Source: Squalus acanthias (taxonomy: Eukaryota). Taken from it: a stretch of DNA of 64,000 nucleotides. The notes below the pieces were generated by a model. The model worked only from the letters and a program-made list of their open reading frames with translations. It made no database searches and had not been told where the DNA came from. This document shows, one piece after another, positions 1 to 64,000 of this stretch. The position numbers and the translations under genes are program-made. The stretch spans positions 86,242,001 through 86,306,000 of the forward strand of contig CM059428.1 of NCBI GenBank assembly GCA_030390025.1. The letters run 5' to 3'. Each line of letters begins with the position of its first letter. Position 1 is the first letter of the stretch.

Positions 1-466
1 AAGACTTGCATTTATATAGAGCCTTTCATGACTACCAGACATCTCAAAGCACTTTACAGCCAATGAAGTACTTTTGCAGTGGAGTCACTGTTGTAATGTG
101 GGAAACGCGGCAACCAATCTGCGCGCAGCAAACTCCCAGAAACAGCAATGTGATAATGACCAGATAATCTGTATTTTTGCTATGTTGGTTGAGGGATAAA
201 TATTGGCCAGGACACCAGTGATAACTCCCCTGCTCTTCTTCGAAATAGTGCCATGGGATCTTTTACGTCCACCTAAGAGCGCAGAGAGGGCCTCGGTTTA
301 GCGTCTCATCTGAAAGACAGCACCTCCGACAGTGCAGCACTCCCTCAGTACTGCACTGGGAGTGTCAGCCTAGCTTTATGTGCTCAAGTCCCTGGAGTGG
401 GACTTGAACCCACAACCTTCTGACTCAGAGGTGAGTGTGGTGCTACCAACTGAGCCACAGCTGACA
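1..466 (-). mobile_element. tRNA-derived DeuSINE (SacSINE1-like), near full length
   Basis: Minus strand starts TGTCAGCTGTGGCTCAGTTGGTAGC (A box) and has GGTTCAAGTCC (B box). It carries a Deu-like core (plus strand ATAGTGCCATGGGATCTTTTACGTCCACC) and a 3' tail TGAAAGGCTCTATATAAATGCAAGTCTT. At least five more copies occur in the window. Confidence 0.85.
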
Positions 467-1569
467 ATGATGACCCACAACGCCTCATGGAAGCCCAGTT
501 TTGAGCTGCTAGATCAGTTCTGAATCACCATTTAACATGATGGTAGTGCCACACAACACGATGGAGGGTGTGCTGAATGTGAATGCTCCTTCGTCTCCAC
601 AAGGACTGTGCGCTGGTCATTCCTACCAATACTGTCTGCAACAGGTAGATTGGCGAGGACGAGGTCAAGTAGGTATTTCCCTCGTGTTGATGTTGTCACC
701 ACCTGGCAGCTATGTCCTTCAGCTCGGTCAGTAATGATGCTACCAATCCACTCTTAGTAATGGACATTGAAGTCCCACACCGAGTACACTCTGTGCTACA
801 TTCATGTGTTCAACATGGAGGAGTACGGATTCGTCAGCTGAGGGAGGGCCGTAGGGTGGAAATCTGCAGGAGATTTTCTTGCCCATGTGTGATTCCTGAT
901 GACATGAGACTTCATGGAGTCCGGTGTCAATGTTGAGGACTCCAAGGGTCAATCCCTCCCTACTGTATACCACAGTGCTGCCACCTCCACTGGGTCTGTC
1001 CGACCGGTGGAACAGGACATATCCACGGATAGTGATGGAGGAATCTCGAATGTTGGCTGATAGGCTTGCCTAGTCTGTGGGGCAGCTCTCCCAATTTTGG
1101 CACAAGTCCTCAGATGTTAGTGAGAAGGATTTTTCAGGGTCATCTGGTCTTGGTGTGCCTTTGTCATGTTCAAATCGGATACCTAGGTCGCTGCCGGGTA
1201 CTCCATCCGGTTTTATTCTTATTGTAATTTTTTTGTAGCAGTTTGATACAAGTGAATGGCTTTCGGGGCCATTTCAGAGGCTGTTAAGAGCCAACCATGT
1301 TGGGTCTGGAGTCACATACAGGCCAGACTGGGTAAGGATGGCAGGATTCCTTTCCTAAAGCACATTAGTAAACCAGTTAGGTTTTTACGACAATCCAATA
1401 GCTTCATGGTAACCATTACTGATACTAGCTTTTTTTTATTCCAGATTTATTTAATTATTGAATTCAAATTCACAAACTGCCTTGGTGGGATTTGGAACTC
1501 ACATCACCGTATTAATAGTCCAGGCTTCTGGATTACTAGTGCAGTAACATAACCACTATGCTACCGTAC
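467..1569 (-). mobile_element. 5' part of a tRNA-headed LINE (tRNA-like head plus degenerate AP-endonuclease region), interrupted at its 5' tip by the provirus
   Basis: Minus strand begins GTACGGTAGCATAGTGG (A box) and has GAGTTCCAAATCCC (B box). The downstream sequence matches the copy at 41608-42243, which encodes PDIVVLTESYL...IPGYVLSHRQDRPTRGGG. The remaining 5' bases (GGG) lie beyond the 3' LTR at 9865-9867. Confidence 0.75.
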
Positions 1570-2782
1570 TGTAGGCTTCGCAAAATCCCCCAGAAACTCG
1601 AACAGAACCCTAAGTGAAGTGATTTGAGGTAAAACTCTCAGTTTTGGACATTTTTAAAGATCAGGGAAGAAAACCCTGAGGAAAATGACTTTTTGAATTT
1701 TACTGTTGGGAAAGACACCTTTTCACAGACACCGACAGGCTGCAGAGGGGCGTGGCCAGGCAGTGTATTAAGCTGTCTGGGAATGTGTTTACACTGCCTT
1801 TCTATCAAAGAGGAAGAGACAAAACCCTAAAGCCTCACACACATGTCAAAATATGAATAATCCAAGACCTCTTTTGAAATTGCCAGGCCACACAGGATGC
1901 CAGGGGCCTGAAATCAATAAAACATTAAGCAACCCAATTTATTCATCAAGAACCAATCAACCAGGTATCCACAGGACAGATTTCAAGCCCGCCAATAGAC
2001 CTAGGACAATAGGGATGAGATTTGGCGCGTAGATAAAGGCCTTGCCTAAATCGGAAAATGATCAGGACATGTTTAACACCAAGTTAAAGCCATCGGAACT
2101 GGCAAGCCCGCCAAAACTAGACAATGGACTAAACAGGGCTCATTTGAAACCTAAAGGAAACCGTTTTAGTAAGGGGCTTTGGGCGCGAAAAGGACAATAT
2201 AATTGGAGCCTGTCGCAGGGCTCGCTCTTTTTGGACTCGCTGACAACGCTGGCACAGCTCTCTCTCTCTCAGCCCTGCTCCAGAGAAGACACCACAAGCC
2301 ACGAGGAGGAGGAAGGAAGGCCAACAACGCCACAAACAGACCATCGCACAAGAAGAAACCAGAGCGACTGCCTCAGTGACCATCGGACACCTCGCAGCAA
2401 CAAGGGCCTTACAAAACTCAAAAGACTCTAGAACCCTGTCAAATCAATTTGTTTGGTGAGCATTATCCCTGATCTCCTGAAACCAAAACCTAGCTAGATA
2501 GTGGGATCTTTGGGAGGGATAAGGTTTTTTTGTTTGGTATATTGTCCTTCTCCCTCGCCTGTACCGTGTGTTCTCCAACCTGTGTTTAAGTATTAGGTGT
2601 GTTTTAAGTTTGTTAGCCTTTTCTTTTAATAGTCAAAATTCTTTCATCAGAACCTGTTGTCTACTGATTTTTTGTTCACAACCCCTAAATAAGTCCAAAG
2701 TCTAGGAACCAGGGGCGTGGGAGCGATTCAAACCGCTCACTGTGTCAGAAGGCGGAGGCTGACCCTATTACCACCCCCTTCA
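1570..2782 (+). repeat. 5' LTR (1213 bp)
   Basis: Starts TGTAGGCTTCG and ends CCCCTTCA. Aligns along its whole length with 8637-9860: about 40 substitutions and 4 indels by manual count. Confidence 0.97.
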
Positions 2783-2784
2783 TA

Positions 2785-4612
2785 ATGGTGACCGCGGCAG
2801 GACTTTGGCGAAAGGGTTGTGAAGCAGTAAATGCTGGTTTTGAGGAGAGAACAAGAACGGAAGAGAGGATGTTATCCTATGTATATAAAAAGGTCAATAT
2901 CACCAAGAAATGGGTCCTCAGGCTGTTGCATGCTGAATGTCCTATTGACGCTGCAGCTGCATGGACTGAGAGCAAGGAATACAATAAGTCTGTGGAGAAA
3001 GCCATATGGTTGGTCTGCTCCCAGAAACAAATGCAGCTTATGGGGAAGTGCATTCAGGCTCTCACAGAAGAGCTAAAGGAAGAAAGCCAACTGTCCCGTC
3101 CCAGAGCTATCGCAGGGGATAAGTTGTTAGCAGAGCTAGACACAAGATCAGGAACAGTCACAGATGGTGGAGGAACACCGTGCCAGTAAGGGATACCTCC
3201 AGTGTCAGGCCACCGAGGCCAAAAGTAGTGAACTGGCATTGCGGGAAGAGAACACCCGCCTTGCCAAGCAATTAAGGGAACTCACAGAGAAGTTAAAAGA
3301 TGTTCAGGCAGCTTACAGAGTAGCCAGTACAAGGGGGTTTGAAGTAGGGGACCACGCCCCCTGTCAGAAGAATATTGAGAGTCTGTACCGTGCTCTGTCC
3401 AAGACAAAAGGCATGATGTACCTGATAAGCCCGGGTGTGGCCCAGGTAGACCTGGAAGAGCAAGGGGAGACTGTTCGACCACCACCTGTGGCGCCAAGGA
3501 GAAGCTTGGTTAGGCAGCAGGAGGGGCAGACAATTTGTGAGGCTGTCAGGGAGAGCACACCAGCACCTATGGCGCCGAGTTTTGACTCAGTCTGGCAGCA
3601 GGGAGATGGGGGCAAACCAATGCAGGAGAAGTCGGAGCCAGGGCCAATGTGCCCAGCGCGACAGCAAAAGTTTGGCCCGCCCGCTGGTGGTGGAGGTCAG
3701 GGACCCCTTGAAAATCAATTTGTGGCTCCCCATGGTACACAACAGCTTAGGGCTATGGTAAGCCATCTGAGTAAACTACCCAAAAGGAAGACCCCTCAGT
3801 CCACTTCATGGAAGTGGAACAGAAAGCAGGCATCAACGACTGTGATGATGCAGAGATGGCAAAAATGCTCCTGTTCTCATTAGATGGCAAACTATACCAG
3901 TCCCTCTCTGCTGAGAGCAAGAGTGGACAGAATGGGTATGCTGCCATCAGAGAGGAGGTTTTAGAGGCCATGGGAATGAATGAGGGAAGTCCTTTCTCCC
4001 GGGTGGAAAAAACAGTGCAGCTCGCAGGGGAGACCCCACAGGCTTTCGCAGACAGACTGTGGCCGGTGTACACGGGTACTTGTAATGGGGATCTCGATCG
4101 AGCTAACCTGAACAGGGATGAGCTGGCCCACTGGCTCCGTAGCCTAGTGGCAAACAGCTTGCCACGAATAAAAACCAAGGCTGAGCTTTGGTTTGACCCG
4201 AAAGACCCCCGGGTCACTGAGGAGGCAGTGGTCAGGCAACTGACCCTAGCCTACCGGAACGGTAGGGGAGCTAAAGACACCCCACCAAAAGGAAAGGTGT
4301 ATGAAATAAAGCCCAGTCAGGATAAGAAGGAGTGGCACCAGGAAAGTGGTAAACCTTCCGACACAAAACGTAACTGCTTTGGGTGCGGGAAGAGGGGGCA
4401 CTGGAGAAAGGACTGTAGAAATCCCTGGAAGGATATACTAACAAAGAATTCCCCAGCTTTAGCCCCAAAAGTAGAGGCACCGACCTCTTCCCCCACACTG
4501 GACACAATAGTAGCGGCCATCAGAGTCCTGTTTGGTGGCCCAGGGAAGGTAGCTACAGCCACTGGTACATTAATCCCATCTGCTCCCCCCCCCCCCTAAC
4601 GCAGACCTATGA
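2785..4612 (+). pseudogene. gag: Retroviral-type gag, frameshifted: coiled coil, capsid MHR-like motif, CCHC zinc knuckle
   Basis: Three overlapping ORFs (2785-3189, 3164-3883, 3808-4599). Heptads LREENTRLAKQLRELTEKLKDVQ; MHR-like QLAGETPQAFADRL; CFGCGKRGHWRKDC at 4375-4416. The true start codon is uncertain. Confidence 0.9.
2786..2803 (+). promoter_or_regulatory. Primer-binding site, tRNA-Ser-like
   Basis: TGGTGACCGCGGCAGGAC, 3 nt after the LTR end. It resembles the complement of the vertebrate tRNA-Ser 3' end (TGGCGTAGTCGGCAGGAT) but imperfectly, so the tRNA identity is tentative. Confidence 0.7.
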
Positions 4613-5638
4613 CTAGAACCAGCGCAGCCTGTCTACCTGTGTTCCCCGGGATACAATGGTAAGAAGTGGGTGGAGAATGTGCAGGGGAGATGTTTGGTGG
4701 ACACCGGAGCTGCCAGCACGGTGGTCCAATCAGAAGACCTGACCAATTCACCCAGGTCTAACGGGGTCCCGTACAGTTTAATGGGAATCACAGGGAACAA
4801 GCAGGCTGGGGCAATGTCCAAACCTTTGGACATAGATTTAGGATCCCTCCATACCACGTGGGAGGGTAACCAAAAGGCCAACAAGTTGGCCAAGCAGGGG
4901 GCCAAGGAAGGAGAGTTCTGGGATCCCTATAAAGCAGGTCCGGTAGCTGCAATCCGGGACAAGGGAGGCACACAGGAGGTAGCTTTGCCCCCGGACTTAA
5001 AGCAGGTCCAAGCCCAGAATCCCATCCTTCAGGCCATCCTGGTAGAGAGAGAGAGTGGGGAGTCCCTTGAAGGTACGTTCAGGGCAGCGGATGAGATTTT
5101 AAAACAGAGTCACTGGCAAGCAGCCAGTAACCTGGGGAGCCAGCACCAGAAAGATCGGCTGCTGCTAGAACCCCAGAGAACCCATGAGTGGGAGATTGAC
5201 CAGTGTAAACTGTTTAAACCCGAGAGCAGGGAACAGCCAGCAAAGGTGGACTGCCCCCAAGTTAGAAATCCTCAGCCAGCAGCAGCTGTGGCAGACGCAC
5301 AAGCTGCAGCGGGAGGAACAGTGTGTTGTTTCACAGGAGAGAACACTCCACCGATTATGTGGGACTCAAGCACACCCCCAGTGGCCAGAGCCCTAAGAAG
5401 GTCTCCCCGCACACCACAGCCAAGGCTACTGTGGCCACAGGTGTATCTGTTTAGAGGGTCCCACCCAAAGAGGGTTGCAACCCGAAAAAGAGCGCCCAAG
5501 AACAGGGAGCATTCTAAAGTTGGGGATTCCCAGCCTACAGCCTCCAACAGTGAGGGATTCACAGGAGAGGTAGTACTGGAAAAAGAGAGAAGGGTCCCCC
5601 GCCTGCAGCCTCAGGCTGGGAGGAGCCCACAGATATGA
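4613..5638 (+). pseudogene. pol: Internally deleted pol: aspartic protease N-part, RNase H C-terminal helix, integrase-flanking remnants, C-terminal extension
   Basis: LVDTGA (DTG at 4700-4708) and flap-like LMGITG, then directly EGNQKANKLAKQGA (RNase H C-terminus type GNxxADxLAKxGA). Next come DLKQVQAQNPIL (pre-integrase linker) and HWQAASNLG...HEWEIDQCKLF (integrase C-terminal pieces). No YxDD and no DDE core. Confidence 0.85.
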
Positions 5639-6024
5639 ACGAGGGCGCTGCAGCCACACCAAAGGGGGTAGTGTGCTGCAGCACAGGACTCAGCTGGGAT
5701 GTTAAGATACCCCCAGCGGTTTTGAGGAAGGCCTTCTGGGTCCGGCGGTACAGGCCGCACTACACCCAGGTGTACAAGCCATCCAGAGGCCACATAAGGC
5801 AGAGACTAAACAGGATTTAACCTGGCCGTCCGGAGACGGGCGGCAAATGTACAGAATTTTCGGTTTTAAGTAATTGCAGTTTTGGTAGTTATGGGTTATC
5901 ATTAGTTTAGTTATTTGTAGAGTTTTTTTTTTAAGTTTAAGGGCTTGATTAATTATCCAGCCAGAAAACCTTTCTGGAACATGGATATATGTTTTGTGTG
6001 TGCCCTTACAGAAAGGATTTCAGA

Positions 6025-8355
6025 ATGACAAGGGTTCTGCTCCTGCTCGCCCTGGTGACGTGGAGGACTCCCACATTTATGGGTGCTCAGGAGAGAGAGC
6101 ACCAGTTGTCACCGCAGGGGGCGGCGAACGGGGAGTGGAGGAGCTCGCCATCTACTTCCACGAGGGAAGGTGGCCAGGGTGGCTGGGGTCCAACTCTACT
6201 AAATACTCCAACCAGCCTGGGTTCACGTATGGAGAGGCCTCCCTCCCATGCCCCAGAATACAGGTCGTTGCCACAAGGGTCAGTGTCACCGAGGGGGAGC
6301 ATATGTGCCTTACCTGTAAGGGACGAATTCTCCTGAATAGGTGGTGGTGGCTGAGGAAGCTGAGCAGGGACGCAGGGGACCATACAGCCGACTGGGAAAG
6401 ATTAGGGAATGACACCTACCGGACAATCACAGGGACCCAAGGAGGAGTGAGTGTGTGTTGGGATAAGTGGTGGGAGTCGGAACAGGGAGTCTATGTTTGT
6501 ATGTGAGGATCAGAGGAAGCCTGCCCCACAGGGGTATCCATCATCTTCTCCAGCCAATGGCAAGATGCCGGGGAGGGGATAGGGTGGGATTCTAGCCTGC
6601 ATGGGTGCGTGGTCCCACACATTCCGGTCCCAGTTAATGTCACTGAACTCGTGGCACACACCCGAAAGCCCCTACCCAAGACCCAAGTACTGAAAACCCT
6701 GGAAGAAAAGTGCCCTACCACCACCGAGGGACCAGGGAATGGGTTAGTCCTAGTACCAACCGAAAAGGTACTATACCAGGGGGTACACTATGCAGTAGCT
6801 TCAGTAATATTAAACCTTACCGAGGTATACTTACCCGAGTGGTGTCCTAAGGAGACGGAGCAGCTGTACCAGGCCCTGCTAAAGGAAATGTTTAGGAAAT
6901 TTTACAAATTTGATTTTGCCAATATAGACAAAGTAGAGCTATACAGAATACACCCTGAGAACCCTATGGGCACGGGTAGACAAAGAAGGGGAGCCTGGAA
7001 TTATGTTTTCACTGCCTATAGCACAGGATTCTCTGTAATAAATAGCCTGGATGACATGGAATTACAGACACAGATAAATGGTTTAAAAACCCAGTTAAGA
7101 AAGATCCTGAAGGATGGGAACACAGTGGTAGGCTCAGAGCTACATGAAGACCAAGCTATGACGATTCATTTAAAGGAAATTATTGCAGAATTGGAAAGGC
7201 ATGCCAAAACAGTGAATGCACTCATACGGGAGGATAGGAATGCATCGGATCAGGCTGCACAGAACGAGGTGTGTGTGCTATACGGGGCATGGTTGCTGGG
7301 CGAGGGCCGTAGCAACCTGCAGGATTTAAAGCAAGGTTTAGTCCCCTCCTGGATCAGCAACAAGCACCTCGCAGCCCTCCACCCGTTTAGTAATTCGCTG
7401 AGCCCATGCCAATTTCATATAGCCTCTGAAGCCTACCCTGTCCCAATAGATTGTGGGCGTTCCAATCACACTATAATGGGGATAGTAGTGAGAATGCAGG
7501 TCATGAGTGGGACAGCCTGACCCGTACCGGTATACAGGGTGGAGAATATTGAAGTCATTCAAGGGGGTGCACACATCTGTTTTACAGCGGTCCCACCTTA
7601 TGTCATAAAGTGGGAGCACGCCATGACAGGTACTGACCTCTCCGGGTGCCAGAACCAGGGTTCACACATAATACTCTGTCCCCAGTACTTGAACACCTAT
7701 TCGAAACCACAGTGCAGGTTTAAAGCTGCTGGCGCACGACCTATCAACTGTACCATGGACGTAATGGCACACGGCCATGTTTCCCCACAGGTAGCATATA
7801 TAGGGGGTGGGACATATTGTGTCACCATAGGTGCGTCCCACTACCAGCATGGACACTTCTGGTGTCCAGTAAGTGACAGCAGTTTTCTGCTTTAAACCCG
7901 AGGCAGAAGTTCAAGTGGCCCAGGAACGGATTATCCCCATTCCTGAACCCTCCACTGTTCACCTCACTGTAACAGAAAACATCACCAACCTGCAAAAGTA
8001 TGTGACTTACTTTGGATATAAAATTCCCCCTCTACCCGAAAATCTTGCCATCCTAATTAAAGCTGTAGAGATTTCACAAAAACATTTCTACACCCTGGAA
8101 CAGAAAACAGTTGAAATAGGGGCAGAGATTTTGGATATAGTAGTTAGACCCTGGTGGGATATTTTTGAGAATATAGAGGTGCCTTCCTGGATCAGGATAG
8201 CTTCCCATCTTTTGGTGGTCTGCCAGCTCGGGATAGTTCTCTACCTGCTGTGTACAAAGTGCAGGGGAAGGAACGGGGAGCTCCGTTCCAGACACGAAGG
8301 GACTTGGGAAGTGCATCAAAATAAAGGCTATGGCCAGGGATGGAACGAACCTTGA
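6025..8355 (+). pseudogene. env: env: signal peptide, Ig-like domain, F-type class I fusion protein, TM; two stops and two frameshifts
   Basis: Signal MTRVLLLLALVTW at 6025. ORFs 5994-6506, 6609-7520 and 7539-7895 share one frame, separated by single TGA codons. Furin site RQRR at 6978-6989, then fusion peptide GAWNYVFTAYSTGFSVINS, a heptad repeat and a Cys-rich block. A +1 frameshift near 7882 leads to TM IASHLLVVCQLGIVLYLLC. Confidence 0.88.
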
Positions 8356-8625
8356 TTTTGCCTTTTAATAAAAAAAATTGTATGTGTGTTGTGTCATTTT
8401 TATGATGTGCATGATGTGTTTTTCCAAACTGTGCAGGGGTGTCGGACCCTCTCCATGCTGGGATGTGAAATAAAGATTGATTCTTACCTGTATGTACCTG
8501 AAACATCACATTTAAAAGGGGAATGTTAGTTTGGGTTTTTAGTTTAGGTAATACAGGGGAAGGTTGGTTTTCGGGGATCAGAAATTTTGCTCACCTGTTA
8601 ATGATACTAATTCAGGTTTAGTATC

Positions 8626-8636
8626 AAAGTGGGGAA
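8626..8636 (+). promoter_or_regulatory. Polypurine tract
   Basis: AAAGTGGGGAA immediately before the TG of the 3' LTR. Confidence 0.85.
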
Positions 8637-9860
8637 TGTAGGCTTCGCAAAATCCCCCAGAAACTCGAACAGAACCCTAAGTGAAGTGATTTGAGGTAAA
8701 ACCCTCAGTTTTGGACATTTTTAAAGATCAGGGAAGAAAACCCTGAGGAAATGACTTTTTGAATCTTACTGTTGGGAAAGACGCCTTTTCACAGACACCG
8801 ACAGGCTGCAGAGGGGCGTGACCAGGCAGTGTATTAAGCTGTCTGGGAATGTGTTTACACTGCCTTTCTATCAAGGAGGAAGAGACAAAACCCAAAAGCC
8901 TCACACACACATCAAAATATGAATAATCCAAGACCTCTTTTGAAATTGCCAGGCCACACAGGATGCCAGGGGCCTGAAATCAATAAAACATTAAGCAACC
9001 CGATTTACTTCATCAAGAACCAACCAACCAGGTATCCACAGGACAGATTTAAAGCCCGCCAATAGACCTAGGACAATAGGGATGAGATTTGGCGCGTAGA
9101 TAAAGGCCTTGCCTAAATCGGAAAACGATCAGGACATGTTTAACACCAAGTTAAAGCCATTGGAACTGGCAAGCCTGCCAAAACTAGACAATGGACTAAA
9201 CAGGGCTCATTTGAAACCTAAAGGAAACCGTTTTAGTAAGGGGCTTTGGGCACGAAAAGGACAATATAATTGGAGCCTGTCCCAGGGCTCGCTCTTTTTG
9301 GACTCGCTGACCACGCTGGCACAGCTCTCTCTCTCTCTCTCTCTCTCAGCCCTGCTCCAGAGAAGACACCACAAGCCACGAGGAGGAGGAAGGAAGGCCA
9401 ACAACTCCACAAACAGACCATCACACAAGAAGAAACCAGAGCAACTGCCTCAGTGACTATCGGACACCTCGCAGCAACAAGGGCCTTACGAAACTCCAAA
9501 GACTCTAGAACCCGGTCAAATCAATTCATTTGGTGAGCATTATCCCTGATCTCCTGAAACCAAAACCTAGCTAGATAGTGGGATCTTTGGGAGGGATAAG
9601 GTTTTTTTGTTTGGTATATTGTCCTTCTCCCTAGCCTGTACCGTGTGTTCCCCAACCTGTGTTTAAGTATTAAGTGTGTTTTAAGTTTGTTAGCCTTTCC
9701 TTTTAATAGTCAAAATTCTTTCATCAGAACCTGTTGTCTACTGCATTTTTTGTTCACAGCCCCTAAATAAGTACAAAGTCTAGGAACCAGGGGCATGGGA
9801 GCGATTTGAACCACTCACTGAGTCAGAAGGCGAAGGCTGACCCCATTACCACCCCCTACA
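8637..9860 (+). repeat. 3' LTR (1224 bp)
   Basis: TGTAGG...CCTACA 6-bp terminal inverted repeat, followed by TSD GTAC. Its (CT)n tract is 10 nt longer than in the 5' LTR. Confidence 0.97.
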
Positions 9861-11089
9861 GTACCCCTGGTATTCAAAATTTAGCAATATATACAAAGGC
9901 TTCAAAAAAACATACAGCTGCATCAGCAGCCAGAAGAAATAATTCAGCAACTAAACTGTTAGTAGTTCATGATCCTTTTAAATAGCGCTGGTTGTGGGTC
10001 CTTCATTTTGTTTATTGCCATGTTCAGCTGTGCGATGTTAAGACAGGGAATTGACTGGAGTATGCAGTTCAAAATAGGCAGCGCTGGTGTCAAATCAGTG
10101 TTGCACTCTGATTTGCGTCATAATCTGCCCATTTTTGATCCTTATGTGGCCACGTAGCACCTAATAAATGGGCGCTACACAGCCCAATTTAACTCGCATT
10201 GGGGTGTTACTGTCCCTAATCCAGCAAAGGAGGACCTTGCTTTTAGACCCTGAAAGAAGGAGGCCCATGTAATAGCATAATCATGTGTGTGGCAGGAGGT
10301 GGCCTTGGCAGTGCTTGCTACCTCACCCTGTTAAAGAATGTCGCTTGATACCAGAGTTGCATTCATTGTGACGGCACGCAGTCAGCCTTGACAATCTACA
10401 TTCTTCTTACAGGGGCAACACTTCTCAGCCAAAAACAAGGAAGTACCTTCTCAATTATTCAAGGATAGGGCTGTAAAACATCATTCAGGCACCTCAGAAC
10501 CTCCTGCCACTGTAGGCGATGGAGGAGGCTACGATAAAAAGGGTACACAAGAGGAGGCTTGACAAGAGTGGCCTTAAACAATAAGAAGATTGTCAGATTT
10601 GTTGTCAGTGAGATATTTTTACAACTGACAGGATATGTGCAGAATGATTAGGGGCAAAGTGGGAGGTTGCCTGCTCAAAGGAGTAGCAGAATAATCACCA
10701 AATGGAAGCTTTGGGAATTGCGGGGAGAGCTCAATGTTAGCAAGTAAATGAGTCGAGTTAGTTGCCAACATGCTGGCAGGATTCATTTGCAATTGTACTC
10801 AGATCTCAATCAGCTGAAGGGTTCCCTTATGAGCTGTGTCCAGAGCTATCTGCATAGTTCAGTTATTGCTTTATGAAGGAAGCACAGCGTACTGAAGTAT
10901 TGCCGAGGGGGGGGTCACAGTGAAGTTGTGTGCTTGGATCTGCAGACAGGGAGGTGTGGGTACCAGCGGCTGCCTACTGTGCTTGTGGTGACCCTCCTTG
11001 TCCTCCTCAATGCAGAGGAGCAAGGAAGACCGAAGGAATTCTCCACTGGCTCCCATAAAAGTTTGGTGGGAGGGGGAGTGAGGTGTTCT

Positions 11090-14000
11090 GTTCTTTTTCT
11101 ATCTTTGTCAGCTTCCAGGAGAGCAGGAGCTAAAAAGCTGCACAAGAGGGGACAGAGACCCAGCGGGAGTTCAGCTCTGACACCCCCCAACCACATCTGG
11201 AGAAAAATAAAATGTGACATCACAGGGAAAAGGGTAAGGGATTGGTTGGTGAGTATTTTACTCACTTCCCTTATCTCTTAAAGCCCAGGAAATGTATTAG
11301 TAATTGTAAGGTTTCATTAGTACTAGTTTACTAGCAGTAATAAATCTTATTAGGTGCAGTAGGGTTTGTTAATTAATTTTATTTTTATTAATAATTAAGA
11401 CTCACTAAAGGTGGCAGGGCAAGTGATGTGTTGCGACTGCAGTATGTGGGAGTTCCTGGATGCCAGTGTGATCCAGGACGAACATGTCTGCGGTAAGTAT
11501 CTGCAGCTTGAGGAGCTTCAGCTCAGAGTTGATGAGCTGGAGGCTGAGCTGTGGACTCTGCAATGCATCACCTGTGGGGGGGGGGGGCGGCAGGGGGAAG
11601 TTACCTGGACACTTTATTCCAGGAGGCAGTCATACCCCTTAGGATAGGGTCTTCTGATTTGGTCAGTGGTCAGGGACAGGAGGATGTGACTGCGAGTGAG
11701 GCAGGTATGGGGACCCAGGAGGTGGAGGAGCCTCGGCCTTCGCAATTGTCCAACAGGTTTGAGGTTCTTGCGGCCTGTACGGATGAAAGCGGTGGATGAG
11801 CAAACTGACCATGGCACTGAGGTACAGGAAGCCATTCAAGCGGGGGGAGTTAATAGGAATGTAGTGCTAATAGGGGACAGCATAGTCAGGGGGATAGATA
11901 CAGTTCTCTGCGGCCAAGAGCGAGAGTCCAGATGGCTGTGTTGCCTGCCCACTGCCAGGGTTTGGGACATCTGCTCTGGGCTGGAGAGGAACTTGCAGTG
12001 GGAGGGGGAGGGGGAGGGGGAGGAGCCAATGGTCGTGGTCCATGTCGGTACCAACGACATAGGTAGAACTAGGAAAGAGGTTCTGCTGAGAGAGTATGAG
12101 CAGCTAGGGGCTAAAGTATAAAGCAGAACCTCAAGGGTAATAATGTCTGCATTATTACCTGAGCCACGAGCAAATTGGCATAGGGTAAATAAAATTAGAG
12201 AGATGAATGCGTGGCTCAAAGACTGGTGTGGGAGAAATGGGTTTTGATTCCTGGGGCACTGGCACTAGTACTGGGGAAAGTGGGATCTGTATCGTTGGGA
12301 CGGTCTTCATCTGAACCGTGCTGGGACCAGTGTTCTGGCGAGTCGTATAACTAGGGCGGTAGAGAGGGTTTTAAACTAAATATTGGGGGCATGGGATCAA
12401 ATTTGGGAAGATGTGGTAATTCAAAAATTAGAGACAAGGCAATAGAGAAAGGTATTAATACGGGAAATGATAAACAGACCGTGACAGGAAGGGATAGAGT
12501 ACAAATCTAAAAGTAAATCAACAGATAAGGCTAGAGGTTACAAAAATAATAAAAGAACAAAACTAAAGGCTCTGCATCTGAATGCACGTAGCATTCGAAA
12601 CAAAACAGATGAACTGATAGATCATGTTTATTTATTTCTATTTGCGCTGATAGCCATTACAGAAACATGGCTGCAGGATGACAAATTGGGACCTGAATAT
12701 TGAAGGGTACATGACATTCAGGAAGGACAGGAAGCTAGGAAAAAGGTGGAGAGGTGGCTCTGTTAATTAATGATGGTATTAGCACAATAGAGAGGGATGA
12801 CCTAAGTTCAGGAAACCAGGATGTAGAAGTGATTTGGGTAGAGATGAGAAATGATAAAGGCAAGAAGTCACTTGTGGGAGTGGTGTACAAGCCCCCTAAC
12901 TGTAACCACATGGTAGGATGGAGTATAAAGGAAGAAATAATGGGAGCTTGTCAGAAGGGTACGGCAATAATCATGGGGGATTTTAATCTGCATATAGACT
13001 GGGAAAATCAGATTGGCGAAGTTAGCATAGATGAGGAGTTCATGGAATGTTTTCGGGATAGTTTCTTACAACAGCACGTTCTGGAGCCAACCAGAGAGCA
13101 GGCTATACTAGACCTGGTATTGTGCAACGAGATAGGATTAATTAATGACCTCATAGCGCAGGCGCCCCTAGGTAGCAGCGATCATAATATGATTGAATTT
13201 TACATTCGGTTTGAGAGAGAGAAGAGTGGGTCCAAGAATAGTATTTTAAACTTAAATAAGGGCAATTATGAGGGCATGAAAGCAGAGCTAGCTAAAGTGA
13301 ACTGGCAAATTAGGTTAAGGGATAGGTCAATAGAGTTGCAGTGGCAGACATTTAAGGGGATATTTCAAAATACACAGAATATATACATTCCAACAAGAAA
13401 GAAAAATTCCAAGGGGAGGACCCACCATCCGTGGTTAACTAAAAAAAGTTAAAGATAGTATCAAACTTAAAGAAAAAGCATATAATTGCACAAAGATAGG
13501 TGGCAGGTCAGAAGATTGGACAGAATATAAAAAACAGCAAAGAATGACTAAAAGATTAATAAGGAGAGAAAAATTAGAGTACGAGAGAAAGCTAGCTAGA
13601 AATATAAAAACAGATAGTTAGGGGGAGAAATTCAGTATCGCCCCATTTGGGGCGCAATTATCGGCCGGGCGCAAAGATTAGCGCCTGGCGCTAATTATCG
13701 CCACCGACTGCAAACTTGACTTTTATCGCCCCTGGAGGTGATTGGAGCGCTAAATCAGGCGCTTCACACCTGTCTTAAGGCGCAAAGGCCGAGGAGCGAG
13801 GCGCTTCCTCAGAGCGCTGGCGAAGCTCATGTAATGTCAGTCAGCAATGGAACACACACACAATGGCACGGGCCAGTTCTTAAAGGGGATGGTTAATCTT
13901 GCTTTCCATCCACATCCTGCTCATTGCAGCCTTGAATCTCGGCCTGGAGAGACCTGCACATCAAATCTGCTGGTAAGAACAATGGAGAGTACCAGGCAAA

Positions 14001-15598
14001 GAGCTCAGAGTGCAGCCCCCACAGTCTCTTCTAAATCGATACAAGGAATGGCAAATCAAAATGAACCTGCAAAGTGCTGCTCAGTACCCAAAACTCCTTC
14101 ACACAATGTTGAATCTCTCCAGAAGTCTCTCTCTCTCTCTCTGAATGCATAGTTAAAAAATGGCACCAACAATAAAAGGCAGGAAGCGGTCACCTTTAAA
14201 TAGCGCTCCCCCTTTCCCTTCATGACTGCAGAACACTCCCCTCAACCTGTCGTTGCTAGCATCAGGCGGTAAGGCAGGGGGCGCCACTCAATATCCGCTC
14301 CGGGGCGATACCGGGGCGTTGCGCACTCGACTGACGTCACAATCTCCCGGCGCATGAGATCATGGCGGTAGTGTTTAGTGCCACCGCAAAATGTCTAGTT
14401 AATTTTGCGAGCGGCACAAACTTCGCCGCGCCTGGGCGCTAGATGCTTTGTGCCCCATTAGCACCCTCTTAAGGCGCTAACGGGAGGCGCAACCAACTGA
14501 ATTTTTCCCCCTAAGAGTTTCTATAGATATTTTAAAAAGAAAAAAGAGTTAACAAAGTGAGCGTTGGTCCTATAAAAAGTGAGTCTGGGGAATTAATAAT
14601 GGAAAATAAGGAGATGGCAGTTGAATTGAACAGGTATTTTGCATTGGTCTTCACTATAGAGGATACAAGTAACATCCCAGAAATAGCTGTAAATCAGGAA
14701 ATGGAAGGGAGGGAGGAACTCAAGAAAATTATAACCAGGGAAGTGGTACTGAGCAAATTGTTGGAGCTGCGGGTTGACAAGTCCCTGGGTCCTGATGGAC
14801 TTCATCCTAGGGTCTTAAAAGAAGTGGCGAGTGAGATAGTTGATGCATTGGTTTTAATTTTCCAAAATTCTAGATTCGGGGAAGGTTCCATTAGATTGGA
14901 AAATAGCGAATGTAACTCCTTTATTCAAAAAGGGAGGGAGACAGAAAGCAGGAAACTACAGGTCAGTTAGCTTAACATCTGTCATAGGGAAGATGTTAGA
15001 AGCTATTATTAAAGATGTTATAGCAGGGCATTTAGAAAAGTTCAAAGTTATCAGGCAGAGTCAACATGGTTTTGTGCAAGGGAAATCATGTTTAACCAAT
15101 TTATTGGAGTTCTTTGAGGCAGTAACATGTGCTGTGGATAAAGGGGAACCGGTGGATGTACCGTACTTAGATTTCCAGAAGGCATTTGATAAAGGTGCCA
15201 CATCAAAGGTTATTGCGGAAAATAAAAGCTCATGGTGTAGGGGGTAACATATTGGCATGGATAGAAGATTGGCTAGCTAACAGGAAACAGAGTAGGCATA
15301 AATGGGTCATTTTCTGATTGGCAAGATGTAACGAGTGGTGTGCCACAGGGATCATTGCTGGGGCCTCAACTTTTTACAATTTATATAAATGACTTGGATG
15401 AAGGGACCAAAGGTATGGTTGCTAAATTTTCTGATGACACAAAGATAGGTAGGAAAGTAAATTGTGAAGAGGACATAAGAAGGCTACAAAGGGATATAGA
15501 TAAGTTAAGTAAGTGGGCAAAGATCTGGCAAATGGAGTATAATGTGGGAAAATGTGAAGTTGTCCATTTTGGCTGGAAGATTAAAAAAGAAGCATATT
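11090..15598 (+). mobile_element. CR1 LINE, decayed: ORF1 zinc finger/esterase plus ORF2 APE-RT; interrupted by a MITE; 5' boundary approximate
   Basis: ORF1 CCDCSMWEF..HVCGKY plus leucine zipper, and GDSL/SGNH motifs IGDSIVR and VHVGTND. APE motifs MGDFN and GSSDHN; RT motifs QHGF, YLDFQKAFD, PQGSLLGP, FSDD. Confidence 0.92.
13621..14511. mobile_element. Non-autonomous PIF/Harbinger-like DNA transposon inserted in CR1 ORF2
   Basis: TIRs GGGGGAGAAATTCAGT / ACTGAATTTTTCCCCC (one mismatch), flanked by TTA and TAA. CR1 sequence is continuous across the insertion. Confidence 0.8.
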
Positions 15599-16142
15599 AA
15601 AGTGCACCCATGCTGATGGAATAAATGGCAGGTAAAGTAGAGATGACAGAAGCGATCTGTCCATGGTGGGAGAGGTAATGAGGTCAGACTACATGGAGAC
15701 TTGTGTAAAGACTTGCAGCATCCTGAATCTGTTGTGGAAATGCAGTTTAGAGTTGCTAGTGCTTAAGGGAAGATAACTGAATCACCTGGGAGCTTTGAGT
15801 TGACATTTGAATCTGTCAACTCATCAGCTGATTCAATGGCCACTGACCTCCCGCCTCAGCTTCACGGACGAGGTCTAGGCACAGCGGGAAACCCGTGGGA
15901 GACCTGTGAAAGTTAAAAAGCTGGGGAAAAAGCATTAAGTGGCTGTAAGCAAGCCACTAATGATTTAAATTGGGTTCCCTGCCACTGTCCGTCAGGTCTG
16001 CTCAGCACTGGCAGACCCGACATCGGGAAATGCAGGTGTGCGCGTTTTGATATTGGGTTCCCGACCCACTGTCAATCATTTTAAATTTCACAGCTGACCC
16101 GTCGCCAATCGGGTTCGCTGAGCGCCGGCAAAATCGCGGCCC

Positions 16143-16855
16143 TTGAGTTGTATGTACACAAACCTTTGATGGTGGCAGGACAAGTTGAGAAGGCTGCTAA
16201 AAAAACATACGGGATCCTTGGCTTTTTTTTAATAGAGGCATAGAGTACAAAAGCAAGGAAGTTATGCTAAACCTTTATAAAACACTGGTTAGCCCTCAGC
16301 TAGACTATTGTGTTCCATTCTGGGCACAACACTTTAGGAAGGATGTCAAGGCCTTGGAGAGGGTGCAGAAGAGATTTACTAGAATGGTACCAGGGATGAG
16401 GAACTTCAGTTATGTGGAGAGACTGGAGAAGCTGAGGTTGTTCTCCTTAGAGCAGAGAAGGTTAGGAGGAGATTTGATAGAGATGTTCAAAATCATGAAT
16501 GGTTTTGATAAGAGTAAATAAGGAGAAACTGTTTCCACTGACAGATGGGTCAGTAAGCAGAGGACACAGATTTAAGGTGATTGGCAAAAGAACCAGAGGA
16601 GACATGAGGGAAACATTTTTTTTTTTTTTTTTTTTTACAGTGAATTGTTGTGATCTGGAACGTACTGCCTGAAAGGGTGGTGGAAGCAGATTCAATAGTA
16701 ACTTTCAAAAGGGATTTGGATAAATACTTTAAGGTAAAGTATTTACAGGGCTATGGGGAAAGAGCGGGGGAATGGGACCAGTTGGATAGCTCTAACAAAG
16801 AGGCATGATGGGCCGACTGGCCTCCTTCTGTGCTGTATCATTCTACGATTCTATG
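16143..16855 (+). mobile_element. CR1 LINE 3' fragment with tail
   Basis: LYKTLVSPQLDYCVPFW...LEQRRLGGDLIE; ends with TTCTACGATTCTATG tail. Confidence 0.88.
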
Positions 16856-17327
16856 TTGTGTGAGGGCAGAATTGGGCTTGGCTGTAATGCCCCCTTCATG
16901 GTAGAATAGCCTGATCACCCTCACCATCTAAGCTCACATAAATAAATTACAATTCCCAGTGTAATGAATTGCCATGTGGGATGTGGATGTTTGAGCAGTT
17001 GTACTAACTGCACTCATAGGTGTCAGCACTTAACCAAGTCTAAGACCAATCAATAAGATTATTAGATTTTCTGGGATGCGTTAGATATTTTGACCGGAAT
17101 TTTCCTTACCTGGGCGGGTCCGGTGTGGCCAGTGACTGTGGCGGGTCGCGACCCCACTACTGGCTCCATCCCGCTGTACAAAATGAACTTGCCTTAATGG
17201 GGCCTATTAAGCCCGCCCAGCACATTACCTGGGCCAATTAGCTGGAGCAGGTTTGGTGACGTCATACATGGCGTGTTTTAAGCTGGGATCCTTAAAGGGA
17301 CCCTGGCCACATTAGATTTTAAGTTCA

Positions 17328-17482
17328 GTCTAACATTGTGGGTGTTGAATCTTTACTGTACAATAATATAAGTTATATATGAATGACAAAGAAATATATA
17401 AATAATATTCAATCTAACATAGTGGGTGTTGAATCTTTACTGTACAATAATAAGTTATATGAATGACAAATATATAAATAAG
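17328..17482. repeat. Local tandem duplication (two imperfect ~70-85 bp units)
   Basis: TCTAACAT(T/A)GTGGGTGTTGAATCTTTACTGTACAATAAT...GAATGACAAA occurs at ~17329 and ~17413. Confidence 0.85.
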
Positions 17483-19351
17483 TAATATGACTCCATCTAC
17501 AAATACAATCAAGAACATAATTAACAAAGTACATTAATTGTGAAGTTATTGGTGCTTAAGTCACAAATCTATAGACGTTTGTATTAGCAACTGGTACAAA
17601 TAAAAGATGTGTGTGTATATAAGTAATACATAAAATTAAGCAGATTTTAAATGTAATTTTAAAGGGGTGGATTTACAATCTGATGCAAGTTCAGTGGAAG
17701 AGCTGTGGAAACCCTGTCAAACAGTGCAAGTGGTGCTTACAATGTGTTTCTGGGATTTCTGCAGCTCTTCCATTGAAGTTAACAATGGACAAGTGAGAGA
17801 ACCGCCACAGAAATTCACCCTAAAGTCTTGGACTGAAAAATTAAATTAGTCACATTCAGGGACTGAAAGCAAATTGAACCGGTGGAATGAGTGATGAGAA
17901 TGAAACTGTTACAGTTGATGACTTGATATAATGTGTAACTGGACAATCACGGTATATTATGAGAAAAACCTGACCAGAAACAACACAAAAATTAATTTAA
18001 ATGGTATATATCATATTTTATAGTGCAGATCAATTCACTGCAATTACTGTTCAGTTGGAAGGCAACAGTTGAGAATATCCAGTGAAAAATTAACATTTAC
18101 CAGTAGCTTTTTAAGTAGAACAGAATCTCCATCAATCTGTTAGCTGATGTAATCAACATGTTTTTAATTTTGGTTTGTTTTCCATGCTGACAAGTAATCA
18201 GCTGGAGCAATGGGCACGGAACTCACGCCTCAGGTTGACTGACGTGGTTCCCGAGCTATGTGAATCCCGTGGCCACGCAGGGAAATTTACAAAGTAGGGG
18301 GAAAAAGGCTCTTAAGTGCCTGTAAAGTACCTCAATGTTCACAATTGGGTCCCCCACCACTGCAGGGCGGGTCGGCTCCACGCTGATAGATGAGCCTGGG
18401 GGAAAGGCGCGTGGGAGCGAGTTGACAGTGGGTTCCTGATCCACTGTCAAAAAAAACACAACTTTCCCACCCGACCCGCCACCGATCGCGCCCGCTAACA
18501 CCACGGAAAATTCAGCCCTTTGGTTTTTTTCTGTATAACAGCAATGCAATTGAATTTAAATCTGTTGAATGTACTTTTTAATGTTTATTTTAATAAAATT
18601 TTAGCTGACTATTAAATAGTTCACCACATTCAGGGCTCCGTAGCACATTTCCCATAGCATTATAGAATTTTTACAGCACAGAAACAGACCATTCAGCCCA
18701 TCAAGTCAGCACTGGTGTTTTTCTCCACATAAGCGAACTAGTCAAATCTCACTCTCCTGTTTGCTCCCTTCAGTTTATTAGTAATATCACAAGTAAAGGT
18801 TTATGTAACAGAATTTTTGAAAACTTGACATCCATTCATGTAAATTTCTCCAGCAAAATTATGGATTACAAGAACACATTTGGAAAGAAAAACAAAGTCG
18901 CGCAAACTTAATGTATATTTTTTTTATTCTAAAAAAGTTAAAAACTATTTAGTACTGTAACATATTACAATAATGCTACTCAAACAAATATAAAAACAAC
19001 AATGCTACAAAAATGTACAATATTCAGTGCTAGGTATGTTGTTTAAGCAACCAAACTGGTTTATTCAAAGTCTACAATTTGTAGGGATATCCCAGTTGAG
19101 TAACTAGCCTGTAATATTTAATGAAATAAATGGTTTTGGGTTCTAATTTTCCCAGCCCCGGTATCACCGCCATCTCTAACATGAACACATCTCACTTCTG
19201 TGAAATTACTGCCAATATTGCATGAATAAAAATGAATATCGTTAAGGCTTAGTTATCAGCCAATATATTCATTTTATTAAAACAAATAGTTTTTGAATGG
19301 ATAAAATGGTATTGATGTAGTGTCAATATCTAAAATAATTGGATAAGAAAA

Positions 19352-19661
19352 AAAGACTTGCATTTCTACAGCGCCTTTCATGACCTCAGGACGTCCCAAA
19401 GTGCTTTACAGCCAATGAAGTACTTTTGAAGTGTAGTCACTGTTGTAATGTCGGAAACGCGGCAGCCAATTTGCGCACAGCAAGCTCCCACAAACAGCAA
19501 TGTGATAATAACCAGATAATCTGTTTTTGTTATGTTGATTGAGGGATAAATATTGGCTAAGGACACCAGGGATAACTCCCCTGCTCTCCTTCAAAATAGT
19601 GCCATGGGATTTTTTACGTCCACCTGAGAGCAGACTAGGTTTACTGTCTCATCCGAAAGAT
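19352..19661 (-). mobile_element. DeuSINE (SacSINE1-like), 5'-truncated
   Basis: Matches 1-320 of this window. Confidence 0.85.
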
Positions 19662-22600
19662 GAGTAAAGAAGGTGGAAAGGATTTTTCCTTTGGAACTTT
19701 GGCATGAAAATTGGATTGCCTCATCTGTTTTTAAGCAACAATTCATAAAAGACCATTTTTTGATATATTCTTAACTTATATCTTAGTATTTTTTTTGTCA
19801 TTAAACAATGCAAGCCCTTAAGAGATCAAACTTCACCCATTCTGCATGTGCAACTTCTTTAGCTCATCAGAGAATTACAGGAAATTGATTAAACAGCTAT
19901 TTGCAGCATTTCTCATATTAACTGCATGTAATGACTAATTAGCAGCAATTATGCAAAGATATATGTATCTTCAATATGCCAAACTGCAAGAATAAACCAT
20001 TTTGGTAAGACTGCTTAAACAACATCTTAAGATATATTAACTATTAACATGGTTTCATTAAACAGTAGCAACATATAGCTTTATACAGGCATCAACAGTA
20101 AACCTAGGAAAGAGTCTCTGATACAAAGAAATCTAAATAAATTAAGTATTATTAAAGATTAGACATTAAATGATTATTTATCCTACCATAATCAGAATTC
20201 ATAATAAATATCAAAACTTCCATTAATCGTTAGTGCAAGTTTAGAGTCTTTTAGAAATAGGATTGACATTCTATAGCTATTTGCCCATTTTTGTAATTAA
20301 TGTGAGAAATTGTACCAGTTCTATTATCAATTGCTGATTATCTTGTTTTCTAAAGTGCACAGTGTTAACCAAAGAAACTCATACATCAGAAAAATTGTCA
20401 AATAACTGAACATTAAATATTATTGCAAAACAAGCTTTATCTATATTGTTCTACTAACAGTTGCCCTAGATATTTTTCCAGACAGCTACTCTATACTTGT
20501 TTTGTACCTTATACAATTACATCAGTAGTATCAATGCACTTTTTAGAAATGTGAAAGATTTGACATAGATAAGAAACTCAAAAACTTGGGATTTTGTTTT
20601 TTCTTGGGGGTATATAGTCTTAATAAAGCAACTTGCAAACTGAAGAGATATAACAAAATAATTTTGATGATTTTAATGCTTTCCACTTTTTTGTTGGGAG
20701 AAGAGCATTCATGTTTAGTGCTGAGGGTTATAATGCTACTTGAATCAACAGCTTCAGGACATTACTTCACTTTATAAAATCATACCATCTCTCTCAACTA
20801 ATTGCAAGAGGATACTGCACATACGAGAACACACTAAAGCCCAGAAACTATTCTTTGCAGTATTAGTGGACAAACATTTAATGCATCATTTGACAGTCCT
20901 CTGAACACTATTTTAATTCAGGTACTAACTTATTTTAAATAGGTTAATGCCTCTGCTAAAATGGAGCAGAGAGGAGTATAATTCGAGTGTGTTAAATGTT
21001 CATCTGCTGATATGGGCAACGATAATTTCTAGGTTTATATATAAAGAGCTATGAAACATGCTCAATAATGCTAGAAATGAAGTCAATGAGAACAATCCAT
21101 TAAGAGAGGAACCTTTCCATATAATAATGAATATAAATATTTAATCTATTGATTCTTCAAAACTTCCCCTCGCTTTTGACTCAGAAAAAGAACCCCCTCT
21201 CTTGACTGAATCATTGATTTATTATAAATTATAAAGCTGAAGGTTGATTTTATACTTATTTCATATCTAGACTGCCTCCAGTGCATCATAGAATGACTCA
21301 CAGTACTACAGAAAAAGAATACACAGATAAACATGTACATGTGTAGACTTATATACACTTGCACATATAGAGGTAAATATTGCCAACTAAAGTTATTATA
21401 TGTTATTAAATAAATACATTATAAGGCTCAGGACTGATCTGGAGTGTCTCTGTGGTAGGAGATGCAACTTTCTAAGCCTTCATTCTCTCAAAACAGAATC
21501 TGAAGATTTCTTTACGAGCAACACTATAGTACTTCGATAGAAAGGAAAATCAGGCCGGGTGTATAAAGGGTGGCTGGTCAGCTACCACCCATTTTCTGCC
21601 ACCACTGAAAGTTAAAATCCCTCCTTATGTTTAACAAACTGATGGACATAGAGAATTATTGTTTTTGTAGTGTGGGACTGGATGCATATAAAAATAGAGC
21701 AAGGATAGGGAGTATCAGAAGGGGAGCAGGAAGTGATTTTATTAAAATGGGTAACAATATGATAGATGGCGTTGAAACGGCAGACCCTAGAAATCTTTGC
21801 ATGCTGTGCAGTTCCAAAATATGGGAGAGATTCTTGACTACACTCTTAAAGGACTCCCTCTAACAAAATCATAAGCCTGGAAATTTGACTTTAATATATT
21901 ATCGTACAAATAGATTAATGTCTACGTCATAGTAGCAGACAGAGGGTGTATTTTTCACAAATGTGTTAACTTCGTACGATAATGTTGTGCACGATAATTC
22001 CCAGTCTATAAGGTTAAAGAACAATCACCTTTGAAGGGTGATTTTATTAACTCTTTCACCAGCCGATTTTGGTATTTTGTGAGGATATCGCTATACATAA
22101 ATTTGTTGTGAAAATACACAGGCCATTTTGCAGATTTTTCATAAAAATGTAAAAATATATAAAACACATTTAAAAATATAGGGGGTGAATCTCCATGGCG
22201 GTTCTTCCACTTGTTTCCTGTAATTTGGGTGAAAGAGCCAAGGAAGCCCTAGACAAACGTTATGAACAGCATTTACACCATTGTTCTGGAGGGTTACGTG
22301 GCTGTTCCAACACGGTTACGCCGGACAAGTGGGAGACCCTCAGTGAAAATTGACCCCCATTCTGTCGTAGTATTTCTGTTTCAGATATTCAGTACACACT
22401 GAATTCCATTTACTGATTGCATTTTATCAACTTCGAAATAAATAAACATAAAAATAGCAATCCAAAGGTAAATATGGATCTTACTCTTCAGACATTTGTT
22501 TGCAACATCAACGCTAAATGGAGGTGAAAGAGTTAAGCAGTCATTGAACTATCACAGTATTCTCTTTCTTGGATAAAAATAGTTTCACAGATCTTATTTA

Positions 22601-23396
22601 GTACCTATGCGGTATTGTTGATGATTTTGTATTCTGTTAAACATAGTTCCCCAGTAGTGATAATTAAAATCATAACAGTGCAATTATTTCCAGTGGTTTG
22701 CTTTCAAATATTATATTGCACAGAGAGTTATCTATTGCTGGTCTACCTTACATCTATAGTTATCTCTTCAGTTCCAAGATTGGTGGTTCTCATAAGCACA
22801 GCATATAACAAACAAAACATTTTGATAAAATTCTAAACATTTGCAGAACTATAGAATAGCAATACAGATTTCATTACTTCTGAATTCACTTTGATTTAAT
22901 TCACATTGAATTTCAATTAGCTTGAGTCTGAAATGCATATAAACCATTTGAGATTATTGCCATGACTGAAGAATGTCAATGCATGACACACTATGTGGTA
23001 TCTTGATGACTGCAATCTATTTCTTGGTTGCAGTAAAATGTTAAACTTTGTATTCAGCTGCCTATTAGATAACACTTTTCACAAGCTTTTGGGGATTACA
23101 ATGCCATCAGTTGGGAAACAGACATGGAAACAGGTTTCTCAATAATATTCCTGGTGTCACAGGATGGAATTATGAAGAAAGACTGGAGAAAGTTGAGCTC
23201 TTCAGCCTTGATAGACGGTGACTGAGAGGGGACCCCACAGATGTACATAATAAGAAATAGTATAGAAAAGGTAAATTAAAAATATTACTTGAAGTTAAGC
23301 CATGACAATAGGACAAGTGGATACAGGTTTGAAATAGTGAAAGACAAGTTTAGGACGATGCCGGAAGGTTTGCTTCATGCAGAGTAATCAACACAT

Positions 23397-23528
23397 GGGG
23401 TGAAATTGACCATGAGCAGGAGCGCAAAACAGGCGATAGTGAATCGGCAGCCCCTTTTTACACCCCGCCCGATTTTCTTTGAGTTCTGCTGCCGACTTGC
23501 TTTACCGCCAGAGACCAATTTCACCCCC
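23397..23528. mobile_element. Short (~130 bp) MITE within an old CR1 fragment
   Basis: Termini GGGGTGAAATTG...CAATTTCACCCC. Similar short elements at ~17664-17821, ~22181-22358 and ~52695-52860. Confidence 0.65.
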
Positions 23529-23752
23529 ATGGAGTGGATTTCCTGGTGGGGTAATGGGGCAAAAATCTTCAAATCATTTAAGAAATAGTTGGGTATTGCG
23601 ATAAGGAATGGGCACTGTTGGCTTTTCTGGATGGGTGAGCTCGAATGGATTGAACATTGCCCTCCTCATCCATATCTATCTTGTGATCTGGTCATTTGGT
23701 CTGGATCCCATTAAGTAGTTTGGGATCCTGTACTATTTTTGTAATGTTTCTG

Positions 23753-23869
23753 TTACAAGTCAAGCTTCTGAATTACTTGCATTTTGTTGATGTACACATG
23801 GAGCTCCTCTGGTTTGTCACGCCTGTATGCTATAGTTTTTGAACTGACTACAGGTAATGGAGTTTGTCC
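23753..23869 (-). CDS. ITGB8: Integrin beta-8, terminal coding exon (cytoplasmic tail)
   Basis: Acceptor TTTTTCAAG, then GQTPLPVVSSKTIAYRRDKPEELHVYINKMQVIQKLDL-stop. YRRxKPEE is typical of the beta-8 tail. Phase 0 matches the previous exon. Confidence 0.92.
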   Translation of the reverse strand, partial: GQTPLPVVSSKTIAYRRDKPEELHVYINKMQVIQKLDL

Positions 23870-24003
23870 CTTGAAAAAGAAAAGAAATTTGTACCTTCAG
23901 TAGTTTTTCCCCAGTATATTTCCCTCATGATGAATTACCAGAAATAATTGAAACAGTTTTAAACTTTCTGGCCACTTGTAAATCTATAACCTACTAATTC
24001 TAC

Positions 24004-24170
24004 CTTTTGTGGAGGAGATACTTTGCAATTGGTTCCAGGGCGACTTGGTGCATTTGAATTCCAGTGCATCATTATCTGCCTGATTACCATCACAATAATT
24101 AATCCAGTGATAACTGTACCAACAGAGAAGACTAGAAACATTGCAAGGATCTTGTGGCTAGAGTAGTATT
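24004..24170 (-). CDS. ITGB8: Integrin beta-8 transmembrane exon
   Basis: Acceptor TTTTGCAG, (E)YYSSHKILAMFLVFSVGTVITGLIIVMVIRQIMMHWNSN...SPPQK, donor GTAGAA. IRQxxxxWNSN is beta-8-like. 167 nt, phases 1/0. Confidence 0.93.
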
Positions 24171-24934
24171 CTGCAAAATAATAATAAAAATAATAGTGGG
24201 GAGACAGATCTAAAAATATTATAGGTATTTCATATTTAAATTTTACTTTAATGTATGACTTTGTATAATGCACATTACTGTAATTAAATAAAAGCTCAAC
24301 ATTCAAAAATATCAAAGTTAATTTATACTGAATTTCTAATGACAATAAATCACTGATTTTACAAATACAAAATCATTGGATTATTGATGAGACAAACTCA
24401 GTCTACAAAATGAATTTCTAGCAATCTATTGTAAACCTGAAGAAACCTTTGTAATGTACCAGCTGGGACTTCTCTTCTGCTGCTGGGTGCCTTCAAAGAT
24501 TTTTACGGTTTAATAGTCTACTCCTCTATATTCAAATTATCTGTTAATTCAAATTAAAACTATTCAAAAAAAGACTCCGGTATTATTTTACTAAAATTGC
24601 TCACCTCATACAACTTAGATAATTCAATTGTTTTTCGAGCAAAGCACGACTTCTAATTAACAGTAGTAGACTGTAGTTCCCTTTCATTTTGACAAAAGCT
24701 GCTTTTAAATTCACTAGGATTTTTCATATCGCTGAAATGTCACTGAGAACAGACCAAAACAAGATGGGCCAAGTTTGGTTCAAGAAGTAGTTTCCAATCA
24801 CTTTTACAGACAACCAAATTAGTGAAGGAAAGCAAAGGTAATGAAGCTGGCTGGTTCAGGAAGTTGGGGTCTTGCTGTAGTGTAATAGATCTATTTCCAA
24901 AATCAATATGCATACATTTTAATCCTTATTCTAA

Positions 24935-27900
24935 GGGGGGGGGGGGGGGGTGAGGGTGAACAGCCAGAGGTTGTGGTCCATATTGGTACCAACGACATAG
25001 GTAGAAAGAGGGATGAGATCCTGCAGGCTGATGTTAGGGAGCTATGAAAGAGATTAAAAAGCAGGACCTCAAAGGTAGCAATTTCCAGATTACTCCCGGT
25101 GCCAAGTGCGAGTGAGTATATAAATAGGAAGATAGAGCAGATGAATGCATGGCTGGAGAGATGGTGCAGGAGGGAGGGCTTCAGATTCCTGGGGCATTGG
25201 GGCCAGTTCTAGGGGAGGTGGGACCTGCACAGGCCAGACGGGTTGCACCTCAACAGGGCAATATCCTCGCGGGGAGGTTTGCTAGTGCTATTGGGGAGGG
25301 TTTAAACTAATTTGGCAGGGGGATGGGCACCAGGATGTAACATTAGAAAGGGGAAATGAAGTGCTCAAAGGATTGGGAGAGGCAGAGAGCACTAAAGTAA
25401 GAAATAGTAAGTTATTAGGTGAGGTCAAACTAAGAGAGAATACAGGATGGTCTAAGATGGGTTTACAGTGTATGTATGTAAATGCACAAAGCATAGTAAA
25501 CAAGGTAAGTGAGCTGCAGGCACAAATAGCCACATGGGAATATGATGTTGTGGCAATAACTGAGATCTGGCTCAAAAAAGGGCAGGATTGGGTATTAAAT
25601 ATTCCTGGTTATAAGGTGTTCAGAAAAGATAGGAGGTGGTGTGGCAGTATTGGTTAAGGAGAATGTTACAGTGCTGGAGAGAGAGGATGTCCTGGAGGGG
25701 TCAAGGACAGAATCTATATGGCTAGAGTTAATAAATAATAGAGGTGCCATTACACTACTAGGTGTATTCTATAGGCCACCAAATAGTGGGAAAGATATGG
25801 AGGAGCAAATTTGCAGAGCAATTACAGAGAGGTGCAAGAACTATAGAGTAGTAATAATGGGGGACTTCAACTATCCTAATGTAGACTGGGATCGTAATAG
25901 TGTAAAGGGCAGAGAAGGGGAAGAATTTCTGAAGTGTGTTCAGGAGAACTTTCTTGATCAGTATGTTTCTGGCCTGACGAGGGTGGAGGCATTGCTGGAT
26001 CTGGTTCTGGGGAATGAGGTAGGTCAAGTGGAGCAAGTGGCAGTAAGTGAACATTTAGGGAACAGTGATCATAGTATCATAAGGTTTAGATTAGCTAGGA
26101 AAAAGGACAGGGAACAATCTGGAGTAAAAATGTTTAACTGGGGGGGCGGGGGGGGGGGGGAAGACCAATTTCAGTGGGATGAGAATGGATCTGGCTTGGG
26201 TAAACTGGAATCAATTGGCAGGCAAAACTGCAATCGAACAATGGGCTGCCTTTAAAGAGGAAATAGTTCAGGTACATTCCCACTAGGGGGAAAGGCAGGG
26301 CAACTAAAGTCGGGGCTCCCTGGATGACGAAACAGATAGGGAATATGATGAAGCAGAAAAAGAACGCGTATGACAGATATCAGGTTGCAAATACATCCGA
26401 GAATCAGGCTATATATAGAAAGGTCAGAGGAGAAGTGAAAATAAGAGGGGAAAAGAGGTTATGAAAATAGAATGGCAGCCAACTTAAAAGGTAATCCAAA
26501 AGTCTTCTATAGGCATATAAATAGTAAAAAGGTAGTAAGAGGAGGGGTGGGGCCGATTAGGGACCAAAAAGGAGACCTACACATGTAGGCAGAGGGTATG
26601 GCTGAGGTACTAAACTAGTACTTTGCATCTGTCTTCACCAAGGAAGAGGATGCTGCGAGAGACAGTGAAGGAGGAGGTAATGGAGACACTTGATAGGATA
26701 AAAATTGATAAAGAGGTAGTATTAGAAAGGCTGGCTGTACTTAAAGTAGATAAATCACCATGAGTGGATGGGATACATCCTACAATGCTGAAGGAATGGA
26801 GTGCAGAAATCGTGGAGGTACTGGCCATAATATTCCAATCCTCCATAGATACGGGGGTGGTGCCAGAGGACTGGAGAATTGCAAATGTTACATCATTATT
26901 CAAAAAGGTGTAAAGATAAACCTAGCAACTACAGGCCAGTCAGTTTAACCGCAGTAGTGGGGAAGCTTTTAGAAACAGTAATCAGGGACAGAATTAACAG
27001 TCACTTGGATAGGTGTGGATTAATTAAGGAAAGCCAGCACAAATTTGTTAACGGCAAATTGTGTTTAACCAACTTGATTGAGTTTTTTGATGAGGTAACA
27101 GAGAGGGTTGATGAGGGTAATGCGGTTGACGTAGTGTACATGGATTTCCAAAAGGCATTCGACAAAGTGCCACATAATAGGCTTGCCAGCAAAGTTGAAG
27201 CCCACGGAATAAAAGGGACAGTGGCAGCATGGATACGAAATTGGCAAAGTGACAGGAAACAGAGAGTAGTGGTGAACAGTTGTTTTTCGGACTGGAGGAA
27301 GGTATACAGTAGTGTTCCCCAGGGTTCAGTACTAGGACCACTGCTTTTCTTCATGTATATTAATGACTTGGACTTGGGTGTAAAGGACATAATTTCAAAA
27401 TTTGCAGACGCCACAAAACTTGGAAGTATAGTGAACAGTGAGGAGGAGAGTGATAGACTTCAGGAAGACAGACAGGCTGGTGAAATGGGCGGACACGTGG
27501 CAGATGAAATTTAACGTAGAAAAGTGTGAAGTGATACATTTTGGTAGAAAGAATGGGGAGAGGCAGTATAACCTAAATGGTACAATCCTAAAGCGGGGTG
27601 CATGAACAGAGAGACCTGGGAGTATGTGTGCACAAATCATTGAAGGTGGCAGGGCAGGTTGAGAAAGCAGTTAAAGCTTACGGGATCCTGGGCTTCATAA
27701 ATAGAGGTATAGAGTACAAAAGTGTGGAAATTATTATGAACCTGTATAAAACACTGGTTCGGCCCCAACTGGAGTACTGTGTCCAATTCTGGGCACCACA
27801 CTTTAGGAAGGATGTGAAGGCCTTAGAGAAGGTGCAGACAAGATTTACGAGAATGATTCCAGGAATGAGGGACTTCAGTTATGTTGATAGACTGGAGAAA

Positions 27901-28345
27901 CTGGGGTTGTTCTCCTTGGAGTGGAGCAGAAAAGATTGAGAGGAGATTTGATAGAGGTGTTCAAAATCATGAGGGGTCTGGACAGAGTAGATAGAGAGAA
28001 ACTGTTCCCAGTGGCAGAAGGGTCGAGAACCAGAGGACACAGATTTAAGGCGATTGGCAAAAGAACCAAAGGCGACATAAGAAAAAACTTTTTTATGCAG
28101 CGAGTGGTTAAGATCTGGAATGCACTTCCTGAAAGGGTGGTGGAGGCAGACTCAATCTTAACTTTCATAAGGAAATTGGATAAGTATCTGAAGGAAAAAA
28201 AATTGCAGGACTACGGAGAAAGAGCGGGGGAGTAGGACTAGCTGAAGTGCTCTTGGAGAGCCGGCATGGGCTCGACGGGCCCGACGGGCCGAATGGCCTT
28301 CTTCCGTGCTGTAACCATTCTATGATTCTATTCTATGATTCTATA
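24935..28345 (+). mobile_element. CR1 LINE, 5'-truncated in ORF1, decayed
   Basis: Esterase remnant (VHIGTND); APE (YVNAQSI, MGDFN, GNSDH); RT (YMDFQKAFD, PQGSVLGP); TTCTATGATTCTA tail. Confidence 0.93.
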
Positions 28346-29378
28346 AATAGTATGTATATAGAACCCCCTTAAAGGCAACTCACTTCAAACCACAAAACGG
28401 TAATTTTCCAGCTTTGCACTCCTCATGCAGAGGCTGTGCAGATTGAAAATTTTGGCTGCACATAGCATACAATTTTCCCACCAATGGTTGAAAAATCATA
28501 CGCAACCCATGAATTTCTTACATGTGCTGCCAGCGAGCAAGGTTCCTGCAAGAAGCACAGATCAGACAAAAATTGACACCGAGTCAGAAAAGGAGATGTT
28601 AGGAGGGGTGACTAAAAGCTTGGTCAAAGAGCTAGGTTTTATGGAGATTCTTAAAGGAGGAGAGGTAGAGAGAAATGCAAAGGTTTAGGGAGGGAATTCT
28701 AGAGCTTAGTGTATAGATGGCAGAAAACACGGCCATCAAATGGTGGGGTGATGGGAATGGGGGATACACCAAAACCACTGAGCAGTTTACCACTGATGGG
28801 CACAATTATACAATTTTGATTTGCAAAGGCCATCATAATAAAAGGACTTGGTACAAGAATAAACTAAGGCTGTCACTTAAGCACCAACACTACGGTTACA
28901 AAAGTTAGACATTTTCCAGATGTGTATTTTCATGACATGTGCATAACTGACATACCCACAATGGTGACACAAATTTTGTCCCAGTTCAGATTTTTTTTTT
29001 TTAAACTAGCCCGATGAACTTAATAGAATTCAGCATTCATAAAATGAATAGGGATTTTAGGAATAATCATAGAGAACTTATTTTTCCAAAGTAGCAGATG
29101 TGTAAGGAATCCATATGGTTGCAGTATTATGCAAAATATTCCTACTAATATTCAAGTCATTTACAATTTGGATCTATTGTTTTTAGGCTCATTCTAGCAT
29201 TGCTTTACTAAGCATCTTTGAAAGGACATTCCACGAGAGGACATCAGAATCAAACCCAAACAATTTGAAAGTCAAACATTAGAAACAAGGACAACCACAA
29301 ATTATGTAGAAAGTACATCAAAGAAACAGACCATTTAGCCCAACCAGTCTGTATTAGTGTTTACACTCCACATGAGCA

Positions 29379-30190
29379 GCAGCTTGGGCTGATAAGTGGC
29401 AGGTAACATTCGCACCACAGAAGTGCCAGGCAATGACTGTCTCCAACAAGCAAGAGACCAACCACCTCCCCTTGACATTCAACGGCATTACCATCGCCAA
29501 ATCCCCCACTATCAACATCCTGGGGGTCACCATTGAGCAGAAACTTAACTGGACCAGCCACATAAATACTGTGGCAACAAGAGCAGGTCACAGGCTAGGT
29601 ATTCTGTGGCGAGTGTCTCACCTCCTGATTCCCCAAAGCCTTTCTACCATCTACAAGGCACAAGTAAGGAGTGTGATGGAATACTCTCCACTTGCCTGGA
29701 TGAGTGCAGCTCAAACAACACTCAAGAAGCTCGACACCATCCAGGACAAAGCAGCCCGCTTGATTGGCACCCCATCCACCACCTTAAACATTCACTCCTC
29801 CACCACTGGTGTACCGTGGCTGCAGTGTGTACTATCTACAAGATGCACTGCAGCAAGTCACCAAGACTTCTTCAGCAGCACCTCACAAATACACAACCTC
29901 TTCCACCTAGAAGGACAAGGGTAGCAGGCGCATGGGAACACCACCACCTGCAAGTTCCCCTCCAAGTCACCCACCATCCTGACTTGGAAATATATCGCCA
30001 TTCCTTCATCATCACTGGGTCAAAATCCTGGAACTCCTTACCTAACATCACTGTGGGAGTACCTACACCACACAGACTGCAGCGGTTCAAGAAGGTGGCT
30101 CACCACCACCTTCTCAAGGGCAACTAGGGGTGGGCAATAAATGCTGGCCTTGCCAGCGATGCCCACATCCCATAAACGAATAAAAAAAAA
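29379..30190 (+). mobile_element. 3' part of the tRNA-headed LINE family (CR1/L2 group RT C-terminus plus tail)
   Basis: ILGVTIEQKLNWTSHI...IYKAQVRSVMEYSPLAW. Tail CACCTTCTCAAGGGCAA...GATGCCCACATCCC plus A-run, shared with the SINE-like copies at 54550 and 56125. Confidence 0.85.
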
Positions 30191-30654
30191 GTCCTAATCC
30201 CATGTGACTGCTCTGTTCCCATATCCTTTAAAAGCTCTTTCCTTCAACCACCTATCTAACCTATTCATGGTCTTTGCTTTATTCATTAACTCTGGCAAGG
30301 CATTCTATGGACTCACAACACTGTTTAAAATGCTTGCTCTCGGTCTTAAATTTTATACATTCAGTATTATATCCATGTTGCCTCTTCCACCCCCTCAATC
30401 AAAGAAAACAGTCTTGGATCCTAATTCAATATCATTGTGCCATTTTGTGGGCCTAAAATGGGTGCAACGATAACCAATTTAGCAGGGCAGAGGCTGGATC
30501 CGAATGGGAATTTAAGCCACTGCTAAATTGGTTGGGGCCTTTTTTTAAGGAGGCTCCTGTTCCCATTTCAGAGCTGGACTGTTAAATTCATTTGGATTAG
30601 TCAGAGCTAGCGTTGTGCAAGCTCCGACTGGTATTTCTGGGTCTGGTACAGACC

Positions 30655-31981
30655 GGTTAGCCTAACATCAGTAGTAGGGAAAATGCTAGAGTCTATTATA
30701 AAGGTGTGATAACAGGACACTTAGAAAATATCAACGGGATTAGACAAAGTCAACATGGATTTATGAAAGGGAAATCATGTTTGACAAACCTACTGGAGTT
30801 TTTTTGAGGATGTAACTGGTAGAATAGATAAGGGAGAACCAGTGCATGTGGTGTATTTGGATTTTCAGAAGGCCTTTGATAAAGTCCCACATAAGAGGTT
30901 AGTGTGCAAAATTAATGCATATGGGATTGGGGGTTATATACTGGCATGGATTGAAAATTGGTTAACAGACAGGAAACAGAGAAGGAATAAATGGGTCTTT
31001 TTCAAGTTGGCAGGCGGTGACTAGTGGGGTACCACAGGGATCAGTGCTTGGGCCCCAGCTATTCACAATATATATCAATGATTTGGATGAGGGAACCAAA
31101 TGTAATATTTCCAAGTTTGCTGATGACACGAAACTAGGTGGGATTGTGAGTTGTCAGGAGGATGCAAAGAGGCTTCAAGGCGATTTAGACAAGTTGAGTG
31201 AGTGGGCAAATATATGGCCGATGCAGTATAACGTGGATAAATGTGAAGTTATCCACTTCAGTAGGAAAAACAAAGGCAGAGTATTATTTAAAATGGTGAT
31301 AGATTGGGAAATGTTGATGTACAAAGGGACTTGGGTGTCCTTGTACACCAGTCACTGAAAGCAAACATGCAGGTGCAGCAAGCAGTTAGAAAGGCAAATG
31401 GTATGTTGGCCTTCATTGCAAGAGAATTTGAGTACAGGAGCAAGGATGTCTTACTACAGTTATACAGGGCCTTGGTGAGACCACACCTGGAGTACTGTGT
31501 TCAGTTTTGGTCTCCTTACCTAAGAAAGAATATACTTGTCATAGAGGGAGTGCAGCAAAGGTTCACCAGACTGATTCCTGGGATGGCAGGACTGTCGTAT
31601 GAGGAGAGATTGGGTCGACTAGGCCTGTATTCACTAGAGTTTAGAAGAATGAGAGGGGATCTCATTGAAACGTATAAAATTCTGACAGGGCTAGACAGAC
31701 TGGATGCAGGGAGGATGTTTCCCCTGGCTGGGGGGTCTAGAACGAGGGGTCACAGTCTCAGGATATGGGGTAGGACATTTAGGACTGAGATGAGGAGAAA
31801 TTTCTTCACTCAGAGGGTGGTGAACCTGTGGAATTCTCCACCACAAAAGGCTGTGGCAGCCAAGTCACTGAATATATTTAAGAAGGAGATAAATAGATTT
31901 CTAGATGCAAAAGGCATCAAGGGGTATGGGGAGAGAGCGGGAATATGATATTGATATGGAGGATCAGCCATGATCATATTA
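30655..31981 (+). mobile_element. CR1 LINE 3' part (outer element of a nest); its tail resumes at 37389-37446
   Basis: RT motifs YLDFQKAFD, PQGSVLGP, FADD. The 3' UTR breaks at GATCAGCCATGATCATATT and continues at 37389 with ...GAAGGGCCGAATGGCCTACTCCTGCTCCTATGTTTCTATG. Confidence 0.88.
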
Positions 31982-34900
31982 GAATCATAGAAAGTTTCAG
32001 CACGGAAGGAGGCCATTTCAGCCCATCATGTCCGCGCCGGCCAACAAAGAGCTATCCAGCCTAATCCCACTTCCCAGCTCTTGTTCCGTAGCCTGCAGGT
32101 TAGAGCATCCGAAGTGCACATCCAAGTACTTTTTAAATGTGGTTAGGGTTCCTGCCTCTACCACCCTTTCAGGCAGTGAGTTCCAGACCCCCAAAACCCT
32201 CTGGGTGAAGAAATCTCCCCTCAAAACCTTCCACCAATTACTTTAAATCTGTGCCCCCTGGTTTTTGACCCCTCTGCTAAGGGAAATAGGTCCTTTCTAT
32301 CCACTTTATCTATGCCCCTCATAATTTTATACACCTCAATAAGGTCTCCCCTCAGCCTCCTCTCATCCAAGGAAAACAGCCCCAGCCTATCCAGTCTTTC
32401 CTCATAGCTAAGATTCTCTACTCCCGGCAACATCCTTGTAAACCTCCTCTGTACCCTCTCTAGTGCAATCACATCTTTCCTGTAATGTGGTGACGAGAAC
32501 TGCACGCAGTACTCTAGCTGAGGCCTAACTAGTGTTTTATACAGTTGAAGCATAACCCCCCTGCTCTTGTATTCTATGCCACAGCTAATAAAGGCAAGCA
32601 TTCCGTATGCCTTATCTACTTGGCCTGCTACCTTCAGGGATCTGTGGACATACACTCCAAGGTTCCTTTGTTCCTCTATACTACTCAGTGTCCTACCATT
32701 TAATGTGTATTCCCTTTCCTTGTTAGCCCTCCCCAAATGCATTACCTCACACTTCTCCGGATTGAATTCCATTTGACACTGTTCTGCCCACCTGACCAAA
32801 TTATTGATATCTTCCTGCAGTCTACAGCTTCCTTCTTCAGTATCAACCACACAGCCGATTTTAGTATCATCTGCAAACTTCTTAATCATACCCCCTATAT
32901 TCAAGTCTAGATCATTGATATATACCACAAAAAGCAAGGGACCTGGTACTGAGCCCTGCGGAACCCCACTGGAAACAGCCTTCCAGTCACAAAAACACCC
33001 ATCAACCATTACCCTCTGCTTCCTGTCTCCGAGCCAGTTTTGAATCCAACTTGACACTTTACCCTGGATCCCATGAGCTTTTAACTTCATGACCAGTCTG
33101 CCATGTGGAACCTTATCAAAAGTCTTGCTAAAGTCCATATACACTACATCAAAGGCATTATCCTCCTTGTTACCTCCTCAAAAAATTCAATCAAGTTTGT
33201 CAGACACGACCTTCCCTTAACAAATCCGTGCTGACTATCTTTGATTAATCCATGTCTTTCTAAATGAAGATTTATCCTGTCCTTCAGAATTCTTTCCAAT
33301 AATTTTCCCACCACCGAGGTTAGGCTGACTGGCCTGTAATTACTCGGTCTATCCTTTTCTCCCTTTTTAAACGAGGGTACCACATTAGCAGTCCTCCAGT
33401 CCTCCGGCACCACACCTGAAGCCAGAGAGGATTGAAAAATGATGGTCAGGTGGCAAAAAATTGGACCCCAATAAAGAAAAAACAGTAAAAGTCAGTTTTT
33501 CCTTAAAACAGTTATTTAAATGGAATTATAAGCCCTGATTTTAACAGGGGCTAGCAGGGCAAGCATCAAGATTTCCCATGCTCGCTGATGTGAAGCTCAG
33601 GTCATATTAAGTATTCATTAAGAACCTTACCGACATCTCCCGCCTCCACACACAAATTACCCTCATGATCTCGAATAGGCCCTACCCTTTCTTTAGTTAT
33701 CCTCTTACTCTTATATATAGCCAGCATATAGAAAGTCCTACGAGAGGGGGTGGTACTGGACCTAACTCCAGGGAATGTAGCTGGGAAAGTGGTAGAAGTG
33801 TTAGTAGGAGAGCATTTTGGTGACCGTGACCATAATTCGGTGGGATTTAAGGTAGACATGGAAAAGGACAAAGATGGACCGGAAATAAAGGTTCTAAATT
33901 GGGGGAAGGCCGATTTTAATATGATAAGGCAGGATCTGGCCAAAGTGGACTAGGATCAGCTACTTGTAGGAAAATCCACATCAGAGCACTGGAAGTCTTT
34001 CAGAAAGGAAATAGAGAGAGTACAACGCCAACATGTACCCATAAAGGTCAAGGGTGGGACCAACAAGCCCAGGGAACCCAGGATGTCAAGGATATACGAG
34101 AATGGAATAGGAAAAAAAGGGAGGCTTTTGGCAGATACAAAGGACTAAAAACAGTGGAAGCCCTAGAGGAGTATAGAAAGTGCAGGGGGGTACTTAAAAA
34201 AGAAATTAGGAGAGCGAAGAGGGGGCATGAAATAACACTGTTGGGCAAAATAAAGGAAAATCCCAAGGTGTTTTATAAGTATATTAAGGGCAAGAGGATA
34301 ACCAGGGAAAGAGTAGGGCCCATTAGGGACCAAAGTAGCAATCTGTGTGTAAAGCCAGAAGATGTAGGTGGGGTTTTAAATAAATATTTTGCATCTGTGT
34401 TCACTATGGAGAAGGACGATGTAGGCATAGAAATCAGACAGGGGGAATTGTGATATACTTGAACAAATTAGTATTCAGAGGGAGGAGGTACTAGCGGTTT
34501 TAGTGGGTTTAAAAGTGGATAAATCCCCAGGCCCAGACGAGATGTATCCCAGGCTGCTGTGCGAGGCAAGGGAGGAGATTGCAGGGGCTCTGACACAAAT
34601 TTTCAGAACATCTCTGGCCACAGGGGAGGTGCCAGAGGACTGGAGAACAGCTAACGTAGTACCATTGTTCAAGAAGGGTAGTAGAGATAAACCAGGGAAT
34701 TATAGGCCAGTGAGCCTAACATCAGTGGTAGGGAAATTATTGGAAAAAAATCTGAGGGACAGAATTAGTCTCCACTTGGAGAAGCAAGGATTAATCAAGG
34801 ATAGTCAGCATGGCTTTGTCAGGGGGAGATCATGTCTGACCAATTTGATTGAATTTTGAGAGGGGGTGACTAGGTGTGTGGATGAGGGTAGTGCAGTTGA

Positions 34901-37388
34901 TGTGGTCTACATGGACTTCAGTAAGGCTTTTGACAAAGTCCCACATGGGAGACTGGTCAAGAAGGTTAGAGCCCATGGGATCCAGGGCAACTTGGCACAT
35001 TGGATCCAAAATTGGCTTAGTGACAGGAGGCAGAGGGTGATGGTCGAAGGTTGGATTTTGTGACTGGAAGCCTGTGTCCAGTGGTGTACCGTAGGGATCG
35101 GTACTGGGTCCTTTGCTGTTTGTAGTGTACATTAATGATTTCGATATGAATGTAGGAGGTATGATCAGTAAGTTCACAGATGACACAAAAATTGGTGGGG
35201 TGGTAAATAGCGAGGAGGGAAGCCTCAGGCTACAGGACGATATAGACAGGTTGGTTAGATGGGCAGAACAGTGGCAAATGGAAGTTAACCCTGAAAAGTG
35301 TGAGGTGATGCATTTTGGGAGGACTAACAAGGCAAGGGAATACACAATGAATGGTAGGACCCTAGGAAGGACAGAGGATCAGAGGGACCTTGGTGTGCAT
35401 GTACATAGATCCCTGAAGGCAGCAGGACAGGTCGATAAGGTGGTTAAAAAGGCATATGGGATACTTGCCTTCATTAGCCGAGGCATAGAATATAAGAGCA
35501 GGGAGGTTATGATGGAGCTGTACAAAACGCTAGTAAGAAACAGCTGGAATACTGTGTGCAGTTCTGGTCGCAACACTATAGGAAGGATGTGATTGCATTG
35601 GAGGGGGTGCAGAGGAGATTCACCAGGATGTTACCTGGGCTGCAGCGCTTCAGCTATGAAGAGAGACTGGACAGGCTGGGGTTGTTTTCCTGAGAGCAGA
35701 GAAAGCTGAGGGGGGACCTGATTGAGGTGTACAAAATTATGAGGGGCATAGATAGGGTAGATAGAAAGGAACTTTTCCCCTTAGTAGAGGGGTCAATAAC
35801 AAGGGGGCATATTGAGGGGCATAGATAGGGTAGATAGAAAGGAACTTTTCCCCTTAGTAGAGGGGTCAATAACAAGGGGGCATAGTTTCAAGGTAAGGGG
35901 CAGGAGGTTTAGAGGGGATTTGAAGAAAAAAAATTTCACCCAGAGGGTGGTTGGAATCTGGAACTCACTGCCGGAAAGGGTGGTAGAGGCAGGAACCCTC
36001 ACAACATTCAAGAAGCATTTAGATGAGCACTTGAAACGCCATAGCATACAAGGTTACGGACCAAGTGCTGGAAAATGGGATTAGAATAGACAGGGCCTGA
36101 TGGCTGGTGCGGACACGATGGGCCGAAGGGCCTCTTTCTGTGCTGTATAACTCTATGACTCTATATTTATAAAACATCTTTGGATTTTCCTTGATTTTAC
36201 TTGCCAAGAATTTTTCATGCTCTCTCTTTGCTTTCCTAATATCCTTTTTAATTGCACCCCTGCACTTTCTGTACTCCTCTAAAGATTCTGGAGTATTTAG
36301 CCCTCGGTATCTGTCATACGCCTCCCTTTTTTTCTTTATCCTACCCTGCATGTCTCTGGACATCCAGGGGGCTCAAGATTTGTTAGTCCCACCTTTTTTC
36401 TTTAAGGGCACATATTTGGTCTGAACCCTCCGGATCTCCTCCTTGAATGCCTCCCACTGCACTGACACTGATTTACTTTCAAGTAGCTGTTTCCAGTGCA
36501 CTATGGCTAAATTCCCACTGAGCGTAGCAAAATTTGCTTTTCCCCAATTTAGAATTTTTATTCCTGGTCTATCCTTGTCCTTTTCCATAACTACCTTAAA
36601 TCTAACAGAATTGTGGTCACTAGCACCAAAATGCTCCCCCACTGATACGCCTTCTACCTGCCCAGCTTCATTCCCTAAAACTAAGTCCAGAACCGCCCCC
36701 TCCCTTGTTGGGCTTGCTACATACTGGCTAAAAAAGTTCTCCTGGATGCATTTTACGAATTCCGCACCCTCTATACCCTTCACACAATCTTATCCTAGTT
36801 AATATTGGGGTAGTTGAAATCCCCTACTATTACTGCACTATAGTTTTTGCACGTCTCAGAAATTTGTCTGCATATTTGTTCTTCTATCTCCCTCTCACTG
36901 TTTGGGGGTCTGTAGTACACTCCCAGCAGTGTGATTGCCCCTTTTTTGTTTTTCTATTCGACCCATATGGCCTCGTTTGATGATCCCTCCAACATATCAT
37001 CCCTCTTCACAGCTGTAATAGTTTCTTTAAACAATACCGTGCCCCCCCCCTTTTTTACCTCCCTCTCTATCCAGCCTGAAAATCCTGTAACCAGGAATGT
37101 TTAGCTGCCATACCTGCCCCTCTTTCAACCATGTCTCTGTAATAGCTATAATATCACAGTCCCAAGTATCTACCTGTGCCCTCAGCTCATCTGCCTTGTT
37201 CGCTATACTCCTTGCATTGAAGTATATACAATTTAGTACAGGCAAACCTCCTTGATGACTACTATCTAGCCCTCGATTCCTCTATCCTTCCAATTTACTT
37301 TCTACGTTTTTGTTTTCCAATTCCAGTTTTTCTTTCCTCCCGATTGACTCTATACTTAGGTTCCCATCCCCCTGCCAAGCTAGTTTAA
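31982..37388 (-). mobile_element. CR1 LINE on the minus strand (middle element of the nest), split by later events
   Basis: Minus ORFs 37027-37245 (APE N-term YFNARSI), 36373-36783, 33144-33413 and 32221-33144 (FADD). The reading KMFYKY|IxKSKRITKERVGPIRD joins 36161 to ~33720. Confidence 0.88.
33730..36162 (+). mobile_element. CR1 LINE, 5'-truncated (inner element of the nest)
   Basis: Plus-strand APE end (DRDHN) and RT (YMDFSKAFD, FTDD). Tail TAACTCTATGACTCTA at ~36148-36163. Confidence 0.9.
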
Positions 37389-39297
37389 ATGACAGAGCTG
37401 GGTCGAAGGGCCGAATGGCCTACTCCTGCTCCTATGTTTCTATGTTGAGCAGCCTAATCAATGGGCCGTTCAAAAAAGGCCCCAAAACTTACAGGAATAT
37501 GGTATTTGTGGAATTTGAAGGAGCTGAACTACTCCTACAGGCTCCACAAAACAACTGTGGGCTGCTGCCGCCCCCCTCCCATTACCTTCCCCCTGCACTT
37601 ACTTGCATTGGTGTGCCCAATTCTTTGCCCACATTATTATGTTGAGGCCCTATTAGGACCAAATTAGGACAGTCATCTCCATTCTGCTGCACCATCGTTG
37701 CGGCTGGTTTGGGGTGCTAACACATCTAGGCCCCTTTGTTTCTATCTACTCTGTGCCACCCTTTCAAAATTTTAAACATCTCAGTCAAATCACCCTTAAT
37801 CTCCTCTGCGCTATGTTGGAAATTGTAATCAGGAAATGCTATAATTACACAGTAGGCCAGCCTGCATCTGAAGAAAGCAGACAAGGATCCTTAAAGTCAG
37901 ATTTTGTCTATTTAAAAACCTGTTTTTGGGTTCTATATTTAACATTAATACTTGGGAGAAAAATCAAGTGGCAAAAAATTGGACCCCAATGAAACAAAAA
38001 CAAAAAAATCAGTAAAAATCAGTTTTTCCTTGGAACAGTTATTTAAAAGGAATTATAAGCCCTGATTTTAACAGGGGCCAGCAGGGCAAGCATCAAGATT
38101 TCCCATGCTCGCTGATGTGAAGCCCAGGCCATATTAACTCCTGGGCCTCATTTAAATAGGACCAGGACCGACTCCCATCCGAACCTGGCATCAATATCTT
38201 CAGCCTGGCGGGCAGGAGTCAGATGCGCGGCCCAGGATGCCATAACCTGAGATCTGTGGGAATGGTGCCTGGCAAGGTAGGTGAGGTTCCTAGGCGATCG
38301 CAGGAAGCCCAAGGCAGCGAAGGTCTAAGGATAGCAAAATACTGCGGATGCTGGAAATCCAAAATAACAGAAAACGCTGGAAAAACTGAAAAGGCCTAAG
38401 GATTCCTTGTGGAGCCAGGAGAAGCACTATGCTCCTCCTGGCACACAAGGAAACCTTTAAAAAATAATAATAATAATTTTACCTTTACAGCCCTCTTCTG
38501 GGCCTGCTGATCCTCAGCTCCAGGTTTCCCTGGTAAGGTTGATGCCAAGCATCGACCTCACTGCTGTCGGTAAAAAGGTAGTCAAGGTCTGAATGACACC
38601 ATCAGATTGTGACTTTCGAATATCAATGAGGATCTTGCTTGCCTGTAAACATTTTGCACGTGTGCAATATTTTAATCTTCTGCATGTCCCATTCTTGTTG
38701 GGCGAGGTGGGGGTGAGGGGGGGGCGAAATCTGGGCTTTAGTTTGCATTGCAGCAATCCAAGAACATTTCTAGCAATAGTGCATGACATAGGAAGCCACC
38801 CACCAAGCACACAACACTGCCATAAGTACCACATTCACGTGGCCCTCTTGAGCATCAGTTCCAGCGCGACGGTTGTTGTGGCTGCTGGTTCACATCCCAA
38901 TTCAGGCATAAAATAATTTCTAGGCCTTAATGTTACGATTTCACAGCGTATTTAAAAATATTTATGTTAGAAAGGGTACAAATAAAGAGCAGTAAGACTG
39001 ATCCCCCAAGTGTAAAGAAGAATAAGCTGTGAGGAAAGATTGGACCATTTGACAGGTTAATGGTCTAGAAAGAAAGTGGTTAAAATGGACTTTATTGAAG
39101 TCTATATCATGATACAGATAAGCTAACCGCAGGATTACTTCAAAGCAGCCAAGAAAGTAGTGGAAATTCGTCAAGAATAAATTGAGAACAGATATGCAAA
39201 AGCTTCCTTACTCAAAGAATGACAAATATTTGAAATAATCTACCAAGCAAGGCGATAGAAGCAAAGCACACTGGGACCATTATTAAAAATAATTAAT

Positions 39298-40229
39298 GGG
39301 CCAGAATTTGCGTACTCAGAGTACGCCATCATACCGCCTTTAAAAAGGACTGCTAGTTCGGGATTTCCGCATGTGCTAAATCCCGAACCTGCGATCTGTC
39401 AAGTTATGACGTGACAGATCATCTGCTCCACCTTGGAAATCCCAATTGCTGCCGCAGAGTTGGGCTAATTGCCCATCAACTGCCCAGCAATTATGTACGG
39501 AGATTTTACGGCTGATGCAAACAGTCGCAGGGCCGGTTTGCATCAGCGTAAGGGGATACCTTAAAAGATTCAAAGCAAAGTTCAGCATGAATTTAGCTCA
39601 CATAAAGTAAAATTGGAACCTTACAACAAATGGAAGCACCGGAGCTCCGTTTGAATAATTTAGTCGTGAGCTTCGTAGAATTTCGAAGAGCTTTTTTAGT
39701 AAGTTTGTTTTGTCTACACATTTTATTGAAATCCTGATGTTGAACTTGGTGCTGTCATTTCACCAGTTTGTTTTGTGCGGGGCAATCTGAATTGATCTGA
39801 TACTAAATCCCAAATAAAGAACGAAATGTTAAACCTAACTATATATTTATAGCTTATTTCCTGACATCAAAGCTTTTAAATTCACCGTACGGTGCTGTTG
39901 TTACTGACCGTGCCTGTTCTGTGAGTGGATTCAACGGGTCAGGTGCCAGTCTGCACCCTCCTTTCTCCTATAAGCCTGATGCTGGTTCCCACATATCTGT
40001 CAAGAGGAAACTCGGCGCTTTCACTGATTGGAGCACCAGGCCCACATGATCCCAGGTACGCTTCCGCACACGCTGCGCCCCTGGGATCCGTGGGCCATTA
40101 CGCTGCCCTCAAGCATGCAGCATCAAACAGCAAGTGCGCAAAGGAGGGTCCCCATCAGGTAAGTTCATATTCTATTCGGATGTCAGTGGCGTACTCTGTA
40201 GGTACGCCGACAACCGCAAGATCTGCCCC
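39298..40229. mobile_element. Older Harbinger-like MITE related to the 53636/61051 family
   Basis: Imperfect TIRs GGGCCAGAATTTGCG / CGCAAGATCTGCCCC. Shares the internal GGCCCACxTGATCCCAGG...CTGCGCCCCTGGGA motif. Confidence 0.6.
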
Positions 40230-41607
40230 ATTGTAAAAGAAGGATGGACTTTGATGGGTCGATTGGTAATTTTTTCAGCCCTGACTTTTCTTATGTTCTT
40301 ATGTAATTATGTAAAGCACGTACCTGGGTTTCTCAATATATAAAGATATTCTTTTTCAGTGTCAGTTGCTACGATCTTAAATTTATATAAGCACTTATTT
40401 TTTGCTTGAAAAACGCAGTGTTGTGCTTTTTCTTCCTCGGATTCTGTTAACAAAACATAAATTAATGACATGGTCAGCAAAACAAATTTTACAATGCCTT
40501 TGAAGATTTCCCACCTGTTTTATTTAAATACATAAACAATGATATCGAAAACATAGCTCTTCGACATGTATTTCTCCAAATTCGCTCAGTGTCATCCCTT
40601 ATCAGGCGACACCAAGAATTTGTTTTGTTTCTGGTGTGTTGTTACATGCTTCAGGCAGGTTTTCCCTCTGTTGGTTCTGGATGCATAGAAATCACACGCA
40701 GGTGAACATGGATCCAATAACATTAATGGTTGGAATTTCCTGGATTACACTTACACAGAAATTACGCTGAATTTTACGCAGGTCTTGCCAAAGAGAATTT
40801 ACGCCCAAATTTCCTGGGGAGCTCATTTGCCTATGATGGAACATAAAAACTGGCATAAAACAAGCGCAAATGCAGTGCCATCAATAGGGGGAATAGAGAG
40901 TGGTTTCTGTCTTTGGCGATTCGAGCTGCTTAGTCCTTCTGAGCACCTTGGTGGGGCATCCAAAAGGTTTTGGTGCATTGAAACTGACAGCACTTTGGTG
41001 ATGTATAGTGCAGGTGTCAGTAAGAAAAATCTTTAAAAATATAAAATTCCAGAAATCTCAGTTACGCCGATATTACATCTACGCAGCACATTATCTGTGT
41101 AAATCCAGGAAATTCACGTGTGCTGTTCTTTTGCATGGAGGGGGGAGCTCTGAAAATGTGTGGCAGGGGGTGTCAGTTGATGTATCTCAGAAGCAGTGCA
41201 ATGATTGAGGAAATTTGCAGGTACAGACGTTTCAGTGTAAAACCAGAATAAATCAGTTACGTGGAAATTTCCTTGGGAATGATTGACCAGTAATCTCAGG
41301 AGATTATTCAGACATTTTGTCCATTTTAAAAGGAAAACATCTGTGTATACAATCAAATAATTATACAGCTTTCAAGAATAATTTTCAGATTTCTATTTTC
41401 TTTCAACAGAGAAATAATACATCAGACATGTGTCGGAACCTTCAACCTCACCCATGGGGTAAGCCGGACGATAGCAGATGGCCGCCCATTATACATCCCA
41501 CTCGATTGAAGTCAATGGAAAGGAAAAGCAGACTGGTCTAGTTAAGTTTCTGGTCAATGAATCATAGAAATTTACAGCACAGAAGGAGGACATTCGACCC
41601 ATCGTGT

Positions 41608-42243
41608 CTGGTGTCCCCCCAGGATGTGATGGTGGGGGATTTGGCGATGGTAATACCGCCACCTCTGGTGGGTCTGTCCTGCCGGTGGGACAGGACATAC
41701 CCAGGGATGGTAATGGAGGAGTCTGGGACATGGGCTGAAAGGTATGATTCTGTGAGTACGACTATGTCAGGGACAGCTCTCCTAATTTTGGCACAAGCCC
41801 TAGATGTTAGTGAGGAGGACTTTGCCGTGTCAATTGGGCTGGGTGTGCCTTTGTCATGTCTGAAGCCGGTGCCTTGGTCAATGCCGGGTGGTCTGTCCGG
41901 TTTTATTCTTCTTATTGTTTTTTGTTGCGGTTTGTACAATTGAGTGGCTTGCTAGGCCATTTCAACCACATTGCTGTGGGTCTGGAGTCACATATAGGCC
42001 AGACCAGGTAAGGACGGCAGATTTCCTTCCCTAAAGGGCATTAGTGAACTAGATGGGTTTTTACGACAATCCAATAGTTTCATGGTTACCATTACTGATA
42101 CTAGCTTTTTATTCCAGATTTATTTAATTAACTGAATTTAAATTTGGCAGCTGCCATGGTGGGATTTGAACTCGCGTCTCTGGATAATTAGTCCAAGCCT
42201 CTGGATTACCAGTCAAGTAACATAACCACTATACTATCATACA
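41608..42243 (-). mobile_element. tRNA-headed LINE, internally deleted copy
   Basis: tRNA-like head, then APE N-terminus (PDIVVLTESYL, IPGYVLSHRQDRPTRGGG) fused to ITIAKSPTI, which is RT C-terminal sequence also seen at ~29487. Confidence 0.8.
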
Positions 42244-42568
42244 GCCTGAAATGTTACTCCATGGTGACACTATTCCCATATCATGAAGATTACTCGTTTA
42301 CAGTGTCACATGCAAGCGGTATTACTGTAAAAGCCTAACCGAACTCTGGCAGCCAGGACTGGTTGTAAGAGAGTATAGCAGGAGTTGGGACTGAAGTTGG
42401 GAGGTAGTAAAATATGATTAGGTTGAAGCAGAGTCCCCAAGGGCAGTAATGTACTCGTGTAACAGATTTTTGGATCATTTCTCCATTGTAACAATCTTAA
42501 CTCGGTTAGTAACCCCCAAGTGTGTTACATAGAGTACGAAACAGCATAATACAAAAGGCAATAGATAC

Positions 42569-42666
42569 CTGAAAGCTGGTCCACCACCACCATTTGAGAA
42601 CATGAGATGCTGCAATTGGCAGGATACACTGCCCAGTAGTTTAACACATGACACTGCACACACTTC
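42569..42666 (-). CDS. ITGB8: Integrin beta-8 exon (short membrane-proximal Cys segment)
   Basis: Acceptor TTTTTAG, (W)KCVQCHVLNYWAVYPANCSISCSQMVVVDQLS, donor GTATCT. 98 nt, phases 2/1 match both neighbours. Confidence 0.9.
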
Positions 42667-44082
42667 CTAAAAATGAAGAGTCAGATAAATCTTCAGTAAC
42701 ATTAATGTAAGTATACACATTTAACTTCAGTGCATTTGTTTATTAATACCTGACTATGTGCAAATTTGTAAATGATTTTGTTAGTGTGAGATACTTGGCC
42801 ATTCTTTGAGACACGCAACTAAAATCAAGCTCATTGAGGGCATAAAAATATATTTTTGCATGGCTCCCTTTAAGAGTTTAAAATAGGTTTTAAGTGCACA
42901 TTTGGTCCTCATTTCCGGGTGGAAAATGAGGGCAAAGAGGAACAATTTTAGGGCACAAAATCCTGCACCCGCTTAACAGGTGCCGCCATATTGAAAAAGG
43001 CAGCTTTTCAGGTGTCCTGGGCAGCTGCCTGAAAAGACATTAGGCCTCTTACATGTGTAAATGAGGGGCCTAACACCTGTTTTAGGGCCCCTTGCAGAAA
43101 TTGGTTTGGATTGAACCTGCTCCGCTCGGGATTCTTCAGTGGTAGCTGTGGCGATGCCATTTAGGAGCGAAATCAGGAAGCACTTTTTCATGTAAAGGGT
43201 AGTGGAAATCTGGAACTGTCACCCCAAAAGGCTATGGATGGTGGGTCAATTGAAATTTTCAAAACCAAAAATGATTGATTTTTGTTGTACAGAGTATCAA
43301 GGCAGGTTACTGGAGTTGAGGTACAGTTCTGTCATGAGAGGGGAAGAAGGCTTGGCGGGGAGAGAAGATGGATTCGGGGGGGGCCGGGGAGTCAGAGAGA
43401 AAGATTGGGAAATGGGAATGGTGTTGGGGCAATTGGGGCTCGAGAGGAGGGAGAAACGGAGACTGGGGGTTGGGAAGATTGGAGCTCAGATGGATGGGAG
43501 AGGGGGAGACTGGGGTTAGCGTGGATATGGGGACCAGCATTTTATGCAGAGTTGGGAGCAGCAGCAATGTGGTGTATGGGAGCTGTGATGTGAGACGAAC
43601 GGCCAGTAGAGGAGTTACAGCAGTGGATTGGAAGAAGCTCAGGAGGAAATACCTGGCAATAATATAGACACATACATAGACAGAAATCCCATGGCACTGC
43701 TTATGATTTTTCAGAGGATCCTCCATTTTGCCAACAACATAATCATATAAATGGTCCCCTTTTGGTAGCACTCATTATGCCAGCACTGCTGTGAAAGGTA
43801 AATTTAAAAAAACTAAAAATATTTAAATATTTTAGAATAAAAAATGAGGCTCTTACTATGCTATGGCACTTAAAGAGTTAATACTATATATTTGTATAGT
43901 ATAATCATTCTATGTATATGGTTCCCCCATGACAAATTCTGTTGTACCACCCGTGCTGATCTGAAAAATAAGCTATGCATTTTTTTCATCTGCCAAAATG
44001 TGTGCGTGTTGTATTAGATTCATTTCAACAACTGTTAGATGCAAAAAAGTAAAATGTGTATGTATGAATTGCACAAGCATAC

Positions 44083-44305
44083 CAGCTGTTTTCACAGGAA
44101 TTTTCACATGTAGGGCAAACCTCGCACAAAGGACCAGACGCTCTGGATTCAGTGCACTGACATCCACCACAGATACATGTCCCTCTTCCATTGCAGATCT
44201 GACCCTGGCCTGTCCTGCAGGACATCAGGGATGATGAACAGTTACAGCTTTCACCTTCCCAGCCGGTGTAGCATTGGCATTCCCCGCCTTTACATTCACC
44301 ATTGC
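44083..44305 (-). CDS. ITGB8: Integrin beta-8 exon (I-EGF repeats)
   Basis: Acceptor TTTCAG, (G)NGECKGGECQCYTGWEGESCNC...CNGRGTCICGGCQC...CEVCPTCENSCENS(W), donor GTATGC. 223 nt, phases 1/2. Confidence 0.95.
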
Positions 44306-46340
44306 CTGAAACAAGAGACACATTAAAGATCCAGGATGATAATTAAACGGGCATGCCAGATCTTGGTTCGCTGGCTGTAGTTAAAAACACCAATTCACCA
44401 TAATCAACTTCATTCACAGACCCCCTCACAGACTTTTACACTGATTTAACAAGAATGTCATGTGTCAGATTTAGTTACATTTTCCAGCGCCCTGTGTGAA
44501 AATACTATGAAAAGAAATTCTGTCAAATATACTCTTGGAATGTTTTTTTCGGAATTATGTTGTAATAATTCTTTTTTATACTAAGCCTTTAAAAAAACTA
44601 TTCTCATTTTAAACTATCACTGTGGACAAGCTTCATAATTTGACAAATATGATCCGGTCAGAAAATTATGTGGTTAGATATAAAAACACTGGGTTCCAGG
44701 TTAGGTAGGCCTCCTTAGCAAAACTCAAAGGAATCTCAGTTACTAATTAAAGTTGGATGCTGGATATTGGTTCTGAAAACCTGTAGTGCTTTCGGGGCCT
44801 TTGAGGCACGACAGTGACGTGAGTTGGACAATATTGGCACAGGATCCTGTTATGCCTGTTATGCCAGGCTTAGAACAGCACTGCGGTTTCCCCGAGTGAT
44901 GCAGTGGCAGACATTCCCTGTGTCTGTCCTTTGAAAGAGTCATCCCAAGTGAAAGTGGGACTGGTGAAATGAGGTCCCCCGTGGCAAATTCCTGCCAGTC
45001 CCACTTCTGGTGCCCCCCAGTGTGCATGAAACAGGGGTCCAGTGCTCTGAAGAAGGCAGAAGCGGGGCCCTCCGGATTCTTAAAGGCCAGTTTTCTTACA
45101 GCAGCCAGTCACACAGCAATCAGCTGCTGCAAAAAAAACAGCCTTTGTGGAAAAGGCCAATCTTTGCTCATTTCTTCTTCTGCTGGCTCTGTTCCACAAC
45201 CATAATTTCTGGGCTCGCTCACCTGAGATCACTCCAGTTGCACTAATACAGGCAATACTTGTATTACCATAGGCACTGGCTGACACCAGAAATTTCCAAT
45301 TGCTGGATGTCAGCTATCCGCAGTACAAGGAAGTCTTGCACTGCCATTGTTGTTCCAACAGTTCAGGACATTCAGGTTTTTGGGCCTGGTGTTTCACTCA
45401 CTTTAAATACAGTGAAACCCCTTCATAACATTTGTGATCCACACAAAAAGTATTTTATAAAAGCAGAGTAATTTGAAAAAAATATTAGTGATTCTTTGTC
45501 TCTGATTAATCTGTACACAAACTCAAAATTCTGCTTCACATATATAACTGGTCAGTAGATTTTGGTTATTATTCACAGCTGTGAAGTAAGGTTCTGGAAA
45601 GAATACCTGAAATTGAACTTTTTACAGACTTGCATCTTATATTTGTTGGAAGTAATGCAACCAATAAAAAATTACTCTTAGACATTTAAGAGTAAAATTT
45701 GCAGCTGTATCACAGTGGCAGTGGGAATGTAATAATGATGGTAAAGAGCAGACATTGCCATGTACAGAGGAGTGACTTCCCTGTATACTGTGAGATCCAC
45801 TCATTACTATATTAGCTCTCTGCACGGAATGGGCACTGTGCAAGGAACATGTTTGCGGTGGGGCAGCACATTTGGTCCAATAAAGACAAAGCTCTAACAA
45901 TCACAGTGCAGGCCAGCCACAGAAAACCAGGCTGTGTGATCCTGACACAAGGGTCTAAATTTCACCGAGTCTGCATCGCCAATGAGGAACCTAGCCCACT
46001 GCCAGCGTACAAAAAAAAATGGCAGGTGCACACCTGTGATTTTCTACTAAGAGCTGGTGGCAAGCAGGGTTCCTTGTCGCTGATGCATGTTTGGAAAATT
46101 TAAACCAAAAGCTGCACACGGGATTTGATGACCCACATATTATTATAAAACAACTTTAATCCCAAGACTGTTCACAGGAAACTTAAGTACAAATATCAGT
46201 TCGTACATGAAGGTAGTGCTGGAGAGGAAAATTGCCAAACATAGAAAGCAGGAAGAAGTTCATTAAAACATGCTTTGAAGATGATGCCCTGTAGGTATTA
46301 ATTGGGAGTTAATGTAACTGTGCAGCAATACAAAAATTTA

Positions 46341-46998
46341 GGCCGGAATTTTCTCAAGGGAGGCGGGTTGAGGGCAGGAGCCCTCCGAGGTGGACAGGAA
46401 ACCCGGAAGGTCGGGTTTCCCGCAGGCCATGCCGACTTTATTGAGAGGCTGGCTGGCTTCAGGCGGGTAGGCCTCGGATGCGAGGGGTTAGTCCGGGGGA
46501 GGGGTCAGCAATCGTGGGGGGGGGGGGGGGGAAATCGCGGGGTCAGCGACCGGATTGTGACCAGCCTCAGCATCATCGGTGGGGTGGGGGTGGAGGCCTG
46601 GGTGGGGATCAGAGGCCTGGAAGGTGGGGGGTCTCCGATCGCGGGGGTGGCTTAGGTAGGGTCCCTGGATCCAGGAGGTAGGTATAAAGCCACTTACCTC
46701 CTGGATGCAACAGTCCCCGCCTCGGTTTAACTGCCGGGTTTCACGAATTGTGTGAAACCTGTCCACATGCAGTTAAATTCAAAATGGAGGTGAAAAGAGA
46801 GGCTTCCAGCCTCATTATAATATTGAAATCGACATTCCGCCACCTGGGAGTGGGTTAGTCGCCCACCCCCAACCCGACTCCGTTAAAACCGGAAGTGGAC
46901 GTGTTGGAGGCAGGATCAGGTTGGGAATCCCATGTTTTAACAATTTAACTGCTCCCACGCTCCAAACCCACCCGTTTTTTTAGGGGAAAATTCTGGTC
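46341..46998. mobile_element. PIF/Harbinger-type MITE
   Basis: TIRs GGCCGGAATTTTC / GAAAATTCTGGTC with TTA on both flanks (canonical 3-bp TWA TSD). A related partial copy lies at ~57165-57790. Confidence 0.8.
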
Positions 46999-47142
46999 TT
47001 AATCTTTGGGTCAGAGGGAAACTTGAAAAGCTGCATTTGATTTGCCAAATGTGCATAGTAGGAGAGGTGAAGGACGTGCTAAGAGCCCAACACACTTGGC
47101 AGAACATGTGCAAGTTTTTGAGCTAAAAAAAGTACCCAAAAA

Positions 47143-47602
47143 AAGATTTGCATTTCTATAGCGCCTTTCACGATCACCGGATGTCCTTTGTGCTTTATAG
47201 CCAATGAAGTACTTTTTTTTTTTAAGTGTAGTCACTGTTGTAATGTAGGAAACGCAGCAGCCAATATGCGCGCAGCAAGCTCCCACAAACAGCAATGTGA
47301 TAATCACCAGATAATCTTTTTTTTAGTGATGTTGATTGAGGGATAAATATTGGCCAGGACACCAGGGATAACTCCCCTGCTCTTCTTCAAAATAGTGCCA
47401 TTGGATCTTTTACGTTCACCTGAGAGAGCAGATGGGATTTAACATTTCATCTGAAAGATGGCACTTCCGACAGTGCAGCACTCCCTCAGCACTGCACTGG
47501 AGTGTCAGCCTAGATTTTTGTGCTCAAGTCTCGAGTGGAACTTGAACCCACAACCTTCTGACTTAGAGGCGAGAGTGCTACCCACTGAGCCACGACTGAC
47601 AC
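47143..47602 (-). mobile_element. DeuSINE (SacSINE1-like), full length
   Basis: Matches 1-466 throughout. Confidence 0.87.
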
Positions 47603-47605
47603 CAA

Positions 47606-48232
47606 GGTAAGGAACCATGATCCACAGTGGAACCCTTGTTCCCCAGGGGCCATCCTTCTGTCTGTGTAATCTCAACTGGAAAGAAGCAGCATGCAAAACT
47701 GGCTCAAAATGAAGGTGTCATGTGAATTGCTAGAGAAGTTGGCACTAACATGCAAGATTCACTGCTCATGATCACAGGCCACCCCGTATATTGAGCAAAT
47801 GGAATGGTTTGTGTTTGACATAACCTCGGGATTGCACGTGGGACATGGATGTCTATTTGGGTGCAATCAATAACTACCTGCATCATCAGAAGGCCAGGCA
47901 TTTGGTAAAAACCAGTACGTTACTGTGGCTCTGGTGGCAGTTGATGTAAATGGCTATGTGACGGAATATGTGTCAGAAACTTCCTTGATGGTGTGGTGAA
48001 CAAAAGACTGACTAATATTGCAAAGGTAGTCCGTGAGGAACTGGAAGGTGCTAGTAGCATAAACATTAAGGGCAGTGGTGACCTTAAGCACTTCTGCCAG
48101 TGTCGAACAAATGGTGAAGTAGGTCCTCCTGCAGCAGCTGGCAGATCTGGGTCAGAGCAGCCCTAGTTGATGACAACCTCCTCAAGGACTGCGCCTCTGT
48201 CATATTGAGGTAGATCCGTCATTGATACACCC
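47606..48232 (-). pseudogene. Harbinger/HARBI1-like DDE transposase relic
   Basis: Manual translation across stops and frameshifts: RIYLNMTEAQSLRRL, LKVTTALNVYATSTFQ..LCNISQSFVH, VIDCTQI, ACDH..ILHVSANF..SHDTFIL, GWPLGNKG..WIMVPY. Confidence 0.8.
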
Positions 48233-51200
48233 ACTAGACAGGGTTATTCTCATCTATTACAGTCTGATTTCATCAGCTTGAAGCTGCTAATGTTATGCTC
48301 CTCTTCTTCCAACTCCATGTGAATGCTGGATTTGTGCTCCATGGTTTTTCAACCAGAAAACATGAACAAAGATGGTGTAAGAAAAGGAGATTTAAATCAA
48401 TAGGAGAAAAAGCCATGAGAAAAAAAAGGAACAGTATCACCTAAATATAAACATCAAAGAAACACGTGGAAAAGAAATAACGACCTAGATTTTCCAATCT
48501 GGGGAGCGAAGATTGAGTGTTGACCCCAACAGATCTTTTAGGATCGGGCTCATTTCAATTTTCTTTTCCATGTATTTATTTGATGTTTATATTTAGGTGG
48601 TACTGTTTCTTTTTTTCTCTCATGGCTTTTTCCCCCTATTGATTTAAATCTAATTTTCTTACACCATCTTTGTTCACTTTTTCTGGTTGAAAAACAAGAC
48701 AATTTGCACCGAGTGGAAAATAAAAATATATATTTTTTAATATTTGAAAAAGGCACCTTGCCTAATGGAATCAATCACTCTGTCCTTTAATATTTAAATT
48801 CTCCCTTCCACTGTCCTTAGCATCACTGGACAGGAGGAAAGCAACATCGTTCCTGACGCCCAGCATTATTAATGATGCTAAAGGTGTTAATCATGGGAAT
48901 AATATTGGACAACACTTCTAGTGTAAAATCCAGGAAGTAGGGGCTGTTCCTGGGAGCTGGTGGCCCAGTTATCGAACCCAATTGCCTCACTACCACCCTA
49001 AATCAGGTGGTGGTGCTATGGGAATCCTGTCTAACAAGCTATATTGTGTGAATAACGCAAGTATGATCAGGACCAAGCAAAAGCCAATATGCTTCGTAAA
49101 ATCACTCAACCAGGAGTGAATGCAACTCCCTTGCTAACTTTTACTATGCAAGATTCTCACACAGATATTATGATACATTAAGCAGCAGGCTTTCCCATAA
49201 AGTTTCTGGAATGTCATTAACAACATCATTTTCTGTTACTTACACAATCTACAGTACTATTAGGCTCAGCAATTCACTTAAAGACTCAAATTTGGAACTA
49301 GCAGCTAAAACAGAAGACACAATCAACCTCTGGCACTAGGAACACTGCTATAAGGCAAGTATATTTTATACAGTAGCTGACTATGAACAGTGGGATTTTG
49401 GAGCCAGTGCTATATCACAGATTGGGGTGTATCAGATGTCTGCCATGGTGAGAGCTGAGAGGCCTACTACATAAACATTACAAGAAAACTGTCGATAAAA
49501 ACAGCTAATAATCAGTGAATTACAGTACAAATAGCCATACAGAGTGGTAATTTAGCACTCCACACAGCTTTATATTTGCAGATGCTAGTTTTAGGAATTA
49601 TTGCCTAGATTGGGGAGGTGATTATCCTACAAATGAATTTGAGCCTAATCGAAAGAGTTATCAACATAGGGTAGATATTTGGGGTGAGATTCTGGTGGAG
49701 TGCTGGAGGTTGCAATTTGGGGCGAATCCAAATTTGCCAGGTCTCCCCAACCCTCTAAAGTTGCCCTCAAGATCCCAATCCAGGAGCGGCAGATGATTCT
49801 CCTGCCCATCCCGTATGCTGCTCCCGAGGTTTGTGGCATTTCTGGGGGTGTTCCCAGGCTATATCAGGAATTTCACACCAATGGCTTCCGTTGGCCTAGC
49901 AAGACCTACATCTGCTGAGAGGAGGTGTAGATTCCATTCTGCACCTTAAGTGGGACCTACAATGGAGAAGGCAAAAGGCAATCAATCTCAAAAGGATCAA
50001 TTGCCATTGGAAGAGCAGTCTGACTCTGCCTTGATTCAGGCCTTGGGCGCCCTCTCTCAGAACAGCATGGTGCTGCTCCTAGCTCCCAGTGGGAGTGCGG
50101 GCTTTCTGCCTCTGTTATGCCTTTATAGACACAGGGCGCATGCCCTGAATATTTCATTGGCTGCATTCCTAGGATTTGGGACGGGGTTGTGGGAGCTCAC
50201 AGTGATGGACGAACGTCCCGCCCAGCTGCACTTATGTCCTCTCACCAGGTTTAGGCTTATTTGTTCCTCCATTTCATAAAATTTAAAATGTCCACAATCC
50301 AAATCTTCCATTTTACAGTTCAGAAACAGAAATTTGAACGTACCTAAATTGAAATCTAGTAAAAGCACAGTTCTGCCAATTTGCTGTTTATGTTCCAGTA
50401 AACTTGGATTTCTCATTCACACTTGGTTACTTAAAGGAGCCTAGGTTATGGACAGGGTAATGTTTTTAGCTGAAGAACCTAATTACCACTTTCTTTGTTA
50501 ATAGTATATGAAACCAAGCTCTTTCTATCCTTTAGTTGCAGCTTGCCAAAATAGGAACTGTACCCTGCTCACTGTACCCTGCTCATAACCAGTCAAATGT
50601 CAGTTATGTACTTACTCACAAAACTAATTCTCTGCCAAGTTCTACAACGCATGTGTTGCTGCATGTACAGTAATCCAGATTGTAAATTACATTTTCTAAC
50701 CACCAGGGGGAAGTCACTTAATATAATACAGTACACCTTTAAACAACAGGGTATTAACATTTTGATACAGATCCATAAATACATTCACACTGTAGGGGTA
50801 ATGTTATGAATTTGTATTCCCTGTGTGGGGCTTCGCTTGGAAGTGATGAATATTAGGAATTCAGGCATGTGCTCTACATGATTTTCCATTCATTAAAACT
50901 TTTTTCTTTCCAAAGTTTTTTGAAAGAAAATGTGGAAAGTTTTATAGTGCAACTGAACTTAAGTTGACCACAGTGAGTTTATCCTGCTGAAGAAAGAAAT
51001 TCAATGTGAAAGAAAAATCAAATGCAGCAACAGCCAACAATCCATAACACATGTGATGCTTTAAAATGTTAAACAACATATTGGGCCAAATCTTCCTGGA
51101 ACAATTATGCCGGGTTAACGAAGCACACCATTATTGACAGGAACATAGGAACAGGAGTAGGTCATTTAGCCCCTTGAACCTGTTCCGCCATTCAATGAGA

Positions 51201-53635
51201 TCATGGCTGATCTGTGACCTAACTCCATATATACTCTATATAGAAAAGAGTGAATTCATGTGCAAATTGGCAAGCTGATCCAGGGGATAATGAGATACGG
51301 CACATGTTAAGAATCTCCAGAACTTGCTGGTCGATTTACGCCACACACAGAGAGATGCCCCTTGCCTGCAAGATTTGGCCCGTTACATATGACCTGAGTT
51401 GTGAGAAGTAGAGTTGGGGACTCACAATATGGAAAATAGCTCACAAAACCAGTGCAGCAGGAAGTGCGACAGGAGACCACTGCTGTATAAAATAGAGCAG
51501 GAGATGTGAATAATGGTAAGTAGAGCAAGGATGTGGAAGGCAGAGCAGGACCCCAAGTATTATGCAGAGTGGAGCGCAGGAGACCAGCATGATGGAGAGT
51601 GCGGCAAGAGAACGAACTATGGAAGTGCGAGCATAAGATCAATGCTCTAAAATGATAGAACTTTACAGCACAGACAGTTACCTTTCAACCCACTGCGCCA
51701 GCTCTCTGAAAGAGACCTCAGTGGAGCAGGTTAAATGGTAGCTGGTCAGCACCTGGCCGCTCCAGGGCAAGGAAGTGAACTGGGTGATTTAACTGCCCAC
51801 CCACCCAGATTTCACCAGGTGGATGAGAGTGAAAATCATCGCCATGGAAACGAGTGCAACTATTCAAAGCTATATAGAAAAGAGTAAATTCAAATATACA
51901 TTTGTACTTGTAGGTGAGGGAGTACTGCAATCCACAGGTGCTTTACTTGCACATGAGGTAACCCCTTTCCCAACAGCGGTGCACATTTCACATCTATTAT
52001 ATGGGTATATACAATACACATTTGATAAATTAACAAAACTGGATGACACTCTATGGTTAAAACTTTACTTGTAAGAATGTGAGAACACACACAATTGAAT
52101 GAATGTCATTTCTTACAGGCTGTCGTTTTGTCCTCACTCCAGGAAACTTGTTTTGACAACAAAGCTCTGTTTGCCACACAGACAACTTTTCCAATACTCA
52201 GCACGCAGCACTCCCCACACATTGATGTCACTAATCAGCCTTCTATTCCACTAAAAACCCTTCTGACCTCTGCTCACAAATGTCCATATACAAAAAGCCT
52301 TGTAAAGAGCAGGACCTACAAAACTCACAAGCGTAGAGCAATTCTGGGGCCACATTTTTGCATGAAAATCAGCATTAAGAACCTTAATTTGGGTAGGTGG
52401 AGGCAGAAATTAGGGCAGGACACATTTAGGCCAAATTCCTGTCCCTTTTTCTGCTGTCAGAATTTCTGTTGTATTTAGTAATTGTGCTACAAATGTGCAA
52501 GTGTATTACGATGGCATGAAATAAGGGATATAGGTCATATTATGTATTTCCCTCCATTTGAGTCCTAGTAACACTGGGCTCAAGAAATGCCTATGCTTCA
52601 GTGTTGCTAACGGTGCCAGGAGACATTTAAAAGAATGATTTGCCTACTACAATCGATCACAGCTTCTTGCTCATTTCTGCTGGCAGAGACACTGGGGGTA
52701 ATTTTCACTTTAGGTGCGGGCAGAAAACCATCAATTATGGATCGGCCACTGTACACCCCGCCTGATCTTAATTTCTATTGACTTCAATGAAGGGAAAGTC
52801 AGGTAGGCAGACAATCTGCAACCATCAGTTTTCCACCCGCGCCAAAAGTGAAATTTATCATCATCTTGGCAGGCCTTTACAGACTAACCAGGGAATTATT
52901 TTAAAGTTTAACTTCTGGTTTCTGAGGGCCATGGGCCCACTTATGCTCTAGCAAGTGCTGCACGCATTTCCACATTCCGTGTGTGACAAGCACCCCAGTT
53001 GTGCTTAAACTGACATGGGAAACCACTAACAGCATTCAGTCGTGCCTGGCCCTGGGATTTCAAACAGCGTCAGGGACACATCCCAGATCTGGCTGCAAAA
53101 GGCCTCCCACAGCATCACAACACTTTCCTCGATAGTCGCTCGCTGTTGAGTAGCCTATACTCTAATATTTTTTAAGACTGACTAATATCAGATAACAATA
53201 GTCATTATTCTGTCATTGATACTGAGACTGCAAGAAAGATTTCCTCTGTGCAGTACTTGTAGCAAAATCATAAATGCAGCCAGACATAATGGGCTGGATG
53301 GCCTCCTTCTGTGCTGTAAACTTCCACAGTAAATACGTTTATAAAGAAAGTATTTCACTGTAAGAAATCATAGGCCATCCCACAAAAAAATGGCACAAGA
53401 AGTATGGTGTGTGGGGTGTGAACTCTCTGGATTCAGTGAGGTCAATAATTATCATATGCTCCCTGCATGTTTTCCACAGCACAGGGAACGCTATAGCTGA
53501 AAGTGGTTGGGAAATAAGAGCAACAGCAGCTCTTAAAGGGTACAGCTCTCTTGAAACAGTCTGTTGTGGCTGAGTGGTGCTGTAATGCAAGAAGCAAATG
53601 CTTCTAATGTAAATACATTATTCTGTAGTTATACT

Positions 53636-54393
53636 GGCCCAGAAATTCAGCGCTTGTCGGGTGAGTACGCGCTGTGTACTCACCCGTAAGGCCACTTGAA
53701 GTGCCGGTTTCCTGCATGCACTGCGCATGCGCGGGAAACCGGAACTTCCGGACTCGTGAAGGGAGGGGTTCAGAGGTGAACCGCGTGCACGGGAGAGGCT
53801 GCGCGCACGCAGCGAACTTCGTTTTTTTTTCAGGTTTCTCCGGGAAGGTAAGTATGGAAGAAGCTGCGCTTTTAAAAAGGAGGCGCAAGACCCGTTTTTA
53901 ACAAGGTAAGTGGTTAATTAATTACAATTTAAAAATTTTCTCAACAGGTTTATCTTTTTTAGATACTTTAAAGAAAGGTAAGTTTATTTTAGCACCGTTA
54001 AAAAGTATTTTAATTTAAACAAAAATTTAAATTTTTGATTAAAGTAGTTAATTTATTTAACTTAGTTATTTTAAAAATGTGATTTTTTAAAAATTTATTT
54101 GAAGTTTAAGTGTGGTTTTGGGGCCGATTTCAATTCATAGATTTGACAGCTCTTCCTGTCAAATCTATGAATGAAAATGCCCTGTTAGGATTGGCTCTCC
54201 ATGGCCCACGTGATCCCAGGGGACGCTTCGAACTAACTGCGCCCCTGGGACACGCAAGCACTGCGCGCCGGCAGCTGGAGGAGGCCCAGGACCCGAAGTT
54301 CTCGTGGGCCCAAAACACAACGGCAGGCGCGGTAGGTAAGTACGCGCATGATGCTTTCACCCGCAGGAAGCCGGAAAACCGAATTTCTGGCCC
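53636..54393. mobile_element. Harbinger-like MITE (family copy 1)
   Basis: TIRs GGCCCAGAAATTC / GAATTTCTGGCCC; 3-bp TSD ACT; collinear with 61051-61801. Confidence 0.85.
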
Positions 54394-54549
54394 ACTGTCT
54401 CCAATGTGCGCTCCTGCCATGAGCACATCTACCTTTTCCAATATGGCGAGCGGTGCACCTCCGTTCAGAAATGTGCACCGCATTGGAGGCTTAGCAAACT
54501 GTTTAGCGCCCAACAAACTGGTGCGGCACAGACAAATTTCTAGGCCTGC

Positions 54550-54808
54550 AAATTTAAATCCTACCAGGTTTGAGAATTTGAATTTAGTTTAAAAATAAAA
54601 AAGCTGGTACCAGTAAAAATGACCTTGAGGTAGGGAAGGAAACCTGCTGGTCTGTGACTCCAATCCCACACCAATGTGGTTGACTCTTAACTACCCTCTA
54701 AAGTGGCCTAGCAAGCCACATAATTATATCAAACCTGGACAACTAGCAATGGGCAATAAATGCCAGCGTTGCCAATGATGCCCACATCCCGAGAATGAAC
54801 TAAAAAAC
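54550..54808 (+). mobile_element. Degenerate SINE-like derivative of the tRNA-headed LINE family
   Basis: AATGTGGTTGACTCTTAACT..GGCCTAGCAAGCCAC joined to the tail GGGCAATAAATGCC...GATGCCCACATCCC. Confidence 0.7.
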
Positions 54809-56124
54809 ACATGTAAAACTCTCACAATCTCTTTCAACTCTCTTTTCCACTGTCATGAGTCACTGACTAGGTTTTTTTTGCTCCTTATCTTTTGATACGC
54901 CTACTTCAGAATTTTGCCAACATTTAAAACAAAGTTGCTATCTTGTGACATTGCTCATCAGTGTACATACTAAATTCCTGCCTTTCCCCACTGATCTCCA
55001 CTGCACAGCTGTGTTATGACTTGATTTGCTGTACAGTAGTATTCCTTATCATTATAAATTCCTGTGTCCACATTTATAATGAAAATTGCCTGTGATCTAA
55101 TTACTATCTTGCTCTGCCTTTTTTCTTTAACCAAATATTTAAATAATGTCAGAAATTCTGGTTTGTCAATTATTTCAACAGTAGCATTAATCTCTTTACT
55201 TGATGTTTCTGAAGTGTTGGGAATTATATCCGGACCACTGATTTACCAAAACTGAATAAGACAAATGCCGCCACTGTCAGGAGGATGTGATTACAGCATA
55301 ACAAGTTTACACAGGCAATTTATCATAATAAATGTGGACACAGGAATTTATAATGGTAATACAACAAAAAAAGGACAGAATATAAGACGTTAAAACTGGG
55401 ACTGAATTATGTCTCCTGGCCGCAATGTGACTGTCCAGAAAAGAGGGGGTAGAATCCCAGGGGAACCTTGTTCTGTCTCAAATCCTGGTGACAACCCTCT
55501 GCTGAGTATTTCCAGCATTTTCTGGTTTTTATATCAGTTTTCAGTCACTGCCTTCAATGAGATTATTGGTCTTCATCAGAAGTGCTAAACATTTTGTCAC
55601 CCTGTCCCCTTAAAACTTCTGTCCTATGTGGAGATTTTCCCTTTTTAAAGGGGTTTTAAGCACTTTTAGTCCAGATTGCTTGATACCTTTCCACCAATAC
55701 TGACATTAACACTGTTTGCGATTAGGTGAGACATGACTCTCCCAGTGCGATGGTTGCTTTTCCTACCTTCCATGAGAGCACTTTAGTGTTCTGAATACTA
55801 ATAAAAAAGTGAAATGTTTGAAATGCAGGACTGGTTTTAAAGCCAGTCTCGCTCTCTCTCACACCCACAGGCTTCATAAAGGTGTCTTATTAATGGAATG
55901 CTTAGTGTGCCATGTTTAGTAAAGTGCAGATTTAAAATAGAAGTACGATGAAGAGTAATATGACTGTATTTCACTACGCCATTAATAGGAAAGTAAAAAG
56001 TGCCAGTGAGATCTATTCATTGGCCATTGGCCTTGCCACTTCATATTCGCCGCTGTGCGCACTGCGGTTTATTATCAGTTCTTCAGCAAATTGTGGTGTG
56101 AATTTGCCACTGGAGGATCGGGGA

Positions 56125-56553
56125 GTTTTTTTATATTCATTCACGGGATGTGGGCATCGCTGACTAGGCCAGCATTTATTGCCCATCCCTAATTGCCCTT
56201 GAGAAGGTGATGGGGAGCCATATCTTGACAACTGAGTGGCTTGCTAGGCCATTTCAGAGGGCAGTTAAGAGTCACCTACATTGTATTGGGTCTGGAGTTA
56301 CATATAGGCCAAATCGGGTAAGGACGGCAGATTTCCTTCCCTAAAGGACATTAGTGAACCAGATGGGTTTTTACGACAATCGGTAGTTCCATGGTCACCA
56401 TTACTGACACTAGCCTTTTATTCCAGATTTATTTAATTTAGCCGACTTTAAATTCCCCAGCTGCCGTGGTGGGATTTGAACTCACGTCTCCGGATCATTA
56501 GTCCAGGCCTCTGGATTACTAGACCAGGAACATAACCACGATGCTACCATACC
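56125..56553 (-). mobile_element. tRNA-derived SINE: head and tail of the tRNA-headed LINE with the ORF absent
   Basis: A/B boxes GGTAGCATCGTGG and GAGTTCAAATCCC. Head matches 1255-1569; tail matches 30105-30185. Confidence 0.85.
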
Positions 56554-56629
56554 ACCAAACAAAGAGAAACAAAGAGGCGCCAAAATTCCGGTGCAGATCA
56601 TGGGTGGGGAATGGGAAGATCTAGTTACT

Positions 56630-56790
56630 GTTTCAGGTCGATGATTTTTCGTCAGTCTGACAAAAGATCATCAACCTGAAACGTTAACTCTGTTTCTCTC
56701 TCCACAGATGCCGCCTGACCTGCGTATTTCCAGCATTTTCTGTTTTTATTCAGATTTCCAGCATCCGCAGTATTATGCTTTTGTATTAGT
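56630..56790 (+). mobile_element. Penelope-like pseudo-LTR fragment with an inverted hammerhead-like core
   Basis: 26-bp inverted pair at 56630-56655 / 56657-56682 containing CTGAC(G/A)A...GAAAC, followed by GTTAACTCTGTTTCTCTCTCCACAGATGC. Related fragments at ~38332-38388 (minus) and ~55498-55540. Confidence 0.55.
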
Positions 56791-57956
56791 GTGACTGAAA
56801 ACTGATGGTGTGTCTGGCCAGTTCCAACATCCGGAAATTGTTATAATATCATTGAAAATATTTTTTCTATTTTCAGAGGATCTTGGTTGGACTAGTACCT
56901 CAATTCTTATTTAATGTAAACAATTATTTATTAGTGCGGACTTTTAATTTCAGGTATCTCCATCTGCGCATTCGGTCATATACCAAATCGATCTCTGTAA
57001 GTGCAGGGTTTTAAAGGGTCGCTAGCATAAAAATGATTGTCTGTGATCAGGGCTTTACTTGGATTCATAAAGTCAGAAAATGTGAATATATCTCAGAGGA
57101 TCAGGCCAATTCCAAAGTCGACAGCTTTGTATTGATTAAGGAAGAGATCCGGAATACTTAGATAATTTTTCGATCGCAGGCTGGCCGGAGGAGCAGGGGG
57201 GCAGCCGTCTGAAGAAGATTGCGATCGCGGGCCAGCCAGAGGAGCTGGGGGGTCCCAGAAGATCGTGGGCCACGGCGCGGCTGAAAGCGGGGGGGGGCGG
57301 TTGTCTGAAGGGATCGGGGACCGGGAGCAGCGCGGGGTGGGCCGGAGGAGCAGTGGGGGAGGGTGATTGGAAGCCTGGGGGTGGGATCGGAGGCCTGTGG
57401 AGGGAAAATCAGAGGCCTCGTGTTGGGGGTCTCCAATCGTGGGGGGTGGGTTATGCAGGTACCCTAGATCCAGGAGGTAAGTGTAAAGCCACTTACCTCC
57501 TGAATCCAGCAGTCCTCGCCTTGCTTTAGCTGGCCGGTTTCATGAGGTGTGCAAAACCTGAACAACTACAGTTAAATTCAAAATGGAGGTTAAATCAGAG
57601 GCTTCCAGCCACATTATAAATATTTAAATAGACGACGTGCCTCCTGGCAGAGGATTGGCTGCCTGCCTCCGTCCCACCTCAGTAAAACCAGAAGTAGGCG
57701 GGTTGAGGTCGGGATTCAGATTTTTATCACTTTAACTACCCCCACATCCCCCAACCCACTCATTATTTTTTTTGATTAAAATTCCCCCCTATAAATGTAG
57801 GTAAAACCACCGAGAATGCCAATAGGATTAAAATTCACACTTTAAAGTTGATTCCACGTTAATGTTGAATTTACTAATATTCAGATAAAAGTATACCATA
57901 CGAGTAAACAACTAGCTCTAGAGGAGTTAATGAATTTGATGAGTTCATCATCTTAC

Positions 57957-58377
57957 CAGCACACAGACGCCCTTGGTGATGAGGACAAGAAAAGTCATCC
58001 AGCTCACAATATTTTCCAAACACTCTACCTAACTTGGTCTGGTAGCATAAACATTTCCCGCAGTTGCAGATCCCTCGATTACTGCAAGCAGGCTGTTCTT
58101 TGTACTGCCGGCAATTCTCAATGAGGCATTGTTCCTGGGTCAATTCTTTGCAGGAAGAATTAGTAACTCTGTCTTCACACTGGCAAAGTCTACAATCTGG
58201 GTCAAGAGCTTTATTGAAGCATCTTCCAGCAGTATGACCTTTAGGCCCTTTGCACTGACAAGCACAAGTACTGCTTATAGAAATAACAGTTGTTTCATTG
58301 TATCCAACAGGTTTTAAAAATATGTATTTGTCTCCTTCATAACACTCTGTCGCTCCCACTGTTATATTAAAAGAAAC
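57957..58377 (-). CDS. ITGB8: Integrin beta-8 exon (end of hybrid domain and first I-EGF repeats)
   Basis: Acceptor GGTTTAG, VSFNITVGATEC...LKPVGYNET...CSNRGICNCGKCLCYQTKLGRVFGKYCELDDFSCPHHQGRLCA, donor GTAAGA. 421 nt, phases 0/1. KLGxVxGKYCExDDFSCPxHxG matches beta-8. Confidence 0.95.
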
Positions 58378-59091
58378 CTAAACCAGGAAAAAAGTGGAAA
58401 TTAGTGCCGGTAAATGAGCAGGGTAATTTGTAAATACATTTTATTATAAATTATTAAAAGGATTATTCTTTTTGTTCTTTGCATATAGCACTTTGTTTCA
58501 TATGTCTGTTTAACCACGGCTCCAGAAACAGAACCATTACATCCAAAAAGTACAGCATCATTTTAATCACATCACTAAACTAAATGAGGGAAGTCAGTGC
58601 TATATTCTGTAATTCAATCTTTGATTATTTCAAATTATTAGTTGGTAAAATGACCAGAAAAGTAATCATTAAAAGTTTAATTAATTGGCATGTGCTGGGG
58701 AGGCCATGCTCTGACCCCATAAAGGGTTTATTTTTCCTCCCACTTTGAGGAAAAAGTGAGATTGAATTGCATATAGACATTACATAGATTGTACAGTACA
58801 GAAATAGGCCATTCGGCCCAACTGGTCCATGCCATGTTTATGCTCCACAAGAGCCTCCTCTCATCCCTCTTCATCTAACCCTATCAGCATAACCTTCTAT
58901 TCCTTTCTCACTCATGTGTTTATCTTGCTTCTCCTTAAATGCATCTATGCTATTTGCCTCAACTACTCTTGTGGAAATTATCCCTTAAGTAAGAGAAATT
59001 TACTTTGGCTGTTGCTATATATGTTGACTTGTTTGTGAAAGGCTCCAACTGTTACACCCCGGGTTATACTATCATGTACAGGTAAACATAC

Positions 59092-59380
59092 AAACTTGCA
59101 TTCATATAAAACCTTTCATCACCTCAGAACATCCCAAAGTGCTTCACAAATCGTGAAGTACTTTGTGGCAGCCACATTTGCACAGCAAGATCCCACAAAC
59201 AGCAATGAAATCAATGGATAAATAATACGTTTTACTGGTGTTGGCTGAAGGATAAATGTTGGGTAGGTCACAGGGAGAACTCCCCTGCTCTTCTTTGAAT
59301 AGTGTCATGGGATCTTTTACATCCTTCTAAGATGGCAGTTAGGGCCTCAGTTTAACATCTCATCCGAAAGACAGCTCCTT
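59092..59380 (-). mobile_element. Older, truncated DeuSINE
   Basis: Diverged match to 1-325. Confidence 0.7.
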
Positions 59381-59568
59381 AGAAATTGGTTCAAGTAGCA
59401 CCAGATTTTTGGTTGCTACTCAGACTACTAAGGCCCTAATATGGCAGGCAGGAAGCGTGCACACATTTCCAGCCAGAACTGTGCCGCCTGGCATATTGGG
59501 TAAGGACAAACCAAAGGCATTCTTTACCCTTGCCTAAAGCAGGCATTAGGTCTTGAAAGAAAGAAAGA

Positions 59569-59573
<5 letters not shown>

Positions 59574-59615
<42 letters not shown>
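59574..59615. repeat. (GA)n microsatellite at a SINE tail
   Basis: Perfect GA run preceded by GAAA units, abutting the SINE 3' end. Confidence 0.95.
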
Positions 59616-59619
<4 letters not shown>

Positions 59620-60072
59620 GGATTTATATAGTGCCTTTCACGACCACCGGACTTCCCAAAGAGCTTTACAGCCAATGAAGTACTTTTTGAAGTGTAGTCA
59701 CTGTTGTAATGTAGGAAACGCGGCAGCCAATTTGCGCACAGCAAGCTCCCACAAATAGCAATGTGATAATGACCAGATAATCTTTTTTTTAGTGATGTTG
59801 ATTGAGGGATAAATATTGGCCAGGACACCAGGGATAACTCCCCTGCTCTTCTTCGAAATAGTGCCATAGGATCTTTTATGTCCACTTGAGAGCAGAGAGG
59901 GCCTCGGTTTAACGTCTCATCCAAAAGAGGGCACCTCCACCAGTGCAGCACTCCCTCAGTACTGCATTGGAGTGTCAGACTAGATTTTTGTACTCAAGTC
60001 CCTGGAGTGGGACTTGAACCCACAACCTTCTGACTCAGAGGCAATGGTGCTACAACTGAGCCACGACTGGCA
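59614..60072 (-). mobile_element. DeuSINE (SacSINE1-like), full length
   Basis: Matches 1-466 throughout. Confidence 0.88.
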
Positions 60073-60264
60073 AACAAGGGGCCGAATGCCCGTTCTGAGG
60101 TCTCCTCTCCAAGATTCATCTGCGGCAGCATGGGCTACACTCAGTAAGACCAGCATGAGGGATCACCTGCAACAAAGAAAGTAAGTAACTTACCTGAATG
60201 TGGATCTGGGAGGAGCAGAGGTGCTCCTCTCGACCCCACATTAAAGGACCCAATCGCTGCTCCT

Positions 60265-60605
60265 GACCCTCCATCCCATCGCCGCCACCCCGTCCCCACC
60301 CATCACTAGCCCCCATCTGCTCTCTGCTCCCGACACAGACCCGCTTGATCCCAGACATCGACCCCTGCGATACCTGATACCAAACCCCACGATCTCCAAC
60401 ACCGACCCCCACGATCCCAGAAACCGACCCCTGCGATCTCTGACCCAGGCCCCCATCCCGATCCTCGACCAAGGCCCCGATCACCAACCCAAACAACCAT
60501 CCTGATCCCCGACCCAGACCACTGCCCCGATTCCCGACCATGGATCCCGACCCAGGCCCCGATCCCTGACCCAGGCTACCATCCTGATCCCTGACCCAGG
60601 CCCCC
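60265..60605. repeat. C-rich imperfect tandem repeat (CCCCGATCC-like units)
   Basis: Recurring CCCC(AC/G)GATC, GACCCAGG and GACCCC units. Similar G/C-rich arrays lie inside the Harbinger-like elements at 46500 and 57200. Confidence 0.6.
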
Positions 60606-60744
60606 TTCGACGGGAACATTGAAATGGAATGGGGCCTGAGGCCCAATATCTGGAAAGTCTCAGGCCTCACCATTCAGGAGCAAAGCAGCACGAACTATGT
60701 TCCTCGTGCGCCCCAAAAATGGTGGCAGCCCAGTTTCTAGGCCA

Positions 60745-60886
60745 GCACTTCCAACACTGCAGCACCCCCTCAGCACTTCACTAAAGTGTCAGCCTAGATT
60801 ACATGCTCAAGTGTTTGGAGTGGGACTTGAATCCGCAACCTTCTGTCTCAAAGGCAAGAGTGCTTCCACTGAACCAAGACTGACAC
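60745..60886 (-). mobile_element. DeuSINE 5' fragment
   Basis: Matches 319-466. Confidence 0.7.
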
Positions 60887-61050
60887 GTATAACGTATAAT
60901 TAAATATTGGGCACTATGAACACACTCCTGAACACAAGCTGTTGAAACCGCTTATGGGTGTGACCAGCACCATTGTACCTGAGAGAATTCTATGATTCTA
61001 TGAATATCAAAGGCAGGCCCAAAACTTGCAACAGTAACTAAAGACATAAT

Positions 61051-61801
61051 GGCCCAGAAATTCGGCCGAATACGGGAGAGTACGCACTGTGTACTCACCC
61101 ATATTCGGTCCCGAAGTGCCGGTTTCCTGCATGCACGGGAAACCGGCACTTCCGATATTGCGAAGGGGGCGGTTCCTAAGTGAACCGCGTGCGCACTACA
61201 GGTTGCGCGCACGCAGCACACTTAGTTTTTTTTTCAGGTTTGAACGCGAAGGTAAGTGTTGAAGATTTTACACATGAAGAAAGCAGGCGTAAGACCCACT
61301 TTTAACAAGCTAAGTAGTTAATTAAGTATTATTTTAATTTTTTTTCAACAGGTTTATCTTTTTTAGAGACTTTAAAGAAAGGTAAGTTTGTTTTTATAAC
61401 TTTTAAAAAGAATTTAAATGTTTTCAAAAATTTAATTTTTGTTTAAAGTGGTTAATTTATTTAACTATAGTTATTTTATTAATGTGATGGCTTTTTTTAA
61501 TTTAATTGAGGTTTAGCTGTTCTTTTGGGGGCAAGTTGTATTCATAGCTTTGACAGCTCTTCCTGTCAAAACTATGAATGAAAGATGGTGTGCTGCCTTT
61601 GGCTCTAACTGGCCCACGTGATCCCAGAGGTCGCATCGAACTAACTGCGCCTCTGGGACACGCACACACTGCGCGCCGGCACCAGGGAGAGGCCCAGGAG
61701 CTGAAGTTCGTGTGGGCCAAAACCATAAAGGCAGGCGCGGAGTGCGATATCGCGGGGGATCCTTACCCCCGCGGCAACCATCGAAGTCCAATTTCTGGGC
61801 C
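61051..61801. mobile_element. Harbinger-like MITE (family copy 2)
   Basis: TIRs GGCCCAGAAATT / AATTTCTGGGCC; 3-bp TSD AAT. Confidence 0.87.
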
Positions 61802-62684
61802 AATACAGTTTCATATTACAGTGGGGATATAAATGCACCTTTATCAATGATGTACTACATTGTTGTGAGTAACAAGATGTAGATCATTTTACAATGCCAC
61901 CTTTGTTAGTCATTAAGCTTCCATTGAAAATCAAGGTCACACAAAATCAATTCAGCATGTGCTTTGTCATGGAAAATTTATACTGCAATATTTTTCTACA
62001 AACAAACAAACTGGTTAAAGTTCAATTTGGTTTGATAAGAACTCTATGCCAGAACTGGGTATTTGAACATTCCATGCTGATTACTGCAACTATTCACAAA
62101 CAATTTAAAAAAATCCTCAATTACCTCCTGTAATCCCAGCACAGTTGGAGACTGTGATTTAGCTGTATAAACTAAATTACAGACCCCAGGCCTAAGCTCT
62201 ATTGGGCAGGAGGTGGCTGGAGGGAGCGCATCATCCTCCTTTTGCAAATGGTCAGAAGCCCAAACTATTTTCATTTTCGGGCCTCATTTGAATTCTATGA
62301 GCTGCTTGTGCAATCGGAGCAGCTCGCCAATCAGGGAGGATGGGGAATCCGGTGGCCCCTCCGCAGAGTCCAGCCAGTCCAGGCAGGTTAAAGGGCGAAG
62401 GGGAGGCCATCACAAGGGAGGGTCGCAGAGGATGGCGCATCAAAAGGGGTTAACTTTTGTGAAGTCAAGAAGAGTAATAGGGACCGGTTGCTAGGCCACT
62501 CTACGCCAAGTAACATCAGCGTGTGTGGCGCACACTCCGCATATTGGTGCATCAAAATTGCATGGTGATCTTATTTTCATCACACACCCCGATTTGCATT
62601 GGCTCACGAGAATTACCTGCAAGGCTCTGGTGGGAGCCTGGGCCAACATTTCAGAGCATCCATCAAAATGACGGTAACTGGGAT

Positions 62685-64000
62685 GCCCCTCATGACCTCT
62701 CCACGCTCATCTTGTCCAGGAGACCCACTTCCTGCTCCCTCGACCCTATTCCCACCAAACTGCTGACCACCCAACTTCCTTTTCTGGCTCCCATGTTAGC
62801 TGACATTGTTAATGGTTCTCTCTCCTCAGGTACTGTCCCTCTCTCCCTCAAATCTGCAGTCATCACCCCTCTCCTCAAAAAAACGAACCCTTGACCCCTC
62901 CGTCCTTGCAAACTACCGCCCCATCTCCAACCTCCCTTTCCTCTCCAAAAGTCCTTGAATGTGTTGTCGCCTCCCAAATCCGTGCCCATCTTTCCCGCAA
63001 ATCCATGTTTCAATCCCTCCAATCAGGTTTCCTCCCTTGCCACAGTACCAAAACGGCTCTCATCAAAGTCACAAATGACATCCTTTGTAACTGTGACAAA
63101 GGTAAACTATCACTCCTCGTCCTTCTTGACTTGTCTACAGCCTTTGACACGGTTGACCACTCCAACCTTCAACGCCTCCCCACCATCGTCCAGCTGGGTG
63201 GGATTGCACTCGCCTGGTTCCATTCTTATCTATCGAATCGTAGCCAGAGAATCATCTGCTACGGCTTCTCTTCCCGCTCCCGCATCATTACCTCTGGTGT
63301 CCCCCAAGGATCTATCCTTGGCCCCCTCCTATTTCTCATCTACATGTTGCCCCTTGGCGACATCATCCGAAAACACAGCATCAGTTTCCACATGTACGCT
63401 GACGACACCCAGCTCTACCTCACCACCACTTCTCTCAACCCCTCCATGGGCTCTAAATTGTCAAACTGCTTGTCCGACATCCAGTTCTGTATGAGCAAAA
63501 ATTTTCTCCAATTATATATTGGGAAGACCGAAGCCATTGTTTTCGGTCCCCACCACAAACTCCGTTCCCTAACCACTGACTCCATCCCTCTCCCTAACAT
63601 CTGTCTGAGGCTGAACCACACTGTTCGCAACCTTGGTGTCATATTTGACCCTGGAATGAGCTTCCAACACAAATCCATGGCATAACTAAGACCGCCAAGT
63701 TCCACCTCCATAATATCGCCCGTCTCCGCCCTTGCCTCAGCTCATCCGCTGCTGAAACCTTCATCCAGGCCTTGGTTACCTCTAGACTTGACTATTCCAA
63801 CACACTGCAGGCTGACCTCCCACATTCCACCCTACGTAAACTTGAGGTCATCCAAAACTCTGCTGCCCGTGTCCTAACTCGCACCAAGTCCCATTCACCC
63901 ATCACCCCTGTGCTCACTGACCTACATTGGCTCCCGGTTAAGCAACGCCTCGATTTCAAAATTCTCATCCTTGTTTCTGGAATTCCCTGCCTAAACCTCT
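62685..64000 (+). mobile_element. L2-clade LINE, RT region, decayed; runs off the window
   Basis: CSLDPIPT, LQSGF..HST.TAL, LLDLSTAFDTVDH, GVPQGSILGP, HMYADDTQLY; C-rich sense strand typical of L2. Confidence 0.9.

Follow-up and report, generated by a model that had tools for sequence, protein, structure and literature searches.

A decayed, pol-deleted provirus of a probable cartilaginous fish and its full-length relatives among the canonical retroviruses

The provirus described here is most probably a degraded, pol-deleted member of an endogenous retrovirus (ERV) family with many copies in the genome of a likely cartilaginous fish; the full-length members of this family group with canonical retroviruses, likely with the class III or snakehead retrovirus (SnRV)-like ones, and the pol-less form likely spread with enzymes borrowed from such helpers. 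The provirus resides in a 64,000-nucleotide stretch of DNA (hereafter, the window).

Organization of the provirus

Long LTRs with TG...CA ends and a 4-bp target-site duplication are present as originally predicted (Table 1). The two LTRs differ by 40 substitutions in 1212 columns (3.3%; K2P 0.034), in agreement with the predicted divergence of about 3-3.5%; 14 of the 40 substitutions are of the CpG type. Depending on the rate, the insertion is approximately 8-77 Myr old. Because an elephant shark ERV with an equal LTR distance has been dated to 75 Myr (PMC4422223), the initial description of the provirus as not ancient is unsupported. LTR distances of 0.28 and 0.145 were left out due to poor boundaries, and 7 of the 20 loci yielded no LTR pair. 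The 5' flank of the provirus is itself a high-copy repeat. A chondrichthyan host, as initially suspected, is probable on indirect evidence.

Table 1. Feature coordinates of the provirus, in positions of the window
Feature	Position	Strand	Details
5' target-site duplication	1566..1569	+	GTAC
5' LTR	1570..2782	+	1213 nt; TG...CA ends; TATA-like box at 2198
gag	2785..4612	+	frameshifted near 3145, 3778 and 4590; start codon uncertain
Primer-binding site	2786..2803	+	tRNA-Arg(TCG), matches 17/18
gag stop, TGA then CTAG	4610..4616	+	in the pol frame; likely site of read-through
Protease N-terminal remnant	4613..4861	+	ends at fixed deletion junction
C-terminal RNase H remnant; short integrase remnants	4862..5198	+	
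Integrase C-terminal tail	5199..5820	+	92-96% identity to most full-length siblings
env	6025..8355	+	signal peptide, N-terminal extension, predicted F-type fusion core
Polypurine tract	8626..8636	+	
3' LTR	8637..9860	+	1224 nt; TG...CA ends
3' target-site duplication	9861..9864	+	GTAC

The primer-binding site had been considered Ser-like; it fits the tRNA-Arg(TCG) genes found in this genome, and a tRNA-Ser primer was rejected on these grounds. The gag gene, which consists of about 600 codons in the siblings, encodes a predicted coiled-coil N-terminus, one CCHC knuckle and a PSAP-type motif. The coiled coil and the single knuckle were recognized originally, with charged, heptad-rich N-terminal stretches detected by a crude score only and a knuckle that, in the window copy, scores slightly below the curated Pfam cut-off. 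In a BLASTP comparison of Gag with SnRV, similarity was confined to the knuckle. The TGA-CTAG context of the gag stop was found in all 9 full-length siblings and in 5 of the 8 pol-less siblings with the site located (the other 3 differ), and Pol would be produced by read-through of this stop.

The env gene encodes a protein with a furin site (6978), a membrane anchor (near 8197-8253) and a 33-residue tail; its product would come from a spliced RNA, with a likely splice acceptor at 6010-6011. There is no 3' accessory ORF, unlike in SnRV. All reading frames of the window copy have since been lost. In addition to the gag frameshifts, the env frame is shifted near 6057 and 7884 and interrupted by stops near 6505 and 7519; the breakage of either gene is missing from the earlier account.

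Remnants of pol and its full-length form in siblings

The absence of the reverse transcriptase (RT) from the window copy is confirmed, and its RNase H remnant, noted initially, corresponds to the C-terminus of a domain of the RNase H1 type. Remnants of the protease and integrase, previously unmentioned, are also present. The segment with the RNase H remnant is about 70% identical to the pol of full-length siblings and 90-98% identical to other pol-less copies. The pol deletion is fixed, with one junction common to hundreds of loci: the deletion-junction pattern yielded 373 matches in the genome, compared to 0 for the reversed control.

Among the relatives that the original prediction proposed to seek, 9 of the 20 fetched siblings carry the approximately 3.4 kb of pol that the window copy lacks. 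Their layout is gag-stop-pol followed by PR-RT-tether-RNase H-IN, with the domains in the order RVT_1, tether-type RT_RNaseH, RNase_H, H2C2 and rve. The suggested dual RNase H, that is, the tether plus a new RNase H, is thus present in full-length siblings, and this trait is common to all retroviruses.

Phylogenetic position

The RT of the siblings (the query) lies inside the canonical retroviruses and outside the lokiretroviruses. In the trees, lokiretroviruses were represented by proxies, that is, natural proteins motif-matched to rows of a published alignment (PMC7947760), and foamy viruses by mammalian ones; the RT trees were built without fish foamy-like, Odin, alpha/beta/lenti and elephant-shark CmiERV lineage I sequences. 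The canonical retroviruses including the query were recovered with support of 99/99 (RT plus tether), 100/98 and 100/95 (mixture model), and the lokiretrovirus proxies formed a separate clade (100/99-100). The element is retrovirus-like rather than Ty3/Gypsy, as originally stated, given that the sibling RT falls outside Ty3/Gypsy (100/99-100) and a second RNase H is present.

The assignment to lokiretroviruses does not hold. A chondrichthyan branch of that lineage would be consistent with the dual RNase H, the F-type Env and the lokiretrovirus-like integrase scores, and joining the whole 11-row clade of the query with lokiretroviruses was not rejected on the RT core (AU test, p 0.088). However, four RT trees place the query outside lokiretroviruses, and two AU tests rejected the grouping of the query with them (p 0.006 and 0.031). 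By eye, the RT motifs fit the SnRV row, not the lokiretrovirus rows, of the alignment, and the long N-terminal Env extension is apparently absent from the Xenopus lokiretrovirus Env (PMC7947760 supplement). In the RNase H tree, which rests on a short alignment of 154 columns, the query is on the SnRV/gamma/epsilon side (91/92), grouping neither with lokiretroviruses (99/99) nor within the lokiretrovirus plus foamy group. We thus consider a lokiretrovirus origin very unlikely.

The nearest RT relatives of the query are frog and coelacanth ERV Pol proteins (Pyxicephalus, Aquarana, Rhinophrynus, Xenopus and Latimeria; 45-54% identity), in a clade with support of 96/95 and 98/92. RT identity to the query is 46% for SnRV, 34-38% for the lokiretrovirus proxies, and 34-37% each for foamy and for gamma/epsilon viruses. 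A clade of the query with SnRV was recovered in no tree and was not rejected by the AU test (p 0.41).

The integrase appears lokiretrovirus-like by sequence score: outside its own clade, the query integrase scores best against lokiretrovirus integrases (201-216 bits, with one partial proxy at 106), compared to 127 bits for SnRV, whose integrase groups elsewhere. The integrase tree, with CGIN1 not among the sequences, is unresolved, and joining the clade with lokiretroviruses was not rejected (p 0.36). PMC9447858 gave no information on which lineage the NYNRIN integrase came from.

The query clade may branch early among canonical retroviruses. Read at full strength, this would make the shark, frog, coelacanth and turtle elements a separate, earliest-branching canonical lineage, distinct from SnRV, that retained a lokiretrovirus-like integrase and an F-type Env. 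The clade falls outside the group of SnRV, ERV-L, foamy, class I and delta viruses in two trees (80/93 and 81/85) and outside a 95% group lacking foamy viruses in another; the integrase results point the same way, as does a fusion in Xenopus that joins a protein of this RT clade to the N-terminus of an Env from the same family. However, the bootstrap is only about 80, neither the monophyly of SnRV and ERV-L with the query clade (Huo; p 0.35) nor a foamy-first order (p 0.31) is rejected, and the root depends on distant outgroups in trees of the above composition. We regard such a separate lineage as improbable; it differs from the preferred class III/SnRV-like assignment in rank only, the mechanism being the same. 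The new sister group offered originally as a fallback survives only weakly, through the early branch (80-81 bootstrap) and the integrase scores.

A predicted F-type Env with a core homologous to that of SnRV

The Env core is predicted to adopt the class Ib (F-type) fusogen fold, that of the measles-type fusion protein, which lends support to the F-type env proposed originally. The predicted fold matches hPIV3 F (Foldseek E 1.4e-8), NDV F (VIA Z 9.2) and foamy Env (Z 9.1); a single-sequence prediction (pLDDT 33) was excluded from the evidence. Pfam and PDB sequence searches missed the F relationship, with PF00523 unmatched by the Env sequence. The N-terminal extension of about 240 residues gave a weak Ig-like match (Ig_3, best E 4e-4, below the cut-off).

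The Env profile aligned with SnRV Env at 91.9% (E 7e-7, 343 columns), compared to 8.6% over 22 columns for the MuLV Env control, and gave weaker matches to walleye virus Env (68%) and foamy Env (42%); BLASTP of Env against SnRV Env detected no significant similarity. At the profile level, the Env core is thus homologous to that of SnRV. Because SnRV, walleye virus and foamy virus Env align to the same profile, the F-type Env does not single out lokiretroviruses.

The foamy Env fold match, together with query RT scores that are similar against the solved foamy and MuLV RT, could suggest a foamy-like virus or, alternatively, an env-bearing Ty3/Gypsy element. Both appear extremely unlikely, given the zinc knuckle, the gag-stop-pol arrangement in one frame and the AU rejection of the query plus mammalian foamy viruses (p 0.011), on the one hand, and the RT position outside Ty3/Gypsy and the second RNase H, on the other hand.

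Persistence of the pol-less form

Among pol-less copies, pN/pS for shared non-CpG variants was 0.23 in gag (49 synonymous, 38 nonsynonymous), 0.14 in env (15 and 7) and 1.68 in the pol remnant (5 and 29). Thus gag and env of these copies are under purifying selection, although this signal could have been imported from helpers. In the gag and env trees, pol-less and full-length copies are interleaved, with 5 and 7 state changes, respectively; most of these changes are on weakly supported forks, and one fork, with 97% support, groups gag of the window copy with that of six full-length siblings. The pol-deleted cassette was found on at least three gag lineages, including a sister lineage with the same deletion in which 5 of 6 copies match the primer sequence of SnRV at 0-2 mismatches. 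The occurrence of the cassette on several gag lineages, together with the purifying selection on gag and env, points to a form that depends on, and recombines with, full-length helpers. The pol-less RNA would enter particles together with the RNA or the Gag-Pol of a helper, use tRNA-Arg as its primer, and be reverse-transcribed and integrated by helper enzymes; template switching would then refresh its gag, env and LTRs. No viral contig was found for the query RT or a lokiretrovirus proxy, no metagenome locus for a relative, and no RNA on record.

A bolder scenario, which we consider possible but rather doubtful, is that the shark-frog-coelacanth clade is the earliest canonical retrovirus branch keeping an ancestral lokiretrovirus-like integrase and F-type Env and that, in the shark, one pol-less cassette persisted as a satellite recombining across several helper lineages. 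The hundreds of helper and pol-less copies are a good data set for studying an env-keeping defective retrovirus that persists by recombination.

Comparison with known systems

SnRV shows the highest RT identity among the named viruses and shares with the shark family an Arg primer, gag-stop-pol in one frame, a charged, heptad-rich Gag N-terminus with one CCHC knuckle and a PSAP-like motif, a homologous Env core, and the same side of the RNase H tree. Unlike SnRV, the shark subfamily has a TCG rather than an ACG Arg primer, a TGA-CTAG junction, a shorter Env with its 33-residue tail and no accessory ORF; its integrase does not group with that of SnRV, nor is SnRV its sister in any tree. ERVs clustering with SnRV (CmiERV lineage I) are known from the elephant shark (PMC4422223), members of the SnRV-related clade 'Huo' occur in every major group of vertebrates (PMC6001957), and the SnRV clade is also treated in PMC12193657. 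The proposal of a first shark lokiretrovirus does not stand, and cartilaginous fish were already known to carry SnRV-like ERVs.

Lokiretroviruses (PMC7947760) also combine a tether and RNase H with an F-type Env, and their integrases give high scores with that of the shark family, but the shark RT and RNase H are outside their clade and the shark Env has a long N-terminal extension; none of 3 chondrichthyan genomes was positive for lokiretroviruses (PMC7947760 supplement). Odin retrotransposons, whose RT is absent from our trees, have no env, unlike the shark provirus. Metaviridae differ from the shark siblings by the second RNase H and the RT position, and Spumaretrovirinae by the single CCHC knuckle of the shark Gag and the rejected RT grouping, for which mammalian foamy viruses were used. 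The frog and coelacanth relatives are database proteins ('NYNRIN-like' Pol), not described families, and the frog ERVs have the same Env family as the shark provirus; SnRV-like elements have also been reported in Xenopus (PMC4131045).

Foamy virus Env and paramyxo/pneumovirus F are class Ib fusogens (PMC11468914) with which the shark Env shares the predicted core fold at a sequence identity of only 8-15%; in foamy Env, an extra domain is inserted in the core, whereas in the shark Env it is N-terminal to the core. The occurrence of a predicted F-type Env in canonical retroviruses of fish and frogs is relevant to the four scenarios that are still considered for the origin of retroviral Env (PMC7947760). 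With its RT inside the group, gag-pol-env between LTRs and dual RNase H, the shark family falls within the canonical Retroviridae.

The provirus and its family

The window element is a real provirus but not a lokiretrovirus, as the original prediction had labeled it. The long LTRs with a 4-bp target-site duplication and the single CCHC knuckle in Gag, which were part of the same prediction, are all borne out. The two LTRs show 40 differences over 1212 columns (3.3%; K2P 0.034), 14 of these at CpG-type sites. The gag gene ends with TGA-CTAG, in frame with the pol remnant, the part of pol left after a deletion; this stop codon context would favour read-through. In the window, the remnant consists of half of the protease joined to the RNase H end and integrase scraps, and both gag and env are broken.

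Features of the provirus and its surroundings (window coordinates)
Feature	Position	Strand	Remark
Provirus	1570-9860		
5' LTR	1570-2782		TG...CA ends
3' LTR	8637-9860		TG...CA ends
Target-site duplication			GTAC, flanking the LTRs
Primer site	2786-2803		
tRNA-Thr(AGT) call	56460-56554	-	

The gag frame is opened by an ATG at 2785-2787, a candidate start that overlaps the primer site, and runs uninterrupted from this codon in one unbroken sibling. The 5' LTR contains a sole AATAAA, at 1916, upstream of a TATA-like box at 2198, and no canonical poly(A) signal downstream of that box. Among copies, LTR identity is 76-98%, so that the LTRs are far more variable than gag or env. The flanks (700-1569 and 12700-63700) are rich in repeats, with a high-copy repeat in the 5' flank and no host gene recognized; most of the long frames outside the provirus resemble, by eye, pieces of CR1/L2-like non-LTR retrotransposons.

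A gag search of the 3.71 Gb genome yielded 1105 candidates, and the 40 that were scored are all at least 93% identical. Among 20 gag matches fetched at 10 kb, 11 share the deletion of the window copy, and 9 carry ~3.4 kb of pol that is absent from the window, so that the full-length relatives that were to be sought do exist. In these full-length siblings, the encoded domains follow one another as protease, RT, tether, RNase H, and integrase, and so include the tether plus RNase H that were likewise to be checked. With RT as the query, there were 16000 candidates, of which 150 were scored, all with at least 91% amino-acid identity. With up to one mismatch allowed, the deletion junction is present at 373 sites (control, 0). 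In the literature searched, which mostly did not extend to subscription papers, we saw neither this family nor any lokiretrovirus of sharks described.

Placement of the polymerase

RT is absent from the window copy; the RT placed here is that of full-length siblings. By eye, the sibling RT has the motifs of snakehead retrovirus (SnRV) and not those of lokiretroviruses in the available part of the published alignment (PMC7947760, supplement). Trees were built from natural proteins in hand-picked rows: 103 of 218 RT-bearing hits in the first RT tree, 44 rows in the second, and 52 each in the third and fourth. SnRV, four foamy viruses, walleye dermal sarcoma virus, MuLV, FeLV, and KoRV were recognized by short motifs from published alignment rows; on other rows, the labels Loki, ERV-L, epsilon-like, delta, and Ty3/Gypsy were assigned here from motifs. 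The RT trees do not include Odin, fish foamy-like ERVs, alpha-, beta- or lentiviruses, or amphibian, coelacanth or lamprey lokiretroviruses; an eel protein among the Loki proxies is similar to the published lokiretrovirus that branches off first.

In all four RT trees, the query falls inside canonical retroviruses (99 SH-aLRT; 99/99; 100/98; 100/95) and outside lokiretroviruses (support 100). Joining the query with lokiretroviruses was rejected (p 0.006 and p 0.031), as was joining it with foamy viruses (p 0.011). Two results count against our reading: uniting a wider 11-row clade with lokiretroviruses was not rejected on the RT core (p 0.088), and SnRV was recovered as sister of the query in no RT tree (constraining it there was not rejected, p 0.41 and 0.35). 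The nearest RT relatives are frog and coelacanth proteins (45-54%), and the query's clade is the first branch among canonical retroviruses, with a bootstrap of only 80-81. The RNase H of the query is placed on the side of SnRV, gamma, and epsilon viruses, at 91/92, and apart from that of lokiretroviruses. The integrase is closest by score to lokiretroviruses outside the query's own clade, in a tree without clear grouping. Two more well-supported fish/shark RT clades (proteins P0021, P0010, P0018, P0023 and P0033, P0138, P0139) lie between SnRV and class I.

Envelope protein and host

The predicted F-type nature of Env is supported by a structural model (22-row alignment; pLDDT 67), which in a fold search matched paramyxovirus F with E 1.4e-8 and viral F-type glycoproteins 33 times at E <=0.001. 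Compared without Foldseek, the model aligned with NDV F (Z 9.2, rmsd 20.6, 258 aligned) and foamy Env (Z 9.1, rmsd 5.2, 233 aligned). Atlas features agree with an F-type Env (0.92), with PF00523 on 47% of the cluster. The Env profile matches SnRV Env at 91.9% (343 columns), walleye virus Env at 68% (344 columns), and foamy Env at 42% (118 columns), and does not match MuLV Env (8.6%, 22 columns). The Envs encoded in the contigs of walleye dermal sarcoma virus (L044:5962-9648) and SnRV (L037:6131-9532) each align in collinear order with some 340 columns of the F-type profile, and the fold search gave a weak match (E 0.035) to the Env of walleye epidermal hyperplasia virus. The F-like nature of foamy Env is already known from the accessible part of PMC11468914; in the partly covered literature, no paper that classes the Env of SnRV or of epsilonretroviruses as F-type came up.

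All four named Env homologs come from sawshark or skate (66-72%), and of the 9 Env matches looked up from 28, 8 are from sharks and 1 is from a frog. These taxa indirectly suggest a cartilaginous fish host. The frog Env has a match (E 1e-31) in the C-terminal portion of a Xenopus protein whose RT belongs to the query's clade.

Primer and age

A Ser-like primer site had been proposed; ARAGORN instead calls tRNA-Arg(TCG) at the pattern match in all three loci scanned (six fetched), and the window site agrees with this tRNA at 17 of 18 positions. The pattern, derived from the window primer site, occurs at 423 places in the genome (control, 0). Most of the first 100 listed lie in long tandem arrays (period ~1.6 kb; G000:C26:38.99-42.2 Mb of this genome) that contain tRNA-Arg(TCG) and tRNA-Ser(GCT) genes; therefore, the primer tRNA of the family is very abundant in gene copies.

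The LTR distance of 0.034 translates into ~77 Myr at the shark rate or 8 Myr at the mammal rate, under the formula and rates in the available part of PMC4422223. LTRs of three other pol-less copies are 1.3-1.8% apart. In runs from three other organisms (three of those listed), 29-30 of 30 bins were covered at >=90% identity, and therefore the family is common to several organisms. The suggestion that the provirus is not ancient lacks support.

Pol-less copies

The pol remnant is ~70% identical to full-length pol vs 87-98% to other pol-less copies. Of the exact junction matches listed on the plus strand, the first 20 loci were compared: gag is of the window type (92-94%) in 3 and 67-81% identical in 17, and most of env is kept in 8. 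Five pol-less loci (L020, L022, L026, L030, L084) have lost most of env too and are further deletion derivatives. In its tree, the remnant shows little depth; gag splits into three or more deep lineages, and pol-less copies are intermingled with full-length ones in the gag and env trees. For shared non-CpG variants, pN/pS is 0.23 in gag (15 pol-less copies), 0.14 in env (10 env-bearing pol-less copies), and 1.68 in the remnant (pol-less copies); for private variants, the values are 0.62, 0.46, and 1.08, respectively. From these sequence comparisons, we infer that the pol-less form would be helper-dependent and would recombine with co-packaged helper genomes. The selection on gag and env may belong to this form itself or be imported from helpers.

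Similarity to snakehead retrovirus

Like the window family, SnRV has gag and pol in frame, separated by one stop, and a Gag with one knuckle. The primer site in the SnRV contig is complementary to a tRNA-Arg(ACG) gene. One of six scanned loci with the SnRV primer pattern is a tRNA gene, and many other matches are located ~2.1 kb away from a deletion junction. Six of the 20 junction loci belong to the most divergent gag lineage, and 5 of these carry the SnRV primer sequence (0-2 mismatches). According to the accessible parts of the respective papers, ERVs clustering with SnRV are known from elephant shark (PMC4422223), and clade Huo, which contains SnRV, has hosts in every major vertebrate lineage (PMC6001957; also PMC12193657).
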